A DNA stretch of 28,587 bases, taken from the IMG/VR virus record IMGVR_UViG_2617270959_000006. One strand, 5' to 3'. Of this stretch, positions 1-28,587 are shown one piece after another. The notes below the pieces were generated by a model that was given only the letters and a program-made list of their open reading frames with translations, did no database searches and was not told the origin of the DNA. Source of the DNA: a virus. Lineage: Duplodnaviria > Heunggongvirae > Uroviricota > Caudoviricetes. How positions within the stretch are numbered: position 1 is the stretch's first letter; the number at the start of each line of letters is the position of its first letter. Made by a program: the position numbers and the translations under genes.

Positions 1-25
1 CCCATAAGCGCTAACTTAAGGGTTG
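1..25. repeat. IS186 left terminal inverted repeat
   Basis: Perfect reverse-complement match to 1319-1343. Confidence 0.85.
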
Positions 26-57
26 TGGTATTACGCCTGATATGATTTAACGTGCCG

Positions 58-1170
58 ATGAATTACTCTCACGATAACTGGTCAGCAATTCTGGCCCATA
101 TTGGTAAGCCCGAAGAACTGGATACTTCGGCACGTAATGCCGGGGCTCTAACCCGCCGCCGCGAAATTCGTGATGCTGCAACTCTGCTACGTCTGGGGCT
201 GGCTTACGGCCCCGGGGGGATGTCATTACGTGAAGTCACTGCATGGGCTCAGCTCCATGACGTTGCAACATTATCTGACGTGGCTCTCCTGAAGCGGCTG
301 CGGAATGCCGCCGACTGGTTTGGCATACTTGCCGCACAAACACTTGCTGTACGCGCCGCAGTTACGGGTTGTACAAGCGGAAAGAGATTGCGTCTTGTCG
401 ATGGAACAGCAATCAGTGCGCCCGGGGGCGGCAGCGCTGAATGGCGACTACATATGGGATATGATCCTCATACCTGTCAGTTCACTGATTTTGAGCTAAC
501 CGACAGCAGAGACGCTGAACGGCTGGACCGATTTGCGCAAACGGCAGACGAGATACGCATTGCTGACCGGGGATTCGGTTCGCGTCCCGAATGTATCCGC
601 TCACTTGCTTTTGGAGAAGCTGATTATATCGTCCGGGTTCACTGGCGAGGATTGCGCTGGTTAACTGCAGAAGGAATGCGCTTTGACATGATGGGTTTTC
701 TGCGCGGGCTGGATTGCGGTAAGAACGGTGAAACCACTGTAATGATAGGCAATTCAGGTAATAAAAAAGCCGGAGCTCCCTTTCCGGCACGTCTCATTGC
801 CGTATCACTTCCTCCCGAAAAAGCATTAATCAGTAAAACCCGACTGCTCAGCGAGAATCGTCGAAAAGGACGAGTAGTTCAGGCGGAAACGCTGGAAGCA
901 GCGGGCCATGTGCTATTGCTAACATCATTACCGGAAGATGAATATTCAGCAGAGCAAGTGGCTGATTGTTACCGTCTGCGATGGCAAATTGAACTGGCTT
1001 TTAAGCGGCTCAAAAGTTTGCTGCACCTGGATGCTTTGCGTGCAAAGGAACCTGAACTCGCGAAAGCGTGGATATTTGCTAATCTACTCGCCGCATTTTT
1101 AATTGACGACATAATCCAGCCATCGCTGGATTTCCCCCCCAGAAGTGCCGGATCCGAAAAGAAGAACTAA
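58..1170 (+). CDS. insL: IS186 transposase (DDE, IS4 family), 370 aa
   Basis: ORF track 52..1170; ATG at 58 gives MNYSHDNWSAILAHIGKPEEL..., which I recognise as the IS186 transposase; the GTG at 52 is a possible alternative start. Confidence 0.9.
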   Translation: MNYSHDNWSAILAHIGKPEELDTSARNAGALTRRREIRDAATLLRLGLAYGPGGMSLREVTAWAQLHDVATLSDVALLKRLRNAADWFGILAAQTLAVRAAVTGCTSGKRLRLVDGTAISAPGGGSAEWRLHMGYDPHTCQFTDFELTDSRDAERLDRFAQTADEIRIADRGFGSRPECIRSLAFGEADYIVRVHWRGLRWLTAEGMRFDMMGFLRGLDCGKNGETTVMIGNSGNKKAGAPFPARLIAVSLPPEKALISKTRLLSENRRKGRVVQAETLEAAGHVLLLTSLPEDEYSAEQVADCYRLRWQIELAFKRLKSLLHLDALRAKEPELAKAWIFANLLAAFLIDDIIQPSLDFPPRSAGSEKKN

Positions 1171-1318
1171 CTCGTTGTGGAGAATAACAAAAATGGTCAT
1201 CTGGAGCTTACAGGTGGCCATTCGTGGGACAGTATCCCTGACAGCCTACAAAACGCAATTGAAGAACGCGAGGCATCGTCTTAACGAGGCACCGAGGCGT
1301 CGCATTCTTCAGATGGTT

Positions 1319-1343
1319 CAACCCTTAAGTTAGCGCTTATGGG
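1319..1343. repeat. IS186 right terminal inverted repeat
   Basis: Perfect reverse-complement match to 1-25; followed by agaaatcccc, giving GGG-N6-CCCC across the junction. Confidence 0.85.
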
Positions 1344-1792
1344 AGAAATCCCCGCAACCTCTGATGTATTATGCATCCTCAACGCAGCCACAGTTAACCT
1401 GATTGGCGGGTTTATTTCATCTGTAAATATATTTATAAAAATAATGCCCACGCACAGCATAAAACAAAAAGTATTACAGATAAAAAAGGAACGTAATGTG
1501 CAGATTTGTTGTTTTCCATATTTACTCACCTTAATATGATTAACCCTGATAGGGTTGTTATTTCAGCGGTTTTCAAATGAGATATTATGGTGATCTGACA
1601 AATTTGCATAACATTAAAATTTAATTTGTTTAACCGCTTTTAATAATAAGCGTTGTTTGTATCCCAGCAATCTGTTGTTTGGTTTTTATTCCATTAAGGT
1701 GGGGGCTTTACACTGGAGCCAGTTTATTTATACTTCATACGTCAGCCTGAACAACTGGCATCTGCTGCGCTGCGCCATCGAGAGATTGAGAA

Positions 1793-2392
1793 ATGGCGCA
1801 TATACAACTGGTCAAACAAACCTCTTCCGGATTACTTCTCCCGGCGACGCCGGAGAGTTGTGATTTTCTGCATCAAATCAAAATAGGCGAGTGGATACAC
1901 GCAGACTTTAAGCGTGTGCGTAACTACGCATTCCACAAGCGTTTTTTCAAACTCCTGCAACTGGGATTCGATTACTGGACTCCGGTCGGTGGGGCGATCA
2001 CGCCTCGCGAACGAAAACTGCTGTCTGGTTTCGTTGATTACCTGTGCGAATCAGTTGGTCGGGAACACACGCCAGCCCTGAGTGATGCCGCAGAGCAATA
2101 TCTGAATACAGTTGCGACACGCAGAACCCGGGATACGGCATTGTTAAAGTCGTTTGAGGCTTTTCGCGAGTGGGTAACCATTCAGGCTGGATTTTACACC
2201 GAACATTTTTATCCGGACGGTAGCCATGGGCGTCGGGCGAAATCCATCGCTTTTGCGAATATGGACGAAACCGAGTTTCAGCAGGTTTATAAATCTGTTC
2301 TGAATGTGCTGTGGAACTGGATTCTGTTCCGTAAATTTTCCTCTCCGGAACAAGTCGAAAATGTGGCCGCGCAGCTGCTGGAGTTTGCGTAA
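1793..2392 (+). CDS. Conserved lambdoid nin-region protein (DUF1367-like, function unknown), 199 aa
   Basis: Intact ORF with ATG at 1793; stop overlaps the next gene's ATG (TAATG). Family name is from memory of lambdoid prophage annotations and is not verified. Confidence 0.65.
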   Translation: MAHIQLVKQTSSGLLLPATPESCDFLHQIKIGEWIHADFKRVRNYAFHKRFFKLLQLGFDYWTPVGGAITPRERKLLSGFVDYLCESVGREHTPALSDAAEQYLNTVATRRTRDTALLKSFEAFREWVTIQAGFYTEHFYPDGSHGRRAKSIAFANMDETEFQQVYKSVLNVLWNWILFRKFSSPEQVENVAAQLLEFA

Positions 2393-2682
2393 TGGTGGAT
2401 TTACGTAAAGCGGCGCGGGGGCAGATGTGCACCGTCAGAATTCCTGGCTACTGCAATCACGATCCGGAAACGTCTGTGCTGGCGCATTACCGACTGGCGG
2501 GAACGTGCGGAACAGCGACAAAACCACACAATATGCAGGCGGCGATTGCCTGTAGCTCATGCCACGATCTAATCGACGGGCGGGTAAAAACCATCGATTA
2601 CACCAAAGAAGAATTACGCCTGATGCATGCAGAAGGTGTTCTTCGCACACAAGAAATCTGGAGAAAGGAGGGATATTTATGA
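2392..2682 (+). CDS. YbcO-like putative nuclease (DUF1364), 96 aa, Cys/His-rich
   Basis: MVDLRKAARGQMCTVRIPGYC...CSSCHD resembles DLP12 YbcO (MADLRKAARGRECQVRIPGVC...) as I recall it; translationally coupled to both neighbours. Confidence 0.7.
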   Translation: MVDLRKAARGQMCTVRIPGYCNHDPETSVLAHYRLAGTCGTATKPHNMQAAIACSSCHDLIDGRVKTIDYTKEELRLMHAEGVLRTQEIWRKEGYL

Positions 2683-3221
2683 TTTACCCAACGAATACAG
2701 GAAAAAGCGGAGAACACCTTCGTCTCACCACGCTGGAAAGTGTCTGGATTCAGGGAAAACTACGTATGTGGGGGCGCTGGTCGTATATTGGCGGCGGTAA
2801 GACGGGGAATATGTTCAACCAGTTGTTGGCCTCTAAAAAGCTGACAAAAACGGCAATTAACGAGGCGCTCCGGAGGATGAAAAAAGCAGGTCTGAACAAG
2901 TCTGAACTTGAGGCTTTTTTGCGGGATATGATTAACGGTAAGCAAAAGAGCTGGCTGGCGCATTGTACTGATGCAGAGGCGTTATGTATTGATCGGGTCA
3001 TAAGTGAGGTGCTGGCAGAGCATCCAGGATTGATTAGCGTCCTTCGGCAACGGTATGAGGGGCGGGGGATGACCAAACGCAAAATGGCTGAATTGCTAAA
3101 TGATGCACACCCAGAGTGGTGTTTTAGCACATGCGAAAAGCGAATTGCTAATTGGTTGGCCGTTGCTGAGTATGCGCTATACATTCCCATGCGAGAATCA
3201 TTCGCTCAAAAAACGGCTTGA
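2679..3221 (+). CDS. Putative late-gene antiterminator (Q-like), 180 aa
   Basis: ATG at 2679 preceded by AGGAGG; start overlaps the YbcO-like stop (ATGA). Assigned by position (last gene before terminator/tRNAs/lysis cassette), not by recognised sequence. The track's 2559 start is an upstream extension in the same frame that overlaps the YbcO-like gene; I prefer the ATG with the strong SD. Confidence 0.5.
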   Translation: MIYPTNTGKSGEHLRLTTLESVWIQGKLRMWGRWSYIGGGKTGNMFNQLLASKKLTKTAINEALRRMKKAGLNKSELEAFLRDMINGKQKSWLAHCTDAEALCIDRVISEVLAEHPGLISVLRQRYEGRGMTKRKMAELLNDAHPEWCFSTCEKRIANWLAVAEYALYIPMRESFAQKTA

Positions 3222-3246
3222 TTTTTTACGCATAAACTGCTTCAAT
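3218..3246 (+). promoter_or_regulatory. Candidate late promoter (pR'-like): TTGATT -17 bp- TTCAAT
   Basis: -35-like hexamer overlapping the Q stop codon, 17-bp spacer, weak -10; position analogous to lambda pR'. Sequence match is weak. Confidence 0.25.
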
Positions 3247-3307
3247 TTTGCTACGCTTCGCAAAGCTGTATCGCGAGGCGAATCAAGCGCAATTAAACTT
3301 TAATAGA

Positions 3308-3335
3308 ACCCGCCATCGAGCGGGTTTTGTTGTTT
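3308..3335 (+). terminator. Intrinsic terminator (tR'-like) ~90 nt downstream of the Q-like gene
   Basis: acccgc-catcga-gcgggt hairpin (6-bp GC stem) followed by ttttgttgttt. Confidence 0.6.
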
Positions 3336-3574
3336 CTGTGGTGTGATATCAGAAACGATATTTAATCATCGCCTTCAAAATAAATTTATTTATATGTTGT
3401 TGTATATATTTTAAGTGAAAGTGAATTATTCACATAAAATAAAAACATATAAATAAATTTACATAACTTGACGCAAACTGTTGTTGCGATTGGAATATTA
3501 AATCGTATCATCGAAAACGGTTCTGAGGGGGAACTCTTCTTTGAACGGTGATATCGCTCCCCTGAAGAACCAAT

Positions 3575-3650
<76 letters not shown>

Positions 3651-3653
3651 TAT

Positions 3654-3728
<75 letters not shown>

Positions 3729-4093
3729 GCATTTGAAACAAGCCTTATTGTATTACGGCACTGGCGTATTTTTTTATTACGTGGGAGCAGGTTGTTTTGA
3801 AAAAGCATTCTGTTCTCTGGCTATGATTTGAGGCCGGGTGTAGCCTCAGTGCTGATTTTTTTACGGCAGCAGAATGGTGCATTATCGGTGGAGATTTTGT
3901 ATTTCCTGGCAGGGTCGGTGGTGCATCATTCTGGTGTTGTAAATCGCACCACAGAGGCGCTCCTCAGTGCGAGGGTGGTTTAAAGAGTCGGTTTAGCGGG
4001 AAACCACAGTATCCATACAGCACGGAATACTTCGGGAGGCACCCGACGCCTCGGTTTAATAACAATTAAAAAATTCATCCCTTGCATTGACCA

Positions 4094-4118
4094 ACCGCCA
4101 TATCTGGCGGTTTTTTTT
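4094..4118 (+). terminator. Strong intrinsic terminator in the late leader
   Basis: accgcca-tatc-tggcggt (7-bp stem, 4-nt loop) followed by eight T. Confidence 0.7.
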
Positions 4119-4507
4119 ATTCCTTTCTCAGGACAAAAAAAGACACGAGCATCCAGGAATACTCGTGGGACAACGTCCTTTAGATAGCAATTTGCGAGAG
4201 GGTGAAAAGTAGCGCGGTCGTCGGATTAAGACCGCGGGACAAAGTCCATGAAGAATAATAAGTATTGGCCCCCTTCTGGGGACATGTTCATACTACTAAG
4301 CTTCAGAAGTGGTTTAAATCATCAAATTAACCTTAATTTTCGATAAGTCTTATTTCATTTCTTTGCGCCACATCTGGCGCGCATCAAATAACGCCACGCA
4401 AAGGGCATCTGCGGATGCCGGTGCTTTTGACGGGGTGTTTTTTACGGGCCGCTGGTGGCCATTTTTTGTTTCCATTACACAGCGCCCGCATCTGCGAGGT
4501 GGGGGTT

Positions 4508-4723
4508 ATGAAATCCATGGATAAGTTAACAACGGGTGTCGCCTATGGCACCTCCGCAAGCAGTGCTGGCTACTGGTTTTTACAGTTGCTCGATAGAGTA
4601 ACTCCGTCACAGTGGGCTGCAATCGGTGTGCTGGGTAGTCTGGTTTTTGGCCTGCTGACGTACCTGACAAACCTTTATTTCAAGATTAAAGAAGATAAGC
4701 GCAAGGCTGCGAGAGGTGAATAA
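4508..4723 (+). CDS. Pinholin, phage-21 S21 type, 71 aa with dual start (Met1/Met4: MKSMDK)
   Basis: [26 protein letters not shown]...[13 protein letters not shown] closely resembles S21 as I recall it; two TM segments, basic C-terminus. The track's 4415 start is an upstream read-through. Confidence 0.9.
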
Positions 4724-5220
4724 TGCCTCCATCATTACGAAAAGCCGTTGCTGCTGCTATTGGTGGCGGAGCAATTGCTATAGCATCAGTGTTAATCACT
4801 GGCTCAAGTGGTAACGATGGTCTGGAGGGTGTCAGCTACATACCATACAAAGATATTGTTGGTGTATGGACTGTATGTCACGGGCATACAGGAAAAGACA
4901 TCATGCTCGGTAAAACGTATACCAAAGCAGAATGCAAAGCACTCTTGAATAAAGACCTTGCCACTGTCGCCAGACAAATTAACCCGTACATCAAAGTCGA
5001 TATACCGGAAACAACGCGCGGCGCTCTTTACTCATTCGTTTACAACGTGGGTGCTGGCAATTTCAGAACATCGACGCTTCTTCGCAAAATAAACCAGGGC
5101 GATATCAAAGGCGCATGTGATCAGCTACGTCGCTGGACATATGCTGGCGGTAAGCAATGGAAAGGTCTCATGACTCGTCGTGAGATTGAGCGTGAAATCT
5201 GTTTGTGGGGTCAGCAATGA
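4723..5220 (+). CDS. SAR endolysin (R21-type lysozyme with N-terminal signal-arrest-release domain), 165 aa
   Basis: Gly/Ala-rich weakly hydrophobic N-terminus ([20 protein letters not shown]) followed by E35/D44/T50 catalytic positions; start overlaps pinholin stop (TAATG). Confidence 0.9.
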
Positions 5221-5681
5221 ACAGAGTAACCGCGATTATCTCCGCTCTGGTTATCTGCATCATCGTCTGCCTGTCATGGGCTGTTAATCATTACCGTGAT
5301 AACGCCATTACCTACAAAGCCCAGCGCGACAAAAATGCCAGAGAACTGAAGCTGGCGAACGCGGCAATTACTGACATGCAGATGCGTCAGCGTGATGTTG
5401 CTGCGCTCGATGCAAAATACACGAAGGAGTTAGCTGATGCGAAAGCTGAAAATGATGCTCTGCGTGATGATGTTGCCGCTGGTCGTCGTCGGTTGCACAT
5501 CAAAGCAGTCTGTCAGTCAGTGCGTGAAGCCACCACCGCCTCCGGCGTGGATAATGCAGCCTCCCCCCGACTGGCAGACACCGCTGAACGGGATTATTTC
5601 ACCCTCCGGGAACGACTGGTAATGATGCAGGCCCAACTTGAAGGTGCTCAGCAATACATAACCGAACAGTGTTTAAAGTAA
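5217..5681 (+). CDS. Rz: Rz i-spanin (inner-membrane spanin), 154 aa
   Basis: ATG at 5217 overlaps the endolysin stop (ATGA); N-terminal TM helix then a long charged helical region. The track's 5205 start is an upstream extension. Confidence 0.85.
5437..5622 (+). CDS. Rz1: Rz1 o-spanin (outer-membrane lipoprotein) embedded in the +1 frame of Rz, 61 aa
   Basis: AAGGAG 7 nt upstream of the ATG; signal peptide ending in lipobox VVGC; proline-rich mature part (PPPPP...PPP). Confidence 0.8.
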
Positions 5682-5818
5682 AATCTTAACTACAATATGA
5701 TTCATTTTGATGATTGTTTCATAAGGAACAGTGAAGTAAGATCTAAGATGAGTTAAATTTTATACAGTATAATCATAATATTGCAGCAAGGTGGTTATAA
5801 TTGAAAGAATATTTAGAT

Positions 5819-7276
5819 ATGAATACATCTCATGTAAGAGTTGTTACTCATATGTGTGGGTTCCTGGTTTGGCTCTATAGTCTTTCAATGTTGCCACCAA
5901 TGGTTGTAGCATTGTTTTATAAAGAAAAAAGCCTGTTCGTTTTCTTTATAACTTTCGTTATATTTTTTTGCATTGGTGGCGGAGCGTGGTATACAACTAA
6001 GAAATCTGGCATTCAATTACGTACCCGTGATGGGTTTATTATAATTGTAATGTTTTGGATTTTGTTTTCTGTTATTAGTGCATTCCCTTTATGGATTGAC
6101 TCAGAACTTAATTTAACGTTCATTGATGCTCTGTTTGAAGGGGTTTCTGGAATAACAACAACAGGAGCAACTGTAATTGATGATGTTAGTTCATTACCTC
6201 GGGCATATTTGTACTATCGGTCACAGTTAAATTTTATAGGTGGTTTAGGAGTTATTGTTCTGGCGGTTGCTGTATTGCCATTATTGGGTATTGGTGGTGC
6301 AAAGCTTTATCAGTCAGAAATGCCGGGGCCATTTAAGGATGACAAACTCACTCCCCGCCTGGCCGATACGTCACGGACACTGTGGATAACTTATTCTTTA
6401 TTAGGTATTGCTTGTATTGTCTGTTATAGACTTGCAGGAATGCCTTTGTTTGATGCTATTTGTCACGGGATTTCCACAGTTTCGCTTGGTGGTTTCTCAA
6501 CTCATAGCGAGAGTATCGGATATTTTAATAACTATTTGGTTGAGCTGGTGGCTGGTTCTTTTTCCCTGCTATCGGCTTTCAACTTCACTCTTTGGTATAT
6601 TGTTATTAGCAGGAAAACGATAAAACCTTTAATCAGAGATATTGAACTTCGTTTCTTTCTGTTAATAGCCTTAGGGGTGATCATTGTTACCTCTTTCCAG
6701 GTCTGGCATATAGGTATGTATGACTTGCATGGAAGTTTTATTCATTCGTTTTTTCTTGCCAGCTCCATGCTCACTGATAATGGTTTAGCTACGCAGGATT
6801 ATGCAAACTGGCCCACGCACACGATAGTGTTTTTGCTGTTGTCAAGTTTCTTTGGGGGATGTATAGGTTCAACTTGTGGTGGAATTAAGTCACTTCGATT
6901 TCTTATACTTTTCAAACAAAGCAAACACGAGATAAATCAGCTTTCTCATCCCAGAGCGTTGTTGAGTGTAAATGTAGGAGGGAAGATAGTTACAGATCGT
7001 GTAATGAGGTCTGTATGGAGTTTCTTTTTTCTTTATACTCTCTTCACGGTGTTTTTTATACTGGTGTTAAATGGTATGGGATATGATTTTCTTACATCAT
7101 TTGCAACAGTGGCTGCATGTATTAATAATATGGGATTAGGTTTTGGGGCTACTGCATCGTCATTCGGAGTGCTTAATGACATTGCAAAATATTTAATGTG
7201 CATAGCTATGATTCTTGGTCGCCTTGAAATTTATCCTGTTATTATATTGTTTTCAGGTTTTTTTTGGCGCTCCTAA
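5819..7276 (+). CDS. trkG: TrkG, Trk-system K+ uptake membrane protein (TrkH/KtrB family), 485 aa; low-GC moron
   Basis: Polytopic membrane protein starting MNTSHVRVVTHMCGFLVWLY..., which I recognise as the Rac-prophage TrkG; markedly AT-rich relative to its neighbours. The track's TTG at 5801 is an alternative start. Confidence 0.9.
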   Translation: MNTSHVRVVTHMCGFLVWLYSLSMLPPMVVALFYKEKSLFVFFITFVIFFCIGGGAWYTTKKSGIQLRTRDGFIIIVMFWILFSVISAFPLWIDSELNLTFIDALFEGVSGITTTGATVIDDVSSLPRAYLYYRSQLNFIGGLGVIVLAVAVLPLLGIGGAKLYQSEMPGPFKDDKLTPRLADTSRTLWITYSLLGIACIVCYRLAGMPLFDAICHGISTVSLGGFSTHSESIGYFNNYLVELVAGSFSLLSAFNFTLWYIVISRKTIKPLIRDIELRFFLLIALGVIIVTSFQVWHIGMYDLHGSFIHSFFLASSMLTDNGLATQDYANWPTHTIVFLLLSSFFGGCIGSTCGGIKSLRFLILFKQSKHEINQLSHPRALLSVNVGGKIVTDRVMRSVWSFFFLYTLFTVFFILVLNGMGYDFLTSFATVAACINNMGLGFGATASSFGVLNDIAKYLMCIAMILGRLEIYPVIILFSGFFWRS

Positions 7277-7363
7277 TATATGGCTGATTTATAATTGTGA
7301 GTTTAATATTATATTGACTCACTCATTGATCCAATACCTAACTTTACCAGCAACACCTCCGCC

Positions 7364-7398
7364 CCCAGTAGCACTGGCTGCTGGGGTGCGTTTTATTC
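7364..7398 (+). terminator. Possible terminator hairpin downstream of trkG
   Basis: ccccag...ctgggg imperfect stem followed by tgcgttttatt; the U-tract is offset from the stem. Confidence 0.35.
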
Positions 7399-7413
7399 AT
7401 AAAGCAAGGCTGT

Positions 7414-8202
7414 ATGAGCGAGAAATTAAAGATAGTCTATCGCCCATTACAAGAATTGTCACCGTATGCGCACAACGCCAGGACGCACAGTACTGAGCAG
7501 GTGGCACAACTGGTAGAAAGTATTAAGCAATTCGGCTGGACTAATCCGGTGCTGATTGACGAAAAGGGCGAAATTATTGCGGGTCACGGTCGTGTTATGG
7601 CGGCTGAAATGCTCAAAATGGATTCTGTTCCGGTCATTGTTCTGTCTGGCCTGACGGATGAGCAGAAAAAGGCGTACCGCCTGGCAGATAATCGCCTACC
7701 GATGAATGCTGGCTGGGATGAAGATCTATTGCGGATGGAGCTGTCGGACCTAATCAATGCTGATTTTGATGTCTCCCTGACAGGCTTCGGCCCGACAGAA
7801 ATTGATGAACTGTTGACGGATGTTTTGCCCGGTACAGGAAATAAGGAGGAGCCGTATACGACGAAAATTGATACGCCTGTTTATGAGCCGTCGGGCGGTA
7901 AACCGGATATCAGTGAACTGTACGACGATACGAAAACTCAGGAGCTGATCAGCCGGATACGTTCGGCGTCCCTTGATCCTGATATTGAGAAATTCCTCCT
8001 GTGTGCGGCAGAACGTCACACGGTGTTTAATTTCAGCAGAATTGCGGACTATTACGCTCATGCCCCCGCTGAAATTCAGTGCCTTTTCGAGGAGTCGGCG
8101 CTGGTGATCATTGATTATCAGCAGGCTATTGAAAATGGATTTGTCCGAATGACGCAGCGCATGGTGGCGATCATGCATAGCGGGGAGGAGGAATATGCGT
8201 GA
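7414..8202 (+). CDS. ParB/Srx-like nuclease-domain protein (YnaK-like position), 262 aa
   Basis: N-terminal ~90 aa follow the ParB N-domain pattern (PYAHNART...LVESI...GWTNPVLI...IIAGHGRVMAA...VPVIV); C-terminal 170 aa unassigned. Sits in the trkG-ynaK-ydaY position known from Rac. Confidence 0.7.
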   Translation: MSEKLKIVYRPLQELSPYAHNARTHSTEQVAQLVESIKQFGWTNPVLIDEKGEIIAGHGRVMAAEMLKMDSVPVIVLSGLTDEQKKAYRLADNRLPMNAGWDEDLLRMELSDLINADFDVSLTGFGPTEIDELLTDVLPGTGNKEEPYTTKIDTPVYEPSGGKPDISELYDDTKTQELISRIRSASLDPDIEKFLLCAAERHTVFNFSRIADYYAHAPAEIQCLFEESALVIIDYQQAIENGFVRMTQRMVAIMHSGEEEYA

Positions 8203-9127
8203 TGATTTTTGCGCCTTTATTCTGACTCACGGGCGACCGGACAAAGTTCTGACTTACCGGACGTTGCGTCGTGCTGGCTATACCGGGAAAATTTTTATCG
8301 TTGTTGATGATGAAGATAAGACACGGCATCAGTACATGGCTGAATTTGGTGAACAGGTGCTGGTATTTTCCAAAGCCGATATTGCCAGTCGTTTTGACGA
8401 AGCCGATAATTTTGGTGACCGCCGCTCAATTTTTTACGCCCGTAATGCCTGTTTCGACCTGGCAAAACTGGTCGGGTGTAAATACTTCATTCAGCTCGAT
8501 GATGATTATCACGAGTTCCAGTTTCGGGTGGATCGCAACTATGACCAGGCCTATTTCCCGATAAGGAAACTGGATGCGATCCTTTCTGAAATGCTGGCGT
8601 ATTACGAATCAATACCCGCGCTTTCCATCGCTATGTCGCAGGGCGGGGATTTTCTTGGTGACAATGGCGGCCATGCTTCGTGGGTGAAACGCAAGGCAAT
8701 GAACAGCTTTATCTGTTCGGTTGATCGACCGTTCTCATTCATGGGGCGCATTAACGAGGATGTGAATACGTACACGAATCTCGGTCGCTGTGGTGAATTG
8801 TTTATGACGATCGGTGCTGTCCAGTTAGGGCAGAAACAGACGCAGAAAAACAGCGGCGGAATGACCGAGCTGTATCTGGATTCCGGAACCTACGTTAAAA
8901 GTTTTTACTCCGTCATGTATGCGCCGTCGTGCGTAAAAATCTCACTGATGGGTGCCAGCCATAAACGCATTCACCATCAGGTCACCTGGAACAACGCTGC
9001 AGTAAAAATCCTTCACGAAAAATACAGGAAGAAGACACCCTGCATATCAATGGGGGTGACAAATGATTCCGTATTCGAAAGTCGAGTCTCTGGCAGCGTG
9101 CCGGATGACTGCACAACAAATCGCTGA
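8195..9127 (+). CDS. GT-A-like putative glycosyltransferase (YdaY-like position), 310 aa
   Basis: ATG after GAGGAGG and overlapping the upstream stop; motif spacing typical of the GT-A fold: FILTHGRP (8-15), FIVVDDED (34-41), IQLDDDY (99-105, DxD). Fold call is a motif-based inference. Confidence 0.5.
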   Translation: MRDDFCAFILTHGRPDKVLTYRTLRRAGYTGKIFIVVDDEDKTRHQYMAEFGEQVLVFSKADIASRFDEADNFGDRRSIFYARNACFDLAKLVGCKYFIQLDDDYHEFQFRVDRNYDQAYFPIRKLDAILSEMLAYYESIPALSIAMSQGGDFLGDNGGHASWVKRKAMNSFICSVDRPFSFMGRINEDVNTYTNLGRCGELFMTIGAVQLGQKQTQKNSGGMTELYLDSGTYVKSFYSVMYAPSCVKISLMGASHKRIHHQVTWNNAAVKILHEKYRKKTPCISMGVTNDSVFESRVSGSVPDDCTTNR

Positions 9128-9314
9128 CGTTCTGGATGTTGATCTGAACCGACTGAAAGAAAATCGGGAAGCAATGACAGATTTTTATGCGGCCATCCGT
9201 AAGGGCAGAGCGAAAGGTGAAGCCGAGTTACGAGCGGCATTGTTTAAGCTTGCCAGAAAAGGGGATGCCTTTGCTCTGCGCGAACTACTCAGGGTGGATA
9301 AAAATCAGGACTAA
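9063..9314 (+). CDS. Small basic helix-turn-helix-like protein, 83 aa (packaging accessory or regulator?)
   Basis: ATG with GGGGGTGA 5 nt upstream; overlaps the last 65 nt of the upstream gene in another frame; predicted helical, Lys/Arg-rich. Confidence 0.45.
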   Translation: MIPYSKVESLAACRMTAQQIADVLDVDLNRLKENREAMTDFYAAIRKGRAKGEAELRAALFKLARKGDAFALRELLRVDKNQD

Positions 9315-9317
9315 CTG

Positions 9318-10412
9318 ATGAGCAGACCGGACTGGGGGGCGTTGCAGCAGGAGTATATTGCTGAATACACCCGCTCCGGTATATCTCCGGTGGCATGGTG
9401 TGAAGCAAGGGGACTGAACTACGCAACAGCCCGTCGTTACATCAAAAAAACTCCGAAAAATGCGCAGAAAGAAATGCGCAAAACTGCGCAAAAAAGTGCG
9501 CGAAAAAAAACTGCGCAGACTGCGCAAAGGCAGAACGGAAAATCTCAGAAAAAAAAGGCTGTATCCGATGCACTCCTGATTGAGGGGGACACGGAAGAAA
9601 TTTCGTTCTGCCCCGATGAATTCGGTATTTCTGACCAGCAGGCAAAATTCGTCATGTTGGTTGCTCAGGGGAAAAAGCCGACAGAGGCATACCGACTGGC
9701 TGGTTATGAGGGGCAAGGTGCGACAGCTAACAGCAACGCCAGCCGTATGCTTAGAAATGCCAGGGTTTATCGTGCTATCAGCTACTTCCGCAATCAGTAC
9801 CAGAAACGCTATACCGCAGACCTGGATTTACTGGTGAGCCAGTTGATGGCCATTGTCCAGGCCGACCCCAATCAGTTGGCACAATTTCGCCGTGTTAACT
9901 GCCGTTATTGCTGGGGCGAGAATCATCTCTACCAGTGGCGTGATATTGCAGAATTCGATAAGGCTGCGGCACAGGCCTCCAGAGATGGTAAACCCGAGCC
10001 GGAATATGGAGGCCTCGGCTTTGTTGATAACGCCATACCCAATCCGGATTGCCCGAAGTGCTGCGGTGAGGGAACGGGACAGCTTTATATGGCTGATACC
10101 ACACTGCTTGATGGGGATGCGCGGCAATTATATGCAGGGTCAAAGCTCGGAAAATACGGTGTTGAGATCCTGCTGGAGGATAAGGCTGCCGCCCGGCGTG
10201 AATTGTTGCGTTTGCTTTCTGCTGGCGGGGCATTATGTGCAGATAAACGGCTACAGGAACTGGAAATTGAACGGCGCAGAATAGAAAACCAGAAGCTGCG
10301 CAAAGAGATCGAAACGGTGGAGGATAATGAACATCCCCAGCCTGTGGCGATCAATATTAATGTGGTTGATGCCAGATTAAGGAGTGATGAAGATGATCTC
10401 TCCGACGCTTAA
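9318..10412 (+). CDS. Terminase small subunit, atypically long (364 aa) with low-complexity basic region and Cys-rich segment
   Basis: Central region resembles the P27-type small-terminase domain (ISDQQAKFVMLVAQGKKPTEAYRLAGYEG...); lies directly upstream of the large subunit; contains C-x2-C ... C-x2-CC. Confidence 0.65.
   Translation: MSRPDWGALQQEYIAEYTRSGISPVAWCEARGLNYATARRYIKKTPKNAQKEMRKTAQKSARKKTAQTAQRQNGKSQKKKAVSDALLIEGDTEEISFCPDEFGISDQQAKFVMLVAQGKKPTEAYRLAGYEGQGATANSNASRMLRNARVYRAISYFRNQYQKRYTADLDLLVSQLMAIVQADPNQLAQFRRVNCRYCWGENHLYQWRDIAEFDKAAAQASRDGKPEPEYGGLGFVDNAIPNPDCPKCCGEGTGQLYMADTTLLDGDARQLYAGSKLGKYGVEILLEDKAAARRELLRLLSAGGALCADKRLQELEIERRRIENQKLRKEIETVEDNEHPQPVAININVVDARLRSDEDDLSDA
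9461..9526. repeat. Array of six TGCGC(A/G) motifs at 9-15 bp spacing inside terS
   Basis: Motifs at 9461, 9475, 9485, 9497, 9512 and 9521, interspersed with A-runs; encode KNAQKEMRKTAQKSARKKTAQTAQRQ. Confidence 0.8.
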
Positions 10413-11694
10413 TGTGCCTCAGGCGCGATTTCTTTCAATGCCCCATAAATTTAAAGCCTATATTGCTGGTTTTGGCTCGGGCAAAACATGGGTTGGGTGT
10501 GGCGGCATATGCAAGGGGATTTGGGAGCATCCAGGTATAAATCAGGGATATTTTGCGCCAACGTATCCCCAAATTCGCGATATTTTTTACCCTACAGTGG
10601 AAGAAGTTGCTGCTGACTGGGGATTGAACGTAAAAATTAATGAGGGAAATAAAGAGGTTCACTTTTATTACGGACGCCAGTATCGGGGAACCACTATCTG
10701 CAGATCGATGGAGAAGCCACAAACGATCGTCGGTTTCAAAATTGGTAATGCGCTGGTGGATGAACTGGATATTTTGCCGAAGGAAAAAGCCAGAACGGCG
10801 TGGCGCAAGATAATTGCGCGTATGCGTTATAAGATTGATGGACTTCGCAACGGTATTGACGTTACAACCACGCCGGAAGGATTCAAATTTGTCTACGAGC
10901 AGTTTGTTAAAGCCGTGCGTGAAAAAACAGAGCTGGCCTCACTGTATGGTCTGGTGCAGGCATCTACTTTCGATAATGAAAAGAACCTGCCAGCAGATTA
11001 CATTCCTTCACTTCTTGAATCATACCCTCCAGGGTTGATTAAAGCCTATCTTCTAGGACGGTTTACTAACCTGACAAGTGGTACTGTTTACCATCAGTTT
11101 GACCGGAAACTGAATAATTGCGAAGAAGTGGAGCAGCCAGGGGAGCCGATTTATATTGGGATGGATTTTAACGTTGGAAAGATGGCGGGAATCGTCCATG
11201 TGCTGCGTTTGGGGCTTCCATGTGCGGTAACTGAAATCATCAATGCCTACGATACGCCGGATATGATCCGCCTCATTAAAGAACGCTTCTGGCCGTATGA
11301 CGGGCATGATTACCGGAAAGTGAGGGAGATTTATATTTATCCAGATGCTTCCGGAGATTCCAGAAAATCAAGTAACGCAAGTACGACGGATATAGCCCAG
11401 CTTAAGCAGGCAGGTTTTAACGTTGTGGTGAACAGCTCGAACCCGCCAGTAAAAGATCGCGTTAACTCAATGAATGCAATGTTCTGCAATGCCAATGGTG
11501 AGCGTCGCTATAAAGTTAATGTGAAGCGTTGTCCGGTATATGCCGAATCTCTGGAGCAACAGGTCTGGGATGATAAGGGGGAGCCTGATAAAAAATCTGG
11601 CAATGATCACCCGAATGATGCCGGAGGTTATTTCATCGTTAAGCAATTCCCTATTGTCAAACCGACCGGAAGAGTCACATCACTTCGGATTTAA
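10393..11694 (+). CDS. Terminase large subunit, ~433 aa
   Basis: Walker A-like GFGSGKT near the N-terminus, acidic nuclease-type C-terminal half; AAGGAG 8 nt upstream of the ATG at 10393. The track's GTG at 10384 is an alternative start. Confidence 0.85.
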   Translation: MISPTLNVPQARFLSMPHKFKAYIAGFGSGKTWVGCGGICKGIWEHPGINQGYFAPTYPQIRDIFYPTVEEVAADWGLNVKINEGNKEVHFYYGRQYRGTTICRSMEKPQTIVGFKIGNALVDELDILPKEKARTAWRKIIARMRYKIDGLRNGIDVTTTPEGFKFVYEQFVKAVREKTELASLYGLVQASTFDNEKNLPADYIPSLLESYPPGLIKAYLLGRFTNLTSGTVYHQFDRKLNNCEEVEQPGEPIYIGMDFNVGKMAGIVHVLRLGLPCAVTEIINAYDTPDMIRLIKERFWPYDGHDYRKVREIYIYPDASGDSRKSSNASTTDIAQLKQAGFNVVVNSSNPPVKDRVNSMNAMFCNANGERRYKVNVKRCPVYAESLEQQVWDDKGEPDKKSGNDHPNDAGGYFIVKQFPIVKPTGRVTSLRI

Positions 11695-11696
11695 TT

Positions 11697-13103
11697 ATGG
11701 CTGATATATCAACACCCAACCTCGACTATAACGATATGCTGGAGGCGTGGGATATTAACGACGCATTGATGGGCGGTACGCTTGAAATGCGCAGGCAGGG
11801 GGAAAATTATCTCCCCAAATGGCCTAATGAAGATGAAGACGCTTATAAAAAACGCCTGTCTGTGGCTACGCTACTTCCTGTGTATGAAGAAAGCATCAAA
11901 CAAAATATTGGGCGCATATTTGCAGAGCCGACAGTATTGAGTGAGGAAACGCCGGAAAAAATCAGGGAATATGCAGAAAATATCGACATGGAGGGGAGCC
12001 GACTGGATGTGTGGGCGCAGCAATTTTTCAGTCTCGCATTTCAGTATGGTGTGGCACATGCGCTGGTGGACTATCCACGAACGGATATGAACGAGATTCG
12101 GACAAAAGCCGATGAAAACGCGGCCGGTGGTCGCCCGTACGTTACGATGCTGAATCCACGCCAGGTTATTGGATGGAAATCGAAAGTTGAAAAAGGGAAA
12201 GTTGTTCTCACTGATTTGCGTATAAAAGAGGTCATCATTATTGATGGTGATGATTTCGGGCAGAAGAAGGTGGAGCAGATCCGCCATATTATGCCCCGTC
12301 GAGTAGAAATTTATCGACGCAGCGAAGGTACTAATGGCGAATCTGTCTGGATGCTTCATGAGTCATGGAATACCAGCCGTGATGATATTCCTCTGGTAAC
12401 ACTGTATACGAAGAAAACAGGGTTTATGCGTGGTACACCGCCATTGCTTAATCTTGGCTTGCTGAATATCAAGCACTGGCAAAGCCAGAGCGAGCAGGAC
12501 AATATTCTTCATGTTGCCCGCGTTCCATTGCTGGTGGCCTACGGGCTGGACAGGAATGAAGAACTGACGGTTGGTGCATCCACCGCTACGATTTTTGAGG
12601 ACAGAACAAAAAATGGCCTCGAATATGTTGAACATAGTGGCGCAGCGATAGAATCTGGCGAAACATCACTTGAGAAGCTGGAAAATCAGATGCGTCATGC
12701 CGGCGCTAAACTTCTGCGGGCTGAAAATACATCCACCAAATCTGTTGATCAGACTAATGAAGAGCGGATGCAGGAACACTCGCCGCTTTATACAATGGCG
12801 AACTCCCTCGAAGATGCCCTCGATAATATTCTCCAGATAATGGCGGAATGGAGCGGAGAGAGTTGCGGTGGCAATGTGGATGTGCGCACTGAACTGGATG
12901 TATCTGCCCAGGTGTTTGACTCATCCTCCGCGCTGGCTGTTCAGTCATTGCGTCAGGGCGGTGATATACGTCAGATTGATGCGGTTCGGGTGTTGCAGGC
13001 GTTGAAATTTATCGATCAGGATTCCCGTCCAGAGGAAGTGATCGATGAATTAAAAAATCAGAGTGTAATGCTGATGGAAATCAATGATGCAAACCGTGAA
13101 TGA
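11697..13103 (+). CDS. Portal protein, 468 aa
   Basis: Size and position immediately after the large terminase; start 3 nt after the terL stop. No family recognised by eye. Confidence 0.65.
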   Translation: MADISTPNLDYNDMLEAWDINDALMGGTLEMRRQGENYLPKWPNEDEDAYKKRLSVATLLPVYEESIKQNIGRIFAEPTVLSEETPEKIREYAENIDMEGSRLDVWAQQFFSLAFQYGVAHALVDYPRTDMNEIRTKADENAAGGRPYVTMLNPRQVIGWKSKVEKGKVVLTDLRIKEVIIIDGDDFGQKKVEQIRHIMPRRVEIYRRSEGTNGESVWMLHESWNTSRDDIPLVTLYTKKTGFMRGTPPLLNLGLLNIKHWQSQSEQDNILHVARVPLLVAYGLDRNEELTVGASTATIFEDRTKNGLEYVEHSGAAIESGETSLEKLENQMRHAGAKLLRAENTSTKSVDQTNEERMQEHSPLYTMANSLEDALDNILQIMAEWSGESCGGNVDVRTELDVSAQVFDSSSALAVQSLRQGGDIRQIDAVRVLQALKFIDQDSRPEEVIDELKNQSVMLMEINDANRE

Positions 13104-14199
13104 ACGGCTGCGTGATGAATCAATTGCTCATGCAGTCTGGATATCCCGCTATAGCACTGGTGTGGCTGCCAGAATGGTGAAAATACTGAATGACAGCGAT
13201 GCGGAGCTTACAGCTCGCCTGCTGGTAGCACTGGACAGCCTCGATCCTGGTAGTTTTACCGTTACGCGCCTGGAGTCACTTCTGGCGAGTGTCAGAGAGG
13301 TTAACCGCGCTGCTATTAACAGCATGTTTACCAGTCTCTCCGGAGAGCTGAACGAGCTGGCAATTTATGAGGCTGGTTATCAGTTAAGTCTGTTTGATTC
13401 TCTGCTACCTGATTTTGTTGCTGATGTTCACCCTCTGGTTGGTATATCTTCTGATGCACTTTACGCCGCTGCAATGGCGCGACCATTCCAGGGACGACTG
13501 CTCAGTGAGTGGGCCTTGGATCTTGAGGCGGATCGGCTCAGACGCATAACAAATACGGTGCGTCAGGGTTTTTTGCTGGGGGATACCAATGAGCAGATCG
13601 CAAGAAAAATTCGGGGACATGTCAGCAAGGGATTTCAGGATGGTGCATTGCAGATGAGCCGGGCTAATGCGGCCAGCATTGCAAAAACAGCGGTTGGACA
13701 TCTTGCTGCTACTGCCCGTGAGAGTTTTGCCAGCGCGAATAATGATTTGATTAAGGGTAAGCAATGGTTATCAACGCTTGATAATCGTACTACGCCACAA
13801 TGTCGAATCAGGGATCGCCTCAAATATACGCTGGATAATAAACCTGTAGGTCACAGTGTGCCTTATTTGCATGGGCCGGGAAAAATTCATTTCTGCTGCC
13901 GCTCAACGGAAACGTTCATTCTGAAATCAGCGAAGGAACTGGGTATTGATGTTCGTGATATTTCCCCGGCTGAGCGGGCCAGCATGGATGGCGTGGTGGC
14001 CGGAGATACAACCTACAGGGAATGGTTTTTGCGTCAGCCTTACACCAGACAAAAACAGATTGTGGGGGAAACCCGGGCAAAGCTGATTCGGGATGGCGGT
14101 ATGTCGCCAGATGAATTTTACACCGATAAAGGCGAATGGCTGACGCTGAAGCAACTCCGTGAGCGTGATGCACAGGTATTCAGAAAAGCAGGGATTTAA
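13084..14199 (+). CDS. Minor head / head morphogenesis protein (Mu F / SPP1 gp7-like), 371 aa
   Basis: C-terminal LDNRTTPQCR...GHSVPYLHGPGKIHFCCRSTE resembles the Mu-F-domain signature; overlaps portal stop by 20 nt. Confidence 0.7.
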   Translation: MMQTVNERLRDESIAHAVWISRYSTGVAARMVKILNDSDAELTARLLVALDSLDPGSFTVTRLESLLASVREVNRAAINSMFTSLSGELNELAIYEAGYQLSLFDSLLPDFVADVHPLVGISSDALYAAAMARPFQGRLLSEWALDLEADRLRRITNTVRQGFLLGDTNEQIARKIRGHVSKGFQDGALQMSRANAASIAKTAVGHLAATARESFASANNDLIKGKQWLSTLDNRTTPQCRIRDRLKYTLDNKPVGHSVPYLHGPGKIHFCCRSTETFILKSAKELGIDVRDISPAERASMDGVVAGDTTYREWFLRQPYTRQKQIVGETRAKLIRDGGMSPDEFYTDKGEWLTLKQLRERDAQVFRKAGI

Positions 14200-14218
14200 A
14201 TAAATCATTTATTACAAC

Positions 14219-14243
14219 AGGCTACCTTCGGGTGGCCTTTTTT
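14219..14243 (+). terminator. Intrinsic terminator-like hairpin (UUCG loop) between head-morphogenesis and scaffold genes
   Basis: aggctacc-ttcg-ggtggcct followed by tttttt. Confidence 0.55.
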
Positions 14244-14303
14244 ATTGCTGCGATCCGGATGGTGAGCAGCGTAACTGTCGGAAGACTTAAACCAGGTACT
14301 AAT

Positions 14304-15068
14304 ATGAAACTGAAAACGGTCGAGATTAACGGAAAACAATACGCAGAAATCGATACTGCTGGCCTGCCAGTTTATGTGCACGACGATGGTAAAGAAATCG
14401 GCTTCGATGCACCGCTGGCGATAAAAAAAATTACAGAGCTTAATGGCGAGGCAAAAAATCATCGCCTGGCTAAAGAAGCTGCAGAGGAAAAACTGGCTAA
14501 GTTTGCCGCTATCGAAGACCCGAAGAAGGCGATCGAGGCACTGGAAATGCTGTCAAAAATCGACCAGAAAAAGCTGATCGATGCGGGACAGGTTGACCAG
14601 GTTAAGGCAGAAATTACGAAAAATTTTCAGCAGCAATTAGATGAAGAAAAGCAACGCTCTCAGATGCTGGAGACGCAGCTTTACGATTCTATGATTGGCG
14701 GTAGTTTTGCGGGTTCAAAATATATTGCCGATAAAATTGCGATCCCGGCAGATTTATTACAAGCCCGCTTCGGGCAGGCATTCAAAGTGGAAGAAGGGAA
14801 GATCGTTGCTTATGACGCTTCCGGCAACAAAATTTATTCCCGCGCGAAGCCTGGCGAACTGGCGCAGTTTGATGAGGCGCTGGAGTTCCTCGTCGAAAAT
14901 TACCCTCAGAAAGACTACATCCTGAAAGCCAGTGGCAACAATGGCGGCGGCTCCCGTCCGACACAGCATGATGTTGGTCAGAAAACGATGAAACGCTCTG
15001 CTTTTGATGCACTGGATGTTGCAGGTAAGCAAAACGCATTGAAAGACGGTATCACAATTGTTGATTAA
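14304..15068 (+). CDS. Putative scaffolding protein, ~254 aa
   Basis: Highly charged, helical (EAAEEKLAKFAAIEDPKKAIEALEML...), directly upstream of the capsid gene. The track's 14232 start lies inside the terminator hairpin; the ATG at 14304 has only a weak SD. Confidence 0.5.
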   Translation: MKLKTVEINGKQYAEIDTAGLPVYVHDDGKEIGFDAPLAIKKITELNGEAKNHRLAKEAAEEKLAKFAAIEDPKKAIEALEMLSKIDQKKLIDAGQVDQVKAEITKNFQQQLDEEKQRSQMLETQLYDSMIGGSFAGSKYIADKIAIPADLLQARFGQAFKVEEGKIVAYDASGNKIYSRAKPGELAQFDEALEFLVENYPQKDYILKASGNNGGGSRPTQHDVGQKTMKRSAFDALDVAGKQNALKDGITIVD

Positions 15069-15166
15069 CACATTTGTCAGCTTCCGGATGGGAGCTGGTG
15101 TCAGGGCTGGATAGCTCATTACTCCATCTATTCACAATTACGCAAATTTTTAAGGAATATTTAATT

Positions 15167-16306
15167 ATGGCTGGAAATACCCTGACCGGGTTGATCCCGA
15201 CTATTTATACCGCCCTGGATATTGTATCCCGTGAGCAGGTAGGTTTTATCCCTGCGGTAGCTAAAAACGCAAAAGCTGACGCCGCAGCAAAAGATCAGAC
15301 GGTAACCGCGCCAGTTGCGCCTGAGGCGAAAACCGAAGATATCGTACCGGGGCCGTCAGCTCCGAATACCGGTGATCAAAATATTGGCACTGTTGATGTG
15401 AAAATTACTAAATCCAAAATGGCACCGGTTAAATGGAATGGTGAAGAACAACTGGCTCTTGGCCCTTCAGGGACTTACAACACCATTCTGGCTGATCAGT
15501 TCAAGCAGGCTTTTCGCGCCCTTGCAAACGAGGTTGAGGCTGATCTTGGTGCGTTGTATTTCGGTGCTTCCCGCGCCGTGGGAACCGCAGGGACAACGCC
15601 GTTTGGTGTTAAAGATGATCTTTCTGATGCTGCTCTGGCTCGTCAGGTTCTGGAGGATAACGGCGCACCGACAACCGATCTGCAGATGGTGCTTGGCTCC
15701 ACTGCCATTGCTAATTTGCGCGGAAAACAGTCTGTACTGTTTAAAGTGAATGAATCCGGCACTGAACAGCTACTGCGTGAGGGCGTGTTGGGGCGTCTGG
15801 AGGGATTCAATATTCACAGTTCGGCAGGTGTAAAACGAGCGCCAAAGGTTGCTGCAACTGGTTATCTCGTGAATGGCGAGAAAAAAGAAGGCGATGTTCT
15901 TATTTCCATTGATACTGGTTCGGGGAGTATTTCTGCAGGTCAGATTGTTACGTTCGCTGGCGATCCGAATCAGTATGTTGTGGCAGCAGCGACCAGCAAT
16001 CTGATTACTCTTGCAGCGCCCGGACTGCGTCAGGATCTGGCCGATGATACTGCAATCACAGTTGTTGGCTCCTTTACTGCAAATATGGCGTTTGATCGCA
16101 ACGCGTTTCTGCTGGCATCCCGTACTCCGGCAATGCCGGAAGGTGGCGATAATGCTGATGATGTAATGAATGTTACGGACCCGATTTCAGGGATTACGTT
16201 CCAGATTGCACTGTATCGTCAGTATCGCCAGGTGCGCTATGAAGTTGGACTGGCATGGGGTGTTTCATCAGTGAAGCCGGCACATGGTTGTCTGATTCTT
16301 GGTTAA
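15167..16306 (+). CDS. Major capsid protein, 379 aa
   Basis: ATG at 15167 with AAGGA 10 nt upstream (track's 15074 start is an in-frame upstream extension); position after scaffold; followed by a strong terminator hairpin. Confidence 0.65.
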   Translation: MAGNTLTGLIPTIYTALDIVSREQVGFIPAVAKNAKADAAAKDQTVTAPVAPEAKTEDIVPGPSAPNTGDQNIGTVDVKITKSKMAPVKWNGEEQLALGPSGTYNTILADQFKQAFRALANEVEADLGALYFGASRAVGTAGTTPFGVKDDLSDAALARQVLEDNGAPTTDLQMVLGSTAIANLRGKQSVLFKVNESGTEQLLREGVLGRLEGFNIHSSAGVKRAPKVAATGYLVNGEKKEGDVLISIDTGSGSISAGQIVTFAGDPNQYVVAAATSNLITLAAPGLRQDLADDTAITVVGSFTANMAFDRNAFLLASRTPAMPEGGDNADDVMNVTDPISGITFQIALYRQYRQVRYEVGLAWGVSSVKPAHGCLILG

Positions 16307-16314
16307 ACATTCAA

Positions 16315-16337
16315 ACGGGGCTTCGGCCCCATTTTTA
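16315..16337 (+). terminator. Intrinsic terminator-like hairpin (UUCG tetraloop) after the capsid gene
   Basis: ggggc-ttcg-gcccc followed by atttttaat, 10 nt after the capsid stop. Confidence 0.6.
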
Positions 16338-16348
16338 ATGGGGGGCAT

Positions 16349-16525
16349 ATGGCCGGATTAACTAAAGAGCAAAGAGCACAGCGTGAAGCCGCACAAAAAA
16401 CGCAAATTGAGTTAGTGGTTATGGTGACCGATTATCAGATGTTTCCCGGCGCACCAACTATCGCTAATGTTCATCCTGATGAAGTTGACAACTGGAAGGC
16501 TATGGGCTGGAAAACTCAGGAGTAA
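16349..16525 (+). CDS. Small hypothetical protein, 58 aa (below the ORF-track cutoff)
   Basis: ATG at 16349 with GGGGGG 3-4 nt upstream; MAGLTKEQRAQREAAQKTQIELVVMVTDYQMF...; fills the gap between capsid and connector genes. Confidence 0.3.
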   Translation: MAGLTKEQRAQREAAQKTQIELVVMVTDYQMFPGAPTIANVHPDEVDNWKAMGWKTQE

Positions 16526-16528
16526 CAC

Positions 16529-16924
16529 ATGATCACTTACGTGACCTGTGATGACGTTGATAATGCGTTTGGGAACGCCTGGACGAGTGAGAACGCTAAA
16601 AATAAAGCTGTTTTAATGGCTAATGCCTGGCTTAATGGCTTCAACCTGAAAATTAACCCATCCCGTATTCCGGAAGAGGTAAAACTTGCGGGAGCATATG
16701 CAGCCAGAATTGCCTCATTCGGTAAGTTGTTTCAGCAGAAAAATGATTCTGGCGTTGTTATCAGTAAAGCCGTGTCGGCTGACGGGGTCAGTGTATCGAA
16801 ATCATTTTCAGAGTTGCCAGCAAACAGCACTGCATTGCTTGAACCCGATTTACAGCTTGCGATAGCACTGCTGAAACCGTACGGACTTAGTCGCTCACAA
16901 GTCAGGGTTGTGAGGGGGGGATAA
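16529..16924 (+). CDS. Head-tail connector / head completion protein (putative), 131 aa
   Basis: CAGGAG SD; first of four ~130-aa translationally coupled ORFs between capsid and tail tube genes. Confidence 0.5.
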   Translation: MITYVTCDDVDNAFGNAWTSENAKNKAVLMANAWLNGFNLKINPSRIPEEVKLAGAYAARIASFGKLFQQKNDSGVVISKAVSADGVSVSKSFSELPANSTALLEPDLQLAIALLKPYGLSRSQVRVVRGG

Positions 16925-17307
16925 TGGGGCTTCGTGAAGAGATTCAGTCAGAGGTTGCCGCTGCTTTTGATGAGGATTTAGCGGACGCCGTGAGTGATTT
17001 TTCTGGTTCTTACGTTACGCACCGGCACTGGGATCCTGTGACGGAAACTGGCGGCGAATCCACCGAAATCTATACCGGGCGAGGCGTGTTGACACGTTAT
17101 AAGCTGGGCAGAATTGATGGGATTAATATTTTGCATGGTGACCTTAAATTAACCGCTCTGGTATGCGAGGTTACGGATAAACCAGCTGTCGACCATATTA
17201 TTGAGATTTATGATCCTGTATCAAGGCAGTTACAACGATACGAGGTAATTACAGCAAGTGTAGATCCTTCCGCATCAGTTTACTCTATCCAGTTAAGGAG
17301 AGCGTAA
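16924..17307 (+). CDS. Head-tail joining protein (putative), 127 aa
   Basis: Start overlaps upstream stop (TAATG); assigned by position. Confidence 0.5.
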   Translation: MGLREEIQSEVAAAFDEDLADAVSDFSGSYVTHRHWDPVTETGGESTEIYTGRGVLTRYKLGRIDGINILHGDLKLTALVCEVTDKPAVDHIIEIYDPVSRQLQRYEVITASVDPSASVYSIQLRRA

Positions 17308-17688
17308 ATGGCAAAGGCATGGGATATAGAACCGTCAATATTTGCCGGGATGATTGAGGAAGATGTAGGGCTGAAGATTCGCTACATCGCTATTCAGATT
17401 CTTACTGCTATTGATATTGCTGCTCCGGTTGATACCGGACGTTTCAGAAATAACAACCTGGTGTCGTTACAGCATCCCGATTTTGGTATATCTGATAACG
17501 TGGATCCGAACGGTACGATTGCTGTTCAGCGTGGGATCGGGGTTATTTCGAAAGCTGCAAATTACGGAGTTATTTATATCCAGAATAACCTTCCTTATGC
17601 AGAGGCTCTTGAAAACGGTCATTCACAACAAGCGCCAACTGGCGTGTATGCCAACGCTTTTCATGGTGTTTTACAGGCTTACAAATGA
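17308..17688 (+). CDS. HK97 gp10-like head-tail/neck protein (putative), 126 aa
   Basis: Contains DTGRFRNN, reminiscent of the gp10-family motif; GGAGAG SD. Confidence 0.5.
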   Translation: MAKAWDIEPSIFAGMIEEDVGLKIRYIAIQILTAIDIAAPVDTGRFRNNNLVSLQHPDFGISDNVDPNGTIAVQRGIGVISKAANYGVIYIQNNLPYAEALENGHSQQAPTGVYANAFHGVLQAYK

Positions 17689-18077
17689 CGTTTACTGAAA
17701 TCAGAAATACGGTTATTTCCAGAATGACGGCACAGACGATTATTGATGGAAAAGACGTATTGTATCCGAACGCGCCAACGTTCGATCCTTCCGGTAAGTT
17801 AATCTGGGCGCGGTTAAGTAATATTCCCGGGCAGGCTGGAGTTAATGAAATTGGCGCGGGGCCGATTGTTTATCGCACGGGGATAATCATTATTCAGTTA
17901 TTTGTCCCCGCAGGTTCTGGTTCAAAACTCATTACTGAGACAGCCGATAAATTGCGGGAACTGTTTGAGTTTCAGGATGACGATCGTCTCAGTTACCAGG
18001 CTGTTTCCTCAATAGCCGTTGGCGAAAAGAATGGCTGGTTCCAGCTTAATCTTCAAATTCCATATCGCGCGCTCTAG
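17685..18077 (+). CDS. Tail completion / tail terminator protein (putative), 130 aa
   Basis: Start overlaps upstream stop (ATGA); assigned by position immediately before the tail tube gene. Confidence 0.45.
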   Translation: MTFTEIRNTVISRMTAQTIIDGKDVLYPNAPTFDPSGKLIWARLSNIPGQAGVNEIGAGPIVYRTGIIIIQLFVPAGSGSKLITETADKLRELFEFQDDDRLSYQAVSSIAVGEKNGWFQLNLQIPYRAL

Positions 18078-18103
18078 CGCAATTAATGACATAGGAGGCT
18101 CCT

Positions 18104-19066
18104 GTGAGTTCAGGTGCAAAGGTTATCTCGGCATTTATCCGGGAGACGGTTGCAGGCACTACGCCAGCAAGTGGTGACTGGAGTTTATTAAAACGCACAA
18201 GCTGGGGAGTAAAACCCACCCAGAATAAAGGCGAAAATAATGAGATTGGTGGCTCCCGGATGGCTCAGGGGGCGACGCCTGGCACTGTGGATGTCGGCGG
18301 TGATGTTGGTACCAAATTTCGCTGGGGTCAACATGATGATTTTCTTGCATCCTGTTTCGGCGCGGAATGGTCAGGCGATTCTCTGACAATGGGGAATGAG
18401 CGAATAACATTTTCTCTGGCGACCTATGCGTCCGATGTCGGAATTGCCTCTGTCGTCAGAGGAGCGCAGGTTGGCTCATGGAAAATGCAGATCCCTAACG
18501 ACGGCGATATTACAGCGACCGTAACCTTTGCCGGACTGGACTGGGAATCAAAGGCCGATGATACGAATTTTATCAAAGGCGAACCTGTGGATAGTGCAGG
18601 AAAGCTACGTTATTCGTTTAAGGAGGTTTCAGCAGTAAGCCTGAATGGTGTTGCCGGAGGTAACGGTTTTTGTATCGACAGTTTTGATATTCAGTTCGAT
18701 AACAAACTCCAGACACAGCGTTGTATCGGGACTGGCTCGCCTTATGCAGGAGCAAATATTCCGACTACTTTTACACCGTCCGGTACGGTGACGCTTTCAT
18801 GGTCTAAAGCCGCGTGGGAAATCTGGAGTAAAACACTGACTGGAGAAACAGTTCCGTTCAGCTTCACGCTTTCGAATGGAGAGGGGGCATACACTTTCAG
18901 TTTCCCGAAGGTTCAGGTGTCAGGTGAATGGCCTGATGGGGGTAATAGCGACATTATCCAGGTTCAATTGAGCATTACCGCAGCAGATGAAGCACCTACG
19001 ATAACCAGAAAAAAAAATTCCCCGGCTGCCGTGATCGCAAAAGCCAGTGCTGAGGCGATTAGTTGA
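18104..19066 (+). CDS. Major tail (tube) protein, 320 aa
   Basis: GTG start with AGGAGG 8 nt upstream; Gly/Thr/Ser-rich beta-type composition; position upstream of chaperone and tape measure. Confidence 0.6.
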   Translation: MSSGAKVISAFIRETVAGTTPASGDWSLLKRTSWGVKPTQNKGENNEIGGSRMAQGATPGTVDVGGDVGTKFRWGQHDDFLASCFGAEWSGDSLTMGNERITFSLATYASDVGIASVVRGAQVGSWKMQIPNDGDITATVTFAGLDWESKADDTNFIKGEPVDSAGKLRYSFKEVSAVSLNGVAGGNGFCIDSFDIQFDNKLQTQRCIGTGSPYAGANIPTTFTPSGTVTLSWSKAAWEIWSKTLTGETVPFSFTLSNGEGAYTFSFPKVQVSGEWPDGGNSDIIQVQLSITAADEAPTITRKKNSPAAVIAKASAEAIS

Positions 19067-19114
19067 TTTTCCGTTATTCCTCCTGTGGTACTGCCCTACA
19101 GGGGGACGCATTGA

Positions 19115-19576
19115 ATGAGGTTATGGATGTTTATTCTTAATCAGAAAATTATCATTGGTGGAGAACGCTGGTTTACGCCAATGAAGGACTTAAAACCTGT
19201 AGACGGGTTAAAACTGTTGGTGGCAAGCAGCGATAACGATCAGTATCGCTCCCGTAATGCATTAATCCGTCGCCACATTGAGAAAATGGATGCCAGTTTG
19301 CACGTCGGAACGAAGGAGTTTGATATTTCAAAGGTTTCCGAGGTGGATTCTGTTGATGATTTACTCATTGATAATGCCGCTCGTTATCTGCTGAAAGACT
19401 GGAAAGGGGTTGGTGAACTGGTTAATGGTGTTGAGGTTGCACTGGAATATACGGCAGAACGAGGGATCGCGCTGCTTAAGCAGAATCCAGAGTTGTACTG
19501 GCAGATCCTTGCAGAAGCAGCCAGCATCGCCCAGGGTAAAGAGCAGCAGAAGCAGGATACGATAAAAAAGCCATAG
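19115..19576 (+). CDS. Tail assembly chaperone (gpG-like), 153 aa
   Basis: GGGGGA SD; acidic protein ending at a slippery A_AAA_AAG heptamer just before its stop; directly upstream of the tape measure gene. Confidence 0.6.
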   Translation: MRLWMFILNQKIIIGGERWFTPMKDLKPVDGLKLLVASSDNDQYRSRNALIRRHIEKMDASLHVGTKEFDISKVSEVDSVDDLLIDNAARYLLKDWKGVGELVNGVEVALEYTAERGIALLKQNPELYWQILAEAASIAQGKEQQKQDTIKKP

Positions 19577-19884
19577 CTGCCCAGCGGTGGTTATCGGAGT
19601 TCGGGGGAGAAAGGGGGGAAAAGGCAAGATGGAAGCGAGAAAAACTCAGGTTGCCACCGATACCGGAACCAGAAATAGACCCGGTGCTTAAGGAGTTGTT
19701 GTACGCCTATTCGGTAATATCCCGTGCCCGACGTTATGCTGGAATGGCTGGGGTGCCTTTGCCTTTATCTCTGACAGAGATAAATGAATATTTAGCCACT
19801 CATCCGGTATTGATTGAGCGCGATGAATTTGAAGCAGTGATCTTTGCACTGGATGACCAGTATTTTCAGGAGCAGTGTGTGTAG
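19115..19884 (+). CDS. Tail assembly chaperone frameshift product (gpGT-like), predicted via -1 ribosomal frameshift at 19564-19570
   Basis: The -1 frame is open from before the heptamer through 19884 (I translated it by hand back to 19549); the track's 19651 ORF is the distal part of this frame. Confidence 0.55.
19564..19570 (+). other. Programmed -1 frameshift slippery heptamer A_AAA_AAG
   Basis: In the zero frame of the chaperone ORF (codons AAA 19565-19567, AAG 19568-19570), 4 nt before its stop codon. Confidence 0.6.
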
Positions 19885-20004
19885 TTGTTAATTACGTACA
19901 CTCTGTTACAGAGATGTGATGGTGTCTTTAATTAAATCGATGATGCTCCTGGAGAAAAGCATTGCGTGGCCTCGTAATCGCTATATCTACTATTATGTCG
20001 CCTG

Positions 20005-20032
20005 AAACCCACTTCGCGGTGGGTTTTTTGTT
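20005..20032 (+). terminator. Intrinsic terminator-like hairpin immediately upstream of the tape measure gene
   Basis: acccac-ttcgcg-gtgggt followed by tttttgttg; 17 nt before the TMP start codon. Confidence 0.6.
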
Positions 20033-20049
20033 GTCAGGAGTTTTAATAA

Positions 20050-23000
20050 ATGGCAGAGCAAACCTCGCGTCTCGCAATAATTATTGATAGCACTGGAGCG
20101 AAAAATAATGCTGACAATCTGACCTCCTCATTAGTCAAAATGACGCAGGCTGGGGAAACTGCTGCAAATAGCGCAGGGAAAGTGACTAAGGCAACAGAAG
20201 ATGAGAAGAACGCGCTCGCAAAATTAAAAGTAGCTATTGATCCAGTTGGTGCCGCAATTGATACTGTCGGTCGACGCTATTCTGAATTAAAGAAATTTTT
20301 CGATAAAGGGCTTATTGATAAAGAAGAATATGAATTTCTTGTCCGTAAACTTAATGAAACCACAGAGGAATTGAGCGGGGTTGCGCAAGCGCAGAGAGAA
20401 GCCGAGAAGGCCGGAAAACTTGCTGCCGCCCAGCAGGAAGCGCAGGCTCAGGCCTTTCAAAGAATGCTGGACAAGATCGACCCTCTGGCTGCGGCGCTAA
20501 GAAATCTTGAACAACAGCATGATGAACTTAATGCTGCGTTTGCATCCGGGAAAATAAATGGTTCTCAGTTTGAGAATTATAGCCGAAAAATACAGGAAAC
20601 ACGGCGAGAGCTTACCGGAGAGGCTCAGGCAGAGCGAGAAGCAGCAAAAGCGCATGATGAACAGGTTGTTGCTTTGCAACGTCTGATTGCTCAACTTGAT
20701 CCTGTCGGAACTGCTTTTAATCGTCTGGTAGAACAACAGAAACAGCTCAATGAAGCAAAAGCTAAGGGGATGCTTTCTCCTGAAATGTATGAGGAGCTTT
20801 CTGGAAAACTTCGTGCTATGCGGAGTGAGCTTGAGGTTACTCAATCACAATTAAGCAAAACCGGAATGTCGGCAAAACAAACGGCTTTTGCTATGCGCAT
20901 GTTGCCTGCACAAATGACGGATATTGTTGTTGGGTTGTCCACTGGTCAGTCGCCATTTATGGTGTTAATGCAGCAGGGCGGCCAGCTAAAAGATATGTTC
21001 GGTGGGATTGGCCCGGCGATCAAAGGTGTAGGTTCTTATGTGCTGGGATTAGTTAATCCTTTTACCCTAGCCGCAGCAGCCGTTGGGGTCTTAGGACTGG
21101 CTTACTATAAAGGCTCTCAGGAGCAGGACGAATTTAATAAATCTCTTATTCTTACCGGAAATCAGTTGGGGACAACCAGCGGGCAATTGGGCGATATAGC
21201 TCAACGTGCCGGGAATGCGGCTGATTCGACAACTGGTGCTGCGGCGGCAGTATTAAATCAGCTTGTGCGTTCGGGAAAGGTAGCGAGCAGTTCGCTGGAG
21301 CAAGTGACGACAGCGATAGTAAAAACGAGCGAAGTAACAGGAATATCAACCGAACAACTGGTTAATGACTTCAATGAAATTGCAAAGGATCCTGTCAGTG
21401 CCATATCAAAACTTAATGATCAGTACCATTTTCTGACACTTGCGACTTATAACCAGATTAAGGCGCTACAGGATGAAGGGAACCAGCAGGAGGCCGCCCG
21501 CATTGCGACAGAAGAATACTCATCCTCAATGATCCAGCGCACCAACCAGATTAAAGAAAATCTTGGTTATCTTGAGACTGCATGGAAAGCTGTCGCAGAC
21601 TCCGCAAAATGGGCATGGGATTCCATGCTGGATATTGGCCGTGAGACCTCCCTTGATCAAAAAATCTCAGATGTTCCCCGTAAAATTGATAAAAAAAAAA
21701 AAAATCCCCGACCCGGAGTTTTCGGGTTAGGTGGCATTGGAGATGGCGGAGCTCAAAATAAAAGGCTGGCACGATTAAAGCAGCAATTGGGCGTACTTCA
21801 AGCAGAAAAAATTGCTCAGGACGTACTAAATTCATCAATAAACGATTACAACAAGCGACAACAGGAAGGAATTGAACTCAGACAGAGAGCAGATGCCTTT
21901 TCAAAACAATATCAGACCCGGGAGCAGCAGAGAGCTAGTGAACTTGCAAAACTGGAAAAGCTAAAGAATCAGTATTCAAAGGAAGAATATAATAATCTTA
22001 TCGCTCAAATAAATGAGCGTTATAAAGATCCAAAGCAACCAAAGGCGAAAGGTTATTCTGATGATGCAGCCCAACGAATGATTGATCATCTGAATCAACA
22101 GAATGCGTTACTAAGTTCACAAGCTGAGTTGACCGTTAAATTAAGTTCCTCTGAACAGGAACTGGTTAAGTGGCGTCAGCGGATTGCCGACCTAGAGTCA
22201 CGACCATCAACGAAATTAACCCAGGATCAGAAATCGCTTCTCTTACACCGGGAAGAAATAACCGCGTTGATGGAGAAAAATGTTGCGATTGAAAAAAATA
22301 ACAGGCTAATCAAGGAATCCGCCGAAATAACAGCATGGCGTGATTCATTGCAGGCTTCGATTGATAATCGTCAGCAGGGGTATGATATTCAGATTGCTGG
22401 TTATGGGGTTGGCGATAAAAATCAGCAACGCCAGCAGGAATTACTGCGGATTGAACATGGATATAACAATCAGCGTCTGCAACTTGAACGTGACTATGCA
22501 GATAAATCCCGTGGAATGTCAGATCATGTTTTTCAAGAGAAAATGCAGGCTCTGAATGATGCTCTGGAACGGGAAAAAGAAATTGTCAGACAGAAAAACG
22601 AGCAGCTCGATATTCAGGCAGGAGACTGGGTTAGTGGTGCCTCCCAGGGATTCAATAACTGGCTGGATGACACTAAGGATATCAGTGAGCAGATAAAATC
22701 AACCACGACTCAGATGTTTGATGGGATGACCGATGCGCTGGGTGATTTTGTCACGACAGGCAAGGCAAATTTTCGTTCTTTCGCTACTTCCGTGATTTCG
22801 GATCTTAGTCGAATAGCATTAAAGGCTTCAATTACTGGGATTTTCGACAGCATTAGTAACAGTTCTTCTGGGGGGATTTTAGGAACTATCGGGAGTGCTA
22901 TTAGTAAATTTATTCCGAATGCAAAGGGCGGTGTTTATGAGTCTCCGTCATTGAGCACGTATTCGAACGGTATTTATGATTCCCCGCAATTTTTTGCTTT

Positions 23001-23283
23001 TGCAAAAGGGGCTGGTGTTTTTGGTGAGGCTGGACCGGAAGCTATTATGCCATTAACACGAACTTCCGATGGTTCTCTTGGTGTCAGAGCTATTAATAGT
23101 AAAAGTGGTAATGGAGGCGGAGATATTACCTATGCCCCTGTATACCAAATCACTATTCAAAATGACGGCCAGAATGGAGAGATTGGCCCTCAGGCAATAA
23201 AAGCACTTATGGGGATGGTTGATCAGCGGGTGCAGGGCAATCTGTTAAATATGCGACGTGATGGGGGAATGTTAAGTGGCTAA
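20050..23283 (+). CDS. Tail tape measure protein, lambda gpH-like at both ends, 1077 aa
   Basis: [34 protein letters not shown] and C-terminal [16 protein letters not shown]...RRDGGMLSG resemble lambda H as I recall it; long coiled-coil middle. Confidence 0.9.
21691..21704. repeat. A14 homopolymer tract inside the tape-measure coding sequence
   Basis: Fourteen consecutive A encoding KKKKN within ...[12 protein letters not shown]... Confidence 0.9.
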
Positions 23284-23317
23284 TACGGAAGAATTTCACT
23301 GGTTACCAGAGGATGGA

Positions 23318-23614
23318 ATGAAAACAGAAAATAAACCATCGATAAAAACTGTAAGATTTGGTGATGGTTATGAGCAACGAAGTCCAAATGGACTTAATCA
23401 TTCTCTGCGCGTTTTCACCTGTGATTTCAAAGTTGAGGCGAATGAACGTGATTCATTTGAAAAATTTTTAGCCCGGCATGAAGGCTATAAATCTTTTTTT
23501 TGGCGCCCGCCGGGTATTAACAGAAAAATCAGAGTGGTGTGTCGAACGTGGTCAGCGACAGAACATATCACCTATACCGATTTTTCGTGTCAGTTTGACG
23601 AAGTGGTGATCTGA
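23318..23614 (+). CDS. M: Minor tail protein M (lambda gpM homolog), 98 aa
   Basis: ATG at 23318 with GAGGA SD; ...VRFGDGYEQRSPNGLN...FLARHEGYKSFFWRPP...FDEVVI matches lambda M as I recall it. The track's 23276 start overlaps the TMP end. Confidence 0.85.
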   Translation: MKTENKPSIKTVRFGDGYEQRSPNGLNHSLRVFTCDFKVEANERDSFEKFLARHEGYKSFFWRPPGINRKIRVVCRTWSATEHITYTDFSCQFDEVVI

Positions 23615-24312
23615 TGCAGGACATACGACAGGAAACACTGAATGAATGCATCCGTGTGGAGCAGACGGCCAGCGTGGTGCTCTGGGAAATTGATCTGACA
23701 GAGGTCGGTGGGGAGCGTTACTTTTTCTGCAATGAGCAGAATGAAAAAGGTGAACCGGTTACCTGGCAGGGGCGAAAGTATCAGGCGTACCCCATTCAGG
23801 GAAGCGGCTTTGAGATGAACGGTAAGGGCAGCAGCGCACGTCCCACACTTAAGGTATCTAACCTGTATGGCATGGTCACCGGGATGGCCGAAGACCTGCA
23901 GAGTCTGGTCGGCGGAACGGTGGTCAGGCGTAAGGTTTATGCCCGTTTTCTGGATGCGGTGAACTTCATCAACGGAAACAGCGAAGCCGATCCGGAGCAG
24001 GAGGTGATCAGCCGCTGGCGCATCGAGCAGTGCAGCGAACTGAGCGCGGTCAGTGCCTCCTTTGTACTGTCCACGCCGACGGAAACGGACGGCGCTGTTT
24101 TTCCGGGGCGCATCATGCTGGCCAACACCTGCACCTGGACCTATCGCGGTGATGAGTGCGGTTATCACGGTCCGGCGGTCGCGGATGAATATGACCAGCC
24201 GACATCCGAAATCACGAAGGATAAATGCAGCAAATGCCTGAGTGGCTGTAAGTTCCGCAATAATGTCGGCAACTTTGGCGGCTTCCTTTCCATTAACAAA
24301 CTTTCGCAGTAA
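23614..24312 (+). CDS. L: Minor tail protein L (lambda gpL homolog), 232 aa
   Basis: MQDIRQETLNECIRVEQTASVVLWEIDLTEVGGERYFF... is near-identical to lambda L as I recall it; start overlaps M stop. Confidence 0.9.
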   Translation: MQDIRQETLNECIRVEQTASVVLWEIDLTEVGGERYFFCNEQNEKGEPVTWQGRKYQAYPIQGSGFEMNGKGSSARPTLKVSNLYGMVTGMAEDLQSLVGGTVVRRKVYARFLDAVNFINGNSEADPEQEVISRWRIEQCSELSAVSASFVLSTPTETDGAVFPGRIMLANTCTWTYRGDECGYHGPAVADEYDQPTSEITKDKCSKCLSGCKFRNNVGNFGGFLSINKLSQ

Positions 24313-24317
24313 ATCCC

Positions 24318-25061
24318 ATGACAGAGACAGAATCAGCGATTCTGGCGCACGCCCGGCGATGTGCGCCAGCGGAGTCGTGCGGCTTCGTGGTGAGAACGTC
24401 GGAAGGGGAAAGATATTTTCCCTGCGTGAATATCTCCGGTGAGCCGGAGGATTATTTCCAGATGGCTCCGGAGGACTGGCTGCGGGCAGAGATGCAGGGT
24501 GAGATTGTGGCGCTGGTCCACAGCCACCCCGGTGGCCTGCCCTGGCTGAGTGAGGCTGACCGGCGGCTGCAGGTGCAGAGTGATTTGCCATGGTGGCTGG
24601 TCTGCCGGGGGGCGATTCATAAATTCCGCTGTGTGCCGCATCTTACCGGGCGGCGCTTTGAGCACGGGGTGACGGACTGTTACACGCTGTTCCGGGACGC
24701 TTACCATCTGGCGGGGATTGAGATGCCGGATTTTCATCGCGAGGATGACTGGTGGCGTAACGGCCAGAATCTCTATCTGGATAATCTGGAGGCCACAGGG
24801 CTGTATCAGGTGCCGTTGTCATCAGCACAACCGGGTGATGTGCTGCTGTGCTGTTTTGGTTCATCGGTGCCGAATCATGCCGCCATTTACTGTGGTGACG
24901 GCGAGCTGCTGCACCATATTCCTGAACAACTGAGTAAACGAGAGAGGTATACCGACAAATGGCAGCGACGCACACACTCCCTCTGGCGTCACCGGGCATG
25001 GCGCGAATCTGCCTTTACGGGGATTTACAACGATTTGGCCGCCGCATCGACCTGCGTGTGA
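24318..25061 (+). CDS. K: Tail assembly protein K (lambda gpK homolog; MPN/JAB + NlpC/P60-like), 247 aa
   Basis: MTETESAILAHARRCAPAESCGFVV...HSHPGG... is near-identical to lambda K as I recall it. Confidence 0.9.
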   Translation: MTETESAILAHARRCAPAESCGFVVRTSEGERYFPCVNISGEPEDYFQMAPEDWLRAEMQGEIVALVHSHPGGLPWLSEADRRLQVQSDLPWWLVCRGAIHKFRCVPHLTGRRFEHGVTDCYTLFRDAYHLAGIEMPDFHREDDWWRNGQNLYLDNLEATGLYQVPLSSAQPGDVLLCCFGSSVPNHAAIYCGDGELLHHIPEQLSKRERYTDKWQRRTHSLWRHRAWRESAFTGIYNDLAAASTCV

Positions 25062-25606
25062 AAACGGGGGCCGAAGCAGTCCGGGCGCTGACCACACAGC
25101 TTCCGGCGTTTCGTCAGAAACTGAGCGACGGCTGGTATCAGGTACGCATTGCCGGGCGTGATGCAGGTGAAACTGAATTATCAGCCCGTCTTAATGAACC
25201 GCTGGCAAATGGTGCCGTGATCCACATTGTGCCGCGTCTGGCGGGAGCCAAAAGTGGCGGTCTTTTTCAGGCTGTGCTGGGGGCGGCGCTGATTGCGGTG
25301 GCATGGTGGAACCCTGCAGGTTGGTTGGGGGCTGCCGCAATTACAGGAATGTATGGTGCGGGGGCCAGTATGGTGCTCGGTGGTGTGGCGCAGATGCTGG
25401 CACCGAAAGCCAGAACTCCCCGTACACAGACAACGGATAACGGCAAACAGAACACCTATTTCTCCTCACTGGATAACATGGTTGCCCAGGGCAATGTTCT
25501 GCCGGTTCTGTACGGTGAAATGCGCGTGGGGTCACGGGTGATTTCGCAGGAGATCAGCACGGCAGATGAAGGAGATGGTGGTCAGGTTGTGGTGATTGGT
25601 CGTTGA
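24959..25606 (+). CDS. I: Tail assembly protein I (lambda gpI homolog), 215 aa; overlaps K by 103 nt in another frame
   Basis: MAATHTLPLASPGMARICLYGDLQRFGRRIDLRVKTGAEA... matches lambda I as I recall it. Confidence 0.85.
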   Translation: MAATHTLPLASPGMARICLYGDLQRFGRRIDLRVKTGAEAVRALTTQLPAFRQKLSDGWYQVRIAGRDAGETELSARLNEPLANGAVIHIVPRLAGAKSGGLFQAVLGAALIAVAWWNPAGWLGAAAITGMYGAGASMVLGGVAQMLAPKARTPRTQTTDNGKQNTYFSSLDNMVAQGNVLPVLYGEMRVGSRVISQEISTADEGDGGQVVVIGR

Positions 25607-25625
25607 TGCAGAATGTTTTGTGTGA

Positions 25626-25650
25626 AACCGCCTCAGGGCGGTTTTGTCGT
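25626..25650 (+). terminator. Hairpin with weak U-tract between I and J (attenuator-like)
   Basis: aaccgcc-tcag-ggcggtt followed by ttgtcgttt. Confidence 0.35.
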
Positions 25651-25663
25651 TTCTGGAGCGTGA

Positions 25664-28587
<2,924 letters not shown>

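What the first reader, a model, noticed from the sequence alone, without database searches (positions are those of the whole stretch)
7414..9127. Two-gene cassette, ParB-like nuclease-domain protein plus GT-A-like glycosyltransferase, just upstream of the terminase: candidate DNA-modification, anti-restriction or defence module
The 262-aa protein has a ParB/Srx-type N-domain (GHGR variant of the ParB arginine motif) with 170 aa of unassigned C-terminus. The translationally coupled 310-aa protein shows GT-A motif spacing (hTHGRP, VVDDED, LDDDY). Neither is a recognised virion or packaging component, and both are intact here although they are decayed in K-12 Rac. A DNA-binding ParB-like domain paired with a sugar transferase next to the packaging genes suggests sugar modification of phage DNA (anti-restriction), a packaging-linked activity, or an abortive-infection or exclusion function. 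To my knowledge this pair is uncharacterised.
Basis: inference. Interest (0 to 1): 0.65.

Follow-up and report, generated by a model that had tools for sequence, protein, structure and literature searches.

The report
Phage sugar-transferase with obligate ParB-like partner
Two overlapping late genes of a Rac-like E. coli prophage encode a TET-associated-family glycosyltransferase and a ParB-like protein whose undescribed C-terminal domain sat next to this enzyme in every sampled virus with sequence there (bacterial and archaeal), most likely a partner-assisted DNA-glycosylating module whose sugar acceptor is unknown.

Summary
7414-8202 (262 aa) and 8195-9127 (310 aa) are intact genes that overlap by 8 nt.

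- **The transferase.** The 310-aa protein belongs to Pfam TAGT (PF20691, E 5.5e-35). It has a GT-A fold and invariant R...DDD...ED motifs.
- **The partner.** The 262-aa protein has a ParB-CTPase-fold N-domain. It also has a roughly 110-aa C-terminal domain (CTD) with no Pfam or PDB-sequence match.
- **CTD+GT is the invariant core.** A CTD-bearing ORF lies upstream of the GT in 79 of 80 species-level loci across many phyla. The exception has no upstream DNA. The reverse association held in 6 of 6 sampled contigs. A natural TAGT-ParB_N-CTD fusion also exists.
- **The ParB N-domain is dispensable.** It is missing in about 10% of loci. There the pair sits among replisome genes (Pol A, beta-clamp, primase-helicase) rather than ahead of terminase.
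- **No acceptor source.** Complete genomes carrying the pair have no recognisable source of 5hmC or 5hmU.

Best reading (about 0.5): a partner-activated, post-replicative DNA glycosyltransferase expressed late. It would be analogous to the published ParB-dependent phage thymine dioxygenase. The acceptor is unknown. No defence or exclusion role is supported.

The pair itself is uncharacterised, but its family and the idea of ParB assisting DNA modification are known. I rate it a new variant of a known kind, interest about 0.6.

The parts
7363..7396 (+). Intrinsic-terminator-like hairpin plus U-tract between the trkG stop (7276) and the cassette. It insulates the cassette from the trkG moron.
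   Evidence: The scan finds a 10-bp stem with 7 GC pairs followed by TGCGTTTTAT. RNA fold: -25.2 kcal/mol, z = -4.5, 0 of 200 shuffles as stable.
7414..7830 (+). Partner protein, residues 1-139: ParB-CTPase-fold N-domain. It is acidic (family median net charge -13). It keeps the NTP-binding positions (R23, S36, G41, GHGR R60, N93) but has N21 and H58 at the two hydrolysis positions.
   Evidence: Pfam ParB_N; PHROG ParB and MTase-fusion families; PADLOC MTase_II N-terminal region; alignment to Spo0J/ParB structures; Foldseek hits to Noc, PadC, ParB-CDP and KorB; invariant columns; charge.
7831..8202 (+). Partner protein, residues 140-262: undescribed conserved C-terminal domain (CTD). It has an invariant extended motif Y148-T-x-K-I-x-x-P-x-Y157-E-P, then a helical bundle with FLxxAAxRHTVFNF...Q...E.SALVIID...G. 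It is strongly acidic and is the invariant partner of this GT subfamily.
   Evidence: Invariant columns. No significant Pfam or PDB-sequence match. About 1,192 clusters at 50% identity in the exhaustive search. Upstream of the GT in 79/80 loci. Stand-alone CTD proteins exist. AF2 predicts helices with a disordered motif. Charge.
8183..8202 (+). Coupling junction: GGGAGGAGG ribosome-binding site, then the GT ATG (8195) overlapping the partner's stop codon (TGA 8200-8202) by 8 nt.
   Evidence: Read directly from the sequence. The same overlapping arrangement occurs in phi jlb1, HHTV-2, NTR1, c5 and the Porphyromonas phage.
8195..8845 (+). GT residues 1-217: GT-A catalytic core of the TAGT family, with invariant R14, D41, D102-D103-D104 and N187-(E188)-D189.
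8846..9034 (+). GT residues 218-280: conserved basic tail (GGMTELYLDSGTYVKSFYSVMY.PSCVK...RIHH.V.W; net charge about +6). It is a candidate nucleic-acid-binding or partner-binding element.
   Evidence: Invariant K235, F237, Y238, P244, R258, H260, H261, W265. pI 9.7. Low AF2 confidence despite conservation. phrog_31222 covers residues 199-280.
9035..9127 (+). GT residues 281-310: non-conserved C-terminal extension specific to the E. coli lineage. It overlaps the start of the next small gene.
   Evidence: Homologues end at about residue 280-290. RefSeq annotates a 69-aa gene at window 9105-9314.

Best explanation
The cassette encodes a two-component, post-replicative DNA glycosyltransferase that the phage makes late in lytic growth.

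**Proposed mechanism**
- The 310-aa protein is the catalytic subunit. It is a metal-dependent GT-A enzyme of the TAGT family that uses an NDP-sugar.
- It works as a complex with the 262-aa protein. The acidic C-terminal domain of that protein docks on the enzyme, probably on its basic conserved tail.
- The ParB-CTPase-fold N-domain supplies NTP-gated engagement with, or tracking along, double-stranded DNA.
- In this way the partner activates the enzyme on dsDNA, in the manner shown for the ParB176/5mYOX176 thymine-dioxygenase pair.
- In lineages that lack the ParB N-domain, the CTD+GT pair is embedded in the replisome gene set, and a phage beta-clamp may take the DNA-tracking role.
- The sugar mark would be laid on concatemeric phage DNA before packaging and would protect it from nucleases in the next host.

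**Shown here**
- Family, fold and catalytic motifs.
- The obligate genetic pairing.
- The fusion protein.
- The late-operon or replisome contexts.
- The charge complementarity.
- The absence of recognisable hydroxymethyl-pyrimidine enzymes.

**Inferred**
- The physical complex.
- DNA as substrate.
- The activation mechanism.
- Protection as the benefit.

**Unknown**
- The acceptor atom and the sugar.
For: 1. **Family.** TAGT membership is strong. Characterised relatives put sugars on DNA: the T2/T6 beta-glucosyl-HMC-alpha-GT (PMC13216743), the phage GT-A enzymes of 5mYOX clusters, and JGT as structural homologue (bioRxiv 10.1101/2023.12.21.572611).
2. **Fold and motifs.** GT-A fold and intact catalytic motifs.
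3. **Pairing with the CTD.**
   - 79/80 species-level loci; 74 are overlapping or adjacent and 5 are separated only by a second TAGT paralog.
   - Reverse check positive in 6/6 contigs.
   - The T4-like TAGT lacks the CTD.
4. **Fusion.** A TAGT'-ParB_N-CTD fusion occurs on three independent contigs. On the one long contig it is followed by a TAGT, TerL and portal; on the two short contigs the next gene is a TAGT.
5. **ParB fold as a DNA-modification partner.**
   - It is an obligate activator of 5mYOX176 on dsDNA and lacks a DNA-binding domain, as here (PMC13229309).
   - It is fused to phage N6/N4 methyltransferases (PMC12704722).
6. **Replication context.** CTD-only forms lie between Pol A, primase-helicase, beta-clamp and helicase genes. 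All 3 loci with a beta-clamp neighbour are CTD-only, a chance of about 1e-3.
7. **Universal substrate.** 40-60% identity across Gram-negative, Gram-positive and archaeal hosts argues for a universal substrate rather than a host-specific envelope polymer.
8. **Late expression.** The pair is the first gene pair of the late operon in c5 and phi jlb1, and it sits behind a terminator in the window.
9. **Charge.** The GT is basic (median pI 8.8, tail +6) and the partner acidic (-13 and -10 to -16).
Against: - **No acceptor.** Complete genomes with the pair (c5, phi jlb1, the Rac-like prophage) have no annotated dioxygenase, hydroxymethylase, methyltransferase or polymerase. None recurs among 148 neighbour families. 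Canonical bases offer no hydroxyl.
- **Direct glycosylation is unprecedented.** Sugar transfer straight onto a canonical base has no precedent that I know of.
- **A protein-glycosylating relative exists.** GREB1, a TAGT-family member, glycosylates a protein (PMC7968844).
- **The partner is very acidic** and has no DNA-binding domain.
- **NTP motifs may not matter.** NTP-motif mutants of ParB176 still activated their enzyme, so the clamp idea is not established even for the precedent.
- **No complex model.** No heterodimer structure could be predicted here, and the regions proposed to interact have low AF2 confidence.
Confidence: 0.5

Rival explanations
1. The GT glycosylates a protein, not DNA. 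The acceptor could be the partner itself (its invariant, apparently disordered Y-T-x-K...P-x-Y-E-P motif, by analogy with glycogenin self-glucosylation). It could also be a phage or host protein that the partner recruits.
Against: A dedicated substrate protein kept with its enzyme across all these viruses, with a ParB NTPase domain attached, has no obvious purpose. The replisome context of CTD-only forms and the MTase and dioxygenase precedents for ParB-fold partners point to DNA. Tandem second GTs are typical of glycan extension on DNA in T-even and 5mYOX systems.
Confidence: 0.15
2. The pair glycosylates a nucleotide, RNA or small-molecule target as a counter-defence. The target could be a modified tRNA base or an immune signalling nucleotide. 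The ParB-fold domain would then serve as an NTP-binding or kinase-like module rather than a DNA clamp.
For: ParB/Srx-fold proteins include true enzymes and ATP/GTP binders (Srx, SerK). The partner has no DNA-binding domain and is acidic. A universal soluble target would also explain the cross-domain conservation.
Against: There is no precedent within TAGT. PADLOC and the other libraries give no link to known signalling-based systems. About 10% of loci dispense with the ParB N-domain altogether. The neighbours are DNA-handling genes.
Confidence: 0.1
3. The module marks DNA sparsely at specific sites for packaging or regulation (a pac/cos-linked or epigenetic-like mark) rather than protecting it in bulk. 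This is the Aravind hypothesis that ParB directs modification machinery to sites during packaging.
For: The cassette sits immediately upstream of terS/terL in most loci. The hypothesis is stated in the literature. The ParB-dependent dioxygenase gave low, sequence-selective modification. Sparse marks would explain why no modification was noticed in long-studied phages.
Against: The terminases belong to at least five unrelated families, so no specific packaging partner co-evolves with the cassette. CTD-only forms sit in replication modules far from terminase. The cassette is decayed or lost in viable relatives such as LL-Ku and Ld25A, so it is accessory rather than part of packaging.
Confidence: 0.1
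4. Lysogenic conversion or defence: the GT alters a host envelope glycan, as TarP or Gtr enzymes do. Alternatively the pair acts as an abortive-infection or exclusion system in the lysogen.
Against: The same pair, at 40-60% identity, occurs in hosts with unrelated envelopes, including a haloarchaeon, and in strictly lytic phages. There are no membrane segments or Gtr partners. A strong terminator separates it from trkG, and it heads the late operon. The GT has no PADLOC hit.
Confidence: 0.04

Closest known systems
T2/T6 beta-glucosyl-HMC-alpha-glucosyltransferase and other TAGT (PF20691) DNA glycosyltransferases, including the 5mYOX-cluster GT-A enzymes and trypanosome JGT
   Same: Same Pfam family (E 5.5e-35) and the same PHROG (phrog_842). 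It shares the GT-A fold and the R...DDD...ED active-site motifs. It is phage-encoded, and tandem GT pairs occur as they do in T-even and 5mYOX clusters.
   Different: Sequence identity to T4-like TAGTs is only about 23-25%. There is no alpha/beta-GT, no dCMP/dUMP hydroxymethylase and no TET/JBP dioxygenase in the genome, so the known acceptors (glucosyl-5hmC, 5hmC, 5hmU) are not available. This subfamily has an obligate CTD-bearing partner, which the T4-like enzyme lacks.
ParB176/5mYOX176, the ParB-dependent phage thymine dioxygenase (O'Toole et al., PNAS 2026, PMC13229309)
   Same: A phage ParB-like protein with an N-terminal NTP-binding domain and a C-terminal domain, but no HTH DNA-binding domain, is encoded next to a post-replicative DNA-modifying enzyme. 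Pairs are cognate-specific.
   Different: The enzyme here is a glycosyltransferase, not an Fe/2OG dioxygenase. In that study GTs were associated with the ParB-independent clade. Whether the two C-terminal domains are homologous could not be tested because the sequence is not held. Here the CTD, not the ParB N-domain, is the invariant element.
ParB_N-DNA methyltransferase fusions of phages and prophages (phrog_498; PADLOC MTase_II; Kaljevic et al., PNAS 2025, PMC12704722)
   Same: The N-domain (residues 1-140) is 40-55% identical to the N-domains of these fusions. They occupy the same genomic niche, just upstream of terS in temperate phages.
   Different: The catalytic partner is a separate GT polypeptide bridged by the CTD, rather than a fused SAM-dependent methyltransferase.
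T4 alpha-glucosyltransferase working with the replisome clamp gp45
   Same: Conceptually, a DNA sugar transferase is tethered to a DNA-tracking ring. CTD-only versions of this module sit next to a phage beta-clamp gene.
   Different: T4 alpha-GT is a GT-B enzyme with no sequence relation. The tethering proposed here is inferred from gene context only.
Chromosomal and plasmid ParB (Spo0J, Noc, KorB)
   Same: Same N-terminal CTPase fold. The phosphate- and base-binding positions are conserved.
   Different: It has no HTH/parS-binding domain, no ParA partner and no ParA-binding motif region. Both hydrolysis residues are substituted (Q to N, E to H). Its C-terminal domain is different.

Membership tests
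TAGT (Pfam PF20691) GT-A DNA-base glycosyltransferases | Sequence match above the curated Pfam threshold | tested here: met
   121.6 bits against a cutoff of 27.5, residues 8-222. phrog_842 E 9e-104.
TAGT (Pfam PF20691) GT-A DNA-base glycosyltransferases | GT-A fold with R...DDD...ED(Y/F) active-site motifs | tested here: met
TAGT (Pfam PF20691) GT-A DNA-base glycosyltransferases | A source of the hydroxylated acceptor base in the same genome (TET/JBP dioxygenase, a thymidylate-synthase-type hydroxymethylase, or a first GT) | tested here: not met
   None is annotated in the complete c5, phi jlb1 or Rac-like prophage genomes. None appears among the top families of 148 dereplicated neighbours. 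Unrecognised enzymes cannot be excluded.
TAGT (Pfam PF20691) GT-A DNA-base glycosyltransferases | Transfers a sugar from an NDP-sugar to DNA | not testable with these tools
   Needs nucleoside LC-MS or an in vitro assay.
ParB-CTPase fold (ParB/Srx, PF02195) | Sequence and fold of the N-terminal domain | tested here: met
   Pfam 29.3 bits against 26.3, which is marginal. PHROG ParB families down to E 3e-90. phmmer hits to Spo0J/ParB/Noc. Foldseek hits to Noc, PadC, ParB-CDP, KorB and Srx.
ParB-CTPase fold (ParB/Srx, PF02195) | Nucleotide-binding residues (Box I R, C-motif S/G, GxxR arginine, Box III N) | tested here: met
   R23, S36, G41, R60 and N93 are conserved or invariant. The two hydrolysis positions are N21 (for Q) and H58 (for E), so hydrolysis is uncertain.
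Canonical partition ParB (ParABS) | HTH parS-binding domain, a ParA partner and a C-terminal dimerisation domain of the ParB type | tested here: not met
   No HTH or ParB-C Pfam hit. TIGR00180 scores 38 bits against a cutoff of 58. No parA is annotated in the prophage. The CTD has no match to known domains.
ParB-dependent phage DNA-modification systems (5mYOX176/ParB176 type) | ParB-like protein with NBD and CTD but no DNA-binding domain, encoded beside a DNA-modifying enzyme | tested here: met
   Architecture. Adjacency and overlap.
ParB-dependent phage DNA-modification systems (5mYOX176/ParB176 type) | Enzyme activity on dsDNA depends on the cognate ParB-like protein | not testable with these tools
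   Only genetic coupling and a natural fusion are shown.
ParB-dependent phage DNA-modification systems (5mYOX176/ParB176 type) | Homology of the partner's C-terminal domain to that of ParB176 | not tested
   The ParB176 sequence is not held (no supplements).
Known anti-phage defence systems (PADLOC-DB) | Match to a defence-system protein model | tested here: not met
   The GT has no hit. The partner hits only the ParB-like N-terminal part of an MTase_II model.
Prophage seroconversion glycosyltransferases (TarP / Gtr type) | Host-envelope acceptor, expression in the lysogen, restriction to hosts sharing that polymer | tested here: not met
   The pair occurs across bacterial phyla, in an archaeal virus and in lytic phages. 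It is in a late-operon position behind a terminator. Expression itself was not measured.

The most novel reading that the evidence does not exclude
The CTD+TAGT pair installs a sugar directly on a canonical DNA base or another universal DNA position, with no hydroxymethyl-pyrimidine precursor. That would be a previously unknown DNA modification chemistry. It would be carried by thousands of temperate and lytic viruses of bacteria and archaea, including prophages in about one in six complete E. coli genomes. The new CTD would be the subunit that makes this possible, and ParB-type or beta-type clamps would be interchangeable DNA-tracking platforms.
Probability: 0.25. Interest if true: 0.85.

Novelty: new variant of a known kind. 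Interest (0 to 1): 0.6.

Why it matters
**How common it is**
- There are at least 8,000 GT clusters at 90% identity and about 1,200 CTD clusters at 50% identity.
- The full cassette is present in 867 of 5,426 complete E. coli genomes.
- It also occurs in gut Bacteroides, Clostridia, Veillonella, lactobacilli, actinomycetes, Vibrio phages and a haloarchaeal virus.

**An open question in the field**
- Two recent papers flag 'solitary' TAGT or GT-A genes without a dioxygenase or hydroxymethylase as unexplained.
- One counts 288 of 753 phages. The other counts about 65% of 25,000 contigs.
- This analysis gives that set a defining partner (the CTD), a natural fusion, and two alternative genomic settings (late operon with ParB_N; replisome without it).
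- Together these make the question directly testable in E. coli with a 1.7-kb construct.

**If the substrate is DNA**
- It would extend the ParB-as-activator principle from dioxygenases to glycosyltransferases.
- It may reveal a new base modification relevant to restriction and CRISPR evasion, phage therapy host range, sequencing artefacts and enzymatic DNA labelling.

**If the substrate is a protein**
- It would be a widespread viral glycosylation system of unknown purpose.

Tried and rejected
**Hypotheses tested and rejected**
- **Defence system.** PADLOC gave nothing for the GT, and only a shared ParB-like N-domain for the partner.
- **Hidden hypermodification pathway.**
  - I read the complete annotations of phage c5, phi jlb1 and a 100%-identical Rac-like prophage.
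  - I bulk-scanned 148 dereplicated upstream neighbour families.
  - There was no recurrent TET/JBP or thymidylate-synthase-type enzyme, only sporadic C5/N6 methylases, PAPS reductase and sugar-nucleotide genes.
- **Specific link to a packaging machine.** The downstream TerL belongs to at least five Pfam families.
- **'Other N-terminal domains' in some partners.** At relaxed thresholds these are just divergent ParB N-domains.

**Searches that led nowhere**
- **Identity of the CTD.** A profile search against PDB sequences and a permissive Pfam scan gave only noise: designed armadillo repeats and a 20-residue sub-threshold match to mycobacteriophage L5 gp47.
- **Radical-SAM neighbour.** Only the generic core matches PqqE/HydE.
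- **Literature.**
  - Iyer et al. 2013 is not held.
  - A ynaK/ydaY search returned nothing useful.
  - The Nat Commun 2025 accessory-gene screen does not cover this pair.
- **Minus-strand ORFs at 25.6-28.6 kb.** They looked like an insertion but are antisense artefacts inside gpJ, which runs off the window.

- The afdb50 fold library was unavailable.
- A heterodimer structure prediction was not possible.
Full report
**1. What is in the sequence**

The two ORFs are exactly as reported. They are 7414..8202 (+, 262 aa) and 8195..9127 (+, 310 aa). They overlap by 8 nt (ATGCGTGA). A strong GGGAGGAGG ribosome-binding site lies just upstream of the second start.

The window is the late half of a Rac-like lambdoid prophage. 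In order it contains:
- an IS transposase
- DUF1367
- YbcO
- a Q-type antiterminator
- tRNA-Thr and tRNA-Gly
- holin, lysozyme and Rz
- the trkG moron (TrkH family, 5801-7276)
- the cassette
- a small ORF
- TerS (9318-10412)
- TerL (10384-11694)
- portal
- a Mu-F-like head protein
- head and tail genes, then gpJ running off the end

Between the trkG stop and the cassette lies a stable hairpin with a U-tract at 7363-7396. Its folding energy is -25.2 kcal/mol with z = -4.5. I read it as the terminator of the trkG moron. The cassette would then be reached only by Q-antiterminated late transcription. That step is inference.

**2. Identity of the two proteins**

*The 310-aa protein.*
- It matches Pfam PF20691, 'TET-Associated Glycosyltransferase', at 121.6 bits over residues 8-222.
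- It matches phrog_842, labelled 'beta-glucosyl-HMC-alpha-glucosyltransferase', at E 9e-104. RefSeq calls it 'GREB1-related protein'.
- An AlphaFold2 model is confident over the first ~150-180 residues.
- Its nearest viral structural neighbours are all TAGT-domain proteins, with TM up to 0.69.
They match the R...DDD...ED(Y/F) signature described for phage DNA GT-A enzymes.
- Residues 218-280 form a conserved, basic tail with net charge about +6. The monomer model leaves it at low confidence.
- Residues 281-310 are a lineage-specific extension.

*The 262-aa protein, N-terminal part.*
- It has a ParB-CTPase-fold N-domain. Evidence is Pfam ParB_N (marginal at 29.3 bits against 26.3), strong PHROG ParB families, and sequence matches to Spo0J, ParB and Noc. 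Foldseek also hits Noc, PadC, ParB-CDP, KorB and sulfiredoxin.
- The nucleotide-binding positions are kept: R23, S36, G41, R60 of GHGR, and N93.
- The two positions used for CTP hydrolysis in MxParB are N21 and H58 (with residue roles).

*The 262-aa protein, C-terminal part.*
- Residues about 145-250 are at least as conserved as the N-domain.
- An invariant extended motif, Y-T-x-K-I-x-x-P-x-Y-E-P, is followed by a helical bundle with FLxxAAxRHTVFNF...Q...E.SALVIID...G.
- This C-terminal domain (CTD) has no significant Pfam or PDB-sequence match.
- An exhaustive HMMER search with the CTD alone found 1,192 clusters at 50% identity.
- Both halves of the partner are strongly acidic, with net charge -13 and -10 to -16.

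**3. The pair is one module, and its core is CTD + GT**

*Recurrence of the arrangement.* The overlapping order partner then GT recurs in sequenced phages of very different hosts:
- Lactobacillus phi jlb1
- L. delbrueckii phage c5, where they are the first two genes after cos
- Nocardia NTR1
- a Porphyromonas phage
- the haloarchaeal virus HHTV-2

*Forward test of the association.* A scan of one genome per species returned 80 loci. They come from Proteobacteria, Bacteroidota, Firmicutes, Planctomycetota, Verrucomicrobiota, Acidobacteriota, Actinobacteria, Saccharibacteria and an archaeon, at 43-60% identity. In 79 of these loci an ORF carrying the CTD lies upstream on the same strand. The single exception has no upstream DNA. 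In 74 loci the two genes overlap or abut. In 5 they are separated only by a second TAGT paralog.

*Reverse test of the association.* I started from CTD proteins chosen independently of the GT. Every contig with DNA downstream carried this GT next, 6 of 6.

*Natural fusion.* A 534-aa protein is made of a divergent TAGT domain, ParB_N and the CTD. It is 38% identical to the window partner over 250 aa. It occurs on three independent contigs. On the longest it is followed by a second TAGT, TerL and portal.

*Subfamily specificity.* The classical T4-like TAGT of Aeromonas phage Aeh1 has neither domain within 4 kb. The CTD partner is therefore specific to this subfamily.

**4. The ParB N-domain is frequent but dispensable, and its absence correlates with context**

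Among partners not cut by contig ends, about 89% have a ParB N-domain, sometimes very divergent. About 11% are stand-alone CTD proteins of 130-150 aa. The CTD-only pairs are not next to terminase. They sit inside replication modules:
- L112: Pol A, TAGT', CTD, TAGT, beta-clamp
- L116: Pol A, CTD, TAGT, beta-clamp
- L147: TAGT', CTD, TAGT, beta-clamp
- L105: primase-helicase, CTD, TAGT, SNF2 helicase
- 191-kb lytic Vibrio phage pv27: primase and exonuclease genes upstream (not immediately adjacent), then CTD, TAGT, helicase

All three loci with a beta-clamp neighbour are CTD-only. By chance this would happen about once in a thousand.

In the ParB_N-containing loci the first large downstream gene is usually TerL. 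It belongs to at least five unrelated Pfam families. The cassette therefore occupies a recurrent slot at the head of the late operon and does not co-evolve with a particular packaging motor.

**5. What is missing**

Characterised DNA-acting TAGT-type enzymes need a hydroxyl acceptor such as 5hmC, 5hmU or a first sugar. I looked for a source of such a base.
- The complete genomes of c5 (31.8 kb) and phi jlb1 (38.3 kb) have no annotated dioxygenase, hydroxymethylase, DNA methyltransferase or DNA polymerase. Neither does a complete Rac-like prophage that is 100% identical across the queried cassette region (window 7300-9320).
- Among 148 dereplicated upstream neighbour families, none of these enzymes appears among the 25 most frequent of the 69 families hit.
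- C5 and N6/N4 methylases, a radical-SAM gene directly after the GT, and NDP-sugar genes occur only sporadically.

**6. What is known**

- TAGT is the family of the T2/T6 beta-glucosyl-HMC-alpha-GT. A 2026 study found 288 of 753 GT-bearing phages with a 'solitary' TAGT and called the function 'yet to be defined' (PMC13216743).
- A metavirome survey found about 65% of 25,000 GT contigs without a 5mYOX or ThyS neighbour. It noted ParB-like and terminase genes nearby and set them aside (bioRxiv 10.1101/2023.12.21.572611).
- Aravind's group proposed in 2013 that ParB proteins direct modification machinery, as restated.
- In 2025-26 a phage ParB-like protein with NBD and CTD but no DNA-binding domain was shown to be an obligate, cognate-specific activator. 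It activates a thymine dioxygenase on dsDNA (PMC13229309).
- The ParB-CTPase fold is frequently fused to phage N6/N4 methyltransferases and binds CTP, ATP or GTP (PMC12704722). The N-domain here is 40-55% identical to those fusion domains.
- GREB1, an animal TAGT-family protein, glycosylates a protein (PMC7968844).
- I found no paper characterising the ParB/CTD + TAGT pair.

**7. Most likely mechanism**

I commit to a two-component, post-replicative DNA glycosyltransferase, at about 0.5 confidence.
- The basic GT-A enzyme is the catalytic subunit.
- The acidic CTD binds it. The two conserved but low-confidence segments, the GT tail and the CTD motif, are the likely interface.
- The ParB N-domain provides NTP-gated access to, or tracking along, dsDNA.
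- Where the N-domain is missing, a replisome clamp may do that job, in the way T4 alpha-GT is proposed to use its replisome association.
- Expression at the start of the late operon, or within the replication module, puts the enzyme on replicated concatemers before packaging.

The family, fold, motifs, pairing, fusion, contexts and charges are shown. The complex, the substrate and the benefit are inferred. The acceptor and sugar are unknown.

**8. Rivals**

- Protein glycosylation, possibly of the partner's invariant Tyr/Thr motif: 0.15.
- A nucleotide, RNA or small-molecule target: 0.10.
- A sparse site-specific packaging or regulatory mark: 0.10.
- Envelope conversion or defence: 0.04. The cross-domain distribution, presence in lytic phages, late position behind a terminator and absence of PADLOC hits all argue against this one.

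**9.

- The K-12 Rac statement is only half right. ynaK is truncated to 87 aa, but the GT is deleted together with terminase, portal and head genes. ydaY is a tail-region gene.
- The GT is not merely 'GT-A-like'. It belongs to a named DNA-glycosyltransferase family.
- The 'unassigned C-terminus' is the most informative part of the cassette.

**10. Verdict**

This is a real, intact, very widespread and experimentally uncharacterised module. It is best filed as a new variant of a known kind: a TAGT-family enzyme with a ParB-type accessory protein.

It has two unusual features. One is an undescribed obligate partner domain. The other is the lack of any known acceptor pathway. Interest is 0.6. The most novel reading that is not excluded, direct glycosylation of canonical DNA, has a probability of about 0.25.

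Noticed in passing
L169:20115-20372 (window 7414-7671) in NZ_CP042899.1 and similar RefSeq records: PGAP annotates the intact 262-aa gene as a partial 'ynaK' pseudogene ('missing C-terminus'), although the queried cassette region (window 7300-9320) is 100% identical to the window. The call is apparently modelled on K-12's 87-aa truncated YnaK. The partner gene is therefore probably under-annotated in many E. coli genomes.
   Followed up: partly
L170 (K-12 MG1655 Rac) compared with L169:31918-32277: K-12 ydaY is the small tail-region gene that lies between the tail tube and tape-measure genes of intact relatives. K-12 Rac carries one deletion running from ynaK codon ~85 to ydaY. It removes the GT, terminase, portal, head and several tail genes.
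   Followed up: yes
window 9063-9314 (RefSeq start 9105): A small ORF (83 or 69 aa) overlaps the 3' end of the GT gene and sits just before the 364-aa TerS. It matches the middle of a PHROG small-terminase family (phrog_309, E 8e-23). It may be a split-off TerS DNA-binding module.
   Followed up: no
L140:6860-7816; L174:1262-2230; about 7 loci in all: A radical-SAM gene sits directly after the GT and before TerL in a subset of phages. Only the generic radical-SAM core matches known structures, so its role is unknown. It could tailor the sugar or make an acceptor.
   Followed up: partly
L141, L144, L156, L157, L163 (between partner and GT); L112:2970-3842; L147:4794-5600; P0390: Some lineages carry a second, divergent TAGT paralog in tandem, or fused to the partner. 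This suggests a two-step (disaccharide) modification, as in T2/T6.
   Followed up: partly
single loci within A5 and A8: NDP-sugar metabolism genes turn up next to the pair in individual phages. An epimerase/dehydratase and a nucleotidyl transferase lie upstream in some, and UDP-galactopyranose mutase lies downstream in one. This hints that the donor sugar varies between lineages.
   Followed up: no
window 3575-3728: tRNA-Thr(TGT) and tRNA-Gly(TCC) lie between the Q-like antiterminator and the holin gene. The related prophage in CFSAN061763 carries tRNA-Ile and tRNA-Arg at the equivalent position, so the tRNA cargo differs between otherwise similar Rac-like prophages.
   Followed up: no
window 52-1170: An IS-type DDE transposase (DDE_Tnp_1) lies at the left edge of the window, upstream of the DUF1367/YbcO/Q region. 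The early or nin region of this prophage is therefore interrupted or rearranged relative to CFSAN061763.
   Followed up: no
window 9318-10412: The small terminase is unusually long (364 aa). It has a lysine/arginine/glutamine-rich low-complexity stretch at about residues 45-85, between an N-terminal HTH-like part and the Terminase_2 domain.
   Followed up: no

Follow-up and report, generated by a model that had tools for sequence, protein, structure and literature searches.

How pac-type small terminases recognise the DNA of their own phage has long been a problem: in vitro, specific binding of TerS to pac has proved difficult to demonstrate for P22, Sf6, SPP1 and SF6, and the mechanism is disputed (PMC9611059, PMC11331095). 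We met this question in a 28,587-nucleotide stretch of a Caudoviricetes virus (IMG/VR record IMGVR_UViG_2617270959_000006; hereafter the window, meaning the whole stretch). There, the 5' part of the small-terminase gene carries six closely packed copies of TGCGC(A/G), at nucleotides 144–209 of the gene, and we asked what these copies do. A preliminary description had proposed them as a candidate pac site. Our analysis makes it likely, in our judgement, that the array is a cis-acting pac element for the terminase of this prophage, read by the N-terminal domain of the very TerS protein whose gene contains it. The argument draws on the following features.

9318–10412, plus strand: terS, the small terminase subunit (364 aa); open reading frame with Pfam and PHROG matches and adjacent to terL.
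9318–9449, plus strand: N-terminal domain (N-domain), residues 1–44, MSRPDWGALQQEYIAEYTRSGISPVAWCEARGLNYATARRYIKK, the proposed reader of the array; based on an AlphaFold model, recurrence on other TerS proteins and conservation.
9420–9440, plus strand: helix 3, the putative recognition helix, codons 35–41 (Y-A-T-A-R-R-Y); based on the model and a column comparison.
9432–9434, plus strand: codon 39 (Arg), a position associated with specificity; based on the column comparison.
9450–9620, plus strand: linker-coding region, residues 45–101; marked by a drop in pLDDT and by a peptide that is unconserved between classes while the hexamer is conserved.
9461–9526, no strand assigned: six-hexamer array, the proposed TerS recognition (pac) element; based on position, clustering, a synonymous-codon test and recurrence in relatives.
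9678–10265, plus strand: Terminase_2 core, residues 121–316; Pfam match.
10384–11694, plus strand: terL, the large terminase; Pfam Terminase_6N and Terminase_6C.

Four parts make up the mosaic terS protein: a putative recognition domain at the N-terminus, a linker of low complexity, a Terminase_2 core and a tail at the C-terminus. It matches PHROG 51, “terminase small subunit” (E 4e-75), and its core matches Pfam Terminase_2 (PF03592; E 9.5e-9) with 36.4 bits, above the gathering score of 26.1. Genes about 94% identical carry a terS annotation in deposited phages, and the gene lies directly upstream of terL, the two ends overlapping. The core contains the family’s own HTH region and an insertion bearing CxxC...CxxC motifs. 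Ahead of it, residues 1–44 are predicted to form a three-helix, HTH-like DNA-binding domain, for which AlphaFold placed helices at residues 6–20, 24–31 and 35–41, with a pLDDT of about 85 over residues 11–40. A Pfam search with the N-domain alone returned nothing meaningful, and a Foldseek search with its model gave no match at E <= 0.001, the top matches being nearly all HTH DNA-binding domains. We therefore hold the HTH assignment only weakly, on a model of moderate confidence with the fold matches as qualitative support. Among close alleles, the N-domain is the most conserved part of the gene (1% mean column variability, compared with 6–11% downstream). Past residue 41, pLDDT falls to 47–64, and the Lys/Ala/Gln-rich linker is probably a disordered tether joining the N-domain and the Terminase_2 core.

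All six motifs lie on the plus strand, exactly where they had been reported: TGCGCA at 9461, 9475, 9485, 9512 and 9521, and a degenerate fourth copy, TGCGCG, at 9497, where most close alleles have TGCGCA. The peptide previously quoted for this DNA, KNAQKEMRKTAQKSARKKTAQTAQRQNGKSQKKK, is likewise the correct translation of the open reading frame at 9318–10412. The array starts 11 bp past the end of the N-domain and forms a single cluster; no second cluster was found in 9400–9800, even when copies with up to one mismatch were counted. Across both strands of the whole window, TGCGC(A/G) is not enriched overall (37 matches against 47.7 expected), whereas 6 of the 21 plus-strand copies are packed into 66 bp. 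The biggest cluster in first-order Markov simulations of the window (n = 200) held three copies, and simulations with the composition of 9441–9560 yielded a mean of 0.49 copies, with 0 of 20,000 reaching six. Similarly, when synonymous codons were resampled with the protein sequence unchanged, the mean was 0.79 copies, and again six were reached in 0 of 20,000 runs. The cluster in the window is non-random at the DNA level.

Two finer points of the preliminary description fared less well. The six copies are spaced 14, 10, 12, 15 and 9 bp apart (mean 12), and the modal spacing across the family is also 12, so that “one motif per helical turn” is approximate at best, and helical phasing is not borne out. 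The A7–A8 runs reported among the motifs are indeed present (A7 at 9444–9450, A8 at 9503–9510 and 9549–9556), accompanied by an A5 (9456–9460) and an A6 (9490–9495). Their role as a component of the signal finds no support in relatives, since conservation of the runs does not extend to the Klebsiella and Aeromonas arrays.

The A-runs also bear on the possibility that the element acts in RNA or transcription, either through UGCGCA copies pairing as mRNA hairpins or through minus-strand hairpins followed by T-runs that would terminate antisense transcription. At 9461–9527, terminator prediction does call three hairpins on the minus strand, compared with 1.2 expected for the region, but these calls follow automatically from a palindromic hexamer combined with plus-strand A-runs, and we discarded them as a by-product of the two. 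Moreover, the related TGCGAA arrays described below are mostly direct and non-palindromic, the Aeromonas array has no A/T runs, and an Rfam scan matched no family (best E 0.56, with 19.7 bits where the gathering score is 80). We consider an RNA-level role extremely improbable.

Could the repeat instead be a property of the protein, that is, a low-complexity linker grown by slippage or duplication of a coding unit (K-T-A-Q), with no function for the DNA itself? The region does encode a repetitive Lys/Ala/Gln-rich peptide, the modal spacing (12 nt) is divisible by three, and whole units have been gained or lost among alleles through 9- and 27-nt indels. The comparison with relatives speaks against this origin. 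More than 100 distinct homologous loci, from Enterobacterales to Vibrio, have the same hexamer directly behind the N-domain, and our conservation statistics cover the 104–105 of them that are intact. Loci carry a mean of 5.2 copies, about nine times the 0.56 expected from the protein sequence, and hexamer density is 25.8 per kb in codons 44–110 compared with 2.2 per kb elsewhere in the gene. For 101 of 104 loci, the observed number was reached in 0 of 300 codon resamplings; given the exact peptide, codon usage predicts 0.6–0.8 copies and not five to six. The reading frame is not fixed either. One of the six copies in the window is read in a frame differing from the others, and the motif occurs in more than one frame (with other-frame copies read as M-R, L-R or C-A) in 86 of 105 loci; in the Klebsiella phage ST974-OXA48phi18.2, at 39% protein identity, it is read as T-A-Q, L-R and C-A. 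What is fixed across the family is the start of the first copy, at nucleotides 131–163 of the gene, just after codon 44, and the extended consensus is about C-TGCGCA-A. Between close alleles, motif columns are 96% conserved and spacers 95%, a comparison that is uninformative at such shallow divergence; individual copies are missing from some of these alleles, and thus no single copy is essential. The slippage origin is contradicted by the frame and synonymous-codon tests, and we consider it very unlikely. These sequence comparisons show selection acting on the hexamer at the DNA level.

The linker peptide itself differs wholly between classes of phage (basic K-T-A-Q in the window, A-N or C-E in phages with TGCGAA, acidic I-D-H-E in 933W), yet within each class the hexamer is retained from E. 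coli to Vibrio. The composition of the linker is dictated by the embedded DNA motif and its A-rich spacers. It had been suggested that the repeat may serve at the protein level as well, a suggestion that we could not sustain: because the peptide switches completely with the DNA motif and the reading frame varies, it looks like a passenger or a flexible tether.

We then considered which protein might read the array. The N-domain occurs at the N-terminus of several distinct PHROG TerS families. Together with its array, it is carried by Terminase_2 bodies, by bodies without any Pfam match (RothC, PhiR12_3 and Pmp11) and by bodies with alternative C-terminal tails. Body types were set here by the presence or absence of a Pfam match; a single-linkage clustering of TerS bodies was dropped because shared C-terminal tails merged everything. 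Homologous bodies without the N-domain, in Bcep22 and Skulduggery, have no array, and in Rac-SA53, the one locus of its kind, the N-domain is deleted and three of the five remaining copies are mutated. In the reverse direction, 58 of 80 triple-TGCGCA arrays drawn from 2.9 million viral contigs have the N-domain within 450 nt; of two further arrays, one is cut off by the contig end and one has a divergent HTH. Phage pPE4 offers a parallel case, in which the same TerS body bears an HTH_50-like N-terminal domain unrelated to the N-domain, with a distinct array, GTTTCC/GGAAAC, behind it (four copies against 0.31 expected, 0 of 5000). A scan for this type of module recovered one extra, near-identical locus, and the pPE4 generalisation therefore rests on two loci. 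Across these sequences, the array is obligately associated with the N-domain and absent where the domain is absent.

This arrangement is widespread. The window’s allele is carried by 884 of the 5,426 complete E. coli genomes, and the N-domain is found in 258 deposited phage records, most 933W-type Stx phages among them; the array type is common to hundreds of temperate phages, and related arrays occur in Shiga-toxin phages. In the searchable literature, we found no prior description of the TGCGCA or TGCGAA arrays or of the N-domain, nor did we find mapped virion ends, binding assays or mutants for carriers of the TGCGCA class; a paper on a Yersinia phage contains no packaging data.

Within the N-domain, the hexamer class tracks helix 3. 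Loci with A-R-R-(Y/H) have TGCGCA in 86 of 86 cases, and those with A-K-R-(Y/H) have TGCGAA/TTCGCA in 18 of 18. On the Stx-type body, A-R-T-R goes with four to five copies of GATCAT (13 of 13 distinct loci, plus 933W) and A-R-R-Y with TGCGCA (5 of 5). The rule also holds in Aeromonas, Vibrio and Providencia phages. Position 39 is the sole column of the 44 whose residues are disjoint between TGCGCA-type loci (Arg, plus one His) and TGCGAA-type loci (Lys), and in the GATCAT class positions 40–41 are T-R instead of R-Y. This covariation rests on few independent events. The Fitch count is seven changes, mostly reflecting recombination. Codon 39 lies about 20–30 nt from the array, and in the closest Arg/Lys pair a recombination junction falls just upstream of codon 38, so that residue 39 and the array were co-inherited by linkage.

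Such linkage would be expected if the hexamers were bound by some other factor (a nucleoid protein of the host, a different protein of the phage or an enzyme of the methyltransferase or restriction type) and helix 3 merely travelled with them. TGCGCA, being a palindrome, resembles the targets of type II enzymes; the hexamers of the GATCAT class and of P1 contain Dam sites; and P1 combines a T-A-R-R-Y helix with a different hexamer. Set against this are the lack of a palindrome in TGCGAA, the mutated copies at the one domain-deleted locus, the different array that accompanies the different HTH of pPE4 and the occurrence of the arrays solely behind an N-terminal HTH, from Vibrio to Pasteurella to E. 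coli, on unrelated TerS bodies. We give binding by another factor quite a low probability, and retain the N-domain as the likely reader.

The closest architectural parallel is the pac site of P1, which comprises seven to eight TGATCA/G hexamers whose synonymous mutation lowers titre about 9-fold and cuts packaging (PMC10028697). As in the window, several 6-bp copies occupy the 5' part of the gene for the recognition subunit, behind an N-terminal domain, in more than one reading frame and encoding an odd low-complexity peptide. The N-terminal domain of P1 PacA also contains a T-A-R-R-Y helix; with TGATCA as its hexamer, residue 39 is insufficient as a code. When the N-terminus of PacA is aligned to the 44 residues of the N-domain, hhalign returns E 5.9e-5 with a probability of 65%, and HMMER gives a weak match (E 0.075) that is nevertheless the best non-self match among 767 ORFs. 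We regard homology between the two domains as no more than suggestive. By this analogy, the architecture seen in the window matches an experimentally defined pac site, with a different hexamer.

The two systems also differ. TGATCA contains GATC whereas TGCGCA does not, and Dam regulation therefore cannot apply to the window’s array; the 933W class, with its four to five GATCAT copies, resembles P1 in this respect. P1 has clusters of 4+3 hexamers (pacA nucleotides 194–233 and 324–380) around a central cleavage and IHF region, with annotated cleavage sites at nucleotides 276–285, compared with one cluster of six in the window, where no IHF consensus was found near the array with up to one mismatch allowed. 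A P1-like bipartite layout does occur in many relatives of the window’s gene (a 323–338-aa group, a 235-aa group and PhiR12_3). The array starts about 60 bp behind the N-domain in P1 and 11 bp behind it in the window. Finally, the rest of the window’s TerS is a Terminase_2 protein unrelated to the body of PacA, and its partner TerL is not PacB.

The single cluster, lacking P1’s central region, is one reason to ask whether TerS binds here for a regulatory purpose (control of terS/terL expression, or coupling of translation to assembly) while packaging starts at a separate site. The site does lie inside the coding region of its would-be binder, and sequence tools cannot separate binding from packaging initiation. 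On the other hand, a scan of 9000–10000 revealed no promoter-like site, and no other conserved repeat cluster or candidate site was seen in the 28.6-kb window. Pac or cos recognition is the established function of TerS DNA-binding domains (PMC9611059, PMC11331095), and in P1 the same architecture is the packaging site itself (PMC10028697). We thus judge a purely regulatory site unlikely. Of the pac-site reading in the preliminary description, a DNA-level signal within terS has strong comparative support, carried by the reading frames, the codon test, the tracking of helix 3 and the likeness to P1; that this signal is pac is what we infer.

Other packaging systems share parts of this organisation. 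In P22, with its 22-bp pac in gene 3, and in Sf6-type phages, both headful packagers, the signal is also located inside the small-terminase coding sequence (PMC9611059, PMC11260489). The P22 signal is a single asymmetric site (17-nt consensus) rather than a series of short repeats. P22 gp3 lacks a separate N-terminal HTH on a tether like the one described here, and that P22 TerS binds pac specifically has yet to be demonstrated in vitro (PMC9611059). Lambda gpNu1, with its winged HTH, and the R-elements of cosB resemble our proposal in combining an N-terminal HTH of TerS with several repeated sites (PMC9611059). In lambda and SPP1 the sites are longer, at about 16 bp in the former, and most of them are found upstream of the sequence coding for TerS or otherwise outside it, whereas the window has 6-bp sites in linker-coding DNA, and its putative reader is an extra domain placed before a complete Terminase_2 TerS. 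G1P of SPP1 binds pacL and pacR boxes, and in both lambda and SPP1 multivalent binding and DNA bending are thought to build the initiation complex.

The lambda comparison suggests a further alternative, a cosB-like terminase-binding site at which TerL would nick a fixed cos and package unit-length genomes. The window’s TerL argues for a different mode: it matches Terminase_6N (E 3e-31) and Terminase_6C (E 8e-11) and is of the T4 type, in contrast to the GpA-type TerL of lambda, a cos phage. Its nearest characterised relatives are those of Jersey-like and Kagunavirus siphophages, which we take to be headful packagers. Repeated TerS-binding elements beside the terminase genes are, to be sure, a hallmark of lambda cosB (PMC9611059), but in the window the repeats fall within terS itself and not in the interval from cosN to the gene, and P1, the nearest match in architecture, belongs to the pac phages. 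The TerS proteins of F116, phiC725A and Bcep22-like phages share a homologous core with the window’s TerS (residues about 104–316, 33–36% identity) and are without the 44-residue N-domain, the linker and the TGCGCA array. F116 and phiC725A, which have this homologous body, are headful packagers with circularly permuted, terminally redundant genomes, and in phiC725A the maximum of virion-read coverage begins at 23,500, inside its terS (PMC5217972). We consider a cosB-like site improbable. Two sets of deposited records were set aside as indications of physical ends. The vB_EcoP_phi296 and EDL933-Stx records, which end inside terS, have by convention been re-oriented to begin at the ATG of terL, where terL and terS overlap by 20 nt; several partial vB_EcoS records, whose starts lie 4,119 nt upstream of terS and resemble assembly breaks, were left unused.

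How might a pac element of this kind work? We propose that TerS would form its usual ring, with an N-domain attached to each subunit by a long tether that is basic and flexible. The closely spaced, redundant 6-bp sites could then be bound by several N-domains at once, and contacts that are weak singly would together give a complex on phage concatemers that is multivalent and specific. TerL, as the enzyme expected to cut the DNA and translocate it, would be recruited, a first cut would be made in or near the array, and headful packaging would proceed from there. Binding of the N-domain to the hexamers and multivalent binding by the ring are steps that we infer, and the cut position, the headful mode and the direction of packaging are to be read in the same conditional sense. 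Since the array is placed in DNA coding for a disordered linker, the signal could be kept at little cost to the protein, and the Lys/Ala/Gln-rich peptide would be largely a translation of the DNA signal. Since the reader adjoins its site, both could be inherited, and exchanged between phages, as one cassette.

Extended to the whole family, this leads to a more tentative proposal, which we regard as quite possible. A portable packaging-specificity cassette, consisting of a 44-residue HTH and its own 6-bp sites in the adjacent linker DNA, would have been shuffled among unrelated TerS bodies in temperate phages of Gammaproteobacteria, with residues of helix 3 setting the specificity (R-R-Y for TGCGCA, K-R-Y for TGCGAA and R-T-R for GATCAT). 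Stx-converting phages would be included, and P1 PacA would probably be a distant member.

The cassette family constitutes a natural experiment on how pac-type small terminases select their DNA, combining a small, separable HTH with a target that is short, repeated and easy to mutate. What sets the natural specificity variants apart is one to three residues of the helix and one to a few bases of the hexamer, so that recognition becomes directly testable. A known pac signal would also predict where lateral transduction starts in lysogens and where pseudo-pac sites lie, and would allow the design of phagemids or packaging-deficient helpers for carrier phages. If the portable cassette is real, pac recognition would be readable from sequence and re-programmable, the linker peptides of TerS would be “translated pac sites”, and the Dam-sensitive mechanism of P1 may also operate in 933W-type Stx phages.

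The six TGCGC(A/G) hexamers lie within the small-terminase gene (terS), 11 bp past the last codon of a 44-residue N-terminal domain (N-domain). The DNA belongs to a Rac-like lambdoid prophage, of which this is the late region. Sequence comparison and analogy with phage P1 make this array a well-supported candidate for the pac site of the phage. The relevant features of the window are:

3575-3728: tRNA genes Thr-TGT and Gly-TCC
9318-10412, + strand: terS; Pfam Terminase_2 over residues 121-316; PHROG 51
9461, 9475, 9485, 9512 and 9521, + strand: TGCGCA
9497, + strand: TGCGCG
9444-9450 (A7), 9456-9460 (A5), 9490-9495 (A6), 9503-9510 (A8) and 9549-9556 (A8): A-runs
10384-11694: large-terminase gene (Terminase_6N/6C), its start overlapped by terS; portal, head and tail genes follow downstream

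On the 5' side of the packaging genes, the window carries NinB, Q, the two tRNAs, and lysis, trkG-like, ParB-like and glucosyltransferase genes. The 491-aa trkG-like gene for potassium uptake at 5801-7276 (+ strand) is carried as cargo, with lysis genes on one side and packaging genes on the other, a placement shared with the Rac prophage of E. coli K-12. Directly 5' of the packaging genes (7414-9127, + strand), a gene for a ParB_N-domain protein overlaps a homologue of TET-associated glycosyltransferases (Pfam TAGT, E 5e-35; PHROG 842 "beta-glucosyl-HMC-alpha-glucosyltransferase"), and the pair may form a DNA-modification module. An 83-aa ORF (9063-9314, + strand) stops 4 nt 5' of terS; it lacks a Pfam match and aligns with the central part of the PHROG 309 profile ("terminase small subunit"; positions 145-218 out of 319, E 8e-23). 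This ORF, conserved in Salmonella phage SPF_0923, could be what is left of a different type of TerS, or a small accessory protein that binds DNA. Over the terS region, SPF_0923 and a series of E. coli vB_EcoS phages, all deposited as isolated viruses, have ~95.7% identical DNA.

The array was found in the sequence just as the preliminary description had it, and the Lys/Ala/Gln-rich peptide quoted there is the translation of the array region in ORF 9318-10412. TGCGCR shows no overall enrichment in the window (37 matches on both strands versus 47.7 expected); 6 of the 21 plus-strand copies are packed into 66 bp, and when the window was simulated 200 times with a Markov-1 model, no 66-bp cluster held more than three. 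Simulations on local composition (9441-9560) gave a mean of 0.49 copies, and synonymous-codon resampling that kept the exact peptide gave 0.79, with at least six copies in 0 of 20,000 trials in each case. Since the spacings are 14, 10, 12, 15 and 9 bp, the proposed phasing of one motif per helical turn holds only loosely. Just 3' of the array lies an imperfect 17-nt inverted repeat (9529-9545/9596-9612; 82% complementary, 50 nt apart), to which SPF_0923 seems to have a related repeat, and which could mark the cleavage region.

We gathered 137 further N-domain loci from viral and bacterial genome collections and analysed 105 intact, distinct genes. Across these, the first hexamer begins at gene nt 131-163, and a de novo search of gene nt 121-360 ranked the class motif as the most frequent hexamer in every gene except one, where it was outranked. 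The motif occurs in more than one reading frame in 86 of the 105 loci, at 25.8 per kb in codons 44-110 versus 2.2 per kb elsewhere in the gene. The codon-usage expectation given each protein averaged 0.56 copies against an observed mean of 5.2, and for 101 of 104 loci the observed number exceeded that in all 300 resamplings. Klebsiella phage ST974-OXA48phi18.2, with a TerS only 39% identical, yet carries TGCGCA six times at this position, spanning all three frames (T-A-Q, L-R, C-A). These frame and codon tests contradict the explanation of the array as a by-product of a protein repeat, and the comparisons indicate that the hexamer is under selection as DNA, not as protein. The additional protein-level role once suggested for the repeat is likewise unsupported, as the peptide changes with the DNA motif: the linker is basic K-T-A-Q in the window, A-N or C-E where the motif is TGCGAA, and acidic I-D-H-E in phage 933W. 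Nor are the A-runs between motifs conserved across the arrays compared. Lineages differ freely in copy number, in spacing and in the sequence of the spacers, and some close alleles miss single copies, which implies that the array is a redundant set of short sites.

Many 44-77-aa "proteins" in the protein database (among P0121-P0240) comprise only an N-domain and a piece of the linker, and frameshifts occur within the linker at several loci (noted with these short proteins: L054, L109, L113, L140, L143-L147), in L054 through one additional base at the short A-run that immediately precedes the first hexamer. Such short proteins and frameshifts may reflect true pseudogenes, sequencing errors in homopolymers, or slippage.

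TerS comprises the extra N-domain, a ~55-residue linker and the Terminase_2 core. An AlphaFold model of the N-domain (78 sequences; pLDDT ~85) has helices at residues 6-20, 24-31 and 35-41, followed by a low-confidence tail; its best fold matches are nearly all helix-turn-helix (HTH) DNA-binding domains, none significant for so small a domain. Helix 3 (residues 35-41), the putative recognition helix, varies with the hexamer.

Helix 3 of the N-domain and the hexamer of the array.
A-R-R-(Y/H): TGCGCA; 86 of 86 loci, one His39 variant likewise TGCGCA
A-K-R-(Y/H): TGCGAA or its complement TTCGCA; 18 of 18 loci
A-R-T-R (933W-type Stx phages): (C/T)GATCAT, 4-5 copies, 12-nt period; 13 distinct loci and 933W
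A-R-R-Y on the same Stx-type body (75% identical): TGCGCA, 5-7 copies; 5 of 5 loci

Aeromonas phage phiARM81mr (TGCGCA, seven copies), Vibrio phage douglas 12A4 (TGCGCA, five) and Providencia phage PSTCR3 (TGCGAA/TTCGCA, seven) also follow this rule, and no mixed combination was seen among the loci compared. Helix 3 is the only consistent class-specific protein difference near the array, and position 39 is the sole column of 44 in which the TGCGCA and TGCGAA classes share no residue. Where an Arg-type and a Lys-type gene are most alike, the two are near-identical over nt 1-110 and diverge abruptly just 5' of codon 38. Codon 39 lies ~20-30 nt from the array and the two are exchanged together, so the perfect association represents a few old haplotypes in tight linkage, not ~100 independent events; the seven helix/hexamer changes counted on the N-domain tree are mostly recombination. 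Each class nevertheless retains its own hexamer despite deep divergence and complete array turnover. An RNA or terminator element is extremely unlikely: its sole hint, minus-strand hairpin calls, is the automatic outcome of a palindrome plus A-runs, and it fails for the non-palindromic TGCGAA class.

The N-domain and array appear to behave as one cassette. It occurs on Terminase_2 bodies, including some with a different C-terminal tail, and on bodies without a Pfam match (RothC, PhiR12_3/933W, Pasteurella Pmp11); homologous bodies without the N-domain (Bcep22, Skulduggery) also lack the array. In Escherichia phage Rac-SA53 (L002:2412-3440), a deletion joined another gene to terS, removing the N-domain and first hexamer; two of the five remaining hexamers are intact and three carry point mutations. 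Its depositors annotate a gpO-terS fusion by deletion, just upstream of which sit heat-labile enterotoxin IIa genes. The abundant E. coli/Salmonella alleles P0049, P0071 and P0065 have the N-domain, array and core of the window TerS, their ~60-residue C-terminal tail (window residues ~300-364) being replaced by the Rac-SA53/pPE4 tail, which presumably suits a different large terminase. Searching the other way, among 80 triple-TGCGCA arrays drawn from 2.9 million viral contigs, 58 had an N-domain within 450 nt; of the others, one was cut by the contig end, one lay behind a divergent HTH, and the rest were mostly exact tandem repeats or GC-rich DNA. Actinobacillus phage pPE4 and a near-identical second locus, the only two of this type found (L003:2208-3299, L149:1501-2592), carry the same Terminase_2 body behind a different N-terminal HTH (Pfam HTH_50, E 2e-6) with its own array, GTTTCC/GGAAAC (four exact copies versus 0.31 expected; 0 of 5000 resamplings). 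Counting TGGAAA, this array has seven copies within ~75 bp, in both orientations. A further viral contig (L217:1949-2581) encodes a protein beginning MPKKTDTDWHAIEADFRAGALSNRQIAKKHGVAESTLRKRIASGGW, whose HTH the N-domain HMM did not detect, yet behind it stand six TGCGCA copies spread over several frames. The loci sampled probably do not span the whole module family, and the literature searched yielded no description of the cassette.

By analogy, the candidate element would work like P1 pac. The P1 genome record marks pacA together with an IHF site and the positions of pac cleavage; TGATCA/G hexamers lie at pacA nt 194-233 and 324-380, in two frames, on either side of the cleavage at nt 276-285, and their synonymous mutation cuts titre ~9-fold (PMC10028697). 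The PacA N-terminus aligns with the N-domain over 44 columns, including N-T-A-R-R-Y (hhalign E 5.9e-5, probability 65%; HMMER E only 0.075, the best non-self match among 767 ORFs), which is suggestive of homology. In contrast to P1, the window has a hexamer of another sequence that lacks a Dam site, a single cluster rather than two, no IHF consensus found at the array, and an unrelated protein body and large terminase (TerL). As the P1 helix T-A-R-R-Y accompanies TGATCA, residue 39 by itself does not give a universally valid code. Reviews emphasise how poorly the specific binding of TerS to pac has so far been demonstrated in pac phages (PMC9611059, PMC11331095).

Phage phiC725A, which has a homologous TerS core, packages by headful, and its virion-read coverage maximum begins at 23,500, inside its terS (PMC5217972). 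The TerL type and such headful relatives disfavour a cosB-like site of a cos phage. It is quite unlikely that the array is an autoregulatory TerS site without a packaging role, or that a factor other than the TerS N-domain binds it; both leave unexplained the P1 parallel and why the array is obligately tied to an N-terminal HTH of a terminase. Comparative genomics and the P1 analogy thus favour the pac site originally proposed, as a predicted site.

The window allele is present in 884 of 5,426 complete E. coli genomes, and the N-domain in 258 deposited phage records, most 933W-type Stx phages among them. In 933W terS (gene L0112, L152:1201-2007; also L153-L192), the exactly periodic hexamers stand behind a T-A-R-T-R N-domain, with one or two vestigial TGCGCA/TGTGCA copies ~75 nt further downstream in arrays of this type. 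A GATC site for Dam is present in every hexamer, just as in P1 pac, and this hints that Stx phages may have a pac of the P1 kind that is sensitive to Dam.
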